NCBI GenBank assembly: GCA_001029715.1
Contig: CP011212.1
Location: forward strand, 398,936-462,935
Origin: a candidate division TM6 bacterium GW2011_GWF2_28_16
GTDB taxonomy: Bacteria; Patescibacteriota; Microgenomatia; UBA1400; PJMF01
Length of the DNA stretch: 64,000 nucleotides
Direction of reading: 5' to 3'
In this document: positions 1 through 64,000 of the stretch, in pieces
Layout: each line of letters starts with the position of its first letter
How positions within the stretch are numbered: the first letter of the stretch is position 1
Program-made: the position numbers and the translations under genes
The notes under the pieces: generated by a model
Seen by the model: only the letters and a program-made list of their open reading frames with translations
Told to the model about the DNA's origin: nothing
Databases searched by the model: none

Positions 1-381
1 TTTAACCTTGTATTTAGCCTTATAAATATCATCATTTTTTTGACAAATACGCCAAAATTCCTGAGCCGCTACAATATGTTTTTGATCAGTGGTACGGATA
101 AAGTGGCTAAAAGACAGGTTGAGTAACTTTTCAAGATCTGTAAATTTACTAGCCCACTGATCACAATATTCTTGCACATCCATTTTTTGTTCCAAAGCTT
201 TTTGCCAGATCTTTTGACCATGTTCATCGGTACCAGTATTAAAAACTACCTCGTTGCCAAGAATTTCTTTTTGATAGCGAGCGATGACATCAGCCTCAAT
301 AATTTCCAAAGCAAAGCCAATGTGAGGCGCAGCGTTAACGTAAGGTAAAGTGGTAGTAATATAGAATTTCTTGTATTGCAT
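1..381 (-). CDS. metG: Methionyl-tRNA synthetase, N-terminal fragment (gene continues beyond window start)
   Basis: Reverse-strand translation from ATG at 381 reads MQYKKFYITTTLPYVNAAPHIGFALEIIEADVIARYQK...NTGTDEHGQKI, matching the class I HIGH motif region and the TGTDEHGQKI motif typical of MetRS. Missing from the ORF track because it is truncated by the window edge. Confidence 0.6.
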   Translation of the reverse strand, partial: MQYKKFYITTTLPYVNAAPHIGFALEIIEADVIARYQKEILGNEVVFNTGTDEHGQKIWQKALEQKMDVQEYCDQWASKFTDLEKLLNLSFSHFIRTTDQKHIVAAQEFWRICQKNDDIYKAKYKVK

Positions 382-422
382 CGGGTCTATTATAGAAAAG
401 TCGAGGCAGAAAAGCCAGAGTT

Positions 423-830
423 CTATTTTTTTATTAGTTTTTTAACTTTTTCAAAGAAAGTTAAGCAAACTAAAGCTGAAGTAATTAGAAGAATAGTCAA
501 AAAACTTAGTAGATCAAAACTGATATTAACTATTTTAAAATAGAGCATTAGGTTGATAAAAAAGGCAATAATTAATCCAAGGTTTTTATTAAGCAATAGA
601 AAAGTAAAAAGAAAAAAGTTGGCAATGAAAGTTAGTAAAAAGAAAGGCAAATAACTATTTTTAAATATAAAATTTTGAATTTGACTTGGATAAATTTTAC
701 TAATCAGTAAGTAGAGTAAAAAATAAGCAATTAGGGCGATAAATAGACTCAAAATATAGTGAAGATGTTTCTTAAAAAAAAAATCCTTTTTAGGTTTAAG
801 TCTGGATCGCGCTTGGTTCTTTTCCATCAT
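423..830 (-). CDS. Hypothetical multi-pass membrane protein (135 aa)
   Basis: ORF track; three or four long hydrophobic segments and a basic N-terminus. No recognisable motif. Confidence 0.45.
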   Translation of the reverse strand: MMEKNQARSRLKPKKDFFFKKHLHYILSLFIALIAYFLLYLLISKIYPSQIQNFIFKNSYLPFFLLTFIANFFLFTFLLLNKNLGLIIAFFINLMLYFKIVNISFDLLSFLTILLITSALVCLTFFEKVKKLIKK

Positions 831-852
831 TTTAGTATACTAAAATTTATAT

Positions 853-1992
853 ATGAGTAACACTACCCTTCTAATATTATGTTTGTTTTTGATTTCAATT
901 TTAGCGACTTTTTATTTTTTGCTAAAAAAACTTTTGTCAGAAAAAAATTCAGAGCAATCTAGTGAACAACTGGAAGATATGGTTCACAAAGTTTTTGGCA
1001 TGGCTTCTAATGAAATTGCTATTCAAAGTAAAGGTATCCTGCAAGGTGAGAAAGATTTAATCAAGAATGATCTCTCTAATAAACAAGCTGCGATTGAAAA
1101 GATGATAAAAGATTTACGTCAAGAAATGGGTGACCAACAAAGAGAAATTCGTGCTATTGAAAAAGATCAGATTGATAAAATTAGTGGAGTTAAAACAGCT
1201 GTTGAAGAGCATCGCCAATTAACCAAGGAACTAAAAATTTCTACAGAGCAACTGGCCAAAGTTTTATCCAATAATCAGACTCGTGGAGCCTGGGGTGAAC
1301 GCATTATTGAAGATTTGTTGCAGGCCAATGGCTTGCAAGAAGGCATTCATTATCTACGTCAAGCTAAATTGGGCGCTTCAGAAATGAAGCCAGATATTAC
1401 CCTGCTTTTACCAGACCATCGCAACGTGGCAGTTGACGTTAAATTCCCGTATCAAGAAGTTCAAAAGATGTCGATGACTGAGGATCAGAGTGAAAAACAA
1501 AGTCATGTTTTGCAATTTAAAAGAGATCTTAAAATTAAAGTAGACAAAGTAGCTACCTATATTTCTCCAGAAAACGATACTTTAGATTACGCAATTATGT
1601 TTGTGCCAAATGAAGCTCTGTTTTCCTTTATCAATCAAAAGTTCCCAGACGTTATTGATGAGGCTTTAGCTAAAAAAGTAATTATTTGTTCGCCTTTTAG
1701 TTTCTTAATTGTGGCTCGCACAGTGATGGAAAGTTATCGTAACTTTATGGTGGGTAAAAAAATCAAACAAGTTATCAAACACATTGATGCTTTTGCAGGA
1801 GAATGGTTAAAATTTGACGATGAATTTTCTAAGTTTGGACGTAGTATCGAAACTTTGCAAAAAAACTACGAAACTCTTTCAACCACGAGGAAAAGACAGA
1901 TGGAAAAGAAGATTCAAAAGATTGAACAGTATCGCGGTAGTTCAGTAGAATTATTGGAAGATGGTGAAAAAGTTAAACTTCTAGAAGATTAA
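853..1992 (+). CDS. rmuC: DNA recombination protein RmuC
   Basis: 379 aa with an N-terminal TM and a long coiled-coil, then the RmuC-type core (RGAWGERIIEDLL, ...VDVKFPYQ..., MFVPNEALF). Confidence 0.7.
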   Translation: MSNTTLLILCLFLISILATFYFLLKKLLSEKNSEQSSEQLEDMVHKVFGMASNEIAIQSKGILQGEKDLIKNDLSNKQAAIEKMIKDLRQEMGDQQREIRAIEKDQIDKISGVKTAVEEHRQLTKELKISTEQLAKVLSNNQTRGAWGERIIEDLLQANGLQEGIHYLRQAKLGASEMKPDITLLLPDHRNVAVDVKFPYQEVQKMSMTEDQSEKQSHVLQFKRDLKIKVDKVATYISPENDTLDYAIMFVPNEALFSFINQKFPDVIDEALAKKVIICSPFSFLIVARTVMESYRNFMVGKKIKQVIKHIDAFAGEWLKFDDEFSKFGRSIETLQKNYETLSTTRKRQMEKKIQKIEQYRGSSVELLEDGEKVKLLED

Positions 1993-3128
1993 TCGTTTAA
2001 ATATTTTTCAAAAAAGCTAAGATCTTTTTGGACAGCTTGATTCCAATTGGGTTGTAAATTGTGATTAGCGCCTGGATATTTGTAGAAGTCAATATTTATT
2101 ACTTCCTTTTTTACTTCTTCCGCACTTTGACTGGCATCTGCGTTTTGAGCGCTAGTTGTAGCTCTCAATTCATTTTCTAAATCTACTTTAGCCAAAAATT
2201 CTTCTGTCCAAGAAATTAAGGCTGAGTCATCAGCAGTGCCATGTTGGATTTGAATCGGTCCATTTAATTTGTCTAAATGTTTGGTCAGCGAAAAATCAAA
2301 AACATCGTAATCATCCTCAAAAAGTGAAACATATTTACGAGTCTCTTTACCCTCATCTCCATATTCGTCACTGAAATAAAGAATTGAATATGGGAAAGGC
2401 ACCAGAACTGGTGCCCAAAGAGTAGTAGGCAGATTGCTACCAAGAACTTCTAGAGTAGAGATTGCAATTTGTCCACCATTACTATGTCCCCAAATGCCGA
2501 TTTGACTTGTATCAACGCTAACTTTTTTAATTGTTAGTTCAGTAATTTGACTAAGATCTATTTCTGGAAATGTTTGAATTGTTTTAATGAGATCAACTGC
2601 ATTGACGACTTTAATAAATCTAGCTTCCCAAGTATCAGTTGGCTCGGGATCACTTTCACCAAAGCCAAGAAAATCTGGAGCTAAAGTGAGGTAGTCGTTT
2701 TCTGCAAAGACAGCAGCAACATTTTTAGTACCTTCTCCAGAGTAATATGTTTCTAGAGGAACATAACCTCTAATCATTATTATGGTTGGTTTTTTTGTGT
2801 TCTCATTATCTATTTTCAAATTAAGTGCACCGGAAATTTTTTTACCCTGACTTTGATAAGTAAAAAGTAGGGCATATGTTTGCGTGTCCAAATCTTTAGA
2901 GATAATTTTTTCAATTCTGATTGGTGATGATACTTTAAATTCTTGTTTGCTTAAATTTTCAAAAGAATATTTAAGCAGTGGCAATGGTTTTTCTGTTTTT
3001 ATTTGTTTAACAATACTTTTTGCCAGAGGAGTTGATTCATTTTTTAAATAAAAATAAGCGATTAAAAAAGAAAGACAGCTACTTATTATCAATAGTAAAC
3101 ATATGAAGATTATTTTTTTTGTTTTCAC
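1989..3128 (-). CDS. Membrane-anchored alpha/beta-hydrolase (S9 peptidase / dienelactone hydrolase-like)
   Basis: N-terminal TM helix; nucleophile elbow GHSNGG (GxSxG) with downstream acidic and His residues (HGTADD). 4-nt convergent overlap with rmuC. Confidence 0.6.
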   Translation of the reverse strand: MKTKKIIFICLLLIISSCLSFLIAYFYLKNESTPLAKSIVKQIKTEKPLPLLKYSFENLSKQEFKVSSPIRIEKIISKDLDTQTYALLFTYQSQGKKISGALNLKIDNENTKKPTIIMIRGYVPLETYYSGEGTKNVAAVFAENDYLTLAPDFLGFGESDPEPTDTWEARFIKVVNAVDLIKTIQTFPEIDLSQITELTIKKVSVDTSQIGIWGHSNGGQIAISTLEVLGSNLPTTLWAPVLVPFPYSILYFSDEYGDEGKETRKYVSLFEDDYDVFDFSLTKHLDKLNGPIQIQHGTADDSALISWTEEFLAKVDLENELRATTSAQNADASQSAEEVKKEVINIDFYKYPGANHNLQPNWNQAVQKDLSFFEKYLND

Positions 3129-3312
3129 TCAGCAAATTATAGCAGTCTTGCTAACTTTTCTTCAAAATTGATGCTTGCTAAAATACCAGATCATATTTAA
3201 AATCTTTCAACATGTCGTTAATTACAAATTACTCCCATTTTTTCTTGGTCATTTTGCGCAAGAACGTTGCGGGGTAATCTTGTTGCATTAAAACAGATAA
3301 AAAACAAGAACA

Positions 3313-3342
3313 AGCCCCGCCTTAAGAAGCGGGTTTTTTTGT
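3313..3342 (+). terminator. Intrinsic terminator-like hairpin (cccgc-ttaagaa-gcggg + U7), part of an attenuator-like element
   Basis: Seen directly: gccccgccttaagaagcgggttttttt. The upstream segment gcgggg...(cttgtt..aacaag)...ccccgc can form a mutually exclusive alternative helix. Confidence 0.4.
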
Positions 3343-3476
3343 ATTTTTGATCTTTAACATTAACTAAGGGCTACTTTAGTCTTCAATTATTTGAAAGTTA
3401 AGGTAACCCTTTGTGGCTAGAGCAAATCAGCGCTCTAGTTTCGAAGGGAAAATTTTTCATGGTGGAGGAGAAAACA

Positions 3477-3590
3477 ATGGCAATAGGCAAGGGTAAGCAA
3501 AAAAAGTCTTCCGAACATTTGCCGAGATGCCCCCTTTGTGGGGGAAAACACAGGGCAAAATATTGTCCAAGAAAGCAAAAACCCTCTTAA
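3477..3590 (+). CDS. Small basic zinc-knuckle-like peptide (37 aa), unannotated micro-gene
   Basis: Near-consensus SD GGAGGAG sits 6 nt upstream of the ATG. Product MAIGKGKQKKSSEHLPRCPLCGGKHRAKYCPRKQKPS carries C-x2-C-x3-H-x4-C. A tandem hairpin terminator follows. Below the ORF-track length cutoff. Confidence 0.45.
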   Translation: MAIGKGKQKKSSEHLPRCPLCGGKHRAKYCPRKQKPS

Positions 3591-3595
3591 CCAAA

Positions 3596-3692
3596 GCCTC
3601 CGGTCCAGTAATGGACCGGAGGCAACAACATTTATTTTGACCAGGATCCTTAATTTTTAAATATTTGAAATTTAAGAATCCTCGTTTTTTTT
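3596..3692 (+). terminator. Tandem terminator: perfect 12-bp GNRA-capped hairpin, then a second hairpin with a U8 tract
   Basis: First hairpin: gcctccggtcca-GUAA-tggaccggaggc. Second: aggatccttaa...ttaagaatcct (one mismatch) followed by tttttttt. Confidence 0.6.
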
Positions 3693-3754
3693 CTAGAGCT
3701 AGCGCAAAGCGCGCCAATCTTTGGAAAGAGGAAATCTTTTTGGGAGGGTCGTCG

Positions 3755-3811
3755 ATGAAGAAAGATAAGAAGAAGAAAAAAGGACATCGTAATAAAAAAG
3801 GCAACAAGTAG
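3755..3811 (+). CDS. 18-aa Lys-rich micro-ORF (MKKDKKKKKGHRNKKGNK); speculative
   Basis: SD-like GGGAGGG 6 nt upstream of the ATG. Followed by a perfect GC-rich hairpin ggtggcgcc-atttattt-ggcgccacc (3842-3867) with no U-tract. Confidence 0.2.
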   Translation: MKKDKKKKKGHRNKKGNK

Positions 3812-3934
3812 TCGCCTTTAGGTGTCCAACCCTCAATCTTTGGTGGCGCCATTTATTTGGCGCCACCAAAATCTTTCCCTTCCTATATTATCTAAAACCT
3901 CTTTTTCAAATTTCGGTTATAATAACTCTTACCT

Positions 3935-5356
3935 ATGCAAAGAACTCTCGTTATTGATTCCTTAGAAAAAGTTGGTCAAACTGTTCGCCTCTGTGGTTGG
4001 GTGGATAGCAAGCGTGATCACGGTAAAGTTACTTTCATTGATTTAAGAGATCGTACTGGCAAGATCCAGGCCGTTGGTATTGGTGGCAAATTGAGTGAGT
4101 TAAGCAATGAGTCAGTTGTTGAAATCACTGGACCAATCAATACTCGTGGCGAAAAAATGGTCAACCCAAATTTGCCAACTGGCTCCATAGAGATTTTTGT
4201 TGAAGATTATAAGGTTCTCAATAAGGCAGCTGAGCTACCAATTCTTGTGGAAGGTGATGGTCGTGATGTTAATGAAGAGATGCGTCTTAAGTATCGCTAT
4301 TTAGATTTGCGTCGTGAGAGAATGCAAAAAATTGTGCGCTTGCGCTCTAAATTTTATCAAGCTCTTCGTGAGCAATTAGAGAAAAAAGATTTTACCGAAG
4401 TTGAAACTCCAATGTTGACCAAATCAACTAAGGAAGGAGCTCGTGATTTCATCGTGCCTTCTCGTTTTAATCCTGGTAAATTTTATGCTCTTCCGCAAAG
4501 TCCTCAACAATATAAACAATTATTGATGACGGCTGGTGTTGAGAATTATTATCAATTTGCTCGTTGTATTCGCGATGAAGATTTACGTGCTGATCGCGGT
4601 TTTGAATTTACTCAGCTTGATCTCGAAATGAGTTTTGTGACTCAACAAGAAGTAATGGATAATGTCGAAGAAATTGTCAAAAATGCTGTCAAAAAAGTTG
4701 GCGCCAAACTCAAAGATGAAGTTTTTCCAGTTATTCCTTACAAAGAAGCAATTGAAAAATATGGTGCCGATAAATTTGATTTGCGCAGTGAGGAAGAAAA
4801 AAAAGAAAATGTTTTAGCTTTTGCTTGGGTGGTTAGTTTCCCATTCTTTAAAAAAGTTGATAAAAAAGACATTGCTGAAGTGCGCGATGGTAAGAGTGGT
4901 TGGACTTTCACTCATAATCCTTTTTCGAGTCCAATTCCAGAATCTATGGAAGATCATAAGAATGCTGAAAATATCGAAAATATTATTACCGCTCAGTATG
5001 ACTTGGTCTGTAATGGTTACGAAGCAGGTGGCGGCAGTATTAGAGCTCATGATCCAGAAGTTCTTAAAAAGACCTTTGAAATCATGGGTTATAGTGATCA
5101 GGAGATTGAAGCCAGTGTGGGCCATATGTTGGAAGCTTTTAAATTGGGCACTCCTCCCCATGGTGGAATTGCTTTAGGACTAGATCGCTTAGTAATGCTT
5201 TTGGCAGGAGAGAATTCACTCAAAGAAACCATTGCTTTCCCAATGAGTTCTTCTGGCAAGACCTCTATCATGGACGCACCAAGCGAAGTTTCTGATGAAC
5301 AACTCAAAGAGTTAGGTATTCTAATCGCTCCTAATTTAGCTACAATGAAAAAGTGA
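3935..5356 (+). CDS. aspS: Aspartyl-tRNA synthetase (short, archaeal/non-discriminating-type, 473 aa)
   Basis: Class II aaRS motifs present: QSPQQYKQLLM, FEFTQLDLEMSF, GGGSIRAHDPE, GTPPHGGIALGLDRLVMLL. N-terminal OB-fold anticodon-binding domain. Confidence 0.9.
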   Translation: MQRTLVIDSLEKVGQTVRLCGWVDSKRDHGKVTFIDLRDRTGKIQAVGIGGKLSELSNESVVEITGPINTRGEKMVNPNLPTGSIEIFVEDYKVLNKAAELPILVEGDGRDVNEEMRLKYRYLDLRRERMQKIVRLRSKFYQALREQLEKKDFTEVETPMLTKSTKEGARDFIVPSRFNPGKFYALPQSPQQYKQLLMTAGVENYYQFARCIRDEDLRADRGFEFTQLDLEMSFVTQQEVMDNVEEIVKNAVKKVGAKLKDEVFPVIPYKEAIEKYGADKFDLRSEEEKKENVLAFAWVVSFPFFKKVDKKDIAEVRDGKSGWTFTHNPFSSPIPESMEDHKNAENIENIITAQYDLVCNGYEAGGGSIRAHDPEVLKKTFEIMGYSDQEIEASVGHMLEAFKLGTPPHGGIALGLDRLVMLLAGENSLKETIAFPMSSSGKTSIMDAPSEVSDEQLKELGILIAPNLATMKK

Positions 5357-6252
5357 GAAAATCATCTCTGCTTTTATTGCTACTATTTTTTCTTTCTTTG
5401 CTTAGCTTAGTCTATTTTTATTTTTTTTATCCACAAAAAATAGTTAAAAAAGTTGAATTAGAACTTTTTAGTTTAGAAAATGTACCAGTACTTAGAAATA
5501 AAAGTTTTTTTAATGACGATCTTAATCTAAGTGCTATTTCCGCTTATGCACTAGATTTATCGTCAATGACAGTACTTTATGAAAAAAATAGCCAACAAGT
5601 TCTTTATCCAGCCTCAACGAGTAAAATGATGACCGCTTTGGTTGCTTTAGACACTTTTAATTTAGAAGATGAATTAATGGTTGCTAAAGAGGCCACTGTA
5701 TCTGGCAATAAATTAAGTCTTAAAGAAGGCCAGCTAATTAGGGTTAAAGATTTATTGGCAGCAATGTTGATTTTTTCTGCTAATGATAGCGCTTATGTTT
5801 TAGCGGATAGAGATCCTGAAGGTTTTAGTGGCTTTATAGCTAAAATGAACCAAAAAGCCTCTAGCTTGGGTTTATCAGAAACTCACTTTGTTAATCCAGC
5901 TGGACTTGATGAAGCAGGACAGGATGCTACGGCCAGGGATTTAACAGTCATTGCTCAAGAATTACTCAAAAACAAGCAGCTTAAAGAGCTGGTTGCGATG
6001 CCTTACAAAAAAATAGAAGGAGAAGGTTGGTCTTATGATTTGTATAATAGCAACCAGCTGCTTGGTCAAATTCAAGGCATTTTAGGAGTTAAAACTGGTA
6101 CGACTGAGCTAGCGGGTGAAGTTTTAGTAACGTTAATAGAGAGAGATGGTCATCAAATCTTGATTACTTTAATGAATAGTCAGGATCGTTATCAAGATAC
6201 AAGTAGGTTAATAGCGTGGATACTTAATAATTACGAGTGGAAAAAACTCTAA
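5353..6252 (+). CDS. D-alanyl-D-alanine carboxypeptidase (S11, PBP5/6-like)
   Basis: Signal/TM, then SxxK (STSK), SxN (SAND) and KTG (KTGTT) motifs. GTG start overlaps the aspS stop by 4 nt. Confidence 0.8.
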   Translation: MRKSSLLLLLLFFLSLLSLVYFYFFYPQKIVKKVELELFSLENVPVLRNKSFFNDDLNLSAISAYALDLSSMTVLYEKNSQQVLYPASTSKMMTALVALDTFNLEDELMVAKEATVSGNKLSLKEGQLIRVKDLLAAMLIFSANDSAYVLADRDPEGFSGFIAKMNQKASSLGLSETHFVNPAGLDEAGQDATARDLTVIAQELLKNKQLKELVAMPYKKIEGEGWSYDLYNSNQLLGQIQGILGVKTGTTELAGEVLVTLIERDGHQILITLMNSQDRYQDTSRLIAWILNNYEWKKL

Positions 6253-6273
6253 GAAACCAGTTAGAATAAGCTT

Positions 6274-7368
6274 ATGTCTACTTCAAATTCTGGAAGTTCT
6301 GGTCCTAATCTGACTAATATTAATTATGCCGGTCGTTTACTTGTTAAATATGGCATCGCTTTTTTAATTTTTTTAATGGTCGGTCGAGTTTTATTAAATG
6401 CTTTTGTTAATTATTGGAAAGCAACTCATCCAGATCCACCGCCAGCCCCAACAGTTGGCTTTGGAACTTTGCCTAATCCAGCTTTTCCTGTTCAAACAGA
6501 AGAGGATAAGCCACAGTCTTATAGTCTAGAAATGGTTTATGGTGTTCAAGAAATTACCGATAGAAGCAAGGTCTTTCTAGTTACAAAGTCTGTTGCAAGT
6601 TTACTTTCCGACTCTCAGATCAAGTCGATGGCTGCTAACTATGGTTTTATTTTTACGCCAGAAATAATTGATGGAAAGATTTACCGTTTTACCAAAAACA
6701 CACCTCTAGATATGAGTTTAGAAATCAGTTCAGTAGATTTTACTTTTGAAATGAAAAGCAATTTCTTATCAAGGCCAGACTTGTTGAGTAATGAGTCTAA
6801 ATTGCCAGAAGAATTTGAAGCAGTTGCCCGAGTTAAGAAATTTATTGAATCAGCTGACTTAATGGGTAGCGATGTTGCCACTGCTTCTGGTCAAGTAACT
6901 TTTCTTAAATCAATTGGCGGTGAATTAAAAACAGCCTTTTCTCTTTCTGAAGCTGACTTTTTACAAGTTGATATAAATCGTAACCCAATTGACCAGCTTT
7001 ATAATGTTTATACCGATGAGGGTAAAAAAGGAATCATTTCAGCCAAGCTTAGTTCTGCCTTTACCTCCAACAATTCAATTGTAGAAATGGATTATCATTA
7101 TCGACAAGTTGACTATCTTAATTTTGAAACCTATCCATTGAGGACTGCTAAGTCAGCCTGGAATTTAGTTCAGGCAGGCGATGCTTATGTAATTAATGGC
7201 AAGGGTATTAAAGATGTTATTGTTAGAGAGCTTGAATTGGCTTATTACGATAGTTTTGATGAGCAGAAATATTTACAGCCAATCTATGTATTTAAGGGAG
7301 ATAATGATTTTATGGCTTTTGTTCCAGCAGTTAGTGCTAATTATTTAAATAGGTCTCAAACTGAATAA
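6274..7368 (+). CDS. Hypothetical N-terminally anchored extracytoplasmic protein (364 aa)
   Basis: ORF track; single N-terminal TM followed by a Pro-rich linker (PDPPPAPT). No recognisable catalytic motif. Confidence 0.5.
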   Translation: MSTSNSGSSGPNLTNINYAGRLLVKYGIAFLIFLMVGRVLLNAFVNYWKATHPDPPPAPTVGFGTLPNPAFPVQTEEDKPQSYSLEMVYGVQEITDRSKVFLVTKSVASLLSDSQIKSMAANYGFIFTPEIIDGKIYRFTKNTPLDMSLEISSVDFTFEMKSNFLSRPDLLSNESKLPEEFEAVARVKKFIESADLMGSDVATASGQVTFLKSIGGELKTAFSLSEADFLQVDINRNPIDQLYNVYTDEGKKGIISAKLSSAFTSNNSIVEMDYHYRQVDYLNFETYPLRTAKSAWNLVQAGDAYVINGKGIKDVIVRELELAYYDSFDEQKYLQPIYVFKGDNDFMAFVPAVSANYLNRSQTE

Positions 7369-7397
7369 GAAATTAAAGTGATAGAATAACGATCAAT

Positions 7398-8834
7398 ATG
7401 ACTCAAGTTCGTACCAGAATGGCCCCTAGTCCTACCGGAGAAATGCATGTCGGTAGTATGGCTACTTTACTTAAAAACTACGCTTTTGCTAAAAAGTATG
7501 GTGGACAATTTATTTTACGCATTGAAGATACTGACAAGGTAAGAGAGGTTGAGGGCGGTGTAGCTGCTATTCAAGAAATTATTCACAGATATGGTTTAGA
7601 TTGGGATGAAGGTCCAGGTAAAGGTGGCGAATTTGGTCCTTATATTCAGTCAGAGAGATTGGGTATCTATAAAGAAAAAGTACAAGATTTGTTAGAGAAA
7701 GATAAAGCTTACTACTGTTTTTGTTCTAAAGAACGTTTAGCGAGTGTTAAAGAAGAGCAGATGGCTAATAAACAGGCGCCTCATTACGATCGCCATTGCA
7801 GAAGTCTTTCCAAAGAAGATGCTCAAAAAAGAGTGGCGGCTGGCGAAGAGTACGTGATTCGTTTGAAAGTTCCTGAAGATCAGGAAATTAGTTTTACTGA
7901 CTTATTGCGTGGCGAGATCACTTTCAATTCAAATTTAATTGACGACCAAGTTTTGTTGAAGTCAGATGGTTATCCAACCTATCACTTGGCAGTGGTAATT
8001 GATGATAATTTAATGAAAATTAGCCATATTATGCGCGGTGAAGAATGGATTAGTTCTACCCCAAAGCACGTTTTGCTTTATCAAGCTTTTGGTTGGAGCG
8101 TCCCTGTTTTTGCTCATATTCCATTGTTTTTAAACCCTGATGGTAAAGGCAAAATGAGCAAACGCAAGGGTACAGTTTCTGCAGCTTCTTTTTTGGAGAA
8201 AGGTTATCTCCCAGAAGCAATGTTGAACTTTTTTATGATTCTCGGTTGGGCTAAAAAAGATCAAGAAGAAATTATTAGTCTCGATGAATATATTCAAGAA
8301 TTTGAGCCAAGTGATTTAAGCAGTAATAGTGTTGCTTTTGATCTTAAAAAATTAGATTGGCTCAATGGAGTCTATATTCGTAAATTAAGTTTTGGACAAC
8401 TTAAAGAAAAGATCAAGCCTTTTATAGCTCGAGAATTCCCTGCAGAGAAAATTGATCAAGTTTTACCCTTAATTCAAGAGCGTTTGGTGACTTTGGCAGA
8501 TTTTAATCAGCTAACTAAGTTTTTCTATTCTAAAATTAATTATGAAGCAGATTTGTTGCTTAAAAAGGCTGATTCAAAAGAATTAGTTGTAGAAGAGCTA
8601 AAACAGACGATTGAACTTTTAGAATCTTTATCAATTTGGTCGCTTCACAATTTAGAAGAAGGAATCAGAGGATTGCAAGAAAAAAAAGATTGGCATAGAG
8701 GTCAATTTTTCATGATGTTACGTATTGCTGTAACTGGTGAGAAAGCTACTCCGCCTCTTTTTGAAACAATGATGGTAATAGGTAAAGAATTAGTTATCTT
8801 TCGCTTGAAAGAAGCAATTAATAAGTTAGCTTAA
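7398..8834 (+). CDS. gltX: Glutamyl-tRNA synthetase
   Basis: Class I motifs: RMAPSPTGEMHVG (HIGH-type) and KMSKRKG (KMSKS). Confidence 0.9.
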   Translation: MTQVRTRMAPSPTGEMHVGSMATLLKNYAFAKKYGGQFILRIEDTDKVREVEGGVAAIQEIIHRYGLDWDEGPGKGGEFGPYIQSERLGIYKEKVQDLLEKDKAYYCFCSKERLASVKEEQMANKQAPHYDRHCRSLSKEDAQKRVAAGEEYVIRLKVPEDQEISFTDLLRGEITFNSNLIDDQVLLKSDGYPTYHLAVVIDDNLMKISHIMRGEEWISSTPKHVLLYQAFGWSVPVFAHIPLFLNPDGKGKMSKRKGTVSAASFLEKGYLPEAMLNFFMILGWAKKDQEEIISLDEYIQEFEPSDLSSNSVAFDLKKLDWLNGVYIRKLSFGQLKEKIKPFIAREFPAEKIDQVLPLIQERLVTLADFNQLTKFFYSKINYEADLLLKKADSKELVVEELKQTIELLESLSIWSLHNLEEGIRGLQEKKDWHRGQFFMMLRIAVTGEKATPPLFETMMVIGKELVIFRLKEAINKLA

Positions 8835-8838
8835 AGAT

Positions 8839-9651
8839 ATGACTGCCCAAACCAAATCACAGCAAATTCTAGCAAGCTTAGCTATGGCAGGACAGGTTGC
8901 TATGACCAGTCCTGTGCTTAGTGCCAATCAGGACAATCAAGTTTTAGACGAAAAATCTCGTCAAGTAGCTTTAGACATCTCAAAGCAGGAGCATCAAGAA
9001 ATTATTGCCAAACTGAGTTCTTATGTTAATTCTCCAGCTGGTCATTTAGAAAGAGAAACAGAACTTTATCTAGAACAGCAACTCTCAGAAATTTTAGGTT
9101 TTAAGGTAAGAACGGAACTCGATGGCAAAAGACTTAATCATAGCATTGGAATTATGGGTTCAGAACAACACTTATTGCGTTTTCCAGGTGATGAGCTTAA
9201 AGATCATGATGCTTATACTGAAGCGGGAATTGCTCCAAACAGAGGAGCTTTTGGTTGGTTTACAGACAATGGTCAGCTGACCGAAGAATCCATCCAAAGA
9301 GAAAAATATTATTTTGTAGCTCAATTAATGTACATGGAAGATTGGAGCGAAAATTATCAGGAATTAAAGCCGTGGTATAAATTTCGCAAAATGATCGTGA
9401 TTAATCCAGCCGAGCAGATTGCAGTAGTAGGAGTGGTGGCAGATGCTGGTCCAGCCATGTGGGTGAAGAAGCAATTCGGTGGTTCTCCAGAGGTAATTCG
9501 TGAAGGTAAAATTTGGAGCCCCAATAGCAAGGGTAAAGTTATGTTGCTTTTTGTTGATGATGAAGAAAATAAAATTCCCCTTGGTCCAATTTCTTTGGAT
9601 TTCGCTACTGCCTTGGCTCATAATAAGGAAATTTCTCAAAAAACCATATGA
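8839..9651 (+). CDS. Hypothetical protein (270 aa)
   Basis: ORF track; tightly packed between gltX and ybeY (4-nt overlap with ybeY). No motif recognised. Confidence 0.5.
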   Translation: MTAQTKSQQILASLAMAGQVAMTSPVLSANQDNQVLDEKSRQVALDISKQEHQEIIAKLSSYVNSPAGHLERETELYLEQQLSEILGFKVRTELDGKRLNHSIGIMGSEQHLLRFPGDELKDHDAYTEAGIAPNRGAFGWFTDNGQLTEESIQREKYYFVAQLMYMEDWSENYQELKPWYKFRKMIVINPAEQIAVVGVVADAGPAMWVKKQFGGSPEVIREGKIWSPNSKGKVMLLFVDDEENKIPLGPISLDFATALAHNKEISQKTI

Positions 9652-10043
9652 TTAAAGTAAATCTTTTTGTTGGTTCTCGCTATCCTGTTAATCGACATAA
9701 AATTAAAGAAACTGTAGAAAAAATTTTGATTGAGCACAACATAAGCAGTGCTCAAGTTGACGTTTCAATTGTAGGAGCCAGAAAAATTACTACTTTAAAT
9801 GAGAAATACTTAAAACATCAGGGTCCAACAGATGTTTTATCTTTTCCACAACACGATAAAGGACAATTGGAAGACGTTCCCATGCCAGAAGGAGAAGTAG
9901 TTCATTTGGGAGATATAGTAATTAGTTTTCCAGAAGCAGTCAGAATGGCCAAAAGATTTGGTAAGATGGTTGACCAGCAAATTTGTTTTTATTTAGAACA
10001 CGCCTTATTACACCTGCTCGGTTACCATCATGACGATCATTAG
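9648..10043 (+). CDS. ybeY: rRNA maturation endoribonuclease YbeY
   Basis: C-terminal metal-binding motif EHALLHLLGYHHDDH, matching the H..H..LHL.GYDH signature of UPF0054/YbeY. Confidence 0.75.
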   Translation: MIKVNLFVGSRYPVNRHKIKETVEKILIEHNISSAQVDVSIVGARKITTLNEKYLKHQGPTDVLSFPQHDKGQLEDVPMPEGEVVHLGDIVISFPEAVRMAKRFGKMVDQQICFYLEHALLHLLGYHHDDH

Positions 10044-10083
10044 AAGTTGATTCAAATTTATTAATTTATGTTAGACTCTAACT

Positions 10084-11604
10084 ATGGCTTGGTATCGTTC
10101 TTATCGTCCTAAAAAAATTCAAGATCTAAACATTAGCTCTGTTAGAGAATCTCTAGAGAGAATGATGGCGGCTGGGAAAATTCCTCAATCTTTGTTATTT
10201 GCCGGCCCAAAGGGCACGGGTAAAACTTCTGCCTCACGTATTTTAGGTGCCATGCTCAATGATCCAGCCAATGCTGATTTAGTTGATTATCTTTTTTTCA
10301 AAAAAGTTGCTCCTAAAAAGTTGGCTTTTGTAGAGCCAAATGAAGAAAGTGAGTTTGCTAAAAGAGTTTATGATGGACACTCTTTTGTTGTTCAGGAATT
10401 AGATGCAGCTTCTAATCGTCGTATTGATGATATTCGTTTGCTTAGAGAAAGAATCAATTTGCCTCCTAGTGATGGCAAAATGATGGTTTATATCTTAGAC
10501 GAAGTTCACATGTTAACCAATGAAGCTTTTAATGCTTTGTTGAAAATTCTTGAGGAACCACCAGCTCACGTGGTTTTTATTCTAGCCACTACAGAATTAC
10601 ATAAAATCCCAGCAACAATTGTTTCTCGTTGCAGTCTAATTAATTTCAGAAAAGCTAGCGGTAAAGAGCTAAAAGAGGCTTTAGAGCGAGTTCTGAAAGC
10701 AGAAAAAATAAAATTTGCTGATGAGGATCTAGAGAAAATCTCTCTCAGAGCTGATGGTAGTTTTAGAGATGGAGTTAAAATTTTAGAGATGGCTTGTAAA
10801 GATGGTAAATTAGATTTAGAAAGTATCAAAGATCTTCTTGCTAGTGATAATGAGTCTCACATTAAAAATTTACTTGAAGCAGTTGTGCAAAAAGATGAGC
10901 AGGAGTTGTTAAAAATTTTTGGGGAATTACGCGATAATAATTGCAACCAACGAGATTTTTACAAAGATCTTTTTGAGTTTTTACATAAAGATTTATTAAT
11001 GAATTTAGGAGTTATTGATGGAGTAGCTCATTATTCTATTAAAATTGATCAATTTTTTCTTAAGGAAGTTTTATCTCTCGATCTAAATCAAGATACACCC
11101 ATTCCTTTCTTAGTTTTAGAATTAAAACTCTTAGACATTATTGAGCGTTCTAAGAAAAATACTCCAAATTTGCCACCTAAAAATCCACCAACTAATTCAG
11201 GCTCAGAAAAAAAAACTGAAAAAATTGAGTTGAAAACCAAAGAGAACAAAAAAGAACCAGCAGACTCCAAAAAAAAAATTCAAAAAACTGATCTAGTTGG
11301 GCAAGATCTTTGGCAAAAATTAATAGAAACCTTTTCTGCAGATAATTTTTCTTTACTCACCCTTCTTAAATCTTGTAAGCTAGACACTATAAGCGAAGAG
11401 CTAGCTAGAATCTTTGTTTATTATCCTTTTCATAAAGAACAACTGGAGCAAATTAAAAATAAAGAATTGTTAAATAAAGCTGCTAGAGAAGTCCTAGGAC
11501 TCGATATGCAGTTTGACTTTGTTTTGCAAAATGAAACAGTGGTAGCCAGCAATCAGATTCAGGATTCAGAATTAATGCTTGCAGCTAAGGATTCTTTGTT
11601 ATAA
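10084..11604 (+). CDS. dnaX: DNA polymerase III subunit gamma/tau
   Basis: AAA+ clamp-loader motifs: Walker A GPKGTGKTS, box ILDEVHMLT, sensor 2 ATTELHKIPATIVSRC. Followed by ybaB as in many bacteria. Confidence 0.85.
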   Translation: MAWYRSYRPKKIQDLNISSVRESLERMMAAGKIPQSLLFAGPKGTGKTSASRILGAMLNDPANADLVDYLFFKKVAPKKLAFVEPNEESEFAKRVYDGHSFVVQELDAASNRRIDDIRLLRERINLPPSDGKMMVYILDEVHMLTNEAFNALLKILEEPPAHVVFILATTELHKIPATIVSRCSLINFRKASGKELKEALERVLKAEKIKFADEDLEKISLRADGSFRDGVKILEMACKDGKLDLESIKDLLASDNESHIKNLLEAVVQKDEQELLKIFGELRDNNCNQRDFYKDLFEFLHKDLLMNLGVIDGVAHYSIKIDQFFLKEVLSLDLNQDTPIPFLVLELKLLDIIERSKKNTPNLPPKNPPTNSGSEKKTEKIELKTKENKKEPADSKKKIQKTDLVGQDLWQKLIETFSADNFSLLTLLKSCKLDTISEELARIFVYYPFHKEQLEQIKNKELLNKAAREVLGLDMQFDFVLQNETVVASNQIQDSELMLAAKDSLL

Positions 11605-11740
11605 TCAGGGTTAGTTTTGAGTGCTAACTTTATAAATTAAAAAAGAAAGGAATAATTTAATTTTTGATGCATTACATTACCCGAGTAAACGTCTTTACTC
11701 GAGAGATGCTGAGGAAAAAATTATATTATTACGTAATAGT

Positions 11741-12022
11741 ATGGCAGGAAATTTCATGAACCAATTGGGAGATTTAAATAAATTGCGTAAGCAAGCTAAG
11801 CAAATGCAGCAAGAATTGGCAGCTGAAGAGATCACTGTTGAGCGTGGTGACATCGTAGTTAAAATTACTGGGGGTCAGGAAGTCAAAGACATCTCTGTCC
11901 AAGGTATTCATAGCGATGAATTAGTCAAAACTTTAAATGAAGCAATTAAAAAATCTCAAGAGGTAGCAGCCAAGAAACTTCAAAGTATGACGGGTGGTTT
12001 AGGCTCTCTGATGGGCAAATAA
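11741..12022 (+). CDS. ybaB: Nucleoid-associated protein YbaB/EbfC
   Basis: 93 aa; N-terminal MNQLGDLNKLRKQAKQMQQEL signature; conserved dnaX-ybaB synteny. Confidence 0.8.
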   Translation: MAGNFMNQLGDLNKLRKQAKQMQQELAAEEITVERGDIVVKITGGQEVKDISVQGIHSDELVKTLNEAIKKSQEVAAKKLQSMTGGLGSLMGK

Positions 12023-12028
12023 GTTTCA

Positions 12029-12667
12029 GTGATGAATATATTTATTGCTAGTGCTAATGACGGCAAAATTAAAGAAATTAAAGCAATTCTTGCTAATAAT
12101 TCTCTCAATTTACTCAGTATTTTAGATACAGAGCAATTAAATAGGTTGGGCTTATCAATCGATCAAGATTTTGATGTTATTGAAGACGGTAAAACTTTCC
12201 AGGATAACGCTCTTCTTAAGGCTAAAGCCTATGCTGATCTAACCAAGATGCCTGTTATTGCTGATGATTCTGGTTTAGAGGTAGAGGTTTTGGATGGATT
12301 TCCTTCAGTTAACTCCAATCGTTGGTTTGATGGTACAGTCGGTGAAAGAAACCTAGCTTTATTAGATTTACTTAAAGATAAAAAGAATCGCCAAGCCAGA
12401 TTTTATAGCGTAATTTGTTATTTTGATCCGGCTAATAACGAAGCAAATTTTTTTGATGGAGAAATTAAAGGGCAAATAGCTCTTGAGCCAAAAGGTAGTA
12501 AGATTGAAGGTTTTGGTTACGATCCGATCTTTATTCCAGAAGGTTTTGACAAAAGTTTTGCAGAACTAGGCGCAGAGTTTAAAAACACCATTTCTCATCG
12601 CAGAAAAGCTTTGGCTAAGCTAAACCGATATGTTCTTCAAGATAAACATCTTGAACAGCCTGAATAA
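12029..12667 (+). CDS. rdgB: Non-canonical purine NTP pyrophosphatase (RdgB/HAM1)
   Basis: Ham1 fold signatures: IASANDGKIKE, FGYDPIFIPEGFDKSFAEL, TISHRRKAL. Confidence 0.8.
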   Translation: MMNIFIASANDGKIKEIKAILANNSLNLLSILDTEQLNRLGLSIDQDFDVIEDGKTFQDNALLKAKAYADLTKMPVIADDSGLEVEVLDGFPSVNSNRWFDGTVGERNLALLDLLKDKKNRQARFYSVICYFDPANNEANFFDGEIKGQIALEPKGSKIEGFGYDPIFIPEGFDKSFAELGAEFKNTISHRRKALAKLNRYVLQDKHLEQPE

Positions 12668-13685
12668 TCTTGATGCCTTCTTCCATTGGTCTTTTAAAAG
12701 CTTTGCGACCCATGATTAATCCAGCTCCACCAGCTCTTTTATTAATCACGGCCGTTTTGACAGCTGCTTTAAGGTCTTTTTCTAAATCTCCATCTTCGCT
12801 ACTTTCACCACCTGAATTAATCAAACTAATTTTACCGGCATAGCAGTTCATAACTTGTAAGCGTACCATGTCGATTGGATTTTCTGTGCTTAGAGCCTCA
12901 TACATTTCTTTGCTTTGTTTACCAAATTTAAATTTGCGAAAACCACCGTCAATATCTGGCATTTTTTGTTTAATGATATCTGCTTCAATAGTTACTCCAA
13001 GACGATTAGCATAAGAAGTGATATCAGCAGCATTTTCGTAATTGCCATCTTTATCTTCCCAAGCTGAATTTCGAGGGTAGCACCAAAGTATAGTAGCTAA
13101 ACCTAATTGATGAGCTTCATAGAAAGCTTTGGAAATTTCTACTATTTGGCGATTGGATTCCTTAGAACCAAAATATATGGTCGCTCCAATCGCCACAGCT
13201 CCCATGTCATAAGCCTGTTTAACTTGGGCAAATAAGACTTGATCCCATTTATTTGGATAAGTTAAGAGTTCATTGTGGTTAATTTTGACGATGAAAGGAA
13301 TTTTGTCAGCATATTTTTTACTGACTAGCCCTAAAGCTCCTAAAGTAGAAGCAACGCCATTACATTCGGCTTCCATGGCAAGTTTAACTACGTTCTCTGG
13401 ATCAAAATAAATAGGGTTTTTATAAAAAGAATAAGAAGCATTGTGCTCAATATCTTGATCAACCGGTAGAATAGATAAATATCCTGTATTAGTTAGACGA
13501 CCATGTCCATAAAGTCGCTCAAGATTGCGAATTACTTTTTCATTACGATCGGAATTAGCAAAAACGTTTTGTACATGATTACTTTTAGGGAATTCAATTA
13601 ATTCCTTTGGCAATAATTGGCACTGATGAGCCATAAGATAGCGTGCTTCACTACCAAGTAAATCAATTATATCTTGATAAATCAT
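12615..13685 (-). CDS. fbaB: Class I fructose-bisphosphate aldolase (FbaB/DhnA type)
   Basis: 356 aa, collinear with E. coli FbaB over its full length, with long identical blocks (TGYLSILPVDQ, NPIYFDPENVV, IPFIVKINHNE, GAVAIGATIYFGS, ADIIKQKM, TAVINKRAGG.GLI.GRKAFKR). Confidence 0.85.
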   Translation of the reverse strand: MIYQDIIDLLGSEARYLMAHQCQLLPKELIEFPKSNHVQNVFANSDRNEKVIRNLERLYGHGRLTNTGYLSILPVDQDIEHNASYSFYKNPIYFDPENVVKLAMEAECNGVASTLGALGLVSKKYADKIPFIVKINHNELLTYPNKWDQVLFAQVKQAYDMGAVAIGATIYFGSKESNRQIVEISKAFYEAHQLGLATILWCYPRNSAWEDKDGNYENAADITSYANRLGVTIEADIIKQKMPDIDGGFRKFKFGKQSKEMYEALSTENPIDMVRLQVMNCYAGKISLINSGGESSEDGDLEKDLKAAVKTAVINKRAGGAGLIMGRKAFKRPMEEGIKIIQAVQDVYLEEHIGLA

Positions 13686-14203
13686 TTTTTCTTAGCTTTA
13701 CTTTTATTTTTGCTAATTATTTTAGCCACAGCATATTCAGATTTTACTTCATAAAGAACATAGAAGCTTATTAAGAGACTAAACAATAAGCCAAAGAGTC
13801 CGTTTCTAAAGAAGATGACACTAACTAAGTTCATAACCAACTCTAAGATGCTTAGGCAGAATAGAATGTACCAACCTTCAATCTTTCTATTCATAAGTGG
13901 TTTGTAGGCCATCAAAGAAATTGCGCCAGCTAAAATTTGAAGTAGACCTGTTATATAAAAATAAACAGAAGGAACAGTTCTCCACAAATTAAATATACGG
14001 TGAAAATCTTCTGCGCCAAAAATACTACGCAAACCGCCAGTAATCATAAATAAACCGGAAACAAGAACTAGATATGGAGCAATTTTTACTAAAATCTCCG
14101 TGGCTTTTTTAGGTAAATGGGGTACGCCACTGAAGACTTTTTCTAGCTCTCTGTCAAGCTTTTTAACTAATGGATGGGAGAAAAGAGATAAAATTTTCTG
14201 CAT
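13682..14203 (-). CDS. Hypothetical membrane protein (173 aa, ~4 TM)
   Basis: ORF track; hydrophobic profile; 4-nt overlap with fbaB. Confidence 0.45.
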   Translation of the reverse strand: MQKILSLFSHPLVKKLDRELEKVFSGVPHLPKKATEILVKIAPYLVLVSGLFMITGGLRSIFGAEDFHRIFNLWRTVPSVYFYITGLLQILAGAISLMAYKPLMNRKIEGWYILFCLSILELVMNLVSVIFFRNGLFGLLFSLLISFYVLYEVKSEYAVAKIISKNKSKAKKK

Positions 14204-14240
14204 GATTTCATATTAGCATAAATGTTAAGATGAATGCACG

Positions 14241-16760
14241 ATGAAAGAATCATTTCACAGCCTATCTATCAAAGAAAGCTTAGAAGCTCTAAATACTAAT
14301 CAAGAAGGATTAAGTGAAAATGAAGCTCTTTCCAGATTGGAAAAATATGGCAAGAATCGTCTTAAACAAACGAGCCAGTTTTTGGTTTTCAAAATCATTG
14401 CCAATCAATTTAAAAGTTTGCTGATTTTTATTTTAATTGCAGCAATGATTCTATCTATTCTCTTAAAAGAGAATATTGATGCTTTGGCGATTTTTGTAGT
14501 AATAATTCTAAATGCGATCCTTGGTTTTGTTGAAGAATACAAAGCTGAAAAATCTATTAATGAACTAAGGAAAATGGAGACTTTGAAGGCAGTGGTTTTG
14601 CGTGATGGTGTTGAGAAATATATTAATGCAGACTTTTTGGTTAAAGGTGATGTGATTCTCTTAGGTGAGGGTGAAAAAATTCCAGCAGATTGTAGAATTT
14701 TGGAAAATTTGTCTTTGGAAACAGATGAGTCAATGTTAACTGGAGAGTCAATGCCAGTGCTCAAAGTTTCTAATAAGTTATCTGAGAATCTTAGCATTCA
14801 AGATAGAAAAAACATTCTTTATTCTTCCTGTCTAATTACTAAAGGTAAAGCTAAAGCAGTGGTAATTGAAACAGGGATGAATACACAAATAGGTCAAATT
14901 GCCACACAAATTCAGGATGTGAAGGAAGAGCTAACTCCTCTACAAAAAACCCTTGATGAATTAGGTAAAAAAATTGCTATTTTAGCTATTCTTTTATCCA
15001 TTCCTGTTTTATTAATAGTTTGGTTTAAAGGTGGAGATCTTTTTGAAACTTTAATGATGGGTGTTTCTTTAGCAGTCTCCAGTATTCCTGAGGGTTTGCC
15101 AATTGTAGTTACAGTAGCTTTAGCGCTAGGTGTTAAAAGAATGGCCAAATCAAATGTTTTAACTAAAAAACTGCCTGCCGTTGAATCTTTGGGGGGAATT
15201 GACGTTATTTGTTCTGACAAAACTGGCACAATCACTAAAAATCAAATGGAAGTAATTGATCTTTTCATGTTAGATTTTTCAGCTAGCGATATTGCTCTCG
15301 AAGCAGTTTTATGTAGTGATGCTAAGGCTGACCACGGGGATCCGACGGAGCGGGCTTTGCTTAACTTTTTGAAGAAATATCAAGATCAAAATGAAAGTCT
15401 TGAAACTTATAAAAGAATCGCTGAAGTACCTTTTTCTAGTGAATATAAATATATGGCAGTAGCAGTAGAGAGTGATAGTAAAAGTAAAGAAATAATTAAA
15501 GGCGCACCAGAAATTGTTTTGGAGTTTTGCAATCTCAGCGATGAAGATAAAGAAAAAATTTTAAAAGCTAATGAAGACTTTACTAAAAATGGCTTGAGAG
15601 TTTTAGCTGTGGTTTCAAAATCAGTTACTAAGCAAAAGAATTTGTTTTCTTTAGAGAACTATAATTTTTCTGGTCTTTTAGCACTCCAAGATCCTCCAAG
15701 AGAACAAGTGGCAGCTTCGATTATGAAATGTCAGAAAGCAGGGGTGAGGGTCATTATGATTACAGGAGATCATAAAAATACAGCTATAACCGTGGCAAAG
15801 GAAGTTGGAATAAATGCAGAAATAGCCTACACAGGTTTAGAGCTAGACAAATTAAATCGTCGAGAGTTAATTGAGGTGCTTAAAAAATGTTCTGTTTTTG
15901 CTAGAGTCTCTCCACAAAACAAAGTACAAATTTTAGAAGCTCTACAAGGCCAGGGATTGCAGGTAGCAATGACTGGAGATGGGGTTAATGATGCTCCAGC
16001 TCTTAAAAAAGCCGATGTGGGCATTGCTGTTGGTTCAGGAACTGCTTTAAGTAAGGATGTGGCTGATGTAATTTTACTTAGTGATGATTTTACTAATATT
16101 GTAGATGGCATCGAAGAGGGACGTCATATTTTCTTTAATATCAAGAAATTTGTTAGGTTCTTACTTAGCGCAAACTTTGATGAAATTCTCTGCGTAGGAG
16201 CCTCAATCTTTATGGGTCTTCCATTGCCATTTATCCCAATTCAGATTCTTTGGCTCAATTTAGTAACTGATTCTTTTCCAGCTTTAGCTTTAAGTAATGA
16301 TGTGGGAGATCCATCTTTGATGGATAAAAAGCCTTATGTGGCTAGAAAAGAAGTTCTTCGTGGAGTAATTTCTTATGCATCCATAGCTGGATTTTTTGGC
16401 TTTTTAATTACCTTCTCTACATTCCTATACATGATTTATTTCAGAGAGAGTGGTGAGGTTTATGCTCGCACAATGAGTTTTTCAGCTATGGTTTTCTTTG
16501 AGCTATTTTTAGTTTTTTCTATTAGATCAGAATTGAGTGCTTTTAAGATGGGTATTTTTTCTAATAAATTTTTAATTGTTTCAGTTTTACTGTCTTTTGT
16601 TCTGCAGTTTTTAGCTATTTATAACCCCCTTTTCCAGGGTTTTCTAGGAACCATGAGCATCAGTACAACAGATCTTTTATGGCTCCTAGCTTGGTCCAGT
16701 TTTGGTTTTATTTTTATGGAAATATACAAGAAAATAAAAGTTATTTATTCCAAAAGATAA
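14241..16760 (+). CDS. P-type cation-transporting ATPase (P2-type, Ca2+/Mg2+-like)
   Basis: Phosphorylation site CSDKTGTIT; MITGDH; hinge GDGVNDAPALKKADVGIAVG; ten predicted TM segments. Confidence 0.85.
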   Translation: MKESFHSLSIKESLEALNTNQEGLSENEALSRLEKYGKNRLKQTSQFLVFKIIANQFKSLLIFILIAAMILSILLKENIDALAIFVVIILNAILGFVEEYKAEKSINELRKMETLKAVVLRDGVEKYINADFLVKGDVILLGEGEKIPADCRILENLSLETDESMLTGESMPVLKVSNKLSENLSIQDRKNILYSSCLITKGKAKAVVIETGMNTQIGQIATQIQDVKEELTPLQKTLDELGKKIAILAILLSIPVLLIVWFKGGDLFETLMMGVSLAVSSIPEGLPIVVTVALALGVKRMAKSNVLTKKLPAVESLGGIDVICSDKTGTITKNQMEVIDLFMLDFSASDIALEAVLCSDAKADHGDPTERALLNFLKKYQDQNESLETYKRIAEVPFSSEYKYMAVAVESDSKSKEIIKGAPEIVLEFCNLSDEDKEKILKANEDFTKNGLRVLAVVSKSVTKQKNLFSLENYNFSGLLALQDPPREQVAASIMKCQKAGVRVIMITGDHKNTAITVAKEVGINAEIAYTGLELDKLNRRELIEVLKKCSVFARVSPQNKVQILEALQGQGLQVAMTGDGVNDAPALKKADVGIAVGSGTALSKDVADVILLSDDFTNIVDGIEEGRHIFFNIKKFVRFLLSANFDEILCVGASIFMGLPLPFIPIQILWLNLVTDSFPALALSNDVGDPSLMDKKPYVARKEVLRGVISYASIAGFFGFLITFSTFLYMIYFRESGEVYARTMSFSAMVFFELFLVFSIRSELSAFKMGIFSNKFLIVSVLLSFVLQFLAIYNPLFQGFLGTMSISTTDLLWLLAWSSFGFIFMEIYKKIKVIYSKR

Positions 16761-16767
16761 TCGAGCT

Positions 16768-17640
16768 TTATACTGCAACGGATAATCCGCCTTGGAAGGC
16801 AAGTAATTCTTCTGGGATTTCAGCCTCAGACGAATATTGAGCTCCAGGAATTGCAAGAGATCTGCTTTTTTCGTTTTTACCATCAAGACCAGCTCCTATC
16901 AAAAAATAATTTGCAATTAATAGAAGATAAAAATCTGGACTACTTATTTTTTGATGTTTCTCGTCAACGTCATCTGTGACATTTTTTTCGAGCATATTAA
17001 TAGAGACAAAACTAGTCGCTCCATCCAATAGCGCTCGTTTTTTCATGGCTTCTTGAGTTCGTCCGGTGTCACCAAGATCTTCGAGAGAATAAATTTTTTT
17101 ATCTTTTATTTTAGCTGCGTTCCAAATTTCAAATTTGACCTCTTCACTAAAAGTTGTCTCACCGCTTGAGCTTGTAGCTCTAACTGGCATTGAATTAAGA
17201 CCAGTATCTTCAAGTGAATTTATTTTATCTCCAAATTGTTTTTTTAATAAAATAAGACATTTTTCTTCAAATTTTTCTTTAAACCATTTGGCACCCTCTA
17301 GATTGTAAATAATGAGAGATTGTTCTGCTTTTTGCCTAAACTCTTCAAGAGTTAGATCTTCTTCTCCATCAGATATTTCATTAATAAAGATTTGAATGTA
17401 CCAATTAATTGATTCGTTGAGAATAAATTCTGGAATTAAAGGAGCAAACCATCTGTCTTCGTCAAGAAGTTCTTTAACTTGTTGCTCAATCTTATTTTTT
17501 TCATCATCAGCTAGTTTATGAGGATATTTTCCATTATCTGAAGAATAAGGGGATTTAATTGTTCCCTTCTTTATTTCTAAGTTCAATCTGTTGTTGCTAC
17601 TTTTTTCTTCTTGAGAAGACATAAAGGAATAATATATCAC
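16768..17640 (-). CDS. Hypothetical acidic soluble protein (290 aa)
   Basis: ORF track; no TM and no recognisable motif. Sits 7 nt from the convergent ATPase stop. Confidence 0.5.
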   Translation of the reverse strand: MIYYSFMSSQEEKSSNNRLNLEIKKGTIKSPYSSDNGKYPHKLADDEKNKIEQQVKELLDEDRWFAPLIPEFILNESINWYIQIFINEISDGEEDLTLEEFRQKAEQSLIIYNLEGAKWFKEKFEEKCLILLKKQFGDKINSLEDTGLNSMPVRATSSSGETTFSEEVKFEIWNAAKIKDKKIYSLEDLGDTGRTQEAMKKRALLDGATSFVSINMLEKNVTDDVDEKHQKISSPDFYLLLIANYFLIGAGLDGKNEKSRSLAIPGAQYSSEAEIPEELLAFQGGLSVAV

Positions 17641-17779
17641 AAGAGGTCATTTTTGTCTTGCAATGGAGTTTTTTTGGTGATGGGGAGCAGTTTTGAAGGA
17701 TTTAATGATGCGTTTTTTAGAGTCAGCGTTAGGGATGAAAAAATAAATAAGCTCTTTTTAGAAAAGTTAGAGGAGATTT

Positions 17780-19996
17780 CTAAGAAATTTGATTAAAAAG
17801 TTGATCAGAAACTTCGCTTAATTTAATTTGTAGCGGAGGACCAGATGGATCAATAGGCTCATGTTTAAAACCAATTAAAGCAATGTTTTCTGAGCTGTTA
17901 TCTTTTTCATTCATGGGGTTCACTGTATTATCAATTCCCAGCATAGTTTCTCTAATTTGCGTTTTAATGGTTTTGACTCTGGATTCATCCCAGTTTCCAG
18001 GATTAATCTTGCCTTCAAGTCTTTTGAGAGAAGACAGGATAATACGTTTAAGGGTTTTATCTTCAAGAGTATCCAAATATTTAAGATCTTGCTGAGCTAA
18101 ATAAAAATGTTTGTTAAGTTTTAATAGAGAATAACCAAATTCTTCTTCAACTTCTGAGTTGATACTCGAACTTGGGTTGTCCCAGTCTTTTGGTTGATAT
18201 GAATATGGTAAGACATAAAGATGGGAGCTATTAGTAACTTCTTTTCGTTGATAGTCTTCCATCTGTTCTATTTCTGTTGTTCTATTTTCTGCAATTGGCT
18301 TAGCTGCAATAGTCGAGTTTTGATAAAGATCGCGATTTTTAATTGCTAATAGATATGAAAAAACTACTCTTTCTATCCAAGCTTTTTCAGTAGGAGCTAA
18401 TTTAGATAAGGTTGGAGTTTCCATCTGTTCATTGATTCCAAAAGTAAACACTCTTTTGCCTAGTTGCAAAGAAACTTGTAAATTGTGAGGGCTGACAGTG
18501 CGCTTGAAAGTAAGTTGTTTCAAGCCAACTTGAAACAATAATTTGTCCTGACCCTGAGACTGATCAAGGTTTACACTAATACCTCTTTTGGAAACAGGGA
18601 ACATTCCACCCCTAGCTTGGTCTTTGAGTTCTGTTAGCGGAGTGGTTTCATTTAAATTTAATTCAGGACGAAGAAAAGCTAAAACAGCTGCAACTTCGGT
18701 TACTTCTAATGGTTTGTTAGATAAATTAAGTAAATGAGGAAGATTGGTTCTAAATTCTGCAAGCGAAGATGGATCTAATTCGTCTAAATTATCTAGAGTA
18801 ATATTTCCTCTCCAAGTCAGAAGAATATTTTCTTGATTATTAACAGTTTTTGAGGGGAGTACAAAACCACCAAAATTGCCTTCTTTTTTTATTAGAAGCA
18901 ATTCTTCTTCCATAATGAATTCAATCAGCTTATTTGCCAAGGGATCATGAGTAAAATTGTCAGATTTTTCACAAAATGCTGTCAGATTTTGTTCTGACCC
19001 TGTCATTTTGGCAAAAGAATCTAAACCAGCCGATCTTACGTTTTTGTTAAAAATGCGGTCATCAGCTAAAGAAATAGGAGGACATTCAAAAACTTTTCTT
19101 AAAATTATTTCTTTGGCTTTTGATTTTTTGAGATTAACCCTCATTTGGGCTTGTCTCTCTTTTCTTCTAGAGCTGACATGAGTAATCGTTAATTTTCCGT
19201 TTTCATCATATTTTCCACGACTATCTACTGCTACATAAGCACTCAGGGCGTCAAATGTTTCCAGAACATACTGAGCCTGACAACGCATTTTATAGTCAGG
19301 GTGATGGAGCCGTGTAAAACTAAGAGCGTCGAACAAATTATAGGAGTTTTCTATTTTGTCGTAACCTAAGTCCTCAAATGTTTCTAAAATTATTAATTGT
19401 TTTTCGCGATCTTTACATTTTAAAATTTCTGAAGAAAGCCGATAAAGATTGCTAATAATTTTTTTGAAAGGGAGATCGTCAATTTTTGGAATGGCCTGCT
19501 CCGGAGTTCCCTTCCTTTTTCTTTTTTTATCAGTTTCGTTTTTTGGATCAAATTCTTCTTGATTAATTGATCCTCTAATTCCATTAATTCGAGATTGAGT
19601 AGCAGCATCTTTTAATAAAGGTGAGACAGCATCAGTGCCTTGATTAAAATACTCAATTTTATCTTTATGTTCTTGAAAAAATTTATCTAAAGTGTGGTCG
19701 AAAATTTGGAAATCAGACATGCCCATATTTGTTGCAAGAATCAAAGCTTCTTGGTATTTAGCACTCAACTTAGAGTTTAGACCATTTATTAGAAAAGCAA
19801 ATTCATCATGGCTGCACCAGTGTTGTTCTTTTTGATCAGAGAGAAGTTCTAAAACCTTATCTAAGATTTTTTCTTCAAATTCTTCTAAAAGAAGATAAGA
19901 ACTTTCTTTAATTCCCGCATAAATTGGCAACAGATCGGAAAATTTTTGTGCCCGCTCAATTTGTTGATAATTTTCTAGTGGCTCACTTTCGCTCAT
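17780..19996 (-). CDS. Hypothetical large soluble protein (738 aa), unknown function
   Basis: ORF track; long uninterrupted frame with non-repetitive composition and a KKRKRKG basic patch. No nucleotide-binding or nuclease motif recognised. Confidence 0.55.
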   Translation of the reverse strand: MSESEPLENYQQIERAQKFSDLLPIYAGIKESSYLLLEEFEEKILDKVLELLSDQKEQHWCSHDEFAFLINGLNSKLSAKYQEALILATNMGMSDFQIFDHTLDKFFQEHKDKIEYFNQGTDAVSPLLKDAATQSRINGIRGSINQEEFDPKNETDKKRKRKGTPEQAIPKIDDLPFKKIISNLYRLSSEILKCKDREKQLIILETFEDLGYDKIENSYNLFDALSFTRLHHPDYKMRCQAQYVLETFDALSAYVAVDSRGKYDENGKLTITHVSSRRKERQAQMRVNLKKSKAKEIILRKVFECPPISLADDRIFNKNVRSAGLDSFAKMTGSEQNLTAFCEKSDNFTHDPLANKLIEFIMEEELLLIKKEGNFGGFVLPSKTVNNQENILLTWRGNITLDNLDELDPSSLAEFRTNLPHLLNLSNKPLEVTEVAAVLAFLRPELNLNETTPLTELKDQARGGMFPVSKRGISVNLDQSQGQDKLLFQVGLKQLTFKRTVSPHNLQVSLQLGKRVFTFGINEQMETPTLSKLAPTEKAWIERVVFSYLLAIKNRDLYQNSTIAAKPIAENRTTEIEQMEDYQRKEVTNSSHLYVLPYSYQPKDWDNPSSSINSEVEEEFGYSLLKLNKHFYLAQQDLKYLDTLEDKTLKRIILSSLKRLEGKINPGNWDESRVKTIKTQIRETMLGIDNTVNPMNEKDNSSENIALIGFKHEPIDPSGPPLQIKLSEVSDQLFNQIS

Positions 19997-20032
19997 AATT
20001 TAGATAAAAATTAATTTAAGGATGTTTATTTG

Positions 20033-20104
20033 TGACCCCACGCAGAATCGAACTGCGGTTACAAGGATGAGAACCTTGTGTCCTAACCACTAGACGATGG
20101 GGCC
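20033..20104 (-). tRNA. tRNA-Glu (anticodon CUC)
   Basis: Reverse complement GGCCCCATCGTCTAGTGGTTAGGACACAAGGTTCTCATCCTTGTAACCGCAGTTCGATTCTGCGTGGGGTCA folds as a cloverleaf. 7-bp acceptor stem, D-arm GTCT/GGAC, anticodon loop TTCTCAT, T-loop TTCGATT. CCA not encoded. Confidence 0.8.
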
Positions 20105-20183
20105 GATCCAGAGATTATACCAAATTTGCCTTGATTTTGTAAACGCTACACTTCTTGTAATTTGGTTCAGTGATAATAAGTTA

Positions 20184-20927
20184 ATGATAATTATTTTATT
20201 TTTCTTAACTTTATTTTTTTCTGTTAGACAAATTGAGGCACAGAGTTTTTCTTATCAATTTATTTTGGCAAATAATTCAATTGATTTAGATTTTTTAAAA
20301 AAGTTAGAATTAAATTTAGAAGAGCAAAAGCCAAAAAATTTTCTCTCTTTTGAATATAAGTTGGAAAAACAAAATGATTTGCCCTCAGATCTTCCTTTAT
20401 TTATTGTTGCTTTTGATAAAGAAGTGCTTTTTTCAGTCGATTCCAGCTTGGCAGATAGTTTATTTCACCAGGTAGAAATAAATTTAACCAATCGAAATGA
20501 TCGAATACCAGTTTTTTATCAAAGCAATTATTTAGATGGTTTTAAGCTCACATTGGAAAATTTAATTTTTATTGAAGAGCCAATTCTTAATAAGGATAAA
20601 ACTTCAATAATTAAAGACCTAAGCGTCATTAGAGAATTAGATCAATCTCTTAGCATTATTTTTTCTCTAGAAGAAACAGAAAAAAGACAACATTCTTTTC
20701 AGCTGATTTGTCTTGATGAAGGAGGCGAAGTTACAAACTCAAATAAATTATTTAAGAATGACGACTTTCTTTGGTCTGACTTTTTTTTTACAAATTCTTT
20801 TTCTAATAAAAAAAATGAATTTATTTTTCACTTGGATAAGCTCGAATGCTCTGGGCTTGTTTATGTACTTACTGACTTTTCTATTCAGTCAGATAAAACT
20901 TCAATTATCAGAGTGGAGGACTTATGA
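20184..20927 (+). CDS. Hypothetical secreted protein (signal peptide; start trimmed to avoid the tRNA)
   Basis: ORF track frame 20097..20927 overlaps the tRNA. The internal Met at 20184 starts MIIILFFLTLFFSVRQIEAQS, which is signal-peptide-like. Confidence 0.45.
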   Translation: MIIILFFLTLFFSVRQIEAQSFSYQFILANNSIDLDFLKKLELNLEEQKPKNFLSFEYKLEKQNDLPSDLPLFIVAFDKEVLFSVDSSLADSLFHQVEINLTNRNDRIPVFYQSNYLDGFKLTLENLIFIEEPILNKDKTSIIKDLSVIRELDQSLSIIFSLEETEKRQHSFQLICLDEGGEVTNSNKLFKNDDFLWSDFFFTNSFSNKKNEFIFHLDKLECSGLVYVLTDFSIQSDKTSIIRVEDL

Positions 20928-21532
20928 AGGAAATTAAATTAAATTGTTTTTCTTCGAATGAATTATGTATAAATTCTTCTTCTCTTGAAAATTTTGTAAT
21001 CAATGATCCAACAGATCAGGAATTTTCTTTGCAAATTGCAAACCATGGCAATAAGGATTGTGAGCTTAATTTATCAACAAAGAATTTCAATGAAGATAGT
21101 TTTTTTGGTCAAGTTGAGCTTTTAATTTCTAGTCAAAATGAATTATTTTTTCGAGATAATTTGGACCAGTTTTTTAAGCAAAAAATAAACCTGAGCTCGA
21201 TTAGGGCTCAATCTTCAAAAACATATTATTTTTATTTAGATTTTCTAAATTTAATAACCAATGAAGAACAATTTTCAGTTAATTTTGACTTGTTGCTTGA
21301 TTTTGTTTGCCATGAGCCAAGTAAATTAGAGGAATTGCCTAATGAAGCTAATGAACTAGAAATAGAAACGCAAGAATTTACTAAGGGAGTGGTTTTATCT
21401 GCTAGTTCTAGTGCGGAGGTGAAACAGAATCTCCCACAAGTTTTTTTGTTTTTCTATTTATTGTCGATCTTGTTTGTCATAGCTTTTTTTGTCATAATTA
21501 AATTCATTAATGGCAAAAATAAGAAAAAGTAA
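20924..21532 (+). CDS. Hypothetical surface protein with C-terminal hydrophobic anchor and basic tail
   Basis: C-terminus ...NLPQVFLFFYLLSILFVIAFFVIIKFINGKNKKK, a hydrophobic helix plus KNKKK resembling a sorting-signal or tail-anchor architecture. 4-nt overlap with the upstream gene. Confidence 0.45.
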   Translation: MKEIKLNCFSSNELCINSSSLENFVINDPTDQEFSLQIANHGNKDCELNLSTKNFNEDSFFGQVELLISSQNELFFRDNLDQFFKQKINLSSIRAQSSKTYYFYLDFLNLITNEEQFSVNFDLLLDFVCHEPSKLEELPNEANELEIETQEFTKGVVLSASSSAEVKQNLPQVFLFFYLLSILFVIAFFVIIKFINGKNKKK

Positions 21533-22430
21533 AAGTAAAAGAAACTTTTGGTTTAAATTGAGTCATTTCTTTAGACCACAAGCTTCGAACAGATATCGTT
21601 CGAAACTCCTTCATCCTCAGTCGATGTTGGTGACATCCTTTATTTTATTGGCATTTTTTGCTCTTTTTAATGCGGTTAGGTTTTTTCCTAATTTAACAGA
21701 TAAAGTTTTAGGTTTTAGCTCAAACATTAGTACTAGTGATTTGCTTGATAAGACCAATCAAGAACGCCAAAGACTAGGCCTATCTAAGCTCGTTTTAAAT
21801 GAAGAGCTCAATCAAGCGGCTTTGGCTAAAGCTCAAGATATGTTCAATGATCAGTATTGGGCTCATGTTGCTCCAGATGGCAAGCAGGCCTGGGATTTTA
21901 TCAAAGAAACAGATTATTCTTATAAATATGCTGGAGAAAACTTAGCCAGAGATTTTAATACTAGCGATGAAGTAGTTGAGGCTTGGATAGCTTCTCCCTC
22001 TCATTATGAAAATTTGACTAATAAAGATTTTACCCAGATGGGTTTAGCGATTGTTAACGGTAATCTTAAGGGTTTCAATACGACTTTGGTTGTGCAATTA
22101 TTTGCTGTGCCCTCATCTGTGGCGATGAAAGATCAGGCCGGTAGTGATTTTTATTTACCAAAGGCTGCTGAAGCAACTTTTCACGAAAATGAGCTAGTGG
22201 CTGGCGAAAAAACTGCCAATAAGGAAATAGTTTTTTCCTCGCTTAATTTTACAAAAACTTTTTTCTTATTAGTAGTTCTTTTGATTATTTTAACCTTAAT
22301 CTATGATGCTTTGATAGCTTCTAGTAGAAAGTATCAGCGTCTAGTTGGACAAAACTTTGCCCATGTTGCTCTTTTTGTTACCGTTGCTTTCTTATTAGTT
22401 TTATTCAAGGGAGGTTCGGTTTTGCCATGA
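21510..22430 (+). CDS. CAP/SCP (PR-1-like) domain membrane protein
   Basis: CAP signatures YWAHVAPDG, AGENLARDF, WIASPSHYENL, flanked by an N-terminal TM and a C-terminal hydrophobic region. Confidence 0.6.
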   Translation: MAKIRKSKSKRNFWFKLSHFFRPQASNRYRSKLLHPQSMLVTSFILLAFFALFNAVRFFPNLTDKVLGFSSNISTSDLLDKTNQERQRLGLSKLVLNEELNQAALAKAQDMFNDQYWAHVAPDGKQAWDFIKETDYSYKYAGENLARDFNTSDEVVEAWIASPSHYENLTNKDFTQMGLAIVNGNLKGFNTTLVVQLFAVPSSVAMKDQAGSDFYLPKAAEATFHENELVAGEKTANKEIVFSSLNFTKTFFLLVVLLIILTLIYDALIASSRKYQRLVGQNFAHVALFVTVAFLLVLFKGGSVLP

Positions 22431-22684
22431 AAAGTTTTCTGAAAAAAAATCAAATTGCTTATCTTTTTCTCATGATTTTATTGGTAGCTTTTATTTATTT
22501 ATTTATGAGAGCTTGGCCAAATGGACAAATGCAACGTTATATTGCGATTGCTTTTGGAGTTATTTACTTTTTTTGGGGAGTAATTACTCATACCAAGAGT
22601 AAAAGAATTAATAGCGAAATTGTTTTTGAGTATTTATCAGTTTCTATGCTGGCTATACTTGTAATCGTTTTGATTACTTTATAA
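22427..22684 (+). CDS. Small membrane protein (85 aa, 2-3 TM)
   Basis: ORF track; hydrophobic; 4-nt overlap with the CAP gene. Confidence 0.4.
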   Translation: MKSFLKKNQIAYLFLMILLVAFIYLFMRAWPNGQMQRYIAIAFGVIYFFWGVITHTKSKRINSEIVFEYLSVSMLAILVIVLITL

Positions 22685-22749
22685 TAATGGCTTGCTTTTG
22701 AAAAAGGCTCGTGTTAGTTTTGACTAGTAAAAAAGAAAGGTTGTTTATT

Positions 22750-23496
22750 ATGGCAAGTAAAGAAATGAAGGGGATTATTTTGGCCGGTGGAGCAGGAACT
22801 CGTCTTTATCCGTTAACCAAAGTAACTAGCAAACAACTATTACCAGTTTATAACAAACCAATGATCCAATATCCGCTTGAGACTTTAATAAGAGCGGGAA
22901 TCAAAGATATTTTGATTATTGTTGCTCCAGATCACGCTGGTGATTTTCTCAAATGTTTGGGCAGTGGAAAAGAATATGGTTGCCATTTCACTTATGAAAT
23001 TCAAGATAAACCAGAGGGAATTGCTCAAGCTTTTTTAATTGGTCAAGATTTTATTGATCACGACAATGTTACTTTGATTTTAGGTGATAATCTCTATGAA
23101 GACGATTTCTCGGAAGCAATCAAAACTTTTAAGAGTGGCGGGCGTATTTTTGCCAAAAAAGTTGTTGACCCACAGCGTTTTGGTGTAGTTGAGTTCAATG
23201 AAAATAATAAAGCAATCTCAATTGAAGAAAAGCCAAAGCATCCAAAATCTGAATATTCAGTAACTGGTCTTTATATTTATGATTCAACTGTAATTGAAAA
23301 AATTAAGAGTCTTTCTTTTTCAGACAGAGGTGAGCTGGAAATTACAGATCTCAATAATCTCTATCTCAAAGAAGATAAGCTCGATGTAGCCTTTGTTAAA
23401 GGCAAGTGGTTTGATACTGGAACTTTTGAATCGATGCATGAGGCTATTACTTTTGCGAGAGATCGCCACCTAGCCAAAGAAGCTCGCTCACTGTAA
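22750..23496 (+). CDS. rmlA: Glucose-1-phosphate thymidylyltransferase (short form) / sugar-1-P nucleotidyltransferase
   Basis: N-terminal GIILAGGAGTRLYPLTKVTSKQLLPVYNKPMIQYPL is the RmlA signature. Start chosen at MASKEMKG after the AGAAAGG RBS; the ORF-track frame opens at 22711. Confidence 0.7.
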   Translation: MASKEMKGIILAGGAGTRLYPLTKVTSKQLLPVYNKPMIQYPLETLIRAGIKDILIIVAPDHAGDFLKCLGSGKEYGCHFTYEIQDKPEGIAQAFLIGQDFIDHDNVTLILGDNLYEDDFSEAIKTFKSGGRIFAKKVVDPQRFGVVEFNENNKAISIEEKPKHPKSEYSVTGLYIYDSTVIEKIKSLSFSDRGELEITDLNNLYLKEDKLDVAFVKGKWFDTGTFESMHEAITFARDRHLAKEARSL

Positions 23497-23505
23497 AATA
23501 ATTTT

Positions 23506-24342
23506 ATGAAAAGATTGGTCTTTTTTTTCTTGTCTTTTTTTCTATTGCTTTCACCTGCTCGTGCTCAAGAAGTTGGGTCAACTGACAGCTCTAGTCTAAA
23601 GACTGATGGAATTTGGCAAAAAGAACGTCTTGATGAAGAAATTTCTACTTTAAAAGCAAGTTATCAATCTCAATTAGAAAATTATCTCTATCAAGATAAA
23701 CTATATAGAATTGCCTACGATCAACATCAGGAATTACAAACTTTATCTTCTATAGAAGACCTAACCCAAAAAGCCAAAAGCTTAGGAATTTATAGAGATG
23801 AAGTTTTAATTAGTTATTTAAATTTATTGAGGCTAAATTTAATTGCCACTGAGGGGATTGAACTTTCCCTTAAGAATGAATCTTTGGCTAAATTAGAAAC
23901 GACACTTGATTACATAGGTATCCATCAAGAAAATTTAAAGAACATTAATGATAGAGATCAGGTTGTGGCTTCCTTGATGACTTTTACGACTGATCAAAAA
24001 AATCTCAATAATTTAGCAAATGAAGTTCTAGTTTTATTATCAGTTGGCAACTTACAGGTGATTTATGATAAATCAGTGGTTCTTAAGGGAGAAATTGATC
24101 TTTATTTAGAACAAAAAGGCACTTCAACTTTACCATCCATAGATCGAGCTAGTTATGAAACGAATCGTAGTTTAGATTCTGCCAAGTTGAAGCTAGACAC
24201 TTTTTGGACTGATGTTATCGAGCATAGAACTAGCAATTGGTATTTAGCTAAATTTTATGATCAATTACCAAAAACTTTAAATCCTATTTATGTCAATCTT
24301 TCACAGTCAATTTCTTATTTAAGTGAATTACTAAGTATTTAA
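23506..24342 (+). CDS. Hypothetical secreted protein (278 aa)
   Basis: Cleavable-looking signal peptide MKRLVFFFLSFFLLLSPARAQE, then a helix-rich body. Confidence 0.5.
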   Translation: MKRLVFFFLSFFLLLSPARAQEVGSTDSSSLKTDGIWQKERLDEEISTLKASYQSQLENYLYQDKLYRIAYDQHQELQTLSSIEDLTQKAKSLGIYRDEVLISYLNLLRLNLIATEGIELSLKNESLAKLETTLDYIGIHQENLKNINDRDQVVASLMTFTTDQKNLNNLANEVLVLLSVGNLQVIYDKSVVLKGEIDLYLEQKGTSTLPSIDRASYETNRSLDSAKLKLDTFWTDVIEHRTSNWYLAKFYDQLPKTLNPIYVNLSQSISYLSELLSI

Positions 24343-24346
24343 AAAT

Positions 24347-24706
24347 ATGTTTTCAAGAAAAGAATTTAATCAAACCAGTCAAACTGAATTCGTCGAAGAT
24401 GGAGCTTTCATAGAAAGCTCTGCACATAAAAAATTCAACTTAAGAGACTTAAAGAATAATAAGAATTTGTTACCTTTTTATATCTTAATTGCTGTCCTAT
24501 TCTTCTTCTTTTTATTAATGATTATTAAAATAATTGGCAACAAGCAGACACCAGAGGCAGAAATGATAAAAAAAGTTGAAGAAAAAATTGAATTAGATCC
24601 GCTCAGTTTGCGAGCTAATGAGTTAAGAGCAAATCTCAAAGATCATGATCCAACTAAGCAAACCCTACCATTTCCCCAGGTTGATTTAGAATTTAATATC
24701 AATTAG
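24347..24706 (+). CDS. Hypothetical single-pass membrane protein (119 aa)
   Basis: ORF track; one TM helix (LLPFYILIAVLFFFFLLMIIKII). Confidence 0.4.
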   Translation: MFSRKEFNQTSQTEFVEDGAFIESSAHKKFNLRDLKNNKNLLPFYILIAVLFFFFLLMIIKIIGNKQTPEAEMIKKVEEKIELDPLSLRANELRANLKDHDPTKQTLPFPQVDLEFNIN

Positions 24707-24726
24707 AATGCCAAAAAAAGTAAACT

Positions 24727-25281
24727 ATGCCAATACATAAAGACTCATACTTAGAAAAATTTGAAAAAACACTAAACCACGCTCAAGATGGTTTTGCTAC
24801 TTTGCGCACTGGCAGAGCCAGCGCACAGCTTTTAGATAGTATTTTTGTTGAAGCCTATGGATCTAGAATGGCTTTGCATGAAGTAGCTTCCATCTCTGCT
24901 CCAGACACTCAGCTCTTAGTGGTTAAGCCTTGGGATAAAAATCTTTTTCCAGCCATAGAAAAAGCAATTCAGCAAGCTCAATTAAATTTAAATCCAATTA
25001 TTGATGGAGATATTATTAGAATTGCTGTGCCTTCCCTCACTCAGGAAAGAAGACAAGAAATGGTCAAAATTCTTAGTCAAAAAGAAGAAGAGGCTAAAGT
25101 GATGTTCCGTAGTGTGCGAGCTGAAATACGCAAAGATATAGAGAAACAAGAAGGGGAAGCGGGCGTTAGCGAAGATGATATTAAATCTGAAGTTATAGAA
25201 TTGGACGAGACTGTTAAAGAATACATTACTAATCTAGAAGAAATTTCTAAACAAAAAGAAAAAGAGCTTCTAAACATTTAG
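24727..25281 (+). CDS. frr: Ribosome recycling factor
   Basis: 184 aa; RRF signature blocks TLRTGRASAQLLDSI, VKPWDKNL, IRIAVPSLTQERRQEMVK. Confidence 0.85.
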   Translation: MPIHKDSYLEKFEKTLNHAQDGFATLRTGRASAQLLDSIFVEAYGSRMALHEVASISAPDTQLLVVKPWDKNLFPAIEKAIQQAQLNLNPIIDGDIIRIAVPSLTQERRQEMVKILSQKEEEAKVMFRSVRAEIRKDIEKQEGEAGVSEDDIKSEVIELDETVKEYITNLEEISKQKEKELLNI

Positions 25282-25292
25282 CTTAGGTTTTT

Positions 25293-26405
25293 ATGGCAGC
25301 TTTGATTTTTATTCTTATTTTGTCTTTTTTAGTGATCATTCATGAGGCTGGACATTTTCTTTTTGCCAGAAAAAATCATATTAAAGTCAGAGAATTTGGT
25401 TTAGGCTATCCACCCAGAATTTTAAAATTATTTTATTGGAGGGGGACTCTTTTTTCACTTAATTTAATTCCTTTTGGTGGTTTTGTGCAGATGGATGGTG
25501 AAAATGGTCCAGAGGGAGATGAAAATAATTCTGCAGATTCTTTTTATGAGAAATCAATCAGAGCTCGCTTGCAAGTTATTTTAGCAGGAGTGACTGTTAA
25601 CTTTATTTTTGGAATTATAGCTTTTGCCATTGTTTTTTATCGCTTAGGTATTCCTACGGCTTTAGATGGCCAAGCAAGAATTCAGGATATAGCTGACAAT
25701 TCTCCAGCGATGGTGGCTGGTTTAGTGTCAAATACTAATATTTTGGCTTTTAAAACTGTCGATCAGTGGGTAGAAATGAATAGCATTTCTGAAGTTCAAG
25801 ATTTTAGTGCGGCTCATCTGGGCGAAACACTTGAAATTAGAACTTCTTTACTTTGTGACCAGGAATTTTGTACCGATGAATATAGAGAGAGCTCTATTTA
25901 TTTAAGAACAGTTGAGGAAACACCGACTAATGAAGGTGCGATGGGAATTGCTTTTAGCGATACGATTTTCAAAAGTTATCCTTGGTACTTAATGCCTTTC
26001 ATGACTATCTTCCATGCTTTTAAGCAATCAATCGCTTTAGCAGTATTAATATTGCAATCTCTTTGGCAGTTAGTTGTAGATTTATTTGCAGGAAGAGGTG
26101 TTCAGCAAGAAGTAGCTGGTCCAATTGGAATCATTGATCAAGCTAACACTTATGGGTTTTTTGAGGGCGGTTTTTTGAGCATTCTCAATTTTGCAGCATT
26201 ATTGTCTATTAATTTAGGAATTATGAATTTATTGCCAATTCCTGCGCTAGATGGAGGAAGAGCAATTTTGATAATTTTAGAAAAATTTTTCAAGAGAAAA
26301 CACATTGATAAAATTGCGCATTATCTAAATTATTTTGGTTATATTTCCCTACTTGCTCTAATGATCATTGTTTCCTTTAATGATATAAGAAACATTTTTA
26401 AATAA
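25293..26405 (+). CDS. rseP: RIP zinc metalloprotease RseP (site-2 protease)
   Basis: HEAGHFLFAR (HExxH) in TM1; PDZ-like middle region; NLLPIPALDGGR (LDG motif) in the C-terminal TM. Confidence 0.8.
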   Translation: MAALIFILILSFLVIIHEAGHFLFARKNHIKVREFGLGYPPRILKLFYWRGTLFSLNLIPFGGFVQMDGENGPEGDENNSADSFYEKSIRARLQVILAGVTVNFIFGIIAFAIVFYRLGIPTALDGQARIQDIADNSPAMVAGLVSNTNILAFKTVDQWVEMNSISEVQDFSAAHLGETLEIRTSLLCDQEFCTDEYRESSIYLRTVEETPTNEGAMGIAFSDTIFKSYPWYLMPFMTIFHAFKQSIALAVLILQSLWQLVVDLFAGRGVQQEVAGPIGIIDQANTYGFFEGGFLSILNFAALLSINLGIMNLLPIPALDGGRAILIILEKFFKRKHIDKIAHYLNYFGYISLLALMIIVSFNDIRNIFK

Positions 26406-26408
26406 ACT

Positions 26409-26657
26409 ATGGCAAAAAAAAGAAGTAAGAAAGATCGTCTTCGTGCTGAGGCACATCGTCTCACAAAAGTTAAATTAAAATCATCTTCTGTTCCTAAAAG
26501 AGAACAAACACCTGAAAAATCTTCCGCAGAGGAGAATTATTTAGAAAAAATTTTTGCCTATGATTCTAGCTTAATTGTTAAAGATTTAAAGAAAACTTTT
26601 ATAGTAGTGATCATTATTTTACTTGTTTTGTTAGCAATTGCTTTGTTATATACTTGA
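26409..26657 (+). CDS. Small basic C-tail-anchored protein (82 aa)
   Basis: ORF track; basic N-terminal part with a single C-terminal TM. Confidence 0.4.
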   Translation: MAKKRSKKDRLRAEAHRLTKVKLKSSSVPKREQTPEKSSAEENYLEKIFAYDSSLIVKDLKKTFIVVIIILLVLLAIALLYT

Positions 26658-26687
26658 GACTTAGTTTAAATTTAAGAAAGGGTTTTA

Positions 26688-27884
26688 ATGCCGAAAAAGA
26701 ATTTAATAGTTGCCTTAGTTTTATATGTAGTCAGTGCAAGTTTATCTTTTGCTGCCTTCTCTTATCTCTCCAAAGATTCCTTGGCTAACTCAGTTGCTAA
26801 TAAGCAAGCTGAGGACCCAAGTCAGACCTTGCTAAGCAGTCTATTAGATATAGATCCAAATGAAGCTAAAGATCAGGTTTGTCCACTAAACGGTGCCTAT
26901 TACACTCAAACTGAAAAAACTGCTTGGGAGCAAAGGCGCCCTCTTTTTGTAATGATTGAAAATACTCCAGATTCTCGTCCTCAGGCTGGTTTAAGTCGTG
27001 CTGATGTGGTTTTTGAAGCTGTTGCGGAGGGCGGGGTAACTCGTTTTGGAGCTTTGTTTTATTGTGCTGCTCAGTATCAAGATCTAACTTTGGCTCCTAT
27101 TCGCAGTGCTAGAACATATTTTGTTGATTGGGCATCTGGTTTTAATTTACCGATGTATGTACACGTAGGTGGAGCTAATGTTTCTGGACCAACTGATGCG
27201 CTTGGACAAATTGGCGATTATGGTTGGGAGGGTGAAAACGACATTAATCAATTCTCAGTGGGTTATCCAACTTTTGTGCGCAACTACAATCGTATTCCTG
27301 GCAAAGAAATTGCTACCGAGCATACCATGGAAACAACCACTGAAGGTCTTTGGGAAGTAGCTGCTGATCGTGATTGGACCAACCTAACTCCAGCCAGAAC
27401 AGTGGCTAAAAAAGCAGTTCCCGCCGCTTCTTGGCAAAGTGCATACAAAAGTTGGACTTTCGAAAGCGATAAGGTTCCTGCTGGTTCAGTTAGCAAAGTT
27501 TCTTACGATTTTTGGACTGGCTATAATGATTATTCGGTCGAATGGAATTATGATAGCGCCACTGATTCTTATAAAAGAGTTAATGCTGGGGAAGCATTCA
27601 CTGACATAAATAACGACGAACAAGTTGCTAGCAAGACCATGATTGTTTTATTAACCACAGAAAAAGGACCAATTAATGAGAAGAAGCATATGCTTTATGG
27701 CACTACTGGTCGCGGTAGCGCTCTCATTTTTAAACATGGTCAGGCTCCAATTGAAGCCAATTGGGTTAAAGCAGATCGCGAGTCAGAGCTAGAATTCGTA
27801 GATGTCAGAGGTAAAGCAGTTGAATTAGCCAGAGGTCAGGTTTGGATTTCTGTCTTAGCGACTGGCTCTGAAGTTGTCTATTAA
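26688..27884 (+). CDS. Secreted/anchored protein, DUF3048 (YerB-like) family candidate
   Basis: N-terminal TM, then RPLFVMIENTPDSRPQAGLSRADVVFEAVAEGGVTRF, which I recognise as resembling the YerB/DUF3048 lipoprotein family. Call made from memory. Confidence 0.45.
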   Translation: MPKKNLIVALVLYVVSASLSFAAFSYLSKDSLANSVANKQAEDPSQTLLSSLLDIDPNEAKDQVCPLNGAYYTQTEKTAWEQRRPLFVMIENTPDSRPQAGLSRADVVFEAVAEGGVTRFGALFYCAAQYQDLTLAPIRSARTYFVDWASGFNLPMYVHVGGANVSGPTDALGQIGDYGWEGENDINQFSVGYPTFVRNYNRIPGKEIATEHTMETTTEGLWEVAADRDWTNLTPARTVAKKAVPAASWQSAYKSWTFESDKVPAGSVSKVSYDFWTGYNDYSVEWNYDSATDSYKRVNAGEAFTDINNDEQVASKTMIVLLTTEKGPINEKKHMLYGTTGRGSALIFKHGQAPIEANWVKADRESELEFVDVRGKAVELARGQVWISVLATGSEVVY

Positions 27885-27915
27885 AACTAGTTTGCTTTTT
27901 TGCTATTTTTTGTTA

Positions 27916-27948
27916 ATATTGAAATTGAGTACAAATTGATTTCAATAT
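27916..27948. promoter_or_regulatory. Perfect 10-bp inverted repeat ATATTGAAAT-N13-ATTTCAATAT immediately upstream of the RBS of the wHTH gene; candidate operator
   Basis: Seen directly; the right arm ends 1 nt before the AAGGAG RBS of the 27960 gene. Confidence 0.35.
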
Positions 27949-27959
27949 AAGGAGTAGCC

Positions 27960-28559
27960 ATGGCAGATCTAAGCGATTTATTAGTTTCAAAAGTTAGAGT
28001 AAAAATGCTTTCACTTTTCTTTGAAAAGCCGAGTGAAATGTATTACGTTAGAGAGATTACTCGTTTAGTTAAAGAAGAGATTAATGCCGTTCGTCGTGAA
28101 TTAGACAGAATGCTAGAGTGTGGTTTGCTGAAAAGCGAGCAACGAGCCAATCGTCTCTATTATTTTCTCAATAAAAAATATTTATATTTCCAAGAATTGC
28201 AGAGAATTGTAATCAAAACAACTGGTCTTGGCAAAAAAATTCGCAAATTTAGACGTAAATTAGGCAACTTGAGTTATGTGGCTTTTACTGGAGCCTTTTT
28301 AAATCAAGAGAAGCTAAATAAAGACGAATTGGATATTTTAATTGTTGGAGAAGTTGTTTTGCCAGAAATAGAAGATTTGATAAAAACTGAGGAAAAAAGT
28401 TTTGGTCGAGAGATCAATTACGCAGTTTTAGAAACTGAAGAATTTGAATTTCGCAAGGCTCGTCGAGATCCTTTCATCATGGAAGTAATGTATGGTGCCA
28501 GAGTAATGATTATTGGAGATGAACTTGAATTTTGTCATCGCGAATTGCCAACAATCTAG
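27960..28559 (+). CDS. Winged-helix DNA-binding domain fused to a minimal nucleotidyltransferase-like domain (putative regulator)
   Basis: N-terminus: MYYVREITRLVKEEINAVRRELDRMLECGLLK, ArsR/MarR-like. Middle: GAF-x12-DELDILIVGE fits the hG[GS]..DhDh pattern of the Pol-beta NTase superfamily. Confidence 0.5.
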   Translation: MADLSDLLVSKVRVKMLSLFFEKPSEMYYVREITRLVKEEINAVRRELDRMLECGLLKSEQRANRLYYFLNKKYLYFQELQRIVIKTTGLGKKIRKFRRKLGNLSYVAFTGAFLNQEKLNKDELDILIVGEVVLPEIEDLIKTEEKSFGREINYAVLETEEFEFRKARRDPFIMEVMYGARVMIIGDELEFCHRELPTI

Positions 28560-28610
28560 TTGTCTAATTTATTATTTTTTGCTAGAGTGAGCTGTCACGG
28601 TAAAGTCTTT

Positions 28611-29984
28611 ATGAAAAAGCAATCTTTGGCTAAATCTTTATTTTTAATTTTTTTCCTAACTGTTTTTGCTGCCTTTATTGCTTTACCAGATAAAATTGGT
28701 GATTTTACTAAGCCAAAAATTGACTTTTATATACTAGGTAAGCATGTTTATAAAGATTATCAATTGCGAAAGGGCTTGGATATTCAGGGTGGGATGCAGG
28801 TTACTCTTGAAGCAGAAATGGAGCAAATTTCTGAAGAAGACAGGGCTACTGCCTTGGAGGCGTCTAGGGAAATTATTGCCAAAAGAGTTGATCTTTATGG
28901 TATTAGCGAATCTTCAATTCAGACCTCCAAAGCAGAAGGTAAGAATCGTTTAATCATTGAATTGCCTGGAATTTCTGATCCAGCAGAGGCTTTGGAGTTA
29001 GTTGGTAGAACCGCTTTATTAGAATTTAAATTGCAGAGAGAATTAACAGATGAAGAAATGAATGAGGCAACAGTTTCTCCACAAATTTGGCTCAACTCTT
29101 TTGTTGATACTGGTCTAACTGGTAAGCAGCTCAAAAGATCTCAAGCTCAACTAGACCCGCAAACTTCAAAGCCAGTAATTTCTTTAGAAATGAATGATGA
29201 TGGTAGAGAACTATTTGCCGATATCACAAAAAATAATGTTGATCAGGTTCTAGCCATTTTTATTGATGGCGTGCCAATTATGACACCAGTGATTTCTACA
29301 GCAATTCTTGATGGCAAAGCAATTATTAGTGGTAATTTTACAATTGATGAGGCCAAAAATTTAGCTATTCAGCTTAATGCGGGTGCGCTGCCAGTTAACA
29401 TTAAAGTTTTAGAGCAAAAAACCATAGGAGCTAGTTTGGGCGATGAATCAATTCAAAAAAGTGTCAAAGCAGGCCTGATTGGTTTAGCTATGGTTCTTTT
29501 ATTTATGATTCTTTATTACGGTTGGTTGGGTTTTGTGGCTGATATTTCTCTGATAATTTATGCAATTCTAACCATCGCTCTTTATAAAATTTTTGGAGTA
29601 GTTCTGACATTGCCTGGGATCGCTGGTTTAATTTTAACTATTGGCATGGCTGTTGATTCTAATATTTTAATTTTTGAAAGAATGAAGGAGGAAATAAGAA
29701 TTGGTCATCCTTATGCTCGAGCAATGGAGCTTGGTTTTGGTCGTGCTTGGGACAGTATTAAAGATGCCAATTTAGCCTCTATTTTCACGGCTTTAGTCCT
29801 CATTAATCCACTTAATTTTTCTTTTCTTAATACAAGTGGTTTAGTCAAGGGTTTTGGTCTGACTTTTTTACTCGGTACTTTACTCAGCTTATTTACTGGA
29901 GTTTTAGTTAGTCGTTTGTTGCTTAGGGCTTTTCTGCCTCTTTTTAATCGAGAAAAACGAATAGGCAAGGAATCTAAATCATGA
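28611..29984 (+). CDS. secD: Protein translocase subunit SecD
   Basis: N-terminal TM, large periplasmic domain, C-terminal 6-TM SecD core (LIGLAMVLLFMILYYG..., GIAGLILTIGMAVDSNILIFER). Start placed at MKKQSLAK; the frame opens at 28560. Confidence 0.8.
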   Translation: MKKQSLAKSLFLIFFLTVFAAFIALPDKIGDFTKPKIDFYILGKHVYKDYQLRKGLDIQGGMQVTLEAEMEQISEEDRATALEASREIIAKRVDLYGISESSIQTSKAEGKNRLIIELPGISDPAEALELVGRTALLEFKLQRELTDEEMNEATVSPQIWLNSFVDTGLTGKQLKRSQAQLDPQTSKPVISLEMNDDGRELFADITKNNVDQVLAIFIDGVPIMTPVISTAILDGKAIISGNFTIDEAKNLAIQLNAGALPVNIKVLEQKTIGASLGDESIQKSVKAGLIGLAMVLLFMILYYGWLGFVADISLIIYAILTIALYKIFGVVLTLPGIAGLILTIGMAVDSNILIFERMKEEIRIGHPYARAMELGFGRAWDSIKDANLASIFTALVLINPLNFSFLNTSGLVKGFGLTFLLGTLLSLFTGVLVSRLLLRAFLPLFNREKRIGKESKS

Positions 29985-30856
29985 AATTAATGAGGTTTAA
30001 AAAAATATATTTTGCGATTTCTTTATTCTTTTTAATTCCAGGAATGATTTCCTTGTTTTTATTTGGTTTGAAGCCAGCTATTGATTTTACTGGGGGCTCT
30101 TTACTTGAATTGCAATTTTTAGATCAAGGAGAAAACTCCAATTATTCAGAGGCTAATTTCAAAGATAGTATTGCTAGCTTATATGAAGCAAACGTGGTCC
30201 AGAGTTCAGGAGACAATAAGATGATTGTTAAAGGTAAAGAAATTACTAATCAAGAAAAAGATGAAATCGTCAGCCAACTTAATCAGGTATATGGACAAGT
30301 AGAAGTTTTACGCTTTGAAACAGTTGGACCAGTTTTAGGTGCCGAGCTTTTGAAAAAAACTCTGGCAGCTGTTTTCTTAGTTTCTGGGATTATCACTTTT
30401 TATGTTTGGAAGCAATTTGATGAACTCAAATACGGCGTTTGTGCTGTTCTAGCTATGTTGCACGATTCGCTTATTTTAATTGGCGCATTCAGCCTATTAG
30501 GGCATTTTTTCAATGTTGAAGTTGATGTTCTATTTGTAACAGCTTTATTAACAACACTATCCTTTTCTGTTCACGATACAATTGTTGTTTATGACCGGAT
30601 TAGAGAGCTTAAAAGAAAACACACTCGTTTTTCATTTGAAGAAATTACTAGTGCCGCTGTTCTAGAAACTTTGAGTAGATCAATTAATAACTCAATGACG
30701 ATTATTATCATGTTATTAAGCTTGGCAATTTTAGGAGGAGATAGCATTCGTTGGTTTGTAATTGCCTTATTAATTGGTGCAATTACGGGGACCTATTCGA
30801 GTACTTTTACTGCTGTACCTTTACTTTTAGTTGTTGGAAAAAAGAAAATTAAATAA
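29981..30856 (+). CDS. secF: Protein translocase subunit SecF
   Basis: 291 aa; SecF-type 6-TM core (HDSLILIGAFSLLG..., DTIVVYDRIRE). 4-nt overlap with secD. Confidence 0.8.
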   Translation: MKLMRFKKIYFAISLFFLIPGMISLFLFGLKPAIDFTGGSLLELQFLDQGENSNYSEANFKDSIASLYEANVVQSSGDNKMIVKGKEITNQEKDEIVSQLNQVYGQVEVLRFETVGPVLGAELLKKTLAAVFLVSGIITFYVWKQFDELKYGVCAVLAMLHDSLILIGAFSLLGHFFNVEVDVLFVTALLTTLSFSVHDTIVVYDRIRELKRKHTRFSFEEITSAAVLETLSRSINNSMTIIIMLLSLAILGGDSIRWFVIALLIGAITGTYSSTFTAVPLLLVVGKKKIK

Positions 30857-32429
30857 GTTTTTTAGCTTCTTTTAATAGTTCTTCTCTTGTATTTAGTTCT
30901 GGATTCTCTAAAATCTTTTCAAGCAATTTATCAAGTATTTCGCCAAGAATTGGTCCTGGTTTAAGAGATAATTCTTTCATCAAATCATTTCCATTAATGG
31001 CAAGATCATCTAAGCCCATGGGTTGATTGAGTTGCTCGATAATTCTGTTTTTCATTTCCTCTAGTCGCCAGCTGGTTTTTTTAGCGCCACTGCCAAGACG
31101 ATCGCCTTCTCGCAAATCGAGAATGTCATCAATGTTTTCAAAACCAACTCGACGAATGAAACGACGAATAGAGGAATCAGAATGATGTTCTTGATAATGA
31201 AACATGTGATATCTAACAAGAATAAAAACTCTTTGAGCATCTTTCTTTGACATTCTTAGTCTCAAAGCAATTTTGCTAGCTATGCGAGAACCTAAAATAT
31301 CATGATTATAAAAGGTAATTTCTTCATTTTCTTCTCTATAAGAAGGTGGTTTACCTATATCATGAAGAAGGGCAGCTAATCTAACAATTGGATCTTTGGA
31401 AGGGCAGTGTCTTAAGCTATCAATGCTATGTGTCCAGACATCGGTGGTGTGGTGCCCGCGTTGCTGCATGTTTATTCCTTGGTAAAGTTCTGGAATAATT
31501 TGCTCTAAAAGTCCAGATTCATCAAGCATTTCTATGCCTTTAGCTGGATTATCACTGGCCAAGATTTTTAAAAACTCATCTCTAATTCTTTCAAAACTAA
31601 TAAATTTTAATAAATCTTTATGAAATCTGATGGCGTAATAAGTTTCAGTATCTATGTCCATGTTGAGTTGCACTGCTAAGCGAATGGCGCGTAGCATACG
31701 CAAGGCGTCCTCAATAAATCTTTGATCCGCTTTGCCAACAGTGCGAATAATTCTTTTACTGATATCAGTTTTGCCATCATGCAAATCTATTAAGTCAAAA
31801 TCAGCTAACTCAAGTTCATAGGAAGTTTTAATTTCTTTCTGAGTAAAGATATTTTTTAGATACTTTTCGTTAACGCTAATAGCAAGAGCGTTGATGGTAA
31901 AATCTCTTCTTTCCAAATCTTCTTCAATGCTTTTACCGAAATCCACGCTTTCTGGTCGACGATGATCTAAATATTCTCCATCACTACGAAAAGTAGTCAT
32001 CTCGAAAGGAGGAACAGTTTTGATTTCTCTTTCTGGTTCTTGATCAGCGGAGGAGGCTTTATCTTTTAATGAGGCATGAATTTTCTTGGCTTTTTTGAGA
32101 TCAATAATTCTATTGGTTTTAACTTCTTCTTTTTGAATCATTGCGATCAAATTTTTGTCTGGGAGTTGATATTTCTTGCTCATTTCAACAATTAGATTTT
32201 CATGAGTTACGCTGACCGTGCCAAATTTATTTTCATAAAAATTTTCCGCAAAGATTTTTTGGATTTCTTCTGGAACGGCATTACTGGTAAAATCATAGTC
32301 CTTAATAGAATCAGGTTTAAAGTTCATAATTAGATCACGAACAGCTCCGCCTACCAAGAAACTTGAAAAACCTGCTTCATTAAAACGATGGAGTATATAC
32401 AAAACTTCAAATGGTAAATTTAAGCGCAT
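30849..32429 (-). CDS. cca: CCA-adding tRNA nucleotidyltransferase with HD domain
   Basis: Pol-beta head motif GGAVRDLI...DYDF; HD domain LLHDIGKP. 8-nt convergent overlap with secF. Confidence 0.8.
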   Translation of the reverse strand: MRLNLPFEVLYILHRFNEAGFSSFLVGGAVRDLIMNFKPDSIKDYDFTSNAVPEEIQKIFAENFYENKFGTVSVTHENLIVEMSKKYQLPDKNLIAMIQKEEVKTNRIIDLKKAKKIHASLKDKASSADQEPEREIKTVPPFEMTTFRSDGEYLDHRRPESVDFGKSIEEDLERRDFTINALAISVNEKYLKNIFTQKEIKTSYELELADFDLIDLHDGKTDISKRIIRTVGKADQRFIEDALRMLRAIRLAVQLNMDIDTETYYAIRFHKDLLKFISFERIRDEFLKILASDNPAKGIEMLDESGLLEQIIPELYQGINMQQRGHHTTDVWTHSIDSLRHCPSKDPIVRLAALLHDIGKPPSYREENEEITFYNHDILGSRIASKIALRLRMSKKDAQRVFILVRYHMFHYQEHHSDSSIRRFIRRVGFENIDDILDLREGDRLGSGAKKTSWRLEEMKNRIIEQLNQPMGLDDLAINGNDLMKELSLKPGPILGEILDKLLEKILENPELNTREELLKEAKKLI

Positions 32430-32453
32430 GGCTTTATTATAATTCTAAACACA

Positions 32454-34100
32454 ATGAAATGGCATATTCAATCAGCGATCATTCCTAAAGACCTTGAAGA
32501 ACTAGGTAAAATTCTCCTTGCCAATAGAGAGATAGAAGATGAAAAAACATTTTTTAAGGGGATCTCTCCATTTAAGATTAGTCTTGAAGATCTAGGAATT
32601 GAACGTAGCGAGTTGGATAAAATTAAGCATCGCCTTAAAAAAGCCAAGGCCAAACAAGAGAAAATCATCATTTTTGGGGATTATGATGCCGATGGAATTA
32701 GCGCCAGTGCAGTGCTTTGGCAGGTTCTTCATGCAGAGAAATATAATGTTTTACCATTTATTCCCAATCGCCTTAAACATGGCTACGGTTTATCTGTTAG
32801 AGCCCTTGATGACTTGTTAAAAGATCAAGCTGACACTGCATTAATCATTACTGTCGACAATGGCATCGTGGCTCATCCTGCTCTTAAGTTACTTAAAGAG
32901 AAAAAAATTGACGTTATTATCAGTGATCATCATCAGCGAGATGAAGAAAAACTAGATGCTTTAGCAGTTTTTCATTCAACTAAGGTTTGTGGTTGTGCAG
33001 TAGCTTGGTTTTTAGCTAGAGAGTTGAGTACTAATTCTGATCGAAAGCTTTTAACTAATTTATTAGCTTTGGTGGCAATTGCTACTGTCACAGATCTGAT
33101 GCCTTTGCTTTCATATAACCGTTATTTATTGATGTACGGCTTGGCAGTTCTTAGAGCTAATAATAATCTTGGTTTGGAACAGCTTTTGCTTAAAGCTAAG
33201 ATCGATCCAGAAAATATTGATGCTTATACCCTGGGTTTTCAGATAGGTCCACGCATTAACGCCATGGGGCGTTTGGCTGAGGGTATGGATGCTCTGCGTT
33301 TGCTTTGTACTAAGGATAAGAAAAAAGCAGTTGCTCTCAGTAATCTTCTTTATAGTACCAATGAAGATCGACAAAATTTAACTTTAGATTTAACCAAACA
33401 AGCAGAAGAAATAGTCACCAAAGAAAAAGATGAAAAAATCATCATTTTGAGTTCTGCTGATTATCATGAAGGTATTATTGGTTTAATTGCTGGCAGAATG
33501 ACTGAGAAATTTTCTAAGCCAAGTATTGTCATTAGTGCTGGTTTAGACGTGGCCAAGGCGTCAGCCCGTTCTTTACCTGGTTTTAATATTACTGAATTTA
33601 TTCGCTTATTTAAAAAGGATTTATTAGAAGTTGGCGGTCATCCTTTAGCAGCTGGCTTTGCTTTAAAAACTTCGAAGATTGAAGAAGTCAAAAAAGCCAT
33701 GCAAGCTAAAGCAAAAGAGCTTTTGGCAGATACGAATTTAGAGAAAACTTTAGAATTGGAAGCAATTATGCCAGTGAACCTTTTGAATACCGAGACAGTA
33801 GGGTTAGTTAATAGCTTTGCTCCTTTTGGTTTGGCTAATACCAAGCCAGTTTTTCTTATAAAAAACGTTTTACTTAAAAACTATAAATTACTCGGTAAAG
33901 AACAGCAGCATTTAAAATTATCGATTTCAATCGGAGAAGATAACTCAGAGTACGATGTTTTAGCCTGGGGAAGAGCAAGCTTGCTTAATACCCTCAAATT
34001 GGAAGAACGATTTGATTTAGCTGTTTCTTTAGAAATTAATAGTTTCAGAGGGAGAGACAAATTGCAATTTGCTCTTAGAGATCTTCAAAAAGTTAGTTAA
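32454..34100 (+). CDS. recJ: Single-stranded-DNA-specific exonuclease RecJ
   Basis: DHH motifs (IIIFGDYDADGISASAV, ITVDNGI, DHH at SDHHQ), DHHA1 domain (GGHPLAAG) and C-terminal OB-like domain. Confidence 0.8.
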   Translation: MKWHIQSAIIPKDLEELGKILLANREIEDEKTFFKGISPFKISLEDLGIERSELDKIKHRLKKAKAKQEKIIIFGDYDADGISASAVLWQVLHAEKYNVLPFIPNRLKHGYGLSVRALDDLLKDQADTALIITVDNGIVAHPALKLLKEKKIDVIISDHHQRDEEKLDALAVFHSTKVCGCAVAWFLARELSTNSDRKLLTNLLALVAIATVTDLMPLLSYNRYLLMYGLAVLRANNNLGLEQLLLKAKIDPENIDAYTLGFQIGPRINAMGRLAEGMDALRLLCTKDKKKAVALSNLLYSTNEDRQNLTLDLTKQAEEIVTKEKDEKIIILSSADYHEGIIGLIAGRMTEKFSKPSIVISAGLDVAKASARSLPGFNITEFIRLFKKDLLEVGGHPLAAGFALKTSKIEEVKKAMQAKAKELLADTNLEKTLELEAIMPVNLLNTETVGLVNSFAPFGLANTKPVFLIKNVLLKNYKLLGKEQQHLKLSISIGEDNSEYDVLAWGRASLLNTLKLEERFDLAVSLEINSFRGRDKLQFALRDLQKVS

Positions 34101-34145
34101 AAATAAAAAACCGCAAACTTTGCAGCCTGCGGTTTCTATTTTTTA
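34101..34145. terminator. Bidirectional intrinsic terminator between recJ (+) and the thioredoxin-like gene (-)
   Basis: aaaaaaccgca-aactttgcagcc-tgcggtttctatttttt: an 8-bp stem flanked by an A-run (5') and a U-run (3'). Confidence 0.5.
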
Positions 34146-34159
34146 AATTAATTTATAAA

Positions 34160-34981
34160 TTAAAGATGTTTTTCCAATAATGCTTCTACCTGTTCAATTG
34201 GCAGAGCACCAGGAATTAGCTCAAAACCACCCTTTTTACTAACGATGACTGTTCCTGGAGTACCAGTAATGCCAGCTTTTGAGCCACCAACTTGGTCATC
34301 TTTGACGCTTTGTGCCATTTCGTTACTATCAATACAAGCTTTAACTTTATTAGTATCGGCACCTGCAGCAGTAGCTAGAGAGAGAATCATTTCTTCACTA
34401 ACTATTTTATTAGTAGCATCAGTACCAAAGATTGAGCCATCAGCCATTTTTTCGTAAACGCTGTCAGAGAATTTCCAGAAAGCATCTTCGCTACCGTAAG
34501 TAGCTACACATTCACTTGCTTCAGCAAGAGGCTGAGCATTTGGATGGAAAGAAAGTGGGAAATGTCTGTAAACCCAAGCAATTTGGTCGCCATATTTATC
34601 CATTAAGCTGGTCATAGTTGGGTGAAATTTATTACAGTAAGGACACTCGTAATCTGAATATTCGACCAAAACGACTTTAGCATTCTTATTGCCACGAATA
34701 TGATCAGTTTTTGCATCAAAAGCTGGTAAACTTTCTAATTTTTTTTGGGCAGCGGCTTCAGCGACAGTCGTGTCAGCAACTGCGGTTCCACCAGCGCCAA
34801 TTCCGCTTTTGAGTATTTTATTTTCTCTCCATAGAGAACCAGTTAAAAATCCCAAAAGGAATGCCATAATTAATAAAATAATGATAGAAAAATTAGCGTT
34901 TACAAAATCGCTAAAAGCTTTTAAAGAAAATTTGCTTACCACAAGCTGTGGAGCTTCTTTTTGTTGAATTTTTTTTGCCAT
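34160..34981 (-). CDS. Membrane-anchored DsbA-like thiol:disulfide oxidoreductase
   Basis: N-terminal TM; thioredoxin-fold active site CPYC (EYSDYECPYCNKFH). Confidence 0.65.
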   Translation of the reverse strand: MAKKIQQKEAPQLVVSKFSLKAFSDFVNANFSIIILLIMAFLLGFLTGSLWRENKILKSGIGAGGTAVADTTVAEAAAQKKLESLPAFDAKTDHIRGNKNAKVVLVEYSDYECPYCNKFHPTMTSLMDKYGDQIAWVYRHFPLSFHPNAQPLAEASECVATYGSEDAFWKFSDSVYEKMADGSIFGTDATNKIVSEEMILSLATAAGADTNKVKACIDSNEMAQSVKDDQVGGSKAGITGTPGTVIVSKKGGFELIPGALPIEQVEALLEKHL

Positions 34982-35005
34982 AAGGCCTTTCCTAAAAAAT
35001 ATAAT
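34975..35005 (+). promoter_or_regulatory. Candidate sigma70-like promoter for prmC (TTGCCA-N19-TATAAT)
   Basis: Perfect -10 TATAAT at 35000-35005, 52 nt upstream of the prmC ATG. The -35 is 5/6 but the spacer is long (19 nt). Confidence 0.25.
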
Positions 35006-35057
35006 AAAAGTAGATTACAATATGCCTTATTAGAAAGAATTTTACAAGCAGAATATT

Positions 35058-35834
35058 ATGACTAAATCAAGACAGCTTAGTATTTACGAAAAAAATCAAT
35101 TGCTTAGATATGGTTTAAAGGAAGATGATCTTTTAGCTAGAGCTGAAATGCCTGTCGAATATTTGACTGGCTTTGTAAACTTCAAAAATTTAGAAATAAA
35201 AGTTAATCAAAATGTTTTAATTCCTAGGGTAGAAACTGAAGAATTAATTGATTTAATAACTAATTTTATTGATTCTATTAGAGCGCCACTTTCTTGTTTA
35301 GAAGTAGGTACGGGAAGCGGAGCAATCAGTCTTGCTCTTTTTGATTTTTTATCAAGACAAAAAAATTTACTTTTGGAAAAATTTATTTTAACTGATCTTT
35401 CTACAGCTGCCTTAAAAATAGCTAAAGAAAATTTTTCTAGATTATTTGGAACAGGATCTCTTTCAAAAATTCAATTTTTAGAAAATGATTTGTTGAGTGG
35501 ATTTTCAGAGCAAAAGTTTAATTTAATTGTTGCTAATCTCCCATATGTTCCTTCTGGCAAAATGGCAAATTTAGACTTAAGCGTCAAAGATTATGAACCA
35601 ATTTTAGCTCTTAATGGAGGAGAGAGCGGTTTTGAATTGATTAACAAAATGCTAGAACAAGTTTTAGATAAAGAATTATTGAGTGAAAAAGGTCAAATTT
35701 TTTTAGAGGTCTATGAAAATCACAACATTCAATTTATTAAAGAGAAGTTCCCTAAAATCTTTCAAAATTTTTCAATTAGAGAATCCAAAGATCAATTTAA
35801 TAGACAGCGTTTTTTAATTCTTCAGAAGATTTAG
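35058..35834 (+). CDS. prmC: Release-factor glutamine N5-methyltransferase PrmC/HemK
   Basis: SAM motif LEVGTGSGAISLAL; catalytic VANLPYVP (NPPY-type). Confidence 0.75.
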   Translation: MTKSRQLSIYEKNQLLRYGLKEDDLLARAEMPVEYLTGFVNFKNLEIKVNQNVLIPRVETEELIDLITNFIDSIRAPLSCLEVGTGSGAISLALFDFLSRQKNLLLEKFILTDLSTAALKIAKENFSRLFGTGSLSKIQFLENDLLSGFSEQKFNLIVANLPYVPSGKMANLDLSVKDYEPILALNGGESGFELINKMLEQVLDKELLSEKGQIFLEVYENHNIQFIKEKFPKIFQNFSIRESKDQFNRQRFLILQKI

Positions 35835-36947
35835 GTATTGCTCTGCGACTTTTTCTATTTGATATTTTTTTATAAAGTTTTGTTGGGCATTCTTAGCTAG
35901 TTTTTTTTGTAAATTTTTATCTTTAAGTAATTCAATGATTTTATTTGATAAATCAATGTAATCTTTATTTTTAGCTAATAAAGAATTTTTTTCGTTGCTG
36001 AGGATTTCGTTTCCAGGGGCACGATCAAAGGCAACAATTGGTTTAGCAAAGGCCATGGCTTCAATAATGGTTAAACCAAAACCCTCTAGAGACCAAACTG
36101 AGGGGCAGACAATCAGCTCACTCTCTTCGATAGCTTTTTGTTTATTTTTAACATATTGAAGAAATTTAATTTGTTGATCATTTTTAGCCATCAATTTAAG
36201 TTCTTTTTCAAAATTTCCTTGACCGATAATTAGGAGCTCGGCATCTTTAAATTCTTTTTTGACTAAGGCAAAAGCTTTAATTGCTAAATCTTGTCCTTTA
36301 CCTTTTTCAAGTCTAGAGATAACAGTAATAGTTCGTTTTTTAATTGTTTTTTGTCTTTTTAATGAGGGAATAAAACTTCCACAAGGAATAATAATCATTT
36401 TTTCTTTGGCAAAGACTTTTTTGAGGGCAAATTAAGTGTTATTTGATGGAACAATAATTTTAGAAGCAATATTTTTAGTTAGGAAATAAAGGAATTTTGG
36501 AATTCCTCTGAGTTTTACAAAAAGTGGTTCCAGTGGACCATACTCTATGAAAAAAGTGGGCAAATTAAACAACTTAGATAAAGGTCCGGGAATAATTTTT
36601 TCTGAAAAACCAGAGTAAATAACAACTTGTTTTGAAGATCTTTTTTTAATCTCTGAGAAGACTTTGAAATAATAAATTATGGCAAAAGGGCTTAGTAAAA
36701 TACTTTTTAGTAAACCTCTCCGATTGCTGGCAAAATCTAAATAAAGAGGAGTTTTTTTAACTTGTAGATTTTTTTTGTTAGTTAAGTTTTTTAATAGAAA
36801 GTCATTGCTGGTGTAAAGATATACAAAATTGCCCTTTTTAGCCAATTCAAGCAATAAATCTTTGGCGAATTGTTCTGCTCCGCCGAAATCTTTACTTTGA
36901 AGGAAAAAGTTAATAGTTATTTTTTTCGGTTTGAACGATGATTCCAT
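35814..36947 (-). pseudogene. GT4-family glycosyltransferase interrupted by a single in-frame TAA (two ORFs, same frame)
   Basis: ORF 36432..36947 holds the N-terminal GT-B domain (FGGAEQFAKDLLLELAKKG). ORF 35814..36398 holds the C-terminal domain (EGFGLTIIEAMAFAKPIVAFD). Both are in the same frame, separated only by the stop at 36432-36434. Confidence 0.55.
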
Positions 36948-37164
36948 TTAGATTTTCTGGCAACATATCTGATATTTTTTCAAAAAATGGTCTAAAAATA
37001 GGAATTAAAATATTGACTAAAACTAATAGGACAATGATGTTAAAAAACCAAGCTCCTGCGCTACGAGCCATTCCAGCCAAAAAATTTTTCCTCATAACCA
37101 TCCAATTACTGACATCATAAATAGTGTCGTGTTTTTCTAAGTTGAGTTTATGGTCTTTTGTCAT
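36910..37164 (-). CDS. Small single-TM protein (84 aa); weak
   Basis: ORF track; one hydrophobic helix; overlaps the 5' end of the GT4 frame by 38 nt. Confidence 0.3.
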   Translation of the reverse strand: MTKDHKLNLEKHDTIYDVSNWMVMRKNFLAGMARSAGAWFFNIIVLLVLVNILIPIFRPFFEKISDMLPENLNGIIVQTEKNNY

Positions 37165-37270
37165 TTTTATATTCTAGCTTTTCTTTTTAACTAACTCAAG
37201 CAAAAGAATTTTGTTGATGTTATACTTGACGCATTCAAAATCAAAAAATTTAAAAATAGAAAGGTTTTTA

Positions 37271-39487
37271 ATGTCTTTTAGATCTGGTAAGTGGCAAGAA
37301 GAAATTAACACTAGGGATTTTATTTTAAATAATTTTACTCCCTACGATGGCGATAATTCTTTTCTAAAAGGTCCCACCGAAGCGACCAAAGAACTTTGGC
37401 AAAAATCTAGCGAACTTTTACAAAAAGAGATGAAAAATGGTGGTATTTTAGATATTGATACCAAAACCATCTCTTCAATAACCAGCCATAAACCTGGATA
37501 TTTAGATAAGAAAATTGAAAAGATTGTTGGTTTTCAAACAGACGCTCCACTAAAAAGAGCCATGAAGCCTTATGGAGGTATTAGAGTGGTTGAGGCTGCT
37601 TGTGAAGAAAATGGCTACAAAGTTGATCCGGCAGTTTCTGAAATTTTTAATAAATATCGTAAATCTCATAATGATGGTGTTTTTGATGTTTATACTAAAA
37701 CTATGCGTCAACTACGTTCAACTGGTATTTTGACTGGTTTACCAGACAATTATGCTCGTGGCAGAATTATTGGTGATTATCGTCGTGTGGCTTTATATGG
37801 TATCGATCGTTTAGTTGAGGCCAAAAAAGCAGATAAAGAGACTTTGGATGGCGTAATGACTGATGATTTAATCAGACTCCGTGAAGAAATCAGTGAACAA
37901 ATTAAAGCTTTAGGAGAAATGAAGGAAATGGCTCTTAGCTATGGCTTTGATATTTCTAAACCAGCCAAAAATGCTCAAGAAGCCATTCAATGGACTTGGT
38001 TTGGTTTCTTAGCCGCTCTAAAGGAACAAGATGGTGCAGCCATGAGTTTGGGCAATGTCAGTACTTTTTTTGATGTTTATATCGAAAGAGATCTAAAAAA
38101 TGGCAATTTAACTGAAGTTGAGGCTCAAGAATTAGTTGATCATTTCATCATGAAATGTCGTCTCATTCGTCATTTGCGCATGGATGCTTATAATGAGCTT
38201 TTTGCTGGAGATCCAACCTGGATTACGGAAGCAATTGGTGGCTTTTTCTCTAATGGTCAACACAAAATTACCAAGACTAGTTTTAGATTTTTACAAAGTT
38301 TATATAATATTGGTCCAGCTCCAGAGCCAAACTTAACTATTTTATGGTCAGATAAGCTTCCAAAGGGTTTCAAGAAGTTTGCTGCTCAGGTTTCGATTGA
38401 CACTTCTTCACTGCAATATGAAAATGACAGCCTGATGCGTGAGGCAGGCAATTGTGATGATTATTGTATTGCTTGTTGTGTTTCGATGATGGAAACCGGC
38501 AAAGAAATGCAATTTTTTGGAGCACGCTGCAATTTAGCTAAAGCTTTGCTAATGGCTCTTAATGAGGGTCGTGATGAAATCAGTGGTGAGCTAGTGGTGA
38601 CTGGAATTGAAAAAATGCCAGCTGGCCCAATTAAATATGAAGAATTTATTAAGAGATTTAAGCAAACTGTAGCTTATTTAGCTAAAGCTTACGTTAATAC
38701 CATGGACGTCATTCATTATATGCATGACAAATATTATTATGAAAAAGCTCAAATGGCCTTGATGGATACCGAGGTTAAAAGAAATATGGCTTTTGGTATG
38801 GCAGGATTAAGCGTAGTGGCAGATTCTATTTCAGCGATTAAATTTGCCAAAGTTACACCAATTCGCAATGAAGAAGGTTTGACGACTGGTTTTGAGACAG
38901 AAGGTGAATTCCCAATGTATGGCAATGATGATGATCGCGTTGATACAATCGCTCAGAGCTTGGTTAGCGATTTTAATAAAGAATTGGCTAAGCAACACAT
39001 TTATCGTGATGCAACTCCAACTTTGTCGATTTTAACCATCACTTCTAACGTTGTTTATGGCAAGAAAACTGGTTCTACCCCAGACGGACGTAAAAAAGGT
39101 GAACCTTTTGCTCCAGGAGCGAATCCAATGCATGGTCGTGATCATTCAGGTGCAATTGCCTCACTAAATTCAGTGGCCAAGATTGATTATCATGATGCTA
39201 GAGATGGTGTTTCTAACACTTTTTCAATCGTGCCAAAAACCTTAGGTGAAAATAAGGAAACTCAGGTCAACAATCTTTTGGCAATGCTTGATGGTTACTT
39301 TAACAAAAACGCTCATCACCTAAACGTTAATGTTTTGAATCGTGAAACTTTGGAAGATGCTATGAAGCATCCAGAGAAATATCCACAATTAACCATTCGT
39401 GTTTCTGGATATGCGGTTAACTTTGTCAGACTGAGTGAGGCTCATCAACGAGAAGTCATTGCTAGAACCTTTCATGAAAGCATGTAA
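37271..39487 (+). CDS. pflB: Formate C-acetyltransferase (pyruvate formate-lyase)
   Basis: Collinear with E. coli PflB across the full length ([18 protein letters not shown], catalytic CC in IACCVS, glycyl-radical motif RVSGYAV). GAAAGG RBS 7 nt before the chosen ATG; the ORF-track frame opens at 37211. Confidence 0.9.
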
Positions 39488-40220
39488 TCTGAAAATCCAT
39501 TCGATTGAAACCTTTGGGACTCATGATGGTCCAGGTATTCGTTTGGTAATTTTTGCACAGGGCTGTCTTTTTCGCTGTCTTTATTGTCACAACCCAGACA
39601 CACAAGCTTTGGAAACTGATAAAACCAAAACGATTAAAATTAAAGAAATTCTTGAACTTTTAGAAAAGCAAAGAACCTATTTTGGCAAAACTGGTGGCTT
39701 AACGATTTCTGGTGGTGAGCCAACACTACAAGCCACTGGGTTAATTGAACTTTTCAAAGAATGCAAAAAAAGAGCTTTTAATACCTGTCTCGATACTTGT
39801 GGAGCAATTTATAGCCGAGAAGTGCAAGAGCTTTATGATTTAGCTGATTTAGTCATGCTTGATGTTAAACACATTGATGATGGCTGGCACCAAAAATTAA
39901 CTGGGATGAGCAATGCTAATACTCTTAAAAACGCTGCTTATCGAGAAAAAACAGGCAAAGAATTGTGGTTGCGCTATGTTTTGGTGCCCGGTTGGACCGA
40001 TCAAGAAGAACATCTGGAAACATGGGCTAAGTATTTTGCAAATTATAAAACTCTTAAAAGAGTAGAATTAATTCCTTATCATAAATTAGGAGTTTTTAAG
40101 TATGAGGCTTTGGGTCGTAAATATGAACTCGATGGAGTTGAGCCCCCGACAAAAACTGAGATTGCTAAAGCAGCAGAAATTTTTATAAAGTATTTAGGTA
40201 ATAAAGTTGTGGTGGTTTAA
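39474..40220 (+). CDS. pflA: Pyruvate formate-lyase activating enzyme (radical SAM)
   Basis: [10 protein letters not shown] (CxxxCxxC) and GGEP motif. Start taken at [23 protein letters not shown], overlapping the pflB end by 14 nt. Confidence 0.85.
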
Positions 40221-40247
40221 GTCATCTCAATGAATAGAAAGTAAATT

Positions 40248-42335
40248 ATGAATTTTGAAGCCCTTTTTTATCCAAAGTCGATCGCTATTGTTGGTGCATC
40301 TAGTAGAGAGAAAACAGTTGGTAATGACGTGGTTAAAAACCTTGTTAGACAGGGCTATGAGGGTAAAATTTATCCAATTAATCCGAAAATTAATAGGCTC
40401 TATGATTTGAAGGTTTATGAGAGTATTGAAAAAATTGCAGATAAAATTGATTTATTAGTGGTGGCTATTCCAGCTAAATTTGTGGCCGAAGAAATTCGTA
40501 AGTCTGCCGAAAAAGGCACTAAGGCTGTGATTGTTATTTCAGCTGGCTTCAAAGAAGCTGGCAATCTAGAACTAGAAAAAGAACTGGCTGAAACTTGCAA
40601 TGAGCTTGAAATTACCTTAATCGGCCCAAATTGTTTGGGTGCAATTAATGCTGAGCATAGCATGAATGCTTCTTTCGCTGCCATCATGCCACCAGTCGGA
40701 GATGTAGCTTTCTTCTCTCAAAGTGGTGCTCTATGCACTGCAGTTTTGGATTATGCCAAAGATATGGGCATTGGTTTCTCTAAGTTTGTGAGTATTGGCA
40801 ATAAAGCTGCTTTAGATGAGCTAGATTTAATTAAATATTTGCATGAAGATCCAAAAACCAAAGTCATTTGTCTTTATGCCGAATCTCTTGAAAATGCTCC
40901 AGAATTTATCAAGGTTTTACGTGAACTGAATAGAGGGGAAAATCCTAAACCAATTATTGTGCTTAAATCTGGTAAGACTAGTGCTGGTGCTGGAGCAATT
41001 GCTTCACATACTGGTTCTTTAAGCAGTGGAGATAGTGCTTACGAAGCTCTTTTTGCTCAGGCAGGGATTATTCGTGCCAATAGCATCAGCGAACTTTTTG
41101 ATTTAGCTCAGGTTTTTTCGATGAATGAGCTCCAAAAAGTTAAAAAAGTAACTATCATCACTAATGCTGGCGGTCCAGGTGTTTTGACTACTGATGCAGT
41201 TGTAGAGAGTGGTTTGGAAATGGCTGAATTAGATCCTAAGACAGTTGCTAAATTGCATTCTTTTTTACCTGCTGCTGCTAGCACTCACAATCCAGTTGAT
41301 GTTTTGGGTGATGCAGTAGGAGAGGTCTATGAAAAGACAATTAGTGTTTTAGCTAAAGATCCAGGCACCGATGCCATTATTCTTCTTTTGACACCTCAAT
41401 CAATGACTGAGCCAGTTAAAACTGCTGAAGCAGTGGTAAAAATGCGTAAAACTAGCAAAAAACCAGTGGTAGTGAGTTTAATGGGCCGAGCTTTGGTAGC
41501 TGAAGGGGTAGAAGTTTTAAAAGAAAATAAAATTGCTTCAACTACTTTTCCAGAGCCAGCCGCAACAGCTTTGGCCAAATTTGCTAAATTTAGTGAATGG
41601 AGTAAAGAAAAGAATGAGTTAGCTTTAAGTTATGATGATGTTGATAAAGCTAAGGTGGCTACAATTTTCACGGAGGCCAAGAGTAAGGGGCAAACTTCTT
41701 TTCCAGAAGCAGAGGCAATGGAGATCATGAGGGCTTATAAATTTCCGCTAATGAAATCTGCTGTAGTTAAAAATGCCAAAGAAGCTTTAAGAATGATGCA
41801 AGAATTTAATTGCGAAGTGGCAATGAAAATTGTTTCTCCAGATATTTTGCACAAAAGCGATGTTGGCGGAGTTAGTTTGGGGGTTACTGCAGAGACTGTA
41901 GTTACTGAATATCAAGCAATGATAAAAAGAGTTGCGCAAAATAAACCTGAAGCAAAATTAGAGGGTGTTTTATTATTACAAATGGCAAAAAAAGGCACAG
42001 AGTTAATTTTGGGTATTAATAAAAATTCTTTAGGCACAATGCTAATGTTTGGTTTGGGTGGTATTTATGTAGAGATATTTAAAGATGTGAAATTTGCTTT
42101 TGCTCCGCTAACCAGAGCTGATGCTTTAAGTATGATAAATGGTTTACATTGTAGTAAATTATTAGAAGGAGCCAGAGGCGAAAAGGCAGTTGATAAAGAA
42201 AAAATTATTGAAGCTATTGGTCGCTTGTCTCAATTGGTAAATGATTTTCCAGAAATTGTTGAATTAGACATCAACCCTTTATTGGTTAATGCTGAAGGCA
42301 CTAAAGTTTTAGATGCAAGAGTGGTGATTGAATAA
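40248..42335 (+). CDS. ADP-forming acetyl-CoA synthetase (fused alpha/beta, NDP-forming acyl-CoA synthetase superfamily)
   Basis: N-terminal CoA-binding domain (IAIVGAS...GYEGKIYPINPK), succinyl-CoA-synthetase-like ligase domain, and C-terminal ATP-grasp domain (VAMKIVSPDILHKSDVGGV). Confidence 0.8.
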   Translation: MNFEALFYPKSIAIVGASSREKTVGNDVVKNLVRQGYEGKIYPINPKINRLYDLKVYESIEKIADKIDLLVVAIPAKFVAEEIRKSAEKGTKAVIVISAGFKEAGNLELEKELAETCNELEITLIGPNCLGAINAEHSMNASFAAIMPPVGDVAFFSQSGALCTAVLDYAKDMGIGFSKFVSIGNKAALDELDLIKYLHEDPKTKVICLYAESLENAPEFIKVLRELNRGENPKPIIVLKSGKTSAGAGAIASHTGSLSSGDSAYEALFAQAGIIRANSISELFDLAQVFSMNELQKVKKVTIITNAGGPGVLTTDAVVESGLEMAELDPKTVAKLHSFLPAAASTHNPVDVLGDAVGEVYEKTISVLAKDPGTDAIILLLTPQSMTEPVKTAEAVVKMRKTSKKPVVVSLMGRALVAEGVEVLKENKIASTTFPEPAATALAKFAKFSEWSKEKNELALSYDDVDKAKVATIFTEAKSKGQTSFPEAEAMEIMRAYKFPLMKSAVVKNAKEALRMMQEFNCEVAMKIVSPDILHKSDVGGVSLGVTAETVVTEYQAMIKRVAQNKPEAKLEGVLLLQMAKKGTELILGINKNSLGTMLMFGLGGIYVEIFKDVKFAFAPLTRADALSMINGLHCSKLLEGARGEKAVDKEKIIEAIGRLSQLVNDFPEIVELDINPLLVNAEGTKVLDARVVIE

Positions 42336-42368
42336 GCTAAAGCCATCTGGTGTTATAATATTCTTTAA

Positions 42369-43499
42369 ATGAAATCAGCTATTTATGCTTTTTCTGGCGA
42401 TCCAATTACCTTCGGTCATCTTGATGTTATTCAGCGTGCAGCAGCAGTTTTTGATCGCTTGGTGGTAGCGATTGGTCTTAATCCTGCTAAAAAATATCTT
42501 TTTTCTCAAGAAAAACGCACTGAAATGGCGCGTAGATCCCTTTTGACTCTTAAAAATGTAGAAGTGAAATCTTTTCAAGGAATGTTGGTGGATTTTGCTT
42601 ATGAAAATAATATTGATGTGATTGTCAAAGGAGTTAGAAGTGCTCAGGATTTTGAGTATGAGCAAAGCTTACACAGCTTAGGTGAAAGCCAGAAACTTGG
42701 AATAGATACTTTTATTCTTTTTGCTAAACCGTCATTGGCACATATTAGTTCAAGCGCGGTCAAAGAAATTCAGCAAGAACAAGGCTTAATTCAAGATTAT
42801 GTGCCAAGCTATGTTAAACAATGCGTCGAAGCCAAGTTGAGTGAGCAATTCATTGTTGGTCTAACTGGTGAGATTGGAGTTGGGAAATCTTATCTTGGGC
42901 AAAAAATGGTAGCTTTGGCTCAAAAAATGGGTTTAGAAGCACATAACATTGAGTTAGATCATTTGTCTTGGCAAATTCAGTCAGATCTTAAAGAAGAAAA
43001 ATATGAAGTAGTCAGAAAAAAAATTATTGATACTTTTGGTGCAGAAATTGCCAATAATGATGGCAGTATTAACCGTAAGATTTTGGGTGAAATTGTTTTT
43101 GCCAATCAAAAAAAATTAGATAAACTCAATGAAATTATGGAGACTCCAATTTTAGTGCGTTTACGTAGAGAGCTAAAAAATAAGAAAGGTTTAATTTTTC
43201 TTAACGCAGCTTTACTAGTTGAGGCACAAATGAGCCAGCTTTCTAATTACAACACGATTTTGCTCGGTGTGGATGAAAAAACTCAGCAAGAGCGACTTCT
43301 AGAAAGAGGATTAAACAAAGAGCAAATTAAAAGAAGATTAAAAAGTCAGTATGATTTTGCTAATAAGAAAAAGAATTTGCAAAAAGAAATTGAGATGAGC
43401 AAGCAAGGTAAACTTTGGACTTTGAATAAGAAAAATGTTACTGGTGAAGAAATGAAAAAACTATTAAATGAGCTTTTGCTTTATTTTGGCATCAATTAG
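42369..43499 (+). CDS. Bifunctional phosphopantetheine adenylyltransferase / dephospho-CoA kinase (CoaD-CoaE fusion)
   Basis: Residues 1-160 are collinear with PPAT (AIYAFSGDPITFGHLDV, KGVRSAQDFEYE, ISSSAVKE). Residues ~165-376 carry the DPCK P-loop GLTGEIGVGKS. Confidence 0.8.
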   Translation: MKSAIYAFSGDPITFGHLDVIQRAAAVFDRLVVAIGLNPAKKYLFSQEKRTEMARRSLLTLKNVEVKSFQGMLVDFAYENNIDVIVKGVRSAQDFEYEQSLHSLGESQKLGIDTFILFAKPSLAHISSSAVKEIQQEQGLIQDYVPSYVKQCVEAKLSEQFIVGLTGEIGVGKSYLGQKMVALAQKMGLEAHNIELDHLSWQIQSDLKEEKYEVVRKKIIDTFGAEIANNDGSINRKILGEIVFANQKKLDKLNEIMETPILVRLRRELKNKKGLIFLNAALLVEAQMSQLSNYNTILLGVDEKTQQERLLERGLNKEQIKRRLKSQYDFANKKKNLQKEIEMSKQGKLWTLNKKNVTGEEMKKLLNELLLYFGIN

Positions 43500-44069
43500 A
43501 ACACCTAGCTTGAATCTCACTAAAGAATAAATCGTTACACAGATAAGAAAAATATAAACGGGGAATCCCCAATGAGCAAAAGTCCAAGATTTAATTGTCA
43601 AGAGAGTTATTCCGGCATTAATCATGCCAAAAAGAAAAATTTTGTAGCTTTCTGATTCTGGTTGACGGTAAGATTTAACAACAGTTGGAATAGAAGCAAA
43701 ACCATCAGCCAAAATAGCAAAGAAGATGGCTAAATTCCCTTCACCAGTTAACTGCCAAATAAGAATTGCAAAAAGAGAAATAGAGCCATAGACGTAGTCC
43801 ATTTTATTTAATTTCCAGTATGATTTTTTGTTAACAAAAGAAGCAATGATAATTAAAAGAGGATTAAAGCCAGTCATAAAAGTCATTAATGAAGTTAATC
43901 CAACTCCTTTGTCTATTTCAGCAGCAAAAGCAATCATTGGGGCTAAGGTCCACAAAAACCAACTAACTCGATTAGGCTTAGTTTTGCCTTTGATGGTATC
44001 AATGAGATAAGTAAGACCACCGTAAAAAGATATTAAAGCTCCCAAAATAATAAATTTTTCATCTAGCAT
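43464..44069 (-). CDS. Hypothetical 6-TM membrane protein
   Basis: ORF track; hydrophobic; 36-nt convergent overlap with the CoaDE gene. Confidence 0.45.
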   Translation of the reverse strand: MLDEKFIILGALISFYGGLTYLIDTIKGKTKPNRVSWFLWTLAPMIAFAAEIDKGVGLTSLMTFMTGFNPLLIIIASFVNKKSYWKLNKMDYVYGSISLFAILIWQLTGEGNLAIFFAILADGFASIPTVVKSYRQPESESYKIFLFGMINAGITLLTIKSWTFAHWGFPVYIFLICVTIYSLVRFKLGVLIDAKIKQKLI

Positions 44070-44084
44070 GCTTGCATTTTAGCA

Positions 44085-44849
44085 CTAGCTTAGTTCTATA
44101 GAAATGGGGCAGTGGTCTGAACCAAGAATATCTTGATGAATTTCTGCTTTTTTAAGTTTTTTACGTAAATTTGGACTAATAAAGAAATAATCGATTCTCC
44201 AGCCAACGTTGCGTTGTCTAGCTCCAGATCGTTGGCTCCACCAAGAATATTGATCTTTTAGATCAGGATGGAGAGCGCGGAAACTATCTATAAATCCAAT
44301 GCCTAGTAATTTATCTATCCAAGCTCTTTCTTCTTTGAGAAAGCCAGAAATCTGGCTATTTTCCTTTGGTCTAGCTAGATCGATTTCTCGATGAGCAGTG
44401 TTAACATCACCGCAAATGACAATGTTTTTTTCGGTTTTAAGTAATTCCTTTAGATAATCTAGTAAGAAATCATAATAAGCCATTTTGTAGGCGAGGCGCT
44501 CAGAAGAGGCTTTGCCATTGGGAAAATAAATATTGAAGAGAATAAAATTTTCAAATTTAGTAATTAAGGTTCGACCTTCGCGGTCAAATTTTTCATTGTT
44601 GAGACCAATTTTGACTTCGTAGGGTTCTTTTTTACTGTAAGTTATTACTCCACTGTAACCTTTTCTTTCTGCCCAAGCGAAATGACTATGAAAGTTTTCT
44701 AATTCAGTCAATTCAAAACCTAGCTGATCAGGAGAAGCCTTGCTTTCTTGCAAACAAACGATGTCAGCTTGATTGCTTTTCATCCAAGCAAAAAAGCCTT
44801 TTTTAGCAATTGCTCTAATGCCATTCACATTCCAAGAATAAATCTTCAT
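44085..44849 (-). CDS. xth: Exodeoxyribonuclease III (AP endonuclease)
   Basis: MKIYSWNVNGIRA...ADIVCLQESKA, ...DYFFIS..., SDHCPI. Start trimmed to MKIYSWNVNG; the ORF-track frame opens at 44903. Confidence 0.85.
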   Translation of the reverse strand: MKIYSWNVNGIRAIAKKGFFAWMKSNQADIVCLQESKASPDQLGFELTELENFHSHFAWAERKGYSGVITYSKKEPYEVKIGLNNEKFDREGRTLITKFENFILFNIYFPNGKASSERLAYKMAYYDFLLDYLKELLKTEKNIVICGDVNTAHREIDLARPKENSQISGFLKEERAWIDKLLGIGFIDSFRALHPDLKDQYSWWSQRSGARQRNVGWRIDYFFISPNLRKKLKKAEIHQDILGSDHCPISIELS

Positions 44850-44885
44850 AATATCGAAATTATAGCGTATATTTGAGCCTGTGTT

Positions 44886-45755
44886 ATGAATCAATTTGAT
44901 CACTTAGTTTTATTAACTCTTACTTACAGCAGTTGTTTCAACTTTGCTTTAAGTGAGAATGAGGTGGCAAGACGCTTAGTGAAAGGCGAAAAAAAATTGT
45001 TCTTTTCTAGAAATAAAATAAAGGTATCTTTAAAAAAATTGCTAGAGCAATCTTTAATTCAAAGTGATGGCCAATATTTTTATTTAGAAGCAAATAATTT
45101 GTTAAATAGAAAAAGTAAAGCTAAATTTGTAGAAAGTAAAAAAGCTGACGCTAAAGAATTTGTTAAACTAGCTCAAAGGGTTCCTTTTGTCAAAGCAATT
45201 GTTTTGACCGGTTCAACAGCTGTTGGCAATGCAGGCAAGAACGATGATTTAGATTTTATGATTATTTGTCAAAATAATACTTTATGGATTACAAGATTTT
45301 TATTAGTTATTTTAACCAAATTAAAAAACAAAAGACCTGGTATTCAGGAAAGCAGTTCTTGGTGCCTCAATCTTTGGTTAGATGAAAATGATTTGGCGAT
45401 GGGAAAACAGAGAAGAAGTCTTTATGAAGCTTATGAAATTTTACAAATGAAATTTATTTTTGATCGCGGTTCTTACGAGCAACTTTTCCTCAATGCCAAT
45501 CAATGGTTAAAAAAACATCTCTTTTTTTATGATAATTTTAAGTTTGGCAGATATAAAAGAGGAATGTCTTTTTCGCTATTCAATCGATTTATGTTTATAA
45601 TCCAAAAACTTTATCGCCAGATTATTTTTGGTAAAGAAAACTTTTCCCTCAGCCCTACCCAAGCATTTTTTAATGAAATTTCATTTAAGGAAAAGCTGTT
45701 TGGAAGGTTGGAGAAGAAATTAGATGAAATTGGCAAACAAACTATCAGTTTTTGA
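44886..45755 (+). CDS. wHTH + nucleotidyltransferase-domain protein (paralog-type of the 27960 gene)
   Basis: NTase signature AIVLTGSTAVGNAGKNDDLDFMII (G[GS]-x10-DLD). N-terminal ~70 aa look like a winged helix. Confidence 0.5.
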   Translation: MNQFDHLVLLTLTYSSCFNFALSENEVARRLVKGEKKLFFSRNKIKVSLKKLLEQSLIQSDGQYFYLEANNLLNRKSKAKFVESKKADAKEFVKLAQRVPFVKAIVLTGSTAVGNAGKNDDLDFMIICQNNTLWITRFLLVILTKLKNKRPGIQESSSWCLNLWLDENDLAMGKQRRSLYEAYEILQMKFIFDRGSYEQLFLNANQWLKKHLFFYDNFKFGRYKRGMSFSLFNRFMFIIQKLYRQIIFGKENFSLSPTQAFFNEISFKEKLFGRLEKKLDEIGKQTISF

Positions 45756-46560
45756 GAATACTTGTTTAAAAGATAAAAAAAGAAATAGTTATCTCCTTAA
45801 TTTCATTAAATTGACAGTTGAAAGAAGAACAAATGAACTCAGGTTATTGCAATTAAAAAAATTAACTAAAATAGCTCCATTGATAGATTTGGGAAAATTA
45901 ACTGCTGGACTAGTGCATGATATTAGACAGCCATTGTCAGTATTGAGTCTAATTTTGCAAGACGCTAAAAGAAATAAAAACATAATTTCTAACTTGGACC
46001 AGGCCTTTTTAGCAATTGATAAGATTGATGATCTTTCAAAAATGAGTGCCTGCATACTTTTTAACGAATCAGAACTTGAAGTTTTCAATTTAAACTTAGA
46101 AATTAATAAGCTAATCAGTTTATTTGAATACAAATCTAGAACGAAAAAAGTAAAGATTATTTTCAAGCCCAGTAGAGATTATGAGCTTTATGCAGATAGA
46201 AAAAAATTAAATCAAGTTTTGGCTAATTTAATTTTAAATGCATTGGAATCTTATGAAAATTTAGAAAAAAGTGATAAAGACATATTTATTAAATTAATTA
46301 GAAAACCAAGAAATTTACTTATTAAAATTAAAGACTATGGCGTTGGAATAAAAAAAGAAAATTTATCTTTAATATTTGAGCCAAATTTTTCTTCTAAAAT
46401 TAAAGAAGAGGCACTTGGTTTTGGGCTTTATGTTGGTCAAGAAGCAATGGCAAAAGGATATGGCACAAAGATTAAAGTTGAGAGTAAAGATAAATTTGGC
46501 TCAACTTTCACCTTGTTTATTAAAAGTAAATTTGTCTTAGATGAAAATAAAGCTAAGTAA
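45724..46560 (+). CDS. Soluble (no TM, no sensor domain) histidine kinase
   Basis: H-box GLVHDIRQPLSV, N-box LANLILNALES, G1 DYGVGI, G2 GFGLYVGQ. 32-nt overlap with the upstream NTase gene. Confidence 0.7.
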   Translation: MKLANKLSVFENTCLKDKKRNSYLLNFIKLTVERRTNELRLLQLKKLTKIAPLIDLGKLTAGLVHDIRQPLSVLSLILQDAKRNKNIISNLDQAFLAIDKIDDLSKMSACILFNESELEVFNLNLEINKLISLFEYKSRTKKVKIIFKPSRDYELYADRKKLNQVLANLILNALESYENLEKSDKDIFIKLIRKPRNLLIKIKDYGVGIKKENLSLIFEPNFSSKIKEEALGFGLYVGQEAMAKGYGTKIKVESKDKFGSTFTLFIKSKFVLDENKAK

Positions 46561-46741
46561 AATATTTTTATAAAATTACCGCTTGCGCTGATTCTCAATT
46601 CTTGCTACTTTAATTATTGCTGTGGAACATAGTGAAAATCTATGACTGTGCCGCAACGGTAATTCCTTTTTAAGGATTAGTCCGATCTTCAGCAAAAGAG
46701 AAATCTTGACGAGCATCGAGGCTGTATATTTTACTGTCGAT

Positions 46742-46764
46742 GCTCCCTAAAGGGGAGCTTTTTT
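46742..46764 (+). terminator. Intrinsic terminator (gctccc-taaa-gggagc + U6) preceded by a competing hairpin
   Basis: Seen directly. An upstream 9-bp hairpin gagcatcga...tcgatgctc (46711-46745) shares nucleotides with the terminator 5' arm. Confidence 0.45.
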
Positions 46765-46840
46765 GTTCAAAGAACCACGGCTATTAATATTATTAATAGT
46801 TATCTTCGTGGTTAATTTCTGCGAAGTAAGAAAGGTTTTT

Positions 46841-47542
46841 ATGAACACAAAAGCTATCGAAATGGCAGGCAGTATTGGAATTGAGCTAAGCCAAATAAAT
46901 TCAGAATGGACTTCTCTTCAAAGCATTGATTCTTCTTCAATATTAGAGAATGCAGGTAAGGAAGCAGGCATAGAAGATCGTCAGTGGCAAAAATTGCTTT
47001 CTCAAGCTGGTTCTTGGGTGATTGATGGTTTGGATAAAAAGATATTTGAAATACAAAATAAAGTAATTGAGCAAACAACTGCCATTGAGTTAAGAAAAAT
47101 GTTTGGTGTTCCACTTTCATTGCTAGCAATGCCTGTTTTTGTAGAGTTGGCAGGAATGGAATTGGCAGCGAAAATTGATTTGAAAAAAGAAGCCATGATG
47201 ACCTCTCAAATTTGGGAACAAATTAATAACAGAGTTTTATATATGGTTCAACTTTTCTTAGCAGAGCAAATCAATTTGGTCGAAGATGAAGAAAAAGCTC
47301 ATCAGAGTGCTTTGAGTGAATCAAAGAAAGAAGCCGACGGAGTCTCTGGTTTATCAGAAACGGTGGGAGCTGTGGAGAATCAATTTGCTTCAAAGCTGGA
47401 AAAACTAAAAGATAAGAAAGAATCTTTAATAAGTGTTTTCAAAAAGATTGGTGGAGATTTAGTTAATACTGTTGAGAGAGCTTTTGAGACTACTGTTTTT
47501 AGTGCGAGTAGGCAAAGTACTGCTGTTACGGTGATTCAATAA
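46841..47542 (+). CDS. Hypothetical protein (start trimmed to MNTKAIEMAGS after the AAGAAAGG RBS)
   Basis: ORF track frame 46763..47542. Its first 26 codons overlap the terminator hairpin, so the downstream Met is preferred. Confidence 0.4.
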   Translation: MNTKAIEMAGSIGIELSQINSEWTSLQSIDSSSILENAGKEAGIEDRQWQKLLSQAGSWVIDGLDKKIFEIQNKVIEQTTAIELRKMFGVPLSLLAMPVFVELAGMELAAKIDLKKEAMMTSQIWEQINNRVLYMVQLFLAEQINLVEDEEKAHQSALSESKKEADGVSGLSETVGAVENQFASKLEKLKDKKESLISVFKKIGGDLVNTVERAFETTVFSASRQSTAVTVIQ

Positions 47543-47547
47543 ACTTG

Positions 47548-47618
47548 ATCCCGGGCCAGGATTTGAACCTAGAATAATTGATTCAGAGTCAATTGTGATG
47601 CCATTTCACTACCCGGGA
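47548..47618 (-). tRNA. tRNA-Gln (anticodon CUG)
   Basis: Reverse complement TCCCGGGTAGTGAAATGGCATCACAATTGACTCTGAATCAATTATTCTAGGTTCAAATCCTGGCCCGGGA-T. U1-A72, D-arm GTGA/TCAC, anticodon loop CTCTGAA, T-loop TTCAAAT. Confidence 0.8.
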
Positions 47619-47690
47619 GGGTAAATTTTAAGATTTTTTTATTCTCTGATTATATAACAAAAGCAGTTTTTTGTTCTACAGAGGATAAAT

Positions 47691-48356
47691 ATGAAAAAAA
47701 TATTAATTTTAGAAAATGACTGGACTCTTTTATCTTCTTTAAGCGATTTTTTAAAAAAGAAGGGACATTTATCTTATTGTTCTCAATCTATAAAAAGAGC
47801 TGAAGAATTACTCAAAAAAAAGACCTTTGATTTATTTTTATGCGAAAGGGTTTTGCCAGATGGAGATACTTTAGATTTATTAGAAAAAATGAAAGAAAGA
47901 AAGCTTTTTACGAGAGTTTTAGTTTTTAGTTCTAAAAAATCTTTAGTAGATCGGATTGCTACATTAAAATTAGCAGATGATTTTATAGCCAAACCATTTA
48001 ATTTTACGGAATTAACTTTAAAAATAAAGAATATCTTATGTTTAGAAAAAATAAGAGATCAAGATTTTTTTGAAAATTCATTTCTCTCGCTTAAAGAAGA
48101 TAGTTTTTTTACTGATAAAGTAAATCATTTTCGTCCTCAAGAATTAAAAATTTTAGAATGTTTCTCTAAGCATAGAAATTTTGTTATTTCGTATGAAACC
48201 ATATCCTCTTATGTTTGGGGCTATAAAGAAACAATTCCTCTTAAAAAAACAATTAGTGTTTATATTAGAAGAATAAGAATAAAGCTTCCAAATAATTTTA
48301 AGATAGAAACAATTAAAAATAGAGGATATAGATTTATTAATTTAAAGGAAAAATAA
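47691..48356 (+). CDS. OmpR-family response regulator, atypical receiver (Glu in place of the phospho-acceptor Asp)
   Basis: Receiver and winged-helix (IKNRGYRFI) domains. The block aligning to DLILLD reads DLFLCE, and the N-terminal acidic pair is ND. Conserved S/T (VFSS) and K (AKPF) are kept. Confidence 0.6.
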   Translation: MKKILILENDWTLLSSLSDFLKKKGHLSYCSQSIKRAEELLKKKTFDLFLCERVLPDGDTLDLLEKMKERKLFTRVLVFSSKKSLVDRIATLKLADDFIAKPFNFTELTLKIKNILCLEKIRDQDFFENSFLSLKEDSFFTDKVNHFRPQELKILECFSKHRNFVISYETISSYVWGYKETIPLKKTISVYIRRIRIKLPNNFKIETIKNRGYRFINLKEK

Positions 48357-48786
48357 TTCTAAAAGTGGCACCTTTATTTTTTTTAGAAATAATTTCTAAT
48401 TTAGCTTTAAATTCCTTTTCTAAAATTTCATTAATTTGGAACATATTTGAATTGGAGTTTTTTTCTCTAAATAAAAACCCTTTTTGTTTGACTAGTGCTT
48501 TTTCTAAAAAAGACAGGCCAATTCCTCCACCCGTTATACTTATTGAAAGTTTTTTTGAACTTTCGATATTGCTAGTAATTAGAATTACTTTATTTTCTGA
48601 ATTGCTATTTGGATAAGCTTGTTCTGCATTCTTTATTAGTTTGTTTAGTAATTCTTCAAAAATATATTTTTTGCCAGGAATTCTAATTTCATTAGGAAGA
48701 TCAATTTTCAAAATGTAAACAAACTTCTTTTGCTTGATACGTAAAATGTTGGTGGTTTTTATAATTATTTCTCCAACATTTTTCAT
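48337..48786 (-). CDS. Stand-alone HATPase_c (GHKL ATPase) domain protein
   Basis: N-box-like LLNKLIKNAEQAY and G2 ITGGGIGLSF, with no DHp/H-box. 20-nt convergent overlap with the response regulator. Confidence 0.5.
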   Translation of the reverse strand: MKNVGEIIIKTTNILRIKQKKFVYILKIDLPNEIRIPGKKYIFEELLNKLIKNAEQAYPNSNSENKVILITSNIESSKKLSISITGGGIGLSFLEKALVKQKGFLFREKNSNSNMFQINEILEKEFKAKLEIISKKNKGATFRIIFPLN

Positions 48787-48818
48787 GATGGAGAAATTTT
48801 AAAACTTCAACTTAAAAT

Positions 48819-50321
48819 TTATTTAAAATTCTCTTCTTTTATCTCCCAAATCTCTAAACAAGGTGCTCCGTTTGGTCGGCAGAAGCTCTTGAGGAGGTCT
48901 GCTTCGGGGAGTTTCATTTCTAGGCGATGAGAATTAACTATTAATAATTTGTTGTCAAAATCTCTGGCTTTTTGCCAAAACTCAGCGGGAATTTCTCTAA
49001 CTGGTTGACCGATGCCTTCGACGTAAATATTTTCAACGTTTTGATTATGGAGATTGAGCAAGATACCATCTGGGAGAGTGCCAAAATAGCCCTCGGTGGC
49101 GACGGCTACCCTTTGTGTTTCGGCTAGCTCTTGGATATAGGAGACCGATTCTTTGATGCCATGTCCTGAAGCCCAGCTTTCGAGAAACTGTTCTCGATCG
49201 ACTCTGCTTAGTTGTAGCTGATCGACTTTGAAGTAAGATGTGGAGATAAATAAAATCGATGGTAAGATAATTAAAAGCAAAAATAGATACTTGAAGATTT
49301 TCTTGTTGAAATTTTGTAGAGAAATAGTTGCTGAAGCAATAAAAAATAAACTACTGGGTAGGATGTAGCGAGGGTAAATAATTCTTCCGAGCAAAGCCAA
49401 AGGGAAAATAAAAATTAAACCAGATAAAAACAGAACCACTTGTTTACGTCTGGTTTTAGCTGAAAGCGGCAAGGCTAAGAGCAAAATCACTGGTCCCAGA
49501 TAATAAATGAGTTGTTCGTAGAAGAACTGACTGTTTTGCCAAAAAATCGTAAAAATTTCAGTGGACAAAATCACAGAGCGAGGTTGCAAAAAATTCCCTC
49601 CAACAGCAAATAATTGACTGAAAAGCGGTATTATTCTAAAGCTATAAAAAGCCAATCCAGCCAAAAGCAAGCCTACACTAATTTTAATGCTTTTATTAAT
49701 GATTAATTTTAAATTCAATTTTTCTTCAAAAAAAATCGCTAAGTAAAAGACTGGCATGAAGAGAAGAGCTGGGGTTTTACTCATAATGCTTAGTAAGAAA
49801 AAGAAAGCAAAAGGCAAAATTGGCCAGATCTTTTTATTTCTAATTATTAAGAGAGCAAAATAATAAGAAATAATCAGATTGGCAAATAAGAGCCCATCAG
49901 TTAAAGCCATGCGATTATAGAAAAAAGTAAAAGGACTAATAATTGCTAAGAACATGGCCAGATGAGCAGCCTTCTTTTCCTTGATTTTTCTCATGATTAA
50001 GAAAATCATTGAAACACTTACTCCTCCGACTAAAACCGCTAATAACCTAGCCGCGAAAAGCTGGTCAGTAATTAATTTCAAAAAAGGCAACATCAGCCAC
50101 ATCAGTAGAGGGGTTTTACCATCATTCATTGGATAAAAAAGATAGCGATTAAAATCATCAATAATCAGTTGTGACCAGCGAATATAGATTGATTCATCAG
50201 CAAAAACTGGTAAAGAAGTTAAATGAAAAAGATGCAAGGCAAAGTATAAAACAAGCAAAGCTAAAAAGAAAAAAAGAGTTTTATTTTTCACTTCTTCTAT
50301 TAAATAGGAAAAAGGTAGCAC
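48819..50321 (-). CDS. GT-C fold membrane glycosyltransferase (ArnT/PMT-like, GT39/83-type)
   Basis: ~11 TM. First-loop DE motif (FADESIYIRW) typical of the polyprenyl-phosphate-sugar-utilising ArnT/PMT family. Large C-terminal soluble domain. Confidence 0.6.
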   Translation of the reverse strand: MLPFSYLIEEVKNKTLFFFLALLVLYFALHLFHLTSLPVFADESIYIRWSQLIIDDFNRYLFYPMNDGKTPLLMWLMLPFLKLITDQLFAARLLAVLVGGVSVSMIFLIMRKIKEKKAAHLAMFLAIISPFTFFYNRMALTDGLLFANLIISYYFALLIIRNKKIWPILPFAFFFLLSIMSKTPALLFMPVFYLAIFFEEKLNLKLIINKSIKISVGLLLAGLAFYSFRIIPLFSQLFAVGGNFLQPRSVILSTEIFTIFWQNSQFFYEQLIYYLGPVILLLALPLSAKTRRKQVVLFLSGLIFIFPLALLGRIIYPRYILPSSLFFIASATISLQNFNKKIFKYLFLLLIILPSILFISTSYFKVDQLQLSRVDREQFLESWASGHGIKESVSYIQELAETQRVAVATEGYFGTLPDGILLNLHNQNVENIYVEGIGQPVREIPAEFWQKARDFDNKLLIVNSHRLEMKLPEADLLKSFCRPNGAPCLEIWEIKEENFK

Positions 50322-51471
50322 TAAGCAAGAGGTAGAAGCTAGGGATTAGCCAAGTAATGGCTTTTTGCAGGCTTTCCAAACTACTTGAATCCAAGTGAAA
50401 ACTCATCCAAGGCAGATAGTACATCCAAGGTAAATAGCGTAGCAATGAAGAAAAGGAAAAAACGATTAATAAATTTCTGAGAAATTTATTTTTGATTAAA
50501 GGTAAAAAGATTAGAGACCAAAGTAAATACCAAGGTAAAAACTGTTTGGATCTTTCAGTTAGCAATGGAGCGAACATTGCTAAAGCCATTAAATCGTAGG
50601 TAGGGAATTTGCCTAGTCTTCCTAGCCTATTTTTGAGTGCTAAATAAATTATTAGAGGTAACAAAACAATTGTGGCAAATTTAATAGAAATTGATACAGT
50701 AAGCAAAACAGCAATTAAGATAATCTTGAAAATTTTTTTCTTTTGTAAATTAGTCGCTAGATAAACAGCTAATAAAGCTGGAGCCAGCATCCATAGATCA
50801 TTATGAGCACTGCTGAGAATTTCAATTAAAAGTAATGGATTTAAAAAGAATAAAGCTAATTTAAAATAGTTAGCTTTCTTGAAAAACTTTTCACTAATCA
50901 GCAGAGCTAGAATTAAGGAAAGAAAAGCAAATAGTTTAAAAACGATAAAGGTGGAAAGAAATTTCCCCAGTCCAGCTAGATATGGCAACAGTGACAAAGT
51001 AGTCCAACCATAACCATATGGAGCCGGGGTGTGAATGTTGTTCATGAAACGCAACATCGGATCATTAGGAAAATTAATGGCAGTTTGAACATGTGGATTA
51101 GCCCCATACTCGATGATCATTTTTGCATTAAAAATATAATTAAAAAGATCGTGAGAGAGGGCGTTGTAAGAAAAAATTAGGGGCAAACTGACAATGATTA
51201 GAAACTTCCAAAAATTTTGGCGAACATCAAGTTTTAAGCCATGCCAATTTTTAAGGATAAGCAAATAATTAATGAAGATCAAAGTGATTAGAACGCCATA
51301 GAAAATAGTTCTAAAATTTTGTAATGGTAAAACATGTTGCCAAAGATAAGTTTGAAGAGAAACAAAAAAATTAAGATTCAGCAAAGTCAGATTAGGATCG
51401 GTCAAAACAAAAGAAAAAATCGCAAAAACAACAAATAAAAAAAAATAACTTTTAAGTAAAAAACTTTTCAT
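50281..51471 (-). CDS. Polytopic membrane protein, GT-C-like (DUF2029/GT87-like mannosyltransferase candidate)
   Basis: ~10 TM; hydrophobic profile and loop pattern only. Confidence 0.4.
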   Translation of the reverse strand: MKSFLLKSYFFLFVVFAIFSFVLTDPNLTLLNLNFFVSLQTYLWQHVLPLQNFRTIFYGVLITLIFINYLLILKNWHGLKLDVRQNFWKFLIIVSLPLIFSYNALSHDLFNYIFNAKMIIEYGANPHVQTAINFPNDPMLRFMNNIHTPAPYGYGWTTLSLLPYLAGLGKFLSTFIVFKLFAFLSLILALLISEKFFKKANYFKLALFFLNPLLLIEILSSAHNDLWMLAPALLAVYLATNLQKKKIFKIILIAVLLTVSISIKFATIVLLPLIIYLALKNRLGRLGKFPTYDLMALAMFAPLLTERSKQFLPWYLLWSLIFLPLIKNKFLRNLLIVFSFSSLLRYLPWMYYLPWMSFHLDSSSLESLQKAITWLIPSFYLLLSATFFLFNRRSEK

Positions 51472-52223
51472 TTTTTTGGATACTTGCCATTTAATTCAGC
51501 CATTCTGATTCGCAAAATATCAGCAAACATCAAAATGGAATCTCTCACCGGACTAACTCTATTACTTTGGAAGTGTTTCCATAAAATTGGTACCTCCTTC
51601 ATTGCAAACCCATATTTTTTAGCTAAATAGAGTAGCTCTACATCAAAGGCACCAGTAAAAGCATCTTGGCGTTCATTTTTACCAGAGTAAATGTATAGAT
51701 TATTAAACAGTTTTTCAGTAGTTCTCTCTGAAAAAAGCTTAAAGCCACACTGACTATCTTGAATGCCGGAAAGAGCCAATAGCTGAACGAGATAGTTAAA
51801 GCCTCTGCCCATCAGATGGCGATAAAAAGGCTCTTTTTCTCTTTTGGCGCCAATTATTTCTCTAGAGCCAAAAATGACTTCATATTCGCTATTATATTTA
51901 AGCAATTTACGAACTTCTCGAAGCGGAGTTGATTGATCAAAATCAGAGAATAAGCGCCAAGCACCATTGGCTTTGAGCATACCAGACTTAACAGTTGGAC
52001 CTTTACCTTTGTGTTGATTCAAAATTAGTTTAATACGCTCATCTTTTCGACTAAATTCTTCTAGAGCTCTGATGGTTCCATCAGTACTACCATCATCAGT
52101 CAGAATTAGCTCCCAAGATTTTTGATAGTCCCTCAGAAATTGGTAAACTTCTTCAAGAATACCACGTCTAATATTTTTCATTTCATTGTAGGAGGGGAGT
52201 ACAACCGACAAATATGGTTTCAT
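51468..52223 (-). CDS. GT2-family glycosyltransferase (polyprenyl-phosphate sugar synthase-like)
   Basis: VVLPSYNEMKNI, DDGSTDGT, DxD-type GT-A signatures; 251 aa. Confidence 0.7.
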   Translation of the reverse strand: MKPYLSVVLPSYNEMKNIRRGILEEVYQFLRDYQKSWELILTDDGSTDGTIRALEEFSRKDERIKLILNQHKGKGPTVKSGMLKANGAWRLFSDFDQSTPLREVRKLLKYNSEYEVIFGSREIIGAKREKEPFYRHLMGRGFNYLVQLLALSGIQDSQCGFKLFSERTTEKLFNNLYIYSGKNERQDAFTGAFDVELLYLAKKYGFAMKEVPILWKHFQSNRVSPVRDSILMFADILRIRMAELNGKYPKK

Positions 52224-52228
52224 AAAAT

Positions 52229-53773
52229 TTATTTATTATAACTAGTTAAAACACTAATTTCTGGACCATTTTCCATTTGAAAAACTTCGTCAATAGTTCT
52301 ACTTGGAAAAACAACTACTTCATAGAGAGATGTATCGAAAATATCATTTCTAACTTCTTTTTCATCATTAATAATAAAAAGTTTAGTGGCTAATTGATGA
52401 TCTTCAAGTTTGACTATTTTGTTTTCTTTAGTACTTAGAAAATATCGATAACTCATGCCATAAGAATCTTTAGATGGGGAAAAGAGAACAATATTATATT
52501 TTTCATCTTTATTAACTCTTCTATAAATCTCATCGCTAGTTTTACTCATGTCTCCTGGTTTCCAGCCAGCGTCTTTAATTGAATATCTACTTATATTACT
52601 TGAAATAAAAAATGCTAAAAATGGCAAAATAATTGCCAACATTAACCATTTATTTTTAAATTTAGCAAAGAAAAGGCCGTAAAGAATATAAACAAAAGGA
52701 AATAGATAGGCGATGTAGTGTTCATAAACCTCATGCTGGTAAAGACTAATGCCAATTATGCCAGGTAACAAATAAGCTAATAATACGATCTCGCTATCTT
52801 TGATTTTATTTTTATTTTTAACTAAATAAAATACGCTTGAAAGCAAAAGAAGATATAAAAGTGGATAATTTATTTTGTTAGCTGCAAAGCTTGGTTCAAA
52901 AAGAATTTGTGAAGCGCGATTTTTCAGATCGATTGTTACAAATTTAGTAATTGCGCCAAAACCTTCTCGACCCTTTTTTCTTTGTAAGTCAAAGCTCTCT
53001 TCCTTAACTAAAATCTTTGTGAAAGATTTGGCATTTGTGAAGTCATGCTTGTAATCAAAAAGCATGAGGGGAGTTAGAGAAATTATGAAAATAAGAACTG
53101 CTAGCGCAACATGTTTAAAAAACCTTTTTTCTTCGACAAAGAAATGTTTTTTGTTATTTTTAATTTTAGCAATGAGTTGGATTAAGAATACAATTCCTGC
53201 TCCTGATAAAGAGAGCAGAGTTACATAGTGCAATTGAATTAACAGGCTAAAACAAAGTGAAACCAAAAGCCAATATTTTGTATTTTTTTTCCAAGCTAAA
53301 AAAGTGAAATAAAACATCAATAAACTAAAAAATGGGGCGATGTTTGGGTTCCAACTAAAACGGGCAAGATTAACCACGCCGGCCGACAAAGTGAAAAAAA
53401 TTGTCGATATATAAGCAGTTTTTTTGTTAAAAAGTTTTTTAGTAATTTTGAAGAGCAAAAAAACTGTTAGAACACTTAAGCCAGCCACGGCATAAACTGG
53501 CCCAATTGGATTTGGGTAAGACAAGAACAAAAATGGCAACATAAAATAATAATAAAAAGGTCCTAAATACATGTTGCCAATACTAGTTACTGGACCAATA
53601 AAAACAGGATCTTTTTCTTTAAAAATTTGTGAAACTACTAAAGCATCTCTTCCCTGATCTCCTTGAAACATAAAAGTGTTTTTGAGATTAAAGAAACGTA
53701 AGAATATGGCTAAAGCTAAGATAAAAAATAAAAATAAGTATTCTTTTTTTATTTTTCTAATAGAGTCAAACAT
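52229..53773 (-). CDS. GT-C-type membrane protein (paralog of the window-end gene at 63591)
   Basis: ~12 TM. N-terminal FQGDQGRDALVV...IGPVTSIGNMYLGPFYYY aligns with FQFDHGKDSLAV...IGPWTSIPGLYFGPAWYY of the 63591 ORF. Start trimmed to MFDSIRK; the ORF-track frame opens at 53836. Confidence 0.55.
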   Translation of the reverse strand: MFDSIRKIKKEYLFLFFILALAIFLRFFNLKNTFMFQGDQGRDALVVSQIFKEKDPVFIGPVTSIGNMYLGPFYYYFMLPFLFLSYPNPIGPVYAVAGLSVLTVFLLFKITKKLFNKKTAYISTIFFTLSAGVVNLARFSWNPNIAPFFSLLMFYFTFLAWKKNTKYWLLVSLCFSLLIQLHYVTLLSLSGAGIVFLIQLIAKIKNNKKHFFVEEKRFFKHVALAVLIFIISLTPLMLFDYKHDFTNAKSFTKILVKEESFDLQRKKGREGFGAITKFVTIDLKNRASQILFEPSFAANKINYPLLYLLLLSSVFYLVKNKNKIKDSEIVLLAYLLPGIIGISLYQHEVYEHYIAYLFPFVYILYGLFFAKFKNKWLMLAIILPFLAFFISSNISRYSIKDAGWKPGDMSKTSDEIYRRVNKDEKYNIVLFSPSKDSYGMSYRYFLSTKENKIVKLEDHQLATKLFIINDEKEVRNDIFDTSLYEVVVFPSRTIDEVFQMENGPEISVLTSYNK

Positions 53774-53777
53774 GGTT

Positions 53778-54974
53778 TTATTTCTTCTTTTTCCAAACAA
53801 AAGTGCTGTAAGCGAAAAAATTCCAGAACATACCAACTAGAATACCCACCACTGCAGATATAACGCCCGTATCAATTATGTAGTTAACAATTGGTAGAGT
53901 AAATACAGGTTTAAGACCAATGGTAGCAGAAGTAAAGTAAGCAATGGCACTCTGAATTAAGATTGAGCCACCAGAAGATAAATTAAAAGTGAGAAAACTC
54001 ATTGGAATCTGACTGGCTTTTAACTTACGATCCTTAAAAGTCCAAAGATTGCTCCAAATAAAATTCGAGACGATAGCTGTTTCAATGGATAAAAAATTAG
54101 CAATCACGAAGCTTTTTTCTGATGAAAATGGTATTCTCCATAAAGATAAGGCGATTAGTTGAACCAAGGCTCCAAACCCTCCAACAATGGCAAATTTCAC
54201 CACTCTCATCTCTAAAATTTCTTTTATTCTAACCTTCATAAGATATAACAAAGTATTTTTGATATACTCTGGCCCTATTTTACTATTACCTACTACTCGA
54301 TCTTTAAATTCAAAAGGCACTTCTGCAATTTTGAAATTTTTACGCAAGGTTTTATGTAAAAAACCTATCTGAAAAGTATAACCTGAAAAACGATCATCAT
54401 GCAATTCATCTTCTATAGATAGGTATACTTCCTTTTTGATTGCTCGAAAGCCTGTCGTCCAATCTCTGATTGAGAAGTCCAGCATCAAAAAATTAATAAA
54501 AGCGTTTCCGACTATGCTTAAAAATTTACGATGTATGCCCCAGTTTTTAGGAATAGAGCCACCCTTAATGTATCTAGATCCTAAAACAAGGTCGTAGCCC
54601 TGATCAATCTTTTTTAAAAAAGCAGGAATTTTTTTAGGATCATGAGAGAGATCGGCATCAAACTCAAAAACTAAGTCTGCTTTTAATTTAGCAAAAGCAT
54701 GATTCATGCCAATCAAATAAGCCCCACCTAAGCCAGATTTTTTTTTATTGATTAATAATTCAAGAAATCTAAACTTTTTTTGTAAACTTTTCACGAGGAT
54801 TGCTGTGCCATCTGGAGAACTATCGTCAACTACTAAGATTTGCATTTGCCAATTTTTAATGCTTTTAAAAATTTCAGCAAGAGACTGGATGGTCTCTGCA
54901 ATATTACCTTTTTCATTATAAGTGGGAATAATGACAACGGCTTTTTTCATCTTAGTTAGGATTTTTACTTTCAA
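53778..54974 (-). CDS. GT2 glycosyltransferase fused to a C-terminal GtrA-like 4-TM domain
   Basis: N-terminus [13 protein letters not shown]...VDDSSPDGT...FDADLSHDP (DPM/DPG-synthase-like). C-terminus [15 protein letters not shown]... with 4 TM (GtrA family). Confidence 0.7.
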
Positions 54975-55929
54975 ATTCTATATCTTGCGTCACCATCAAA
55001 GTAACCAATTCTTCAAAACTAACTGAAGGCTCCCACTTAAGAATCTTTTTAGCTTTTTCTGGATTGCCAATTAATAAATCAACTTCGGCTGGACGATCAT
55101 ATTTTTTATTATGTTTAACGTATTTTTGATAATCTCCTAGACCTGCAACTCTGAAAGCAATTTCCAAGAATTCTCTGACACTATGAGTTTCACCAGTAGC
55201 AATCACAAAATCATCGGCTTTATCTTGCTGTAACATTAACCACATGGCTTTGACGTAATCTTTGGCATAGCCCCAATCTCTCTTTGCATCTAAATTGCCC
55301 AACTCAATAAAGTCTTGTTTACCTAGTTTAATGCGAGCCACAGCATTACTAATCTTACGTGTTACGAATTCTAGTCCGCGACGAGGCGATTCATGATTGA
55401 AAAGAATACCAGAAACAGCAAACATATCGTATGATTCTCGATAGTTAACCGTAATCCAATGTCCATAGACTTTGGCTACGCCATAAGGTGAGCGGGGGTA
55501 AAAGGGAGTATTCTCATTTTGAGGAACTTCTCTAACTTTGCCAAACATTTCACTTGAGCTAGCTTGATAGAATTTAGCTTTTGGACAAGCCAATCTCATA
55601 GCATCTAAAACTCTGGTTACGCCAATAGCGGTAAATTCTCCAGTTAAAACCGGCTGCTCCCAAGAAGCTTTAACAAAAGACTGAGCAGCTAAATTATAAA
55701 TTTCATCTGGCTGGATATCTTGCAAAGCAAAAGTTAAAGAATGTTGATCAATTAAATCTCCAGAAATAAGTTCAAGGTTTGGATTGTGAATAATAGATTT
55801 AATGCGATCGAAATTTTGAGTACTAGTGCGACGGGTTAGGCCATAAACTTTATAACCTTTTTCAAGCAAAAGCTCGGCTAAATAAGAACCGTCTTGTCCA
55901 GTAATGCCCGTGATAAAAGCTTTTTTCAT
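54952..55929 (-). CDS. gmd: GDP-mannose 4,6-dehydratase
   Basis: [29 protein letters not shown] (Gmd N-terminus), [10 protein letters not shown] (YxxxK). Start ATG overlaps the upstream gene's TGA (ATGA). The ORF-track frame opens at 55995. Confidence 0.85.
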
Positions 55930-56870
55930 ATGTTTTCTCTCCAATAATTTAAAATTCTTTCTAAAGTTTCTTTTAATTGGTGATTTTGTTGCCAACCTAA
56001 ATTTACAATCTTTTCATTGTCGCAAACAAGGCTATGAAGGTCAACTGGGCGAATTTTATTTGGATCTATTTCAACCTTAATTTCTGCCTTAGCTAAGTTA
56101 ATCAATAAATCTAGAACTTCTCGGATGCTGTGCCCTTGACCAGAACCAATATTATAAACTTCATTGTTTTGACCCTTTTCCATAATTAAGATGTAGGCAT
56201 TAACGACATCTTTAACATCGGAAAAATCTCTAATACTATCAAGATTGCCAACTTTGACGGAATCTGCTTCACCTTTTTCGACTTTAACCACCGCGGCTGC
56301 AAGATCAGCAACGACAAAACCAAGGGTCTGTCTTTCGCCAATATGATTAAAAGGTCTTACTCTAACAATATTAAGTCCTTCGCTTTTGACAAAAGAATAA
56401 GCCATCATATCTTGAATCAATTTAGATAAAGCGTATGGATTATCTGGACCAAGAGTAGCTTTTTCATCAATGGCTTGATCATTGTCATTAGCAGCATAAA
56501 CAAGAGCAGTGCTAACATGAAGTAGTTTGGCTTGTGGAGCGTGAGCCTTAATGGCTTCAAGCAGATTTAGTTGAAGATTGGTGTTCATTTCCAAAATGAA
56601 CTTACGTTTTTCGAAACTATCTCCAACACTTGCTAGTGAGGCTAAATGATAGATTTCATCTGGTTTCACTGCTGCAATTAAATCTTGAGTGGCTTGATAG
56701 TCAGTTAAATTAATTTGGTAAATATTTTTTTCATCGACGAATTGTTTGACAAACTCACCCTCATCTCGATAAGAAGTTAAATGAATGTTTCTTTCACCTC
56801 TTTTATAAAGCTCTTCAACTAAATGCGAGGCTACAAAGCCAGTGCCGCCAGTGATTAAAATAGTTTTCAT
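55926..56870 (-). CDS. NAD(P)-dependent SDR reductase/epimerase (GDP-4-keto-6-deoxymannose reductase Rmd- or Fcl-like)
   Basis: [14 protein letters not shown] Rossmann motif, YALSKLIQD (YxxxK). Translationally coupled to gmd. Confidence 0.55.
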
Positions 56871-56887
56871 ATTGAATCCATTTTCCT

Positions 56888-58168
56888 TTATCTTTTACCA
56901 ATGCCCAAATATTGATATTGCCAATTTTTAACTCTTTCTGGATTAAATTGATTACGACAGTCAATGAAAGTTTGTTTTTTGTTATTTTTAACTTTAGAAA
57001 AATCAAAACTAATAATCTCTGGCCATTCAACTACTGCCATAATGATGTCAGCATTTTCACAAGCTTCTTCAATCGAGGAAAATTGTTGATGATTGTCGGT
57101 TGCTAGAGGATTATATTTAGCCATTGGATCGTAGCTTCTGACTTTAGCTTTTTTATCGCTTAAAAATGGAATAATTTTTGTCGACGGAGCTTCTCTCATA
57201 TCGTCAGTGTTAGGTTTAAAAGATAAACCCAAGATGGCAATAGTTTTGTCTTTGAAGCCACCCGACTCTTCAGCAAATTTCTTTAGAAGTCTGAAGATGC
57301 GATCTTTATTGATTTCATCAACGCGATTGAGTAAATTACCACTTTCCCCAACAGTGCGTGAATAAGCGGCCAATTCCTTAACATCTTTAGGGAAGCAAGA
57401 ACCCCCATAGCCTAAACCTGGATACCAGTAGTGTTGGCCAATTCTTTTATCGTAACCAATAGCCTTAATGACTTCTTCAATATCAGCGCCATTTTTTTCA
57501 CAAAGATTAGCAACTTCATTAATAAAAGTAATACGAGTAGCCAAATAAGAGTTGGCAGTGTATTTGGCCATTTGTGCCGAAGCGACTTTACAATGAACAA
57601 CTGGAGCTTTAAGCGTTTTGTGCAATTCTTCTAATTTTGTAAAGACGAAGTCATCTTCAGCACCAATGACAATTCTGTCAGGATTAAGAGTGTCAAAAAC
57701 AGCTGAGCCTTCTCTTAAGAATTCTGGTAAAGAAGCACCATAGAATTTAGTTGATATTTTTTCCTTGATGACAGAGATCACTTTTTCTAAAGTTCCTGGA
57801 GGAACAGTTGATTTAATGACTACAATGGCATTTTCTTTAAGATAGGGAGCAAGCGATTCTGCACTAGCTAAGACGTATTTTAAGTCAGCTGTGCCGTCTG
57901 AAGCCGATGGAGTTCCAACAGCGATAATGATGATTTCTGCCTCATTGATGGCTTCTTGATAAGAAGTGGTAAAACGTAATTTTCCTTTAGCTTGCTGTTC
58001 TAGCAATAATTCCTGCAAATCTGGTTCATAGAAAGGCACTTGGCCTTTTTCTAAGAGTTTAATTTTATTTTCATCAATATCTAAACCAATGACTTGGTTT
58101 CCGAAAGAGGCGTAGACTGCAGCTGAGACAACCCCTACGAAACCAGTGCCAATAACTGTTACTTTCAT
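56888..58168 (-). CDS. ugd: UDP-glucose/GDP-mannose 6-dehydrogenase family enzyme
   Basis: MKVTVIGTGFVGVVSA (NAD binding) and catalytic GGSCFPKD. Confidence 0.8.
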   Translation of the reverse strand: MKVTVIGTGFVGVVSAAVYASFGNQVIGLDIDENKIKLLEKGQVPFYEPDLQELLLEQQAKGKLRFTTSYQEAINEAEIIIIAVGTPSASDGTADLKYVLASAESLAPYLKENAIVVIKSTVPPGTLEKVISVIKEKISTKFYGASLPEFLREGSAVFDTLNPDRIVIGAEDDFVFTKLEELHKTLKAPVVHCKVASAQMAKYTANSYLATRITFINEVANLCEKNGADIEEVIKAIGYDKRIGQHYWYPGLGYGGSCFPKDVKELAAYSRTVGESGNLLNRVDEINKDRIFRLLKKFAEESGGFKDKTIAILGLSFKPNTDDMREAPSTKIIPFLSDKKAKVRSYDPMAKYNPLATDNHQQFSSIEEACENADIIMAVVEWPEIISFDFSKVKNNKKQTFIDCRNQFNPERVKNWQYQYLGIGKR

Positions 58169-58171
58169 AAA

Positions 58172-58202
58172 TTAACTTTCTATTTTGTTTATCTTGTATA
58201 AT
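58172..58202 (+). promoter_or_regulatory. Candidate promoter for trmD (TTAACT-N19-TATAAT)
   Basis: Perfect TATAAT at 58197-58202, 33 nt upstream of the trmD ATG, in the divergent ugd/trmD spacer. The -35 is weak and the spacing long. Confidence 0.3.
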
Positions 58203-58234
58203 AGCAGAGAACATATCTAATTTATCACGATTTT

Positions 58235-58873
58235 ATGAAAATTAATATTTTAACTATTTTTCCAGATTTCTTTAAGACTCCTCTTGAAACTTCGATCTTA
58301 AAGCGTGCTTTGGCTAAAGAAGCGATTGAGTTTAAGATTATAAATTTGCGTGATTTTGCGGAGGGTAAACATCAAACTACCGATCAGCGACCTTTTGGTG
58401 GTGGTCCAGGCATGGTCATGATGATTGAGCCTATTGATAAGGCTTTGCAGTCTTTAGGTCTTAGTAAGGGTCAAAAAAATAAAAGAATTCTTTTAACTTC
58501 TGCCAAAGGTAATTTATTTACTCAAGAAGTAGCCAGAGATTTTTCTTCTTTAGATGAATTAACCTTAATTTGTGGTCATTATGAAGGAGTTGATGAAAGA
58601 GTTGCTTTGTACTTAATAGATGCAGAAATCAGGATTGGTGACTATGTTTTAACCGGTGGTGAAACAGCTTCTTTAGTTATTGCTGACGCCGTAACAAGGC
58701 TAATTCCAGGTGTTTTAGGCAACGAGCTAAGTAATCAAGACGAATCACATAGCCAGCCTGGTAAAATGGCTCATCCACAGTTTACCAAACCAGTTGAATA
58801 CAAGGGTTGGAATGTGCCAGAAGTTTTACTTTCTGGAAATCATCAAAAAATTAAAGATTGGCGCACTCACTAA
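58235..58873 (+). CDS. trmD: tRNA (guanine37-N1)-methyltransferase
   Basis: INILTIFPDFF, RPFGGGPGMVMM, LICGHYEGVDERV, GDYVLTGGE. Complete SPOUT knot motifs. Confidence 0.85.
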   Translation: MKINILTIFPDFFKTPLETSILKRALAKEAIEFKIINLRDFAEGKHQTTDQRPFGGGPGMVMMIEPIDKALQSLGLSKGQKNKRILLTSAKGNLFTQEVARDFSSLDELTLICGHYEGVDERVALYLIDAEIRIGDYVLTGGETASLVIADAVTRLIPGVLGNELSNQDESHSQPGKMAHPQFTKPVEYKGWNVPEVLLSGNHQKIKDWRTH

Positions 58874-59735
58874 TTACTTCTTTGATAGTTTTTTGCTTAA
58901 AATCTAAAATATTTTTGATTTTATCAATATTTAAAGCAGTATTTTTTTGATAAGGACGGTTGCTTGTCTCTAAATATTTAGCCAAAGAACCTGCTTTAAG
59001 ATCAAAATTAAGAGCAAACTTTTCATTAATAAGCTTGGCAAACTCAAAGTCTGTCCAGGATTCACCAGATGTAGCGTGATAAATTCCGGTCATTTTTTTA
59101 TTAATTACAAAGTCGATAATTTTAACGAAATCATTAATATAAGTTGGTCCGAAGTAATGATCACTAAACTGTGGATAAAGTTTGTTATTTTTCATGCCGT
59201 CTATAATTCTGTGCAAGGTGTCAACTTTTTCAAAAGCATCACTTCTGAAAGGTTGGTCGATACGCAAAATTGTCCAATCAATATTACTATTGGTAATGGC
59301 TTCCTCAGCCAAAGCTTTAGTTTTGCCATACCATTCAATTGGGTTAGTTTTGTCAGTTTCGACATACATTTCTTTTTTTTCACCGTCAAAAACATAAGCA
59401 GTGGAAAGGTGAATCAGATGTTTGCCTGTTTCTGCACAAGCTTTAACTAAGTTTTCCGTACCTCTCACGTTAACCGCATAACAAACTCCATTTACATCTC
59501 CAGTTTGTTGCCAAGCTCCGGTGACATCAGTGTAAGCTGCCATATGAACTACGAATTTAGAATCTGAAGTAGATAAAACAGACATGACTTGTTTTTCGTT
59601 GGTAATGTCAATTGGTCTAGATTCGTTGCGTAGATCTAAATTATCAAATTCATATTTATCTGCAAAATCTTTGACAAATCTAGAGCCAACTAGTCCGTTT
59701 AAACCAGTACCGAGAAGAGGAATTTTATTATCCAT
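58851..59735 (-). CDS. rmlD: dTDP-4-dehydrorhamnose reductase
   Basis: LLGTGLNGLVGSRF, YGKTKALAE (YxxxK); RmlD-like length of 294 aa. 23-nt convergent overlap with trmD. Confidence 0.7.
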   Translation of the reverse strand: MDNKIPLLGTGLNGLVGSRFVKDFADKYEFDNLDLRNESRPIDITNEKQVMSVLSTSDSKFVVHMAAYTDVTGAWQQTGDVNGVCYAVNVRGTENLVKACAETGKHLIHLSTAYVFDGEKKEMYVETDKTNPIEWYGKTKALAEEAITNSNIDWTILRIDQPFRSDAFEKVDTLHRIIDGMKNNKLYPQFSDHYFGPTYINDFVKIIDFVINKKMTGIYHATSGESWTDFEFAKLINEKFALNFDLKAGSLAKYLETSNRPYQKNTALNIDKIKNILDFKQKTIKEVISECANL

Positions 59736-59748
59736 GATGAAACCTTTC

Positions 59749-60765
59749 TTATGTGTCGTATTGTTTATTAAAATAAGCTTGATTGTTTGTTTTGAGTGGT
59801 CTCCACCAATTTTGATTATTTTGATACCAAGCCACAGTTTTTTTTAAGCCTTCTTCCAAACTCACGCTAGGTTGCCAACCCAAAGCTTCTTGGGTTTTTG
59901 TAAAATCAACACTATAACGACGATCGTGACCAGGACGATCTTTGATATACTCGATGGCATTTTCGTCTTTACCCATAATCTTAATAATCATTTTGATCAG
60001 ATCAAGATTATTAACATCTTTATAAAGTCCACCGAAAAGATAAGTTTTGGCATTTTCGCCATTTTGTAAGATTAGATCGATGCCTTTACAGTGATCTTGA
60101 ACATAAAGCCAGTCCCGCACATAAAGTCCATCACCATAAATAGGGACTTTTTTATCATCAATTAAATTGGTGATGGCTAGGGGAATCATTTTTTCTGGGA
60201 AATGATATTCGCCATAATTATTAGAGCAGTTGCTTAAAGTAAATGGTAGACCATAGGTGTCGCCATAAGCGCGCACCAGATGATCAGAAGCGGCTTTTGA
60301 GGCAGAATAAGGACTATGAGGATTATAAGCTGTTTCTTCATTGAATTTTTCATTAGAGCCAAGTTCTAAAGCTCCAAAAACTTCATCAGTCGAAATATGA
60401 TGAAAACGTTTGACTTTGTGTTTGAGAGCGGCGTCTAGTAAAACCTGTGTGCCGAGAATATTAGTTTCAAGGAAAATAGCAGGTTCCATGATGGAACGAT
60501 CGACGTGAGATTCGGCAGCAAAATGAACAACCACGTCTACGTCTTCCATAATTTTATTGACGAGCTGACCATCTCTAATGTCACCTTGAATAAATTTATA
60601 TTGAGGATTGTTTTCAATATCCTTTAAAGTGCTGAGGTTGCCGGCATAGGTCAATAAATCTAGATTAATAATTTTATCTTCAGGATGATTCTGGAGATAA
60701 TAATGAACGAAGTTGGAACCGATAAAACCAGCACCACCAGTGATGAGTAAAGTTTGACTTTGCAT
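59749..60765 (-). CDS. rmlB: dTDP-glucose 4,6-dehydratase
   Basis: LLITGGAGFIGSNFV, TDEVFG, YSASKAASDHLVRAY, RPGHDRRY. Classic RmlB blocks. Confidence 0.85.
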   Translation of the reverse strand: MQSQTLLITGGAGFIGSNFVHYYLQNHPEDKIINLDLLTYAGNLSTLKDIENNPQYKFIQGDIRDGQLVNKIMEDVDVVVHFAAESHVDRSIMEPAIFLETNILGTQVLLDAALKHKVKRFHHISTDEVFGALELGSNEKFNEETAYNPHSPYSASKAASDHLVRAYGDTYGLPFTLSNCSNNYGEYHFPEKMIPLAITNLIDDKKVPIYGDGLYVRDWLYVQDHCKGIDLILQNGENAKTYLFGGLYKDVNNLDLIKMIIKIMGKDENAIEYIKDRPGHDRRYSVDFTKTQEALGWQPSVSLEEGLKKTVAWYQNNQNWWRPLKTNNQAYFNKQYDT

Positions 60766-60767
60766 AA

Positions 60768-60938
60768 TTAAAAATCCATTTCTTCTATTTTAGTTTCTAG
60801 TTTTTCTAGCTTGTTTTCTAAAAGTTTGTATTTTTTCTTTTCCACACTCAGAGAAGACTGATAAAAACCTGCCATAAAAGCTAAGACGATAATTGCAACC
60901 AGCATCAGACGAATAAGATTTTTAGTTGAAGATGGCAT
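60768..60938 (-). CDS. Candidate 56-aa single-TM/coiled-coil micro-protein bridging LCP and rmlB
   Basis: MPSSTKNLIRLMLVAIIVLAFMAGFYQSSLSVEKKKYKLLENKLEKLETKIEEMDF. Its TAA stop sits 2 nt before the rmlB ATG and it overlaps the LCP stop by 17 nt. Below the ORF-track cutoff. Confidence 0.3.
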   Translation of the reverse strand: MPSSTKNLIRLMLVAIIVLAFMAGFYQSSLSVEKKKYKLLENKLEKLETKIEEMDF

Positions 60939-62031
60939 TGATACTTTCTGTAAATTTAATTTGATCTTTTATTTGATAGATCCATTGTTGTTTACTCTGC
61001 CAGAGCGGAGGATTGAAGATGACTCCGTTTTCATCATCTGGATAAATGCTTAATTGATGCTTTTCAAAAGAAATCTCTGTAGAAGTATTTTTACTTATAT
61101 AATCAATAAAAACAGTTCCAATTTGGATAATTTCTTCAGTACTAATATTTTTAGCGAAACGATCTAGATAAAAACGATAGAGCTGCCCAAATACTTCTGG
61201 GTTTCTAGTTTTTAAGATTTTATCAAAAATAGCTTCTAAAACTAATTGCTGTCTTTGAGCTCTTGCTTCATCAGTGCCCTCATCTCCCTCGCTGTGGCGA
61301 CTACGCATGTATTTCAAAGCCAGACTGCTATCCATTTCTTGAAAGCCAGTCTTAAAACTAACCTCTTCATAAAGTAATTTAGGATCAGTAATTTCACTAA
61401 CATCTACATCTTGAATTGGGAAAAGAGGATCGGTAAAAGCAATTGGCACGTCAATTTCTACTCCACCAAGGATATCAATCATTTTTTCTAAATCTTCAAT
61501 GCCCATGACAATGGTGTGATCTGCCTTAAAATTGCTAATTTCAGCAATGACTTCTTCTGGGAATTTCTCTGGAGTTTCTGGATATCTATCTTTGCCATAA
61601 AAATATAAAGCGTTAATTTTAGTCTGATAATTTTCTACGTATAAATCTCTTGGCAAGGAAAGAGTTTTGATTTTGCCATTTTTAAAGTCTGCTTGTAAAA
61701 GCATGACTGTGTCAGTTAGTTCTGGATCTCCATCTCTGCCACTGAGCTTATCGGTTCCTAGGATTAAAAAATTATATTTTTGAGCTAATTCCGAGACATT
61801 ATTTAAATTATCTTGAAATTGATTTAGAGAAATCGAAGCGGTATCAAGAACTTCTTCTTTGCTAAGTTCAGCTGCCTTGGCGAAGTCTTTAATGATTTTG
61901 TTAGTTTTGATGCTAAAGTAGATAAAAAGTGAAATAAAACTTAAAAATAAGAGTCCAAAGAACCAAAGTATCAATTTAAAAATAAGACTTGGCTTCTTAT
62001 ACTCGAGAGTAACAGTTAAATCTTGTTTCAT
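60922..62031 (-). CDS. LytR-CpsA-Psr (LCP) family glycopolymer phosphotransferase
   Basis: N-terminal TM; LCP core FLILGTDKLSGRDGDPELTDTVMLLQ and R-rich motif YMRSRH. Confidence 0.75.
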   Translation of the reverse strand: MKQDLTVTLEYKKPSLIFKLILWFFGLLFLSFISLFIYFSIKTNKIIKDFAKAAELSKEEVLDTASISLNQFQDNLNNVSELAQKYNFLILGTDKLSGRDGDPELTDTVMLLQADFKNGKIKTLSLPRDLYVENYQTKINALYFYGKDRYPETPEKFPEEVIAEISNFKADHTIVMGIEDLEKMIDILGGVEIDVPIAFTDPLFPIQDVDVSEITDPKLLYEEVSFKTGFQEMDSSLALKYMRSRHSEGDEGTDEARAQRQQLVLEAIFDKILKTRNPEVFGQLYRFYLDRFAKNISTEEIIQIGTVFIDYISKNTSTEISFEKHQLSIYPDDENGVIFNPPLWQSKQQWIYQIKDQIKFTESINAIFN

Positions 62032-62088
62032 TAAACTTGAGTATATTGGAAAAGTCGCTTATTTTCAAAGAGAAAAAAGTCGAATAGA

Positions 62089-63594
62089 ATGAAAGTTAAT
62101 ATGGATGAACACGAAATTTTACCAACTGATGACCTGACAAGTGAGTTGAGTGGTGAGGAAATTGCAGAAATTAAGAAAAAATCCGTCAAGGGTGTTGTCT
62201 CTTTTTTCGCACGAACCATAATTTTGCAAGGAGTTGGTTTGGTTTCAGCCTTCATATTAAGTGCTTTTCTATCTCCAGAAGATTTTGGTATTTTTGGGAT
62301 TGTTACGCAAATTATTGCTTTGCTTGTTTTCTTTTCTGACATCGGATTAGCAGCAGCTCTAATTCAAAAAAAAGCTGAGCCTACGGAAGATGACTATAAA
62401 ACGGCTTTCACAGTGCAATTAATTTTGGCTTGGACAATTTTCTTTATTGTTCTGGCAATTATTAAATTAGGTTTTTTAAATGTAAAAATTGGCAACGAAG
62501 GAATTCTAGTACTTTTAGCCTTGGCAATTTCTTTTCCTTTGGCAACTTTCAAAACCATTCCTTCAATTATTCTTGAGAGAAAATTAGACTTTAATAAATT
62601 AGTTTTGCCACAAATTTTTGAGCAAGTGGTTTTTCATTCAATTTTAATAGTTATGGCCTGGAAAGGTTATGGCGTAGCTTCTTATTTTTATGCTATTTTA
62701 TTTCGTAGCGTCATTGGTTTAATAGTGATTCAAATTTTGCAACCTTGGTTTCCAAAAATTAAAATTGATAGGCAGTCACTCAAAGGTTTACTTAGTTTTG
62801 GTTTCAAATTTCAACTCAATGATTTTTTAGCCCGCATCAAAGATCAGCTTTATTTCTTGGTTCTAGGAGCATTCTTGCCACTTAAAGATTTTGGCTACAT
62901 GCAGTGGTCAAAAAATTGGTCTATGTATCCATATAATTTAACTGTGCAGAATGTCATGTCAATTACTTTTCCAACTTTTTCGAGATTACAAAATCATAAA
63001 GATTTACTTAAAAAAGCCATTGAGAAATCACTTTATTTTATTTCTTTATTTATTTTTCCAATCTTAATTGGCATGTCTATCTTTATTTATCCTTTAACTG
63101 AGCTGGTGGATAAATACACTAAATGGCAGCCAGCGATCTTTTCTTTTGTTTTATTCTCACTTAGTGTGGCTTGGTCGGCAATTTCAACTCCACTTATTAA
63201 TAGTCTAAATGCGATTGGCAAGATTAACCAAACTTTGAAATTAATGACCATGTGGACTGTTTTAACTTGGGTTTTAACTCCAGTCTTAGTTTGGAAATTT
63301 GGTTTTAATGGCGTAGCTATTGCTGCTTTTTTAATATCTTTTACTTCTATTTTTTCAGTATTCATGACCAAAAAATATGTAGCTATAGAAGTGATGAGAA
63401 ATATTTGGCCACAATTAGTAGCAAGTCTTTTTATGGCTGTTTTTGGATTTTTAGGAATCAAATATTGGGGCTTAAGTTATCGTAATTTCTTTTTTGGTGG
63501 TTTTGCTTCATTTTTACTTTATGCTGTGGTGTTTTTTGTCTTATCTAAGAATAGGTTTTTAGAGGAAATTAAAAGTTTAAGAAAAAATTTATGA
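62089..63594 (+). CDS. Polysaccharide/oligosaccharide flippase (Wzx/MOP superfamily)
   Basis: 501 aa with ~14 TM and a short soluble N-terminus; typical MOP-flippase topology. 4-nt overlap with the next gene. Confidence 0.6.
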   Translation: MKVNMDEHEILPTDDLTSELSGEEIAEIKKKSVKGVVSFFARTIILQGVGLVSAFILSAFLSPEDFGIFGIVTQIIALLVFFSDIGLAAALIQKKAEPTEDDYKTAFTVQLILAWTIFFIVLAIIKLGFLNVKIGNEGILVLLALAISFPLATFKTIPSIILERKLDFNKLVLPQIFEQVVFHSILIVMAWKGYGVASYFYAILFRSVIGLIVIQILQPWFPKIKIDRQSLKGLLSFGFKFQLNDFLARIKDQLYFLVLGAFLPLKDFGYMQWSKNWSMYPYNLTVQNVMSITFPTFSRLQNHKDLLKKAIEKSLYFISLFIFPILIGMSIFIYPLTELVDKYTKWQPAIFSFVLFSLSVAWSAISTPLINSLNAIGKINQTLKLMTMWTVLTWVLTPVLVWKFGFNGVAIAAFLISFTSIFSVFMTKKYVAIEVMRNIWPQLVASLFMAVFGFLGIKYWGLSYRNFFFGGFASFLLYAVVFFVLSKNRFLEEIKSLRKNL

Positions 63595-64000
63595 AGAAGA
63601 ATTTTTTGCTTTATTTAATTTTTTTTCTTGTCTTGTTTAGTCATTTTTTTCTTTTAAAAGATGGGGTTATTCCTTTTCAATTTGATCATGGTAAAGATTC
63701 TCTAGCAGTCATGGACATGTGGTTAAATAAAAACCCCAAATTAATCGGTCCGTGGACGAGTATTCCTGGTTTGTATTTTGGTCCAGCTTGGTATTATTTA
63801 CTCTTGCCAGCTTTTCTAATTGGGGCTTGGAATCCAGTCTCTGCAGTTTGGTTGATGGTTTTATTACTTTTGGTACAAATTTATTTAGCCTATCGTTATT
63901 TAGGTAAAGAAGAAGCCTTTATTATGGCGACTGCACCAATGTGGTTAATGATTTCTACTAGTGCTTGGAACCCATTCCCAATGACTTTTGTTTCACTTAT
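63591..64000 (+). CDS. GT-C-type membrane protein, 5' fragment (paralog of 52229..53773; continues past window end)
   Basis: MKKNFLLYLIFF...FQFDHGKDSLAVMDMWLNKNPKLIGPWTSIPGLYFGPAWYY aligns block-for-block with the N-terminus of the 52229 gene. Confidence 0.5.
   Translation, partial: MKKNFLLYLIFFLVLFSHFFLLKDGVIPFQFDHGKDSLAVMDMWLNKNPKLIGPWTSIPGLYFGPAWYYLLLPAFLIGAWNPVSAVWLMVLLLLVQIYLAYRYLGKEEAFIMATAPMWLMISTSAWNPFPMTFVSL

What the first reader, a model, noticed from the sequence alone, without database searches (positions are those of the whole stretch)
3129..3934. An 800-bp non-coding, hairpin-dense island upstream of aspS in an otherwise spacer-free genome
Almost every other intergenic gap in this window is under 80 nt, yet this gap is ~800 nt and visibly more GC-rich than its surroundings. 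It holds several structural elements. At 3257-3342 there is a pair of mutually exclusive helices, gcgggg/ccccgc versus cccgc/gcggg+U7, i.e. attenuator or riboswitch-like logic. At 3477-3590 there is a micro-gene with a consensus SD followed by two consecutive perfect hairpins and U8. At 3755-3811 there is a Lys-rich micro-ORF followed by a perfect 9-bp GC hairpin. The only long ORF here (131 aa, minus strand) is low-complexity and antisense to these elements, so it is not credible. This looks like one or more small RNA/peptide genes or a cis-regulatory leader for aspS. It matches nothing I can name (see the separate rejection entry for 3400-3934).
Basis: seen in the sequence. Interest (0 to 1): 0.75.

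Follow-up and report, generated by a model that had tools for sequence, protein, structure and literature searches.

The report
Micro-gene island with new RNA leader
The 800-base "empty" spacer in front of aspS in this candidate-phyla-radiation bacterium holds three unannotated genes for tiny proteins. Two of them sit behind copies of a conserved folded RNA leader that matches no catalogued RNA family.

Summary
The gap 3129-3934 is real and is the largest protein-free stretch in the window (median gap 14 nt). It is not non-coding and it is not an aspS leader. It contains three micro-genes.

(A) A conserved promoter drives a leaderless 21-aa ORF (3212-3277). The last codons of this ORF form the 5' arm of a hairpin that competes with a terminator (3316-3340).

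(B) An 86-nt structured leader (3366-3451), an SD, and a 37-aa basic protein with one CxxCGxxHxxxxCP zinc knuckle (3477-3590).

(C) A diverged second copy of the same leader (3640-3733), an SD, and an 18-aa Lys-rich ORF (3755-3811).

aspS has its own conserved -10 box 11 nt before its ATG.

Across 15 aligned leader copies from 10 related genomes, 93.5% of cells pair and 20 of 32 pairs show compensatory changes. All 19 distinct copies precede an SD and a polybasic micro-ORF. All three ORFs show coding-type substitution only in their own frame.

Rfam, Pfam, NCBIfam, PDB and two billion-scale protein libraries gave no member-level match.

The genes and the RNA fold are well supported. The regulation is inferred: a ribosome-sensing attenuator, and a leader acting as a binding site for a trans-acting factor. 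The element occurs only in one narrow Microgenomates-like clade.

The parts
3136..3165 (-). Promoter-like site for the divergent hydrolase gene (TTGAAG-18-TATAAT with TG). The -10 box ends 7 nt before the GTG start at 3128.
   Evidence: 10 of 12 consensus matches. Function is inferred.
3175..3203 (+). Promoter of micro-gene A (-35 TTGCTA, 17 nt spacer, -10 TAAAAT). The -10 box ends 8 nt before ATG 3212, which implies a leaderless mRNA.
   Evidence: The -35 CTTGC, the -10 box and the 8-9 nt spacing to the ATG are conserved in 9 relatives.
3212..3277 (+). Micro-ORF A, 21 aa, MSLITNYSHFFLVILRKNVAG. It has no SD. It is proposed to be a leader (possibly arrest-type) peptide or a free-standing small protein.
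   Evidence: The ORF and its ATG are kept in all 12 modules examined (11 distinct; L081 is identical to L011). For codons 6-21, pN/pS is 0.26 in frame and 1.1-1.3 in the other two frames, and 50 of 88 differences fall at codon position 3. In L083 Leu is replaced by Ile through a two-base change that breaks the TTGCGCAA palindrome.
3269..3320 (+). Long hairpin (GCGGGG..CUUGUU / AACAAG..CCCCGC), about -19 kcal/mol. Its 5' arm is formed by the last two codons of ORF A, and its 3' arm is the 5' arm of the terminator. This makes it an antiterminator candidate.
   Evidence: The overlap of the ORF end with the 5' arm is kept in all 12 modules examined (11 distinct sequences). There is no compensatory covariation in the outer helix.
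3316..3340 (+). Intrinsic terminator: CCCGC, an 8-nt loop, GCGGG, then U7 (-8.9 kcal/mol).
   Evidence: It is nearly invariant in relatives.
3366..3451 (+). Structured leader RNA, copy 1. P1 is a 16-bp imperfect hairpin (3371-3406). A 7-bp closing helix CCCUUUG/CGAAGGG (3407-3413 / 3442-3448) encloses the 9-bp hairpin P2 (3415-3423 / 3432-3440) across a U-U mismatch and tandem G-U pairs.
   Evidence: The covariance model scores it at 89.5 bits with R1 and 81.7 bits with R2. Covariation is shown. The fold z-score is -4.2.
3461..3470 (+). Shine-Dalgarno sequence GGTGGAGGAG of micro-gene B, 6 nt before the ATG.
   Evidence: Read directly from the sequence. An equivalent AGGAGG is present in all relatives.
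3477..3590 (+). Micro-ORF B, 37 aa, MAIGKGKQKKSSEHLPRCPLCGGKHRAKYCPRKQKPS. It is a basic protein with a single CCHC zinc knuckle, CxxCGxxHxxxxCP.
   Evidence: The motif is invariant in the 8 orthologues aligned, while the flanks diverge. Core pN/pS is 0.36 in frame and above 1 out of frame. The best PDB match is the eIF3g knuckle, E about 0.008. AF2 gives pLDDT 88 over the block of residues 21-30.
3596..3623 (+). Perfect 12-bp hairpin after ORF B, followed by a poor U-tract (AACAACAUUUAUUUU). It may be a weak terminator or a 3' stabiliser.
   Evidence: The position is conserved and the arms show compensated changes in L011, L004 and L001.
3640..3733 (+). Structured leader RNA, copy 2. It has the same P1 and P2, but the closing helix is longer and U-rich (it includes the U8 at 3685-3692). 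The base of P2 carries two mismatches in this genome.
   Evidence: A model built only from copy-1 sequences finds it at 26.6 bits, E 1.5e-3. R2 scores it at 46.8 bits. Direct repeats D1 and D8 link it to copy 1. The consensus fold of 5 orthologues is.
3742..3748 (+). Shine-Dalgarno sequence GGGAGGG of micro-gene C, 6 nt before the ATG.
3755..3811 (+). Micro-ORF C, 18 aa, MKKDKKKKKGHRNKKGNK.
   Evidence: The peptide is identical in L082 and 89% identical in L011. L002 and L083 carry 15-aa versions. Against L011, all 7 internal differences fall at codon position 3, giving pN/pS 0.03.
3839..3870 (+). Perfect hairpin with 13-nt arms (UUUGGUGGCGCCA / UGGCGCCACCAAA), followed by AAUCUUU. It is the terminator that closes the island.
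   Evidence: I5. It is conserved in L011 and L002 with a variable loop.
3918..3923 (+). The aspS -10 box, TATAAT. It ends 11 nt before ATG 3935 and there is no SD, so aspS is a separate, nearly leaderless transcription unit.
   Evidence: The block TTTC(A/G)GTTATAATA is invariant in 5 genomes. A promoter-like site is found at the same place in L008.

Best explanation
The island is a compact cluster of three micro-protein genes, with their RNA control elements, that gene callers have missed. It is transcribed separately from aspS.

Shown by the data:
- Three short ORFs (21, 37 and 18 aa) are under coding constraint.
- ORF B encodes a free-standing basic CCHC zinc-knuckle peptide. ORF C encodes a poly-lysine peptide.
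- B and C are each preceded by a copy of one structured RNA of about 85-95 nt. It has a long hairpin P1, followed by a closing helix that encloses hairpin P2. Its base pairs covary and its conserved G-U pairs fix it to the plus strand.
- In relatives the same leader precedes zinc-knuckle, Lys-rich, 'MARKxKPSGEK' or zinc-ribbon micro-ORFs.

Inferred mechanism:
- Transcription starts at the conserved promoter at 3175-3203 and yields a leaderless mRNA for ORF A.
- In naked RNA the stable hairpin 3269-3320 forms first and prevents the weak terminator, so RNA polymerase reads on into the B and C cassettes.
- A ribosome that translates ORF A to its stop codon (3275-3277) covers or unwinds the 5' arm (3269-3274). 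This frees CCCGC to form the terminator.
- The module would therefore couple expression of the downstream micro-proteins inversely to translation of ORF A, as in ribosome-sensing, leader-peptide attenuators. The conserved peptide core (NY-HFFLVILRK) may act as a stalling sequence.
- The shared leader then acts at a second level as a binding site for a trans-acting factor. The most economical candidates are the basic, nucleic-acid-binding micro-proteins themselves, giving autogenous feedback like ribosomal-protein leaders. The leader would set translation or stability of each cassette.

The function of the peptides is unknown. Small RNA- or ribosome-binding proteins are the working guess.
For: Genes:
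- All three ORFs have frame-specific pN/pS below 1 and an excess of third-position changes.
- Each has a consensus SD at 6 nt, or a -10 box at 8 nt for ORF A.
- C, C, G, H, C and P are invariant in the 8 zinc-knuckle orthologues aligned, while their flanks diverge.

Leader:
- A covariance model built from six copy-1 sequences recovers every copy 2 and the distant copies, and nothing else, in 960 kb.
- On 15 copies, 93.5% of cells pair, 20 of 32 pairs change on both sides, 0 of 500 shuffles reach this, and slid controls give 32-56% paired with 4-8 such pairs.
- All 19 copies listed (18 loci copies plus window, duplicates L081 left out) lie 19-43 nt upstream of an SD plus a polybasic micro-ORF.
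- L021 has a perfect TTGACA-16-TATAAT promoter 57 nt upstream of the leader, so the whole fold is transcribed there.

Attenuator:
- The helices are mutually exclusive, at -19.2 against -8.9 kcal/mol.
- In all 12 modules examined (11 distinct sequences), the partners of the terminator's 5' arm lie in the last 2-19 nt of ORF A, although the stop codon has moved in four of them.
- No promoter-like site lies between the U-tract (3340) and the leader (3366).
- L021 lacks ORF A and has a strong promoter in its place.

aspS independence: it has its own invariant -10 box.

Mechanistic precedent for leader-peptide attenuators: PMC5418344.
Against: There are no expression data of any kind, so every regulatory step is inferred.

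Against the attenuator:
- The outer helix of the antiterminator shows no compensatory change, and 4 of 12 relatives have an A-C mismatch in it.
- ORF A has no run of a single regulatory codon.
- The ORF A module is inverted in L003, where it sits upstream of an unrelated 58-aa ORF.
- The ORF A module is absent in L021 and is a stub without its ORF in L006. It can therefore exist as an independent gene.

Against a simple on/off role for the leader:
- It does not sequester the SD.
- Its distance to the SD varies, and extra hairpins are inserted there in L001 and L007. No expression platform is visible.
- Copy 2 in this window has two mismatches in P2.

Other limits:
- The alignment used for covariation was fitted by Infernal to the model, which favours the structure.
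- The sequences come from one narrow clade, 13 contigs in all.
Confidence: 0.6

Rival explanations
1. There are three independent mini-genes and no attenuation. ORF A is a free-standing small protein with its own promoter and an ordinary terminator. The competing hairpin is incidental. Cassettes B and C are transcribed from weak promoters that were not recognised. The leader is only a 5' stabiliser or processing element.
For: The ORF A module occurs without cassettes in L003, where it is inverted. Cassettes occur without ORF A in L021. There is no covariation in the antiterminator outer helix. The leader does not touch the SD.
Against: The ORF A stop codon tracks the 5' arm of the competing hairpin in all 12 modules examined, even where the stop codon has moved. 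L010 and L008 offset an A-C mismatch with a 5-nt insertion that creates a new helix, GGUGCU:AGCACC. No promoter-like site lies between the terminator and the leader in the window or in L008. The conserved sequence, the fixed G-U pairs and the fixed mismatches in P1 and in the P2 internal loop go beyond what a generic stabiliser hairpin would need.
Confidence: 0.25
2. The leader is a riboswitch aptamer for a small ligand or ion, for example Zn2+ given the zinc-binding products. Regulation would work through the alternative pairing of the pyrimidine strand CCCUU with either the 5' AAGGG or the 3' AAGGG.
For: The fold is compact and conserved, with an invariant internal loop. Column 43 covaries both with the 3' strand (column 79) and with the 5' flank (column 4), which is compatible with two conformers. 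The same leader sits in front of different products.
Against: There is no terminator and no SD-sequestering platform. The leader-to-SD spacing is variable and tolerates insertions. The alternative helix is well paired at only 2-3 of its 5 positions and is absent in L011, L021 and L082. Several products (the Lys-rich and MARK peptides) have no zinc site. There is no Rfam match.
Confidence: 0.08
3. The P1 'hairpin' is really a DNA inverted repeat, acting as an operator that overlaps a promoter. Transcripts would start inside it, and only the P2 part would be RNA.
For: The scan finds a promoter-like site inside copy 2, TTGACC-17-AATATT at 3637-3665. A TTAACT box precedes several copies.
Against: The hexamers are poor or absent in most copies. 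L021 transcribes the whole motif from a perfect upstream promoter. The outer pairs of P1 take four different Watson-Crick combinations, and three positions are fixed as G-U, which would be C-A on the other strand and mismatches in duplex DNA. That pattern is RNA-type, not operator-type.
Confidence: 0.05
4. The whole island is a cis-regulatory leader for aspS, of the T-box or amino-acid attenuator type.
For: The island lies immediately upstream of an aminoacyl-tRNA synthetase gene on the same strand. There are weak sub-threshold Rfam matches to Phe and Trp leaders.
Against: The Rfam scores are 24 and 21 bits, against gathering scores of 55 and 41, and they align mainly to the terminator. There is no T-box hit. 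aspS has its own conserved -10 box directly before its ATG, preceded by a strong hairpin. The content of the island differs widely among genomes whose AspRS is 84-90% identical. The leader peptides carry no enrichment of Asp or Asn codons.
Confidence: 0.02

Closest known systems
Ribosome-sensing leader-peptide transcription attenuators (trp/phe/his leaders; antibiotic-responsive leaders such as those of bmrCD, vmlR and erm; review PMC5418344)
   Same: A short ORF sits upstream of an intrinsic terminator. A more stable alternative hairpin shares one arm with the terminator. The position of the ribosome on the short ORF would decide which helix forms. As in arrest-type leaders, it is the peptide sequence that is conserved, not a codon run.
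   Different: The ORF is leaderless. It has no tandem regulatory codons. The downstream cargo is micro-ORFs rather than a biosynthetic or resistance operon. The antiterminator has no covariation support. The matches to Rfam Phe_leader and Trp_leader are far below their thresholds.
Ribosomal-protein mRNA leaders with autogenous control (for example the S15, L20 and L31 leaders in Rfam)
   Same: A conserved, covarying structured 5' UTR lies directly upstream of genes for very small, very basic proteins that are often zinc-binding and bind nucleic acid.
   Different: The products match no ribosomal-protein family. One leader serves several unrelated micro-ORFs. The element is restricted to one narrow clade. 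Mimicry of rRNA could not be tested. There is no Rfam match.
CCHC zinc knuckles, most closely the eIF3g knuckle (CRLCGNDHMTMNCP; PDB 6zu9_r and 2mjc_A; Pfam PF12353)
   Same: The motif spacing is exactly the same, C-x2-C-G-x2-H-x4-C-P, and the context is basic. The family profile ranks the eIF3g knuckles first.
   Different: The similarity is limited to the 14-residue knuckle, at E about 0.008-0.03, below Pfam's cut-off of 24.4 bits (15.1 bits). The spacing differs from the canonical retroviral CX2CX4HX4C. Here the knuckle is essentially the whole protein, and the host is a bacterium. Convergence cannot be told apart from homology.
Archaeal and bacterial small zinc-finger micro-proteins with C(P)XCG motifs (recalled from general knowledge, not tested here)
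   Same: These are proteins of about 30-60 aa built around CPxCG. They are often missed by annotation.
   Different: Those proteins usually carry two CPXCG motifs that form a zinc ribbon. This family has one CPxCG plus HxxxxCP. No sequence relative was found in 5.8 billion clustered proteins or 1.84 billion representatives.

Membership tests
Any Rfam 15 family (including Phe_leader RF01859, Trp_leader RF00513, T-box, riboswitches and r-protein leaders) | A covariance-model score at or above the family's gathering threshold | tested here: not met
   The permissive cmscan of 2900-4100 gave at best 24.3 bits against 55 (Phe_leader) and 20.8 against 41 (Trp_leader), both aligned on the terminator. 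Nothing credible falls over 3366-3451 or 3640-3733. The gathering-threshold scan of the whole window finds only 2 tRNAs and an AdoCbl riboswitch elsewhere.
Classical leader-peptide attenuator | A short translated ORF immediately upstream of an intrinsic terminator | tested here: met
   ORF A (3212-3277) shows a coding signature. The terminator lies at 3316-3340.
Classical leader-peptide attenuator | Mutually exclusive antiterminator and terminator helices, positioned so that the ribosome chooses between them | tested here: inconclusive
   The geometry is present and is kept in all 12 modules examined. However, the outer helix has no compensatory changes and shows 4 A-C mismatches. The function was not tested.
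Classical leader-peptide attenuator | Tandem codons for the regulating amino acid in the leader ORF | tested here: not met
   The peptide MSLITNYSHFFLVILRKNVAG and its orthologues have no conserved codon run, and the Asp/Asn positions are not conserved. This argues for an arrest-type or general translation-sensing mechanism, if any.
Riboswitch | A conserved ligand-binding aptamer coupled to an overlapping expression platform (a terminator or SD sequestration) | tested here: inconclusive
   The conserved fold is present. No platform is visible, and the spacing to the SD is variable at 19-43 nt with insertions. Ligand binding cannot be tested with these tools.
Ribosomal-protein autogenous leader | The downstream gene encodes a ribosomal protein, and the leader mimics that protein's rRNA site | tested here: not met
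   No Pfam, NCBIfam or PDB ribosomal-protein membership was found. uS14 and bL32 appear only as weak CxxC matches at E 0.03-3. rRNA mimicry could not be tested because no rRNA of this clade is held.
zf-CCHC zinc knuckle (canonical CX2CX4HX4C) | Cys-X2-Cys-X4-His-X4-Cys spacing | tested here: not met
   The spacing is CX2CX3HX4C in all 8 members aligned. A scan for the canonical pattern found none of them.
eIF3g-type CCHC knuckle (CX2CGX2HX4CP) | The motif spacing with conserved Gly and Pro, and zinc coordination | tested here: inconclusive
   The motif matches exactly, and eIF3g chains are the best PDB profile hits at E 0.008-0.013. Pfam PF12353 scores 15.1 bits, below its 24.4 cut-off. AF2 gives pLDDT 88 over the block of residues 21-30, but Foldseek finds no match. 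Metal binding cannot be tested.
Type I toxin-antitoxin (small hydrophobic toxin plus antisense RNA) | A membrane-spanning hydrophobic peptide and an overlapping antisense RNA gene | tested here: not met
   The hydrophobic run in ORF A is only about 8 residues (FFLVIL). No conserved minus-strand promoter or terminator overlaps it, apart from the hydrolase promoter.

The most novel reading that the evidence does not exclude
The island is a self-contained, translation-sensing micro-operon of a kind not described before. A leaderless arrest-type peptide gates read-through into tandem cassettes. In each cassette a new class of structured RNA controls a free-standing bacterial CCHC zinc-knuckle or polybasic micro-protein. 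These peptides would be lineage-specific ribosome- or RNA-associated factors that genome-reduced CPR bacteria switch on when translation falters.
Probability: 0.2. Interest if true: 0.8.

Novelty: new variant of a known kind. Interest (0 to 1): 0.58.

Why it matters
CPR/Patescibacteria genomes are tightly packed, and their regulatory RNAs and micro-proteins are almost unexplored.

This locus yields three things.
1. An RNA motif with strong covariation that is absent from Rfam 15.
2. A family of free-standing zinc-knuckle and polybasic micro-proteins that is missing from libraries of billions of predicted proteins. This shows concretely what standard annotation loses.
3. A candidate ribosome-sensing attenuator built on a leaderless mRNA.

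If the leader is a binding site for the peptides, or a sensor, it gives a small and tractable system: about 90 nt of RNA and synthetic 18-37-aa peptides. That would allow post-transcriptional control to be studied in organisms that cannot yet be cultured alone.

The narrow distribution, 13 contigs from one clade and always at this locus, limits how general the finding is.

Tried and rejected
RNA and protein family scans:
- Rfam at permissive and gathering thresholds gave no family.
- Pfam and NCBIfam on the micro-ORFs and the 131-aa antisense ORF gave only sub-threshold zinc-motif matches.

Protein searches:
- A word-indexed search of 5.8 billion proteins with the zinc-knuckle alignment gave 0 hits.
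- A full HMMER scan of 1.84 billion representatives with the window protein gave only 3 long multi-repeat proteins, not homologues.
- PDB searches with the single protein and with a 24-aa relative gave nothing meaningful.
- An AF2 model followed by Foldseek against PDB gave no match, which is expected for a 37-aa peptide.

DNA pattern scans:
- The metagenome pattern scan gave only 3 contigs, all at the same syntenic locus.
- The viral contig scan gave none.

Literature searches for CPR small zinc-finger proteins or CPR structured RNAs found nothing relevant.

Ideas rejected:
- That the downstream gene might be lysS, which would make the Lys-rich ORF a classical Lys attenuator. The gene is AspRS.
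- That the minus-strand 131-aa ORF is a gene.
- That the CCCCC/GGGGG hairpin at 3530-3544 is a regulatory element. It encodes CPLCGG and is not kept at the RNA level in relatives.
- That the antiterminator is supported by covariation.

A first MAFFT alignment of the leaders mis-registered P1. I replaced it with hand-trimmed sequences and Infernal alignments.
Full report
**Source and context.** The window comes from a low-GC (0.34) candidate-phyla-radiation bacterium. The AspRS protein retrieves 80 loci from uncultured Patescibacteria, labelled Microgenomates or 'Pacebacteria', with up to 90% identity. The gene at 3935-5356 is a bacterial-type aspartate-tRNA ligase (NF001750, 598.7 bits against a cut-off of 443). 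The gene at 1989-3128 on the minus strand is an alpha/beta hydrolase of the S9/DLH kind.

**The observation.** The 806-nt gap between these two genes is real. With ORFs of at least 90 aa taken as genes, the median gap in the window is 14 nt. The only nominally larger gap is filled by a 314-aa gene. The island's GC content is 0.38, only slightly above the window's. Terminator-like sites are four times more frequent than in shuffles. The 131-aa antisense ORF has no family hit and is not open in relatives.

**Comparative frame.** The hydrolase-gap-aspS arrangement is kept in about 20 of the loci, with gaps of 260-1730 nt. DNA of the first 330 nt of the island is 76-87% identical in four relatives, although the neighbouring hydrolase is only about 71% identical at the protein level. 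This pointed to constrained elements in the gap.

**Module A (3175-3340).**
- Alignment of nine relatives shows a conserved promoter (-35 CTTGCA, 17 nt, -10 TAAAAT/TATAAT), then an invariant ATG 8-9 nt after the -10 box, with no SD. This implies a leaderless mRNA.
- The ATG opens a 21-26 codon ORF in all 12 modules examined (11 distinct sequences).
- Across five close relatives, codons 6-21 give pN/pS 0.26 in frame and 1.1-1.3 in the other two frames. Fifty of 88 pairwise differences fall at third positions.
- In L083 Leu is replaced by Ile through a two-base change that destroys the TTGCGCAA palindrome. The conservation is therefore at the peptide level.
GCGGGG (3269-3274, the last two codons) plus CUUGUU pairs with AACAAG plus CCCCGC (3315-3320), at about -19 kcal/mol. 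The terminator CCCGC/GCGGG plus U7 has -8.9 kcal/mol.
- In all 12 modules the bases that pair with the terminator's 5' arm lie within the last 2-19 nt of the ORF. This holds even in L010, L008, L007 and L003, where a frameshift moved the stop codon. In L010 and L008 a 5-nt insertion created a new helix.
- Against this, the outer helix shows only one-sided changes and four A-C mismatches. The module is inverted in L003, absent in L021 and an ORF-less stub in L006.
- I therefore rate a ribosome-sensing attenuator as plausible, at about 0.4-0.5, but not shown. In this model, translation to the stop codon causes termination, and no or stalled translation causes read-through. The mechanistic class is the one reviewed in PMC5418344.

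**The structured leader (3366-3451 and 3640-3733).**
- Aligning the region between the terminator and the 37-aa ORF revealed a strongly conserved segment with visible compensatory changes.
- Aligning the region before the Lys-rich ORF showed the same architecture again. The repeat finder independently links 3376-3402 with 3650-3676, and 3410-3423 with 3686-3699.
- The fold has three helices. P1 is a 16-bp imperfect A/U-rich hairpin. A 7-bp closing helix (CCCUUUG/CGAAGGG) follows directly. It encloses the 9-bp hairpin P2 across a U-U mismatch flanked by tandem G-U pairs.
- A covariance model built from six trimmed copy-1 sequences was searched against the window plus 80 loci, 960 kb in all. On the plus strand it found only copies in hydrolase-aspS gaps of close relatives. 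These included all second copies, which were not in the model.
- On 15 copies, 93.5% of cells form pairs and 20 of 32 pairs change on both sides. No shuffle out of 500 reaches any measure. Sliding the partner by 1-3 columns drops pairing to 32-56% and double changes to 4-8 pairs.
- Several positions are fixed as G-U, which identifies the plus strand as the RNA.
- A caveat applies. The alignment was fitted by Infernal, and the sequences are related to one another.
- A rebuilt model, run with filters off, finds no further copy in the 64-kb window and none in the more distant loci.
- A degenerate pattern finds only three metagenome contigs, all at the same locus, and no viral contig.
- L021 carries a perfect sigma-70 promoter 57 nt upstream of its leader, so the whole fold is in the RNA there. 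In the window no promoter-like site separates the module A terminator from leader 1.

**What follows the leader.** Every one of 19 copies is followed, 19-43 nt later, by a consensus SD and an ORF of 15-50 codons encoding a polybasic peptide.
- Ten encode the motif CxxCGxxHxxxxCP.
- Five encode MKK(D/E)KKKK(K/R)GH...
- Two encode MARK(K/P)KPSGEK...
- Three encode CxxC...CxxC zinc ribbons.

The zinc-knuckle core has pN/pS 0.36 in frame and above 1 out of frame. The Lys-rich ORF differs from its L011 orthologue at seven internal sites, all of them third positions. The SD is not sequestered by the conserved fold, and L001 and L007 tolerate an extra hairpin between the fold and the SD. For this reason I favour a factor-binding operator or stability element over a classical riboswitch. 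Part of the 5' flank can pair with the pyrimidine strand of the closing helix and covaries at two positions. This possible alternative conformer is unresolved.

**Identity of the peptides.**
- Pfam and NCBIfam give only sub-threshold zinc-motif matches.
- A profile of eight knuckle peptides ranks eIF3g zinc knuckles first in the PDB (CRLCGNDHMTMNCP, E about 0.008), followed by uS14, Nop10 and bL32 at chance-level scores.
- No relative exists in 5.8 billion clustered proteins or 1.84 billion representatives.
- AF2 models the block of residues 21-30 at pLDDT 88, but Foldseek finds no match.
- The peptides are therefore new and unannotated. They are related to known zinc knuckles only by motif.

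**aspS.** A block TTTC(A/G)GTTATAATA, ending 11 nt before the ATG, is invariant in five genomes and is preceded by the closing hairpin of the island. aspS is thus a separate, nearly leaderless unit. The hydrolase and ORF A look leaderless too.

**Verdict.** It is wrong about aspS and about the stretch being non-coding. The solid new findings are a covarying RNA leader family and a micro-protein family, both absent from current catalogues and both confined to one narrow CPR clade. Their function and regulation remain inferred.

Noticed in passing
window 46597-46756 (+): An AdoCbl (cobalamin) riboswitch aptamer scores above Rfam's gathering threshold (55.6 bits against 50). It fills one of the few other long gaps in the window.
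   Followed up: no
window 3136-3141/3128, 3198-3203/3212 and 3918-3923/3935: Three neighbouring genes (the hydrolase, ORF A and aspS) each have a -10 box 7-11 nt before the start codon and no SD. This suggests frequent leaderless mRNAs in this organism. The micro-ORFs B and C, by contrast, have long leaders and consensus SDs.
   Followed up: partly
window 3935-5356: The AspRS is only 473 aa and matches the 590-aa bacterial model in two stretches. It therefore lacks the usual insertion domain.
   Followed up: no
L021 5388-5588; L005 2581-2790; L008 4804-5013: Some relatives carry a further conserved small ORF of 66-69 aa (..TPTRTAVEKF..GxxxWLxCxLKxQxxHDSSR..) in the same gap. It is absent from the window. 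The gap behaves as a hot-spot for small genes.
   Followed up: no
L003 4500-5900: In this close relative (AspRS 89% identical), the ORF A module is inverted and followed by a 58-aa acidic ORF. That ORF's SD region (AGTTTGAAAGGGAAAA) resembles the 3' end of the leader. A 229-aa ORF is inserted in the gap, and no leader copy is present.
   Followed up: partly
L006 4964-5026: A promoter-like site is followed within about 13 nt by the conserved terminator, with no ORF A between them. This looks like a deletion remnant of module A.
   Followed up: no
window 3407-3416 and 3532-3541: The 10-mer CCCTTTGTGG occurs both in leader copy 1 (closing helix to the start of P2) and inside ORF B, where it encodes Pro-Leu-Cys-Gly. 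The second occurrence is not conserved in relatives, so this is probably chance.
   Followed up: partly
window 3715-3724 and 3834-3843: An exact 10-nt repeat, CAATCTTTGG, sits at the 3' side of leader copy 2 and again just before the final hairpin. Its meaning is unknown.
   Followed up: no
window 3349-3365 and equivalents in relatives: A conserved box, GATCTTTAACA(TTAAC), lies between the module A terminator and leader copy 1. It persists in L021 downstream of that genome's own promoter, so it is probably part of the RNA and not a promoter. Its role is unknown.
   Followed up: partly

What the first reader, a model, noticed from the sequence alone, without database searches (positions are those of the whole stretch)
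3257..3342. Attenuator-like alternative RNA structures ending in a U7 terminator
Sequence gcgggg-taat-cttgtt-...-aacaag-aacaag-ccccgcc-ttaagaa-gcggg-ttttttt. The 3' half ccccgc can pair either with the upstream gcgggg, stabilised by the inner cttgtt/aacaag helix, or with the downstream gcggg to form a canonical intrinsic terminator. That is the classic antiterminator/terminator competition of transcription-attenuation elements and riboswitch expression platforms. No known aptamer consensus was recognised, so any ligand or protein effector is unknown.
Basis: partly seen in the sequence, partly recalled or inferred. Interest (0 to 1): 0.55.

Follow-up and report, generated by a model that had tools for sequence, protein, structure and literature searches.

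The report
Leader-peptide attenuator in CPR bacterium
The flagged hairpins are the 3' half of a conserved, about 130-nt gene-control switch in an uncultured ultra-small (Patescibacteria/CPR) bacterium, in which a ribosome translating a tiny 21-codon reading frame most likely decides whether transcription stops at the U7 terminator; the mechanism is a known kind, but this family is undescribed.

Summary
CCCCGC (3315-3320) can pair with either GCGGGG (3269-3274) or GCGGG (3329-3333), which is followed by U7 (3334-3340).

The full unit runs from 3175 to 3342:
- a sigma-70-like promoter whose -10 box ends 8 nt before an AUG, so the transcript is leaderless or nearly so
- a 21-codon ORF (3212-3277) whose stop codon lies inside the antiterminator 5' arm
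- a region 1 (3228-3237) inside the ORF that pairs with region 2

This is the classic 1:2 / 2:3 / 3:4 leader-peptide attenuator layout.

Conservation supports it. Eleven close homologues and at least 22 distant ones in Patescibacteria MAGs keep the promoter, ORF, three helices and U-tract. Compensatory changes occur, including three-way R2/R3/R4 covariation. In many distant members region 4 is also the Shine-Dalgarno sequence of the next gene, as in erm leaders.

The terminator and antiterminator conformers are nearly isoenergetic (-30.7 vs -30.4 kcal/mol).

No Rfam family matches, there are no regulatory codon runs, and no biosynthetic operon follows. In the window the downstream gene is a 37-aa CCHC zinc-knuckle microprotein with its own structured 5' UTR.

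The signal is unknown. My best guess is slowed translation. Verdict: a real element, a new family of a known mechanism, moderately interesting.

The parts
3175..3180 (+). -35 hexamer TTGCTA of the leader promoter
   Evidence: Promoter scan, 9/12 match with a 17-nt spacer. TTGCA/TTGACA is conserved at this position in homologues.
3198..3203 (+). -10 hexamer TAAAAT, ending 8 nt before the AUG, which implies a leaderless or 0-2 nt leader transcript
   Evidence: By eye in the sequences, the TATAAT/TAAAAT box ends 7-9 nt before the ATG in all 12 close homologues; the automatic best-scoring pick chose a different hexamer in two of them (L011, L001). Only 1 of 34 family members has an SD-like motif upstream.
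3212..3277 (+). Leader ORF: 21 codons, MSLITNYSHFFLVILRKNVAG, then TAA at 3275-3277
   Evidence: An ATG-initiated ORF of 20-30 codons is present in 34 of 34 family members analysed. The other two frames are open in 3 and 7 of 34. The ATG is invariant in the close clade.
3228..3237 (+). Region 1 (AUUACUCCCA; codons Asn6-His9), pairs with region 2
   Evidence: The MFE of the full leader contains the 1:2 helix. The helix is 91.7% paired across 12 homologues, with two compensatory pairs, against 41-53% for slid controls.
3242..3264 (+). Apical hairpin inside the 1:2 helix (UUCUUGGU / GC-CAAGAA), includes the near-invariant UUUUGCGCAAG
   Evidence: helix 2, 77% paired.
3268..3284 (+). Region 2: outer GCGGGGU (3269-3275) and inner UCUUGUU (3278-3284). 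It contains the leader stop codon.
3303..3320 (+). Region 3: inner AACAAGA (3303-3309) and outer GCCCCGC (3314-3320). It pairs with region 2 (antiterminator) or, through CCCGC 3316-3320, with region 4.
3316..3333 (+). Terminator hairpin CCCGC-CUUAAGAA-GCGGG (region 3:region 4), -8.2 kcal/mol
   Evidence: The stem is invariant in the close clade and covaries in distant members.
3334..3340 (+). U7 tract of the intrinsic terminator
   Evidence: A U-tract is present in all 34 members.
3343..3476 (+). Read-through 5' UTR of the downstream gene. It contains a second conserved hairpin at 3407-3448 (CCCUUUG-UGG-CUAGAGC...GCUCUAG-UUU-CGAAGGG) and the SD GGAGGAG.
   Evidence: No promoter-like site was found on the + strand between the terminator and 3477. 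RNAalifold gives 16 pairs, 9 with compensatory changes. The same UTR sits behind its own TTGACA-16-TATAAT promoter in L021, which lacks the attenuator.
3477..3590 (+). Probable regulated gene: 37-aa CCHC zinc-knuckle microprotein (C-x2-C-G-x2-H-x4-C-P)
   Evidence: A recognisable CCHC zinc-knuckle ORF follows the element in 7 of 12 close-clade loci: window, L001, L004, L007, L008, L011, L142. L002, L170 and L010 keep the same 5' UTR motif but have a different or degenerate small ORF after it. No Pfam family reaches threshold.

Best explanation
This is a ribosome-dependent (leader-peptide) transcription attenuator.

Transcription starts at or within 2 nt of the AUG at 3212, so the mRNA is leaderless. 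A 70S ribosome translates a 21-codon ORF while RNA polymerase transcribes regions 2-4. Three outcomes follow:
- If the ribosome runs through to the stop codon (3275-3277), it sits on region 2. Region 3 is left free, pairs with region 4, and the CCCGC/GCGGG-U7 terminator releases a transcript of about 130 nt (OFF).
- If no ribosome loads, region 1 pairs with region 2 first, which also favours the terminator.
- If the ribosome is slowed or stalled in roughly the first two thirds of the ORF, it masks region 1 but not region 2. Region 2 then captures region 3 (GCGGGGU:GCCCCGC plus UCUUGUU:AACAAGA), the terminator cannot form, and transcription continues into the structured 5' UTR and the 37-aa zinc-knuckle gene (ON).

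In many distant family members region 4 (GGCGGG or GGAGG) also serves as the Shine-Dalgarno sequence of a gene that starts right after the U-tract. There the same switch also gates translation.

What the sequences show: the helices, the ORF, the promoter spacing and their conservation. What is inferred: the transcription start, translation of the ORF, termination at U7, and the ON/OFF logic. The inducing signal is unknown. Slowed translation in general is the most likely candidate, because there is no run of codons for any one amino acid.
For: 1. Anatomy in the window. The -10 box ends 8 nt before the ATG and there is no SD. The ORF stop codon lies inside region 2. The full-leader MFE is 1:2 plus the terminator. 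The conformers with the terminator helix and with the antiterminator helix enforced are -30.7 and -30.4 kcal/mol.

2. Footprint simulation in the window. A 30-nt mask with the A-site at codons 3-15 gives the antiterminator. A mask at codon 18 or later, or at the stop codon, gives the terminator.

3. The same simulation on transcripts truncated before region 4, across the family. A stalled ribosome allows 2:3 in 34 of 34 members. A ribosome at the stop codon leaves region 3 free in 28 of 34.

4. Conservation. There are 11 close homologues (92-146 bits). At least 22 distant Patescibacteria homologues score 30-78 bits with model R2.

5. ORF. It is present in 34 of 34 members, against 3 and 7 of 34 for the other frames. 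The stop codon always falls in or shortly after region 2 and before region 3. The GCGGGG motif is read in different frames in different clades (GCG GGG vs AUG CGA GGU), yet the ORF persists.

6. Covariation.
- Helix 1:2 is 91.7% paired, with UA<->CG and CG<->UA changes.
- The 2:3 outer helix is 94% paired, with CG<->GC changes.
- In L149 region 3 is CCCGCC, with region 2 GGCAGG and region 4 GGCGGG. L013, L033, L012 and L031 behave likewise.

7. Shuffle tests. The 2:3 duplex reaches p<=0.05 in 31 of 34 members. The 1:2 duplex does so in 13 of 34, where about 2 are expected.

8. Region 4 as SD. In about 14 of 24 distant members a long ORF starts 0-13 nt after the U-tract.

9. The weak best Rfam resemblances are to Phe, Trp and Leu leaders.

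10. Leaderless short ORFs acting as attenuators are documented in mycobacteria (bioRxiv 10.1101/834739).
Against: - There are no transcript or ribosome data. The transcription start, translation and termination are all inferred.
- The leader has no run of regulatory codons, and the downstream genes are not biosynthetic. The sensed signal is therefore unknown.
- The 1:2 helix is statistically weaker than 2:3 (mean z -1.2). In 22 of 34 truncated free RNAs, 2:3 is already the equilibrium fold. The 'no ribosome gives termination' branch therefore rests on folding kinetics.
- At full-length equilibrium a stalled ribosome gives an antiterminator MFE in only 21 of 34 members.
- The window terminator is weak, with 5 bp and an 8-nt loop.
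- The close-clade sequences are not independent, and model-fitted alignments lean towards the modelled structure.
- The peptide's apparent conservation (..F.xI/V.ILRK) could be a by-product of RNA constraints, or it could mean the peptide has a role of its own.
Confidence: 0.7

Rival explanations
1. This is an independent micro-gene. The leaderless 21-aa hydrophobic/basic peptide is the functional product, the U7 hairpin is simply its terminator, and the long hairpin is a 3'-UTR stabiliser.
For: The ORF is present in all 34 members. Within the close clade many changes are synonymous: TAC/TAT, CAT/CAC, TTT/TTC, CGC/CGT, AAG/AAA. An [IL][IL]RK motif persists in L025 with different codons. The element is a self-contained unit found in either orientation (L003).
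Against: Peptide sequence is poorly conserved across the family. The C-terminus changes frame relative to the conserved RNA motif. The hydrophobic stretch, about 8-10 residues, is too short for a membrane helix. This reading does not explain why region 2 must complement the terminator's 5' strand in 31 of 34 members, why regions 2, 3 and 4 covary, or why region 4 is the SD of the next gene.
Confidence: 0.1
2. This is a ligand-, protein- or tRNA-controlled attenuator of the riboswitch type. The 1:2 stem with its apical hairpin is a sensor domain, and the ORF is incidental.
For: The UUUUGCGCAAG block is almost invariant even at synonymous sites in the close clade. The terminator loop CUUAAGAA is also unusually conserved. 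An aminoacyl-tRNA synthetase gene lies nearby.
Against: No Rfam family, T-box included, appears even at E<=10. The putative sensor region is not conserved in the distant members, whereas the ORF and the three helices are. The apical part, about 23 nt, is very small for an aptamer. The chance of the frame being open in 34 of 34 members is negligible.
Confidence: 0.07
3. This is a small trans-acting RNA of about 130 nt, possibly dual-function, that ends at the U7 terminator. The alternative helices are merely internal structure.
For: It has its own promoter and terminator. It is single-copy in the window and occupies a conserved position next to aspS in many species. Attenuator-derived sRNAs are known, for example rnTrpL in Sinorhizobium (PMC7968998, listed).
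Against: No target complementarity was examined or is evident. This reading does not account for region 4 doubling as the SD of the adjacent gene, or for the obligatory ORF. It is compatible with the attenuator model as an added role rather than a replacement for it.
Confidence: 0.08
4. This is a type I toxin-like hydrophobic peptide gene with a structured mRNA.
For: It encodes a small hydrophobic/basic peptide on a highly structured transcript.
Against: No antisense RNA promoter or gene is evident. The peptides are shorter and less hydrophobic than typical type I toxins. There was no PADLOC hit among the ten proteins scanned: eight distant downstream ORFs, Zn37, and the L003 58-aa ORF. The element is single-copy and syntenic rather than mobile.
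Confidence: 0.03

Closest known systems
Classical amino-acid operon leader-peptide attenuators (trpL, pheL, leuL, hisL, thrL; Rfam RF00513, RF01859, RF00512)
   Same: Short leader ORF. Four segments with mutually exclusive 1:2, 2:3 and 3:4 helices. The stop codon lies in or at segment 2. The 3:4 helix is an intrinsic terminator with a U-tract. These families are also the best, though sub-threshold, Rfam resemblances.
   Different: There is no run of regulatory codons. The ORF is leaderless rather than SD-driven. The downstream genes are not amino-acid biosynthetic, and the host lineage is generally described as lacking most amino-acid biosynthesis (background knowledge, not tested here). Scores are far below the Rfam gathering thresholds (24.3 vs 55; 20.8 vs 41).
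Antibiotic- and stall-responsive leader-peptide attenuators (ermC/ermB/cat translation attenuation; bmrCD, mef/msr, vmlR transcription attenuation)
   Same: A ribosome stalled on a short leader ORF frees segment 2 to pair with 3, releasing segment 4. In distant family members segment 4 carries the SD of the next gene, as in ermC. No cognate amino-acid codon run is required.
   Different: The downstream genes are not resistance genes: no Pfam or PADLOC family was found for those scanned. No known arrest motif is present. The ORF is leaderless. In the window itself the next start codon is 134 nt beyond the U-tract, so only the transcriptional arm remains.
Leaderless polycysteine short-ORF attenuators of mycobacteria (bioRxiv 10.1101/834739)
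   Same: A leaderless short ORF as first cistron. The ribosome's position on it remodels an RNA structure that controls the downstream gene.
   Different: The mycobacterial elements have Cys codon runs and act by unmasking a ribosome-binding site. Here there is no codon run, there is a canonical intrinsic terminator, and the phylum is different.
Riboswitch expression platforms and T-box leaders
   Same: Terminator/antiterminator competition upstream of a gene. An aaRS gene is in the neighbourhood.
   Different: There is no aptamer, no specifier loop and no T-box sequence, and no Rfam match. aspS has its own promoter and is usually transcribed divergently from the element.

Membership tests
Ribosome-dependent (leader-peptide) transcription attenuators, general class | Short translated ORF in the leader | tested here: inconclusive
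   The ORF is conserved in 34 of 34 members, against 3 and 7 of 34 for the other frames, with the start codon 5-13 nt after a -10 box. Translation itself cannot be shown with these tools.
Ribosome-dependent (leader-peptide) transcription attenuators, general class | Mutually exclusive helices 1:2, 2:3 and 3:4, with the ORF overlapping segments 1-2 | tested here: met
   Helices 1:2 and 2:3 show covariation, and regions 2, 3 and 4 covary three ways.
Ribosome-dependent (leader-peptide) transcription attenuators, general class | The 3:4 helix is an intrinsic terminator (GC stem plus U-tract) | tested here: met
   U7 in the window and a U-tract in all 34 members. Actual termination was not tested.
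Amino-acid operon leaders (Trp/Phe/Leu/His/Thr leader families) | Run of regulatory codons for the cognate amino acid | tested here: not met
   The peptide is MSLITNYSHFFLVILRKNVAG. The only repeat is FF, and no residue is consistently repeated across 27 lineages.
Amino-acid operon leaders (Trp/Phe/Leu/His/Thr leader families) | Rfam covariance-model score at or above gathering threshold | tested here: not met
   Phe_leader 24.3 (threshold 55), Trp_leader 20.8 (41), Leu_leader 16.2 (50). Nothing is reported at gathering thresholds.
Amino-acid operon leaders (Trp/Phe/Leu/His/Thr leader families) | Downstream amino-acid biosynthetic operon | tested here: not met
   The downstream genes are a 37-aa zinc-knuckle ORF and an 18-aa Lys-rich ORF, followed by aspS with its own promoter.
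erm/cat-type translation attenuators | SD and start codon of the regulated gene sequestered in the 3:4 hairpin | tested here: not met
   In the window the next start codon is 134 nt after the U-tract. The feature is met in about 14 of 24 distant relatives, where GGCGGG or GGAGG plus U6-7 is followed directly by AUG.
erm/cat-type translation attenuators | Regulated gene is an antibiotic-resistance determinant; leader carries a drug-dependent arrest motif | tested here: not met
   No Pfam or PADLOC family was found for the downstream proteins scanned. Arrest behaviour is not testable here.
Mycobacterial leaderless Cys-responsive sORF attenuators | Leaderless 5'-AUG start | tested here: inconclusive
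   By eye the TATAAT/TAAAAT box ends 7-9 nt before the ATG in the close clade and there is no SD. No transcription-start data exist.
Mycobacterial leaderless Cys-responsive sORF attenuators | Polycysteine tract | tested here: not met
   The window peptide has no Cys, and Cys makes up 1.2% of residues across the family.
Riboswitches / T-box leaders | Conserved ligand- or tRNA-binding aptamer recognised by a family model | tested here: not met
   Rfam 15 gives no riboswitch or T-box match at E<=10 in 3050-4000, apart from a spurious PreQ1 hit at 14.9 bits (threshold 39).

The most novel reading that the evidence does not exclude
The element would be the founding example of a Patescibacteria-wide regulator with these properties:
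- It is single-copy and leaderless-uORF based, and it reports ribosome progress, that is, translation or amino-acid supply stress in an organism that must scavenge amino acids.
- It sits almost always within 0.05-0.8 kb upstream of aspS, usually back-to-back with the aspS promoter.
- It drives lineage-specific 'cargo' genes of unknown function: zinc-knuckle microproteins, an S9 peptidase in L003, and ORFs carrying a DGH[HN]R-type motif.

A stronger version is that it senses Asn-tRNA or Asp-tRNA charging, which depends on the adjacent AspRS. That AspRS is archaeal-type and may be non-discriminating, though this was not tested.
Probability: 0.3. Interest if true: 0.72.

Novelty: new variant of a known kind. 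Interest (0 to 1): 0.55.

Why it matters
Gene regulation in Patescibacteria/CPR is largely unstudied. A recent perspective on Patescibacteria turned up in the search (PMC11665869). Three full-text searches found no paper describing leader-peptide attenuation or leaderless translation in this group.

If the model holds, it gives three things:
- A concrete, testable ribosome-sensing switch in CPR bacteria.
- Sequence evidence that leaderless initiation is used for regulation in CPR. The neighbouring hydrolase and aspS genes also look leaderless or nearly so.
- A covariance model (R2) that can be run on all CPR genomes to define the family and its cargo genes, which are otherwise unannotated.

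It also shows that leader-peptide attenuation is not confined to amino-acid biosynthesis or antibiotic-resistance operons.

Tried and rejected
- **Known RNA family.** Rfam at gathering thresholds finds only two tRNAs and an AdoCbl riboswitch elsewhere in the window. At E<=10 only sub-threshold leader-like hits appear.
- **T-box or riboswitch for aspS.** No model match was found. aspS has its own TATAAT about 11 nt before its ATG, and two further hairpins lie between the element and aspS.
- **Amino-acid-specific attenuation.** There are no codon runs. Asn, Gln and Tyr are enriched at codons 2-8 (10% each, against 1-3% later). This is just what an A/C-rich region 1 complementary to a G/U-rich region 2 would encode. 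Asp is absent from positions 2-8, and Asn occurs there in only 16 of 27 lineages. The link to AspRS therefore remains speculative.
- **Identity of the regulated genes.** Pfam and PADLOC give nothing for the ten downstream proteins scanned in each. The zinc-knuckle ORFs give only weak eIF3g, Nanos, NC and bL32m zinc-knuckle similarities.
- **Metagenome pattern scan.** Of 110 stretches returned, 4 are true homologues (L139, L142, L149, L170). The rest are chance pairings of TTTGCGYAAR with a terminator.
- **Equilibrium folding of full-length leaders with a ribosome mask.** A stalled ribosome gives an antiterminator MFE in only 21 of 34 members. The truncated-transcript version is the more appropriate test and gives 34 of 34.
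- **Extra copies in the window.** Neither model finds any. The minus-strand hit at 3306-3427 is the reverse complement of the terminator.
- **Second hit in L007 (3107-3240).** It has a terminator but no ORF and is probably a decayed copy.
Full report
**Setting**

The window is low-GC DNA (31-37% GC). Its closest relatives are metagenome-assembled genomes labelled Microgenomates, Pacebacteria or Parcubacteria, that is, Patescibacteria/CPR. Sequences identical over this region occur in groundwater metagenomes.

The finding lies in an 806-nt gap between two genes:
- A minus-strand S9/alpha-beta-hydrolase gene (1989-3128). Its GTG start lies 7 nt downstream of a TATAAT box.
- A plus-strand archaeal-type AspRS gene (3935-5356).

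Two strongly SD-preceded micro-ORFs lie in the gap:
- a 37-aa ORF at 3477-3590
- an 18-aa Lys-rich ORF at 3756-3811

**Observation**

- The CCCGC/GCGGG hairpin plus the T-run is called terminator-like. On its own it folds at -8.2 kcal/mol.
- The isolated 86-nt stretch prefers the long GCGGGG:CCCCGC hairpin (-23 kcal/mol, z = -2.1).

Single-sequence folding statistics are only modest, so the case rests on comparative data.

Upstream of the flagged interval there is a promoter-like site: TTGCTA, 17 nt, then TAAAAT at 3198-3203. An ATG follows 8 nt later at 3212. No Shine-Dalgarno sequence precedes the ATG, although the two downstream micro-ORFs have strong ones (GGAGGAG, GGGAGGG).

Codons 6-9 (AUUACUCCCA, 3228-3237) are complementary to GGGGUAAU in region 2. 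The MFE of the whole leader contains two parts:
- a 1:2 helix capped by a small hairpin (3242-3264)
- the terminator

With the terminator helix enforced the MFE is -30.7 kcal/mol. With the antiterminator enforced it is -30.4. Neither structure dominates.

**Homologues**

- An AspRS-anchored scan of species-representative genomes returned 80 loci.
- BLAST located the element in L001, L002, L004, L007, L008, L010 and L011. It is also in L003, where it is inverted.
- One pattern scan of metagenomes added L142, L149, L170 and L139. The other hits were chance matches.

All 12 distinct sequences share these features:
- a TTGCA/TTGACA -35 box and a TATAAT/TAAAAT -10 box
- an invariant ATG 7-9 nt after that -10 box, judged by eye in the sequences (the automatic best-scoring pick chose a different hexamer in L011 and L001)
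- an ORF of 21-26 codons
- all three helices and the U-tract

A covariance model built on them (R1) found weaker matches of 30-49 bits in many more distant loci. These lie almost always on the strand opposite to aspS and within 0.05-0.8 kb of its start. A second model built on 26 sequences (R2) raised those scores to 30-78 bits. It found no hits elsewhere in the roughly 9-kb loci and only the one copy in the 64-kb window. By my tally, the family is present in about 30 of the 80 sampled species.

**Evidence for the ORF**

- An ATG-initiated frame of 20-30 codons is present in 34 of 34 members analysed. L026 also has one, starting just outside my search range.
- Over the same span, frames +1 and +2 are open in only 3 and 7 of 34. 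A composition model gives about 0.23 per sequence.
- The stop codon always lies within region 2, or between region 2 and region 3.
- In the L010, L008, L007 and L149 clades the conserved GCGRGG motif is read in a different frame from the window (AUG CGA GGU vs GCG GGG UAA), yet the frame stays open.
- Only 1 of 34 members has an SD-like motif upstream of the ATG. A -10-like box ends 5-13 nt upstream in most members.

These facts point to a leaderless or near-leaderless translated ORF. Its extent matters more than its exact peptide sequence. The peptide's common features are N/Q/Y-rich early positions followed by a hydrophobic run and then R/K. These are what an A/C-rich region 1 and a U-rich/A-rich apical hairpin would encode. 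I therefore cannot say whether the peptide itself is under selection.

**Evidence for the helices (12-sequence alignment A2)**

| Helix | Cells paired | Compensatory changes | Slid-register controls |
|---|---|---|---|
| 1:2 | 91.7% | UA<->CG in 4 sequences; CG<->UA in 3 | 41-53% |
| 2:3 outer | 94% | two compensatory pairs | 52-61% |

Other measures:
- For the combined 2:3 structure, the covariation score exceeded 499 of 500 shuffles.
- The terminator stem is invariant in the close clade. Across the family it varies (CCCGCC/GGCGGG, CCUCGC/GCGAGG, CCCUCC/GGAGGG, CCCCUUUC/GAAAGGGG, UCUCCC/GGGAGA). Each time region 2 carries the matching G-rich string. This three-way covariation is the strongest argument that both pairings of region 3 are selected.
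- Against dinucleotide shuffles of the upstream segment, the 2:3 duplex is significant in 31 of 34 members (mean z -3.5).
- The 1:2 duplex is significant in 13 of 34, where about 2 are expected (mean z -1.2).

**Mechanistic simulation**

I masked a 30-nt ribosome footprint and refolded.

In the window:
- A-site at codons 3-15: the antiterminator forms.
- A-site at codon 18 or later, or at the stop codon: the terminator forms.

On transcripts truncated before region 4, which is the kinetically relevant moment:
- A stalled ribosome permits 2:3 in 34 of 34 members.
- A ribosome at the stop codon leaves region 3 free in 28 of 34.

At full-length equilibrium the picture is weaker, with 21 of 34 members switching. 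In 22 of 34 truncated free RNAs, 2:3 is already the equilibrium fold. The 'untranslated RNA terminates' branch therefore depends on 1:2 forming first during transcription.

**What is regulated**

- In 10 of 12 close-clade loci the U-tract is followed by the same roughly 130-nt 5' UTR.
- This UTR contains a second hairpin motif (window 3407-3448) with good covariation: 9 of 16 pairs show compensatory changes.
- A recognisable CCHC zinc-knuckle microprotein gene (C-x2-C-G-x2-H-x4-C-P) follows the UTR in 7 of those loci. L002, L170 and L010 have a different or degenerate small ORF there.
- No plus-strand promoter-like site lies between the terminator and that gene in the window.
- In L021, which lacks the attenuator, the same UTR sits behind its own TTGACA-16-TATAAT promoter.

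I infer that in the window the zinc-knuckle gene is transcribed by read-through of the attenuator.

In L003 the element is inverted and precedes a 58-aa acidic ORF and the S9 hydrolase.

In distant members the downstream genes are diverse and unannotated. In about 14 of 24, the gene starts 0-13 nt after the U-tract. Region 4 (GGCGGG or GGAGG) then sits exactly where a Shine-Dalgarno sequence should be. In those members the switch would gate translation as well as transcription, as in ermC.

**Comparison with known systems**

The architecture works like the trp/phe/leu leaders and like stall-responsive erm, bmrCD and msr leaders. The leaderless uORF recalls the mycobacterial polycysteine sORF attenuators.

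It is not a member of any of those families:
- It has no regulatory codon run.
- No biosynthetic or resistance gene follows.
- It has no Cys tract.
- Its Rfam scores are sub-threshold.

It is not a riboswitch or T-box by any model available. Three full-text searches found no description of such an element, or of leaderless regulation, in Patescibacteria.

**Unexplained**

- The inducing signal is unknown.
- It is not clear why the element is single-copy and so tightly linked to aspS, usually back-to-back with its promoter.
- It is not clear why the terminator loop CUUAAGA and the UUUUGCGCAAG block are so strongly conserved in the close clade.
- The role of the second UTR hairpin is unknown.

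**Verdict**

The element is a conserved leader-peptide type transcription attenuator with a leaderless uORF. It represents an undescribed family in CPR bacteria and works by a known mechanism. Confidence in this mechanism is about 0.7, and interest is moderate at 0.55.

Noticed in passing
window 3407-3448 (within the 5' UTR 3343-3476): A second conserved RNA hairpin lies upstream of the zinc-knuckle micro-ORF: CCCUUUG-UGG-CUAGAGC...GCUCUAG-UUU-CGAAGGG. RNAalifold on 12 homologues gives 16 pairs, 9 of them with compensatory changes. The hairpin is also present in L021 and L006, which lack the attenuator. There is no Rfam match. It may be an autoregulatory site for the zinc-knuckle protein.
   Followed up: partly
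window 3477-3590: A 37-aa basic CCHC zinc-knuckle microprotein (C-x2-C-G-x2-H-x4-C-P). Homologues of 30-50 aa occur in related MAGs. Only weak similarities were found, to eIF3g, Nanos, retroviral NC and bL32m zinc knuckles, and no Pfam family reaches threshold.
   Followed up: partly
window 3756-3811: An 18-aa Lys-rich ORF, MKKDKKKKKGHRNKKGNK, with a strong SD (GGGAGGG) and hairpins on both sides. It is identical in L142; in L011 it differs at two positions (GTG start, K-E at position 4). It is reminiscent of tiny basic ribosome-associated peptides (bL37/bS22-like), which is my recollection and was not tested.
   Followed up: no
window 3128-3165 (minus strand) and 3917-3937 (plus strand): The S9 hydrolase gene starts with GTG 7 nt after a TATAAT box (TG-extended; -35 TTGAAG). 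aspS starts about 11 nt after a TATAAT box and has no SD. Leaderless or near-leaderless mRNAs may be common in this organism.
   Followed up: partly
L012-L075, 0.05-0.8 kb upstream of aspS, opposite strand: The attenuator family is single-copy and almost always sits back-to-back with the aspS promoter in distant Patescibacteria. The genes downstream of it are hypervariable and unannotated. Some carry a DGH[HN]R-type motif (L061, L017; DGHHS in L046), which looks ParB-like to me but was not tested, and four share an 'MSPAQ...' small-protein family. L061 has two tandem cassettes.
   Followed up: partly
L003 2581-2907 (minus strand): In one close relative the whole promoter-leader-terminator unit is inverted relative to the window. 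There it precedes a 58-aa acidic ORF and the S9 hydrolase, so the unit behaves as a discrete module.
   Followed up: partly
L007 3107-3240: A second, probably decayed, copy of the element lies next to the intact one. It has a terminator and region 2-like strings but no ORF.
   Followed up: partly
window 46597-46756 (+): An AdoCbl (cobalamin) riboswitch aptamer scores above the Rfam gathering threshold (55.6 bits).
   Followed up: no
window 3596-3623 and 3839-3870: Two long perfect GC-rich hairpins follow the two micro-ORFs. They have poor U-tracts on the plus strand, and the first scores as a terminator on the minus strand. They may be stabilisers or bidirectional terminators separating the micro-ORFs from aspS.
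   Followed up: no

What the first reader, a model, noticed from the sequence alone, without database searches (positions are those of the whole stretch)
3477..3590. Unannotated 37-aa basic zinc-knuckle-like peptide gene with textbook expression signals
GGAGGAG sits 6 nt before the ATG. The product MAIGKGKQKKSSEHLPRCPLCGGKHRAKYCPRKQKPS contains C-x2-C-x3-H-x4-C. That is one residue off the CCHC zinc-knuckle spacing C-x2-C-x4-H-x4-C used by nucleic-acid-binding proteins, and it is embedded in Lys/Arg-rich flanks. It is followed by a perfect 12-bp GNRA-capped hairpin and then a second hairpin plus U8. It does not match the Cys spacing of zinc-ribbon ribosomal proteins L36, L31, L32 or L33 as I recall them. 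It is a candidate novel small nucleic-acid-binding protein or ribosome-associated peptide.
Basis: seen in the sequence. Interest (0 to 1): 0.6.

Follow-up and report, generated by a model that had tools for sequence, protein, structure and literature searches.

The report
Unannotated zinc-knuckle microprotein gene
A real but never-annotated 37-codon gene in an uncultivated groundwater bacterium encodes a very basic peptide with one conserved zinc-binding knuckle, found only in a few close relatives, and its function is still unknown.

Summary
The window is Candidatus Pacebacteria GW2011_GWF2_38_9. The public record annotates an antisense 131-aa orphan ORF here instead.

Two metagenome relatives (AspRS 88-90% identical) carry a syntenic ORF. 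It has a GTG start after AGGAGG, a 17-residue N-terminal arm, and an invariant P-R-C-P-x-C-G-x2-H-x4-C-P. The rest has diverged (11 of 37 residues identical), but net charge stays about +9 to +10. Between those two relatives, 14 substitutions cause only 4 amino-acid changes (dN/dS about 0.1, permutation P=0.00065). The antisense ORF is broken in both.

No protein, Pfam, NCBIfam, PHROG or PDB match is significant. The nearest resemblance is the Mit1 zinc finger, which has the same spacing but scores below threshold. A near-conspecific contig lacks the whole 845-nt cassette, so this is not a core ribosomal protein.

It is best read as a lineage-restricted, accessory, zinc-stabilised polyanion (probably RNA) binding microprotein. 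It lies downstream of a candidate leader-peptide attenuator and next to a strongly conserved 18-aa poly-lysine ORF. Zinc binding, RNA binding and translation are all untested.

The parts
3477..3590 (+). pep37: a 37-codon ORF plus stop encoding MAIGKGKQKKSSEHLPRCPLCGGKHRAKYCPRKQKPS. The zinc-knuckle ligands are C18, C21, H25 and C30.
   Evidence: Searches give the sequence. Syntenic homologues sit at L009 3528-3671 and L046 3529-3672, with invariant M1, K5, P16, R17, C18, P19, C21, G22, H25, C30 and P31. L009 versus L046 gives dN 0.041, dS 0.42 and permutation P=0.00065.
3464..3470 (+). Shine-Dalgarno sequence GGAGGAG, 6 nt before the ATG.
   Evidence: AGGAGG lies at the same place before the GTG start in L009 and L046. 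In L046 the in-frame upstream extension contains a TGA, so the SD-proximal start is the conserved one.
3407..3448 (+). Conserved 16-bp interrupted hairpin in the 5' leader (arms 3407-3413/3442-3448 and 3415-3423/3432-3440). It is followed by an A2-4 run, a T5-8 run, and then the SD.
   Evidence: all 16 pairs are kept in the 3 sequences, with one pair changed on both sides (G-C to A-U). This leader is more conserved at the DNA level than the ORF. A covariance model of it finds the leader of the second small ORF only weakly (L046 E=0.013, window E=1.1).
3596..3623 (+). GC-rich 12-bp hairpin starting 5 nt after the stop codon. It has no U-tract on the + strand.
   Evidence: It is conserved in L009 and L046, with the T3604:A3615 pair changed to C:G. 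It is not repeated elsewhere in the window.
3643..3692 (+). AT-rich long hairpin (3643-3682), then CG, then T8 (3685-3692). Likely the intrinsic terminator of pep37.
   Evidence: fold. The equivalent element in L009 is listed as a terminator: 20 pairs followed by T7. It is aligned across the three sequences.
3175..3340 (+). Upstream candidate leader-peptide attenuator. It consists of a promoter (TTGCTA-17-TAAAAT, 3175-3203), a leaderless 21-codon ORF at 3212-3277 (MSLITNYSHFFLVILRKNVAG), an antiterminator arm GCGGGG near 3269-3275, and a terminator at 3316-3333 plus T7.
   Evidence: The element is conserved in L009, L046 and L050. In constrained folds, the terminator is replaced by the antiterminator only when a ribosome sits at codons 3-15 (fully in the window and L046, partly in L009, not in L050).
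3755..3811 (+). pep18: the neighbouring 18-codon ORF MKKDKKKKKGHRNKKGNK, with GGGAGGG (3742-3748) 6 nt upstream.
   Evidence: It is 100% identical in L009 and 17 of 18 identical in L046 (one D-to-E change; the start codon there is GTG, not ATG). Every one of the 5-7 nucleotide differences per pair lies at a third codon position.
3839..3870 (+). Hairpin GGTGGCGCC/GGCGCCACC (with TTT/AAA extension) after pep18 and before the aspS promoter.
   Evidence: It is listed as terminator-like in L009 and L046. The stem is invariant and the loop is variable.
3457..3852 (-). Antisense 131-aa ORF annotated in the public record as hypothetical protein UT13_C0001G0411. It is a spurious call.
   Evidence: its only hit in 5.8 billion proteins is itself; the frame is broken into pieces of 86 aa or less in L009 and 48 aa or less in L046; it shows 10-11 amino-acid differences and stops in the antisense frames across the pep37 stretch.

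Best explanation
The ORF at 3477-3590(+) is a genuine, so far unannotated protein-coding gene of a narrow clade of Pacebacteria-like CPR bacteria.

Its 37-aa product has three parts:
- a 17-residue Lys/Ser-rich, probably disordered N-terminal arm;
- one 13-residue CCHC knuckle (C18-P-x-C21-G-x2-H25-x4-C30-P), inferred to hold one Zn2+ tetrahedrally;
- a short basic tail. Net charge is about +10.

Shown here:
- The frame, the start site with its strong SD, the four ligands and the net charge are under purifying selection.
- The remaining residues drift quickly.
- The gene is dispensable at the species level.
- Conserved RNA hairpins flank it.

Inferred:
- The knuckle gives a tiny folded core, and the basic arms bind a polyanion, most likely RNA (rRNA, tRNA or its own structured leader).
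- Expression is probably fed by read-through of the upstream leader-peptide attenuator. If so, the peptide would be made mainly when ribosomes stall on that leader.
For: Sequence and signals:
- The ORF, SD and hairpins are as described.

Conservation:
- Syntenic ORFs in L009 and L046 have the same 17-residue N-arm and an invariant PRCPxCGxxHxxxxCP. Only 11 of 37 residues are identical overall.
- Net charge, counted from the sequences, is +10 for the window peptide and +9 for L009.
- L009 versus L046: 14 nucleotide differences give 4 amino-acid changes and no stop. dN/dS is about 0.10. The permutation test gives P=0.00065, and every other frame shows more changes and stops.
- The length difference in the C-terminal tail is in frame, at 10 codons.
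- The SD-proximal start is conserved, while the upstream extension carries a TGA in L046.

Against the annotated alternative:
- The antisense ORF is an orphan and is broken in relatives.

RNA elements and motif:
- The leader and 3' hairpins are conserved with compensatory changes.
- The same ligand spacing occurs in the solved Mit1 zinc finger (Pfam PF18586 E=0.005-0.008).
- AF2 gives its highest confidence over the knuckle (block mean pLDDT 88 for residues 21-30).
- Attenuator logic upstream is supported.
Against: - The family has only three members (plus identical strain copies). No homologue appeared in 5.8 billion proteins or 1.84 billion cluster representatives, and none in viral contigs.
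- The window-versus-relatives comparison is saturated (dN about 0.97, dS not computable). Codon-level proof of selection therefore rests on a single close pair.
- There is no experimental evidence of transcription, translation, zinc binding or RNA binding.
- No conserved aromatic residue sits at the positions retroviral knuckles use for base stacking.
- The whole cassette is absent from L008, so any role is accessory.
- No clear promoter of its own was found.
- The AF2 model comes from a single sequence and is of moderate confidence. It gave no fold match.
Confidence: 0.6

Rival explanations
1. Cis-acting regulatory uORF. The ORF is translated, but the peptide has no function of its own. Translation to a stop codon 5 nt before the GC hairpin merely controls the folding of the downstream hairpins and terminator, and hence read-through toward pep18 and aspS.
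For: - The stop codon lies 5 nt before hairpin 1, so a terminating ribosome would melt its 5' arm.
- A terminator follows.
- Most of the peptide sequence is poorly conserved.
- The region already contains one attenuator-like leader.
Against: - Hairpin 1 and the terminator do not overlap, and I found no alternative pairing between them.
- What is conserved is a metal-ligand pattern plus net charge and arm length, not a run of regulatory codons.
- aspS has its own TATAAT 11 nt before its ATG.
- pep18 has its own SD.
Confidence: 0.1
2. Zinc-knuckle microprotein that acts through protein-protein contacts or metal handling rather than by binding nucleic acid. It could be a small regulator of an enzyme or of RNA polymerase, like the haloarchaeal zinc-finger micro-proteins, or a zinc buffer.
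For: - The CPxCG knuckle is the hallmark of small archaeal zinc-finger regulators such as Brz (PMC2253796).
- There are weak sub-threshold hits to DUF7129 and to rubrerythrin-like domains.
- There is no conserved aromatic residue for base stacking.
Against: - A conserved net charge of +9 to +10 on 37-47 residues with almost no hydrophobic surface fits polyanion binding better.
- A single metal site is a poor buffer.
- No partner gene co-varies with it in the loci examined.
Confidence: 0.15
3. The element is a non-coding RNA or a UTR. Selection acts on the conserved hairpins, and the ORF is a by-product.
For: - The leader hairpin and 3' hairpins are better conserved at the DNA level than the ORF body.
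- The whole 306-nt stretch folds with z=-6.7.
Against: - The frame stays open with a strong SD in all three sequences.
- Substitutions are biased toward synonymous sites (P=0.00065).
- The four ligands are conserved within otherwise saturated sequence.
- There is no Rfam family match.
Confidence: 0.07
4. A degenerate or miniaturised zinc-ribbon ribosomal protein (bL32- or bL36-like), or another core ribosomal component.
For: - A basic N-terminus followed by CPxCG resembles bL32. Mitochondrial bL32 chains are among the weak PDB hits (E=0.12-1.4).
- The gene has a strong SD and sits near aaRS genes and ybeY.
Against: - There is no Pfam or NCBIfam ribosomal hit at E<=10.
- The bL32 alignment needs a 4-residue gap and lacks the second CxxC.
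- The gene is absent from a near-conspecific genome and from 77 other aspS-linked loci.
- Only 30% identity remains where AspRS keeps 88%.
Confidence: 0.05
5. The annotated antisense 131-aa ORF (3457-3852, minus strand) is the real gene.
For: It is the longest ORF in the gap and is what gene callers chose.
Against: - It has no homologue other than itself.
- It is broken in L009 and L046.
- It runs antisense through three hairpins and two conserved small ORFs whose substitutions are synonymous on the + strand.
Confidence: 0.02

Closest known systems
Retroviral-type CCHC zinc knuckle (Pfam zf-CCHC PF00098; nucleocapsid, Lin28, CNBP, Nanos-type CCHC)
   Same: - Ligand order is C-C-H-C, with a CxxCG first knuckle, H-x4-C-P at the end, and basic flanks.
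- Nanos and nucleocapsid chains appear among the weak PDB hits.
- The expected role of such knuckles is binding single-stranded nucleic acid.
   Different: - The spacing is C-x2-C-x3-H-x4-C, not x4.
- zf-CCHC is not among the Pfam matches up to E=10.
- No conserved aromatic residues are present.
- The peptide is stand-alone and bacterial, not a domain of a larger eukaryotic or viral protein.
Mit1 C-terminal zinc finger 1 (Pfam PF18586, PDB 5ikf)
   Same: The spacing and end residues are identical: RCRCCGIKHLPAHCP aligns without gaps to the family profile RCPaCGqkHrpsdCP. This is the best profile match for the L009 and L046 peptides (E=0.005-0.008).
   Different: - It scores 17-18 bits against a 25-bit cut-off, so homology is not established.
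- Mit1 is a fungal chromatin remodeller, and the finger is one module of a large protein.
Haloarchaeal small CPxCG zinc-finger micro-proteins (e.g. Brz of Halobacterium salinarum, PMC2253796)
   Same: - Both are very small stand-alone proteins found in an intergenic gap missed by annotation.
- Both have a CPxCG knuckle and a regulatory or accessory role.
- There are weak hits to archaeal small zinc-finger families: DUF7129 at E=0.043 and rubre_like_arch at E=0.021.
   Different: - As far as I recall, those proteins use two Cys pairs (C4). Here the second half-site is H-x4-C.
- The organism is bacterial (CPR).
- No significant sequence similarity was found.
Zinc-ribbon ribosomal proteins bL32 and bL36
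   Same: Both are small, basic, zinc-binding and strongly expressed. bL32 shares a basic N-terminus followed by CPxCG.
   Different: - The ligand pattern differs and there is no family hit.
- The gene is not universal even within the species-level clade.

Membership tests
Pfam zf-CCHC (PF00098) zinc knuckle | Spacing of C-x2-C-x4-H-x4-C | tested here: not met
   The spacing is C-x2-C-x3-H-x4-C in all three family members.
Pfam zf-CCHC (PF00098) zinc knuckle | Profile score above the gathering threshold | tested here: not met
   zf-CCHC is not listed among hits up to E=10 for the window peptide or up to E=1 for the L009 and L046 peptides.
Mit1-type zinc finger (PF18586) | Ligand spacing C-x2-C-x3-H-x4-C-P | tested here: met
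   The family profile aligns without gaps to 5ikf residues 155-169.
Mit1-type zinc finger (PF18586) | Profile score above the 25-bit cut-off | tested here: not met
   The L009 and L046 peptides score 17.0 and 17.7 bits. The window peptide has no hit.
Ribosomal protein bL32 | Family profile match (Pfam Ribosomal_L32p or NCBIfam rpmF) | tested here: not met
   No hit at E<=10. PDB bL32m chains match only at E=0.12-1.4, with a 4-residue gap and no second CxxC.
Ribosomal protein bL32 | Present in essentially all members of a lineage (core gene) | tested here: not met
   The gene is absent from L008, whose flanks are 91-96% identical at the DNA level. It is present in only 2 of 80 aspS-linked loci.
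Ribosomal protein bL36 | C-x2-C-x12-C-x4-H pattern (recalled from memory) and a family profile match | tested here: not met
   The ligand pattern differs and there is no profile hit.
CPxCG-related small zinc-finger proteins (archaeal) | CPxCG knuckle | tested here: met
   CPLCG in the window; CPACG in L009 and L046.
CPxCG-related small zinc-finger proteins (archaeal) | A second Cys pair completing a C4 site, and a family profile match | tested here: not met
   The second half-site is H-x4-C. DUF7129 scores 14 bits against a cut-off of 30, and rubre_like_arch scores 14.5 against 32.
Any zinc-finger family | Actual Zn2+ coordination by C18, C21, H25 and C30 | not testable with these tools
   This is inferred only from ligand conservation and from the higher AF2 confidence over the knuckle.
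Leader-peptide transcription attenuator (context element at 3175-3340) | A short ORF overlapping region 1, mutually exclusive 1:2, 2:3 and 3:4 helices, and a terminator with a U-tract | tested here: inconclusive
   Constrained folds give the expected switch in the window and L046, a partial switch in L009, and no switch in L050. The Rfam Phe_leader match scores only 24 bits against a threshold of 55.

The most novel reading that the evidence does not exclude
pep37 and its neighbour pep18 would be translation-stress-induced accessory ribosome- or tRNA-binding microproteins specific to a CPR lineage. In this reading, a nascent-peptide-sensing leader (MSLITNYSHFFLVILRKNVAG) relieves termination when ribosomes stall. 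The resulting transcript delivers a zinc-knuckle peptide and a poly-lysine peptide that bind rRNA or tRNA and modify or protect translation. This would be a previously unseen class of regulated, dispensable ribosome-associated peptides in minimal-genome bacteria.
Probability: 0.1. Interest if true: 0.7.

Novelty: new variant of a known kind. Interest (0 to 1): 0.4.

Why it matters
- It is a worked example of a real gene hidden under a spurious antisense annotation in a CPR genome. Neither this peptide nor either of its two relatives is present in a 15-billion-protein collection.
- Stand-alone CCHC-type knuckle peptides are, to my knowledge, not described in bacteria. A 37-residue, single-site, +10-charged peptide would be about the smallest unit combining a metal-stabilised core with basic arms, and it is easy to synthesise and test.
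- Its setting suggests that small basic peptides may be a regulated, fast-evolving accessory layer in these reduced genomes. That setting includes an attenuator-like leader, a very strongly conserved 18-aa poly-lysine ORF, and replacement of the cassette by a different basic ORF in a near-conspecific genome.
- The practical significance is modest until a target is known.

Tried and rejected
Searches that found nothing useful:
- The word-indexed protein search, run with the 43-aa version and again with the 3-member alignment, found no candidates.
- phmmer against 1.84 billion cluster representatives gave only three repeat-driven false hits in long eukaryote-like proteins.
- The genome-contig scan with the 59-aa extended ORF gave four chance matches to PRCPLCGG in GC-rich genomes.
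- The viral-contig scan found nothing.
- PHROGs gave only insignificant hits.
- Rfam at E<=10 over 2900-4200, and at gathering threshold over the whole window, found no family in the region and no T-box.

Other dead ends:
- The covariance model of the leader hairpin gives only weak evidence that the pep18 leader is a paralogue. Its hit in L057 is really the terminator of a T-box-like leader.

Ideas rejected:
- Resemblances to Thx, bL37 or the SecA SEC-C motif, which I recalled from memory: no profile support.
- RiPP precursor: the only nearby enzyme is the S9 hydrolase, which stays in place in L008 where the cassette is gone.
- Type I toxin for the ORF antisense to pep18: the substitutions fall on its first codon positions.
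- Repeated REP-like element for hairpin 1: it is unique in the window.

Full report
**1. What is in the sequence**

- GGAGGAG lies at 3464-3470, followed by six bases and the ATG at 3477. The TAA is at 3588-3590.
- The product is MAIGKGKQKKSSEHLPRCPLCGGKHRAKYCPRKQKPS, with ligands C18-x2-C21-x3-H25-x4-C30.
- Five bases after the stop codon comes a perfect 12-bp hairpin (arms 3596-3607 and 3612-3623, GTAA loop).
- An AT-rich hairpin follows at 3643-3682, then CG and T8 at 3685-3692.
- There is an alternative in-frame ATG at 3459 and a TTG at 3411.
- The ORF sits in an 806-nt gap between a divergent S9-type hydrolase gene (1989-3128, minus strand) and aspS (3935-5356). This is the largest gap between ORFs of 100 aa or more in an otherwise tightly packed window.

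**2. Source and annotation**

The antisense ORF 3457-3852(-) is identical to hypothetical protein UT13_C0001G0411 of Candidatus Pacebacteria bacterium GW2011_GWF2_38_9. It has no other relative among 5.8 billion proteins. Gene callers place that antisense ORF here on every contig of this strain. None of the possible versions of the + strand peptide exists in the 15-billion-protein collection. 'Unannotated' is therefore correct.

**3. Direct homology searches**

These searches all failed.
- Pfam and NCBIfam gave only sub-threshold noise: eIF3g, DUF7129, a primase zinc ribbon and a rubrerythrin-like domain.
- The word-indexed protein search found no candidates.
- phmmer against 1.84 billion representatives returned three repeat-driven false hits.
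- A genome scan with back-translated 8-mers returned four chance matches.
- The viral scan found nothing.

**4. Orthologous regions**

Using AspRS as an anchor, a metagenome scan returned 80 loci spanning 55-99% AspRS identity.

Two of them carry a syntenic ORF: L009 (88% AspRS identity) and L046 (90%).
- L009 encodes M-CKNKKSSSQKNAKSPRCPACGQHHSPSDCPVLKAKKGGVKKNADSS. L046 differs from it at four residues.
- Both use a GTG start 6 nt after AGGAGG.
- The N-terminal arm is 17 residues in all three peptides.
- The invariant columns are M1, K5, P16, R17, C18, P19, C21, G22, H25, C30 and P31.
- Everything else has diverged. The ungapped codon alignment between the window and L009 is only 38% identical at the nucleotide level.
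- Net charge stays at +10 (window) and +9 (L009), counted from the sequences.
- The tail differs by exactly 10 codons.

A relaxed ligand regex applied to all short open frames finds this site and nothing comparable elsewhere in the window or the loci.

**5. Coding tests**

- Between L009 and L046, 14 nucleotide differences produce 4 amino-acid changes and no stop. dN is 0.041 and dS 0.42.
- Placing the same number and kind of substitutions at random gives so few changes, and no stop, in 0.065% of trials. All five other frames show more changes and contain stops.
- The antisense 131-aa frame is fragmented in both relatives.
- The in-frame upstream extension carries a TGA in L046. The conserved start is therefore the SD-proximal one, equivalent to ATG 3477.

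I regard coding on the + strand as well supported. The caveat is that the codon-level statistic rests on one close pair.

**6. Distribution**

L008 has AspRS 99% identical to the window, and its flanks are 91% and 96% identical at the DNA level. Yet it lacks the entire 845-nt cassette. In its place is about 400 nt holding a different 39-aa basic ORF with its own SD and terminator. The other loci, with AspRS identity of 86% or less, lack pep37. L050 keeps only the upstream leader element, followed by an unrelated 63-aa basic ORF.

The gene is therefore lineage-restricted and dispensable. This argues against a core ribosomal protein. One limit applies: only about 4 kb on each side of aspS was available per relative, so a copy elsewhere in those genomes cannot be excluded.

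**7. RNA context**

- *Leader hairpin.* The 5' leader holds a 16-bp interrupted hairpin (3407-3448). It is more conserved than the ORF and has one pair changed on both sides. A short A-run, a T-run and the SD follow it.
- *3' hairpins.* The GC hairpin after the stop codon is conserved, with its T:A pair changed to C:G. Its loop is not conserved, so GNRA capping is not a conserved feature. The AT-rich hairpin plus U-tract is conserved and is scored as a terminator in L009.
- *Promoter.* I found no acceptable sigma-70 promoter between 3340 and 3477.
- *Upstream element.* A conserved promoter (TTGCTA-17-TAAAAT, with the -10 ending 8 nt before an ATG) drives a leaderless 21-codon ORF at 3212-3277. 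A terminator follows at 3316-3333 plus T7. The element is conserved in L009, L046 and L050.
- *Attenuator test.* In constrained folds, a ribosome parked at codons 3-15 lets GCGGGGU pair with GCCCCGC and abolishes the terminator. With no ribosome, or with a ribosome at codon 16 or beyond, the terminator forms. The switch is clean in the window and L046, partial in L009 and absent in L050. This is the logic of a leader-peptide attenuator, but the evidence is inconclusive. If it is real, pep37 is expressed by regulated read-through.
- *Rarity of strong SDs.* Full GGAGG SDs followed by a start codon are rare in this window. pep37 and the neighbouring pep18 account for two of the very few such cases outside long ORFs.

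**8. The motif**

- The spacing is one residue shorter than Pfam zf-CCHC, and that family does not hit.
- The same C-x2-C-x3-H-x4-C-P spacing occurs in the solved zinc finger of S. pombe Mit1, which aligns without gaps (E=0.024).
- PF18586 is the best profile for the L009 and L046 peptides. It scores 17-18 bits against a cut-off of 25, so membership is not established.
- Nanos, nucleocapsid, eIF3g and mitochondrial bL32 appear only at E between 0.1 and 10.
- A single-sequence AF2 model has mean pLDDT 74, highest over residues 21-30. It gives no fold match.

**9. Mechanism**

Shown: a translated-looking gene whose conserved features are the start signals, the arm length, the net positive charge and four metal ligands.

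Inferred:
- One Zn2+ is held by C18, C21, H25 and C30, giving a minimal folded knuckle.
- The Lys/Arg arms bind a polyanion, most probably RNA.
- Expression is coupled to the upstream attenuator.

I put about 0.8 on 'real gene for a metal-knuckle peptide'. I put about 0.5 on nucleic-acid binding given that. I put about 0.1-0.2 on a specifically ribosome- or tRNA-associated role.

Rivals, in order of weight:
1. A protein-protein or metal-handling microprotein.
2. A purely cis-acting uORF.
3. A non-coding RNA with an incidental ORF.
4. A miniaturised ribosomal protein.
5. The annotated antisense ORF.

**10. Novelty and verdict**

There is no detectable homology to any described family. The kind, a small zinc-finger or zinc-knuckle microprotein, is known. 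A stand-alone bacterial CCHC-type knuckle peptide with x3 spacing is a new variant of it.

Interest is moderate. The gene is real and was missed by annotation, and its setting is suggestive. But the family has three members and no functional data.

Noticed in passing
window 3175-3340 (+); also L009 3266-3394, L046 3266-3394, L050 1746-1876: A conserved promoter has its -10 element ending 8 nt before an ATG, so the mRNA would be leaderless. It drives a 21-25 codon ORF (MSLITNYSHFFLVILRKNVAG; the ILRK motif is conserved), followed by an intrinsic terminator. The alternative helices behave like a leader-peptide attenuator in constrained folds. The conserved hydrophobic leader (YxHFF..ILRK) looks more like a nascent-peptide sensor than a run of codons for a single amino acid.
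   Followed up: partly
window 3755-3811 (+): This 18-codon ORF, MKKDKKKKKGHRNKKGNK, has GGGAGGG 6 nt upstream. It is 100% and 94% identical in L009 and L046, and every nucleotide difference falls at a third codon position (dN 0-0.02, dS 0.9 or more). It is much more constrained than pep37 and is unannotated. Its function is unknown.
   Followed up: partly
window 3457-3852 (-): The annotated hypothetical protein UT13_C0001G0411 (131 aa) is an orphan antisense ORF. It is broken in relatives, so it is almost certainly a spurious gene call that masks three small + strand genes.
   Followed up: yes
L008 3600-3999 (Ga0180007_10000001): In a near-conspecific genome (flanks 91-96% identical at the DNA level) the whole 845-nt cassette is replaced by about 400 nt. 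The replacement carries a different 39-aa very basic ORF (MTRSNRCKSKVNKEKRNNRKNQKKEGQKRGRGKRGNQKK) with GGGAGGG and a terminator. L010 and L050 also carry unrelated small basic ORFs before aspS. The site seems to be a hotspot for turnover of basic micro-ORFs.
   Followed up: partly
L057 3800-4000: In a relative with 57% AspRS identity, aspS is preceded by a T-box-like sequence (AAGGTGGCACCG) and a terminator hairpin plus T7. The window has no T-box before aspS.
   Followed up: no
window 3918-3937 (+): The aspS TATAAT box (3918-3923) ends only 11 nt before the ATG at 3935, and there is no SD. This implies a nearly leaderless mRNA. Full GGAGG SDs are rare at gene starts in this window.
   Followed up: no
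window 3676-3757 (+): The pep18 leader has the same layout as the pep37 leader: a TAGAGC/GCTCTAG-type hairpin, then GAAAGAGGAAAT, a T-run and the SD. The covariance model of the pep37 leader detects it only weakly (L046 E=0.013, window E=1.1). The two leaders may be paralogous and co-regulated.
   Followed up: partly
window 46597-46756 (+): An AdoCbl (cobalamin) riboswitch scores above the Rfam gathering threshold (55.6 bits), upstream of the ORF at 46763-47542.
   Followed up: no
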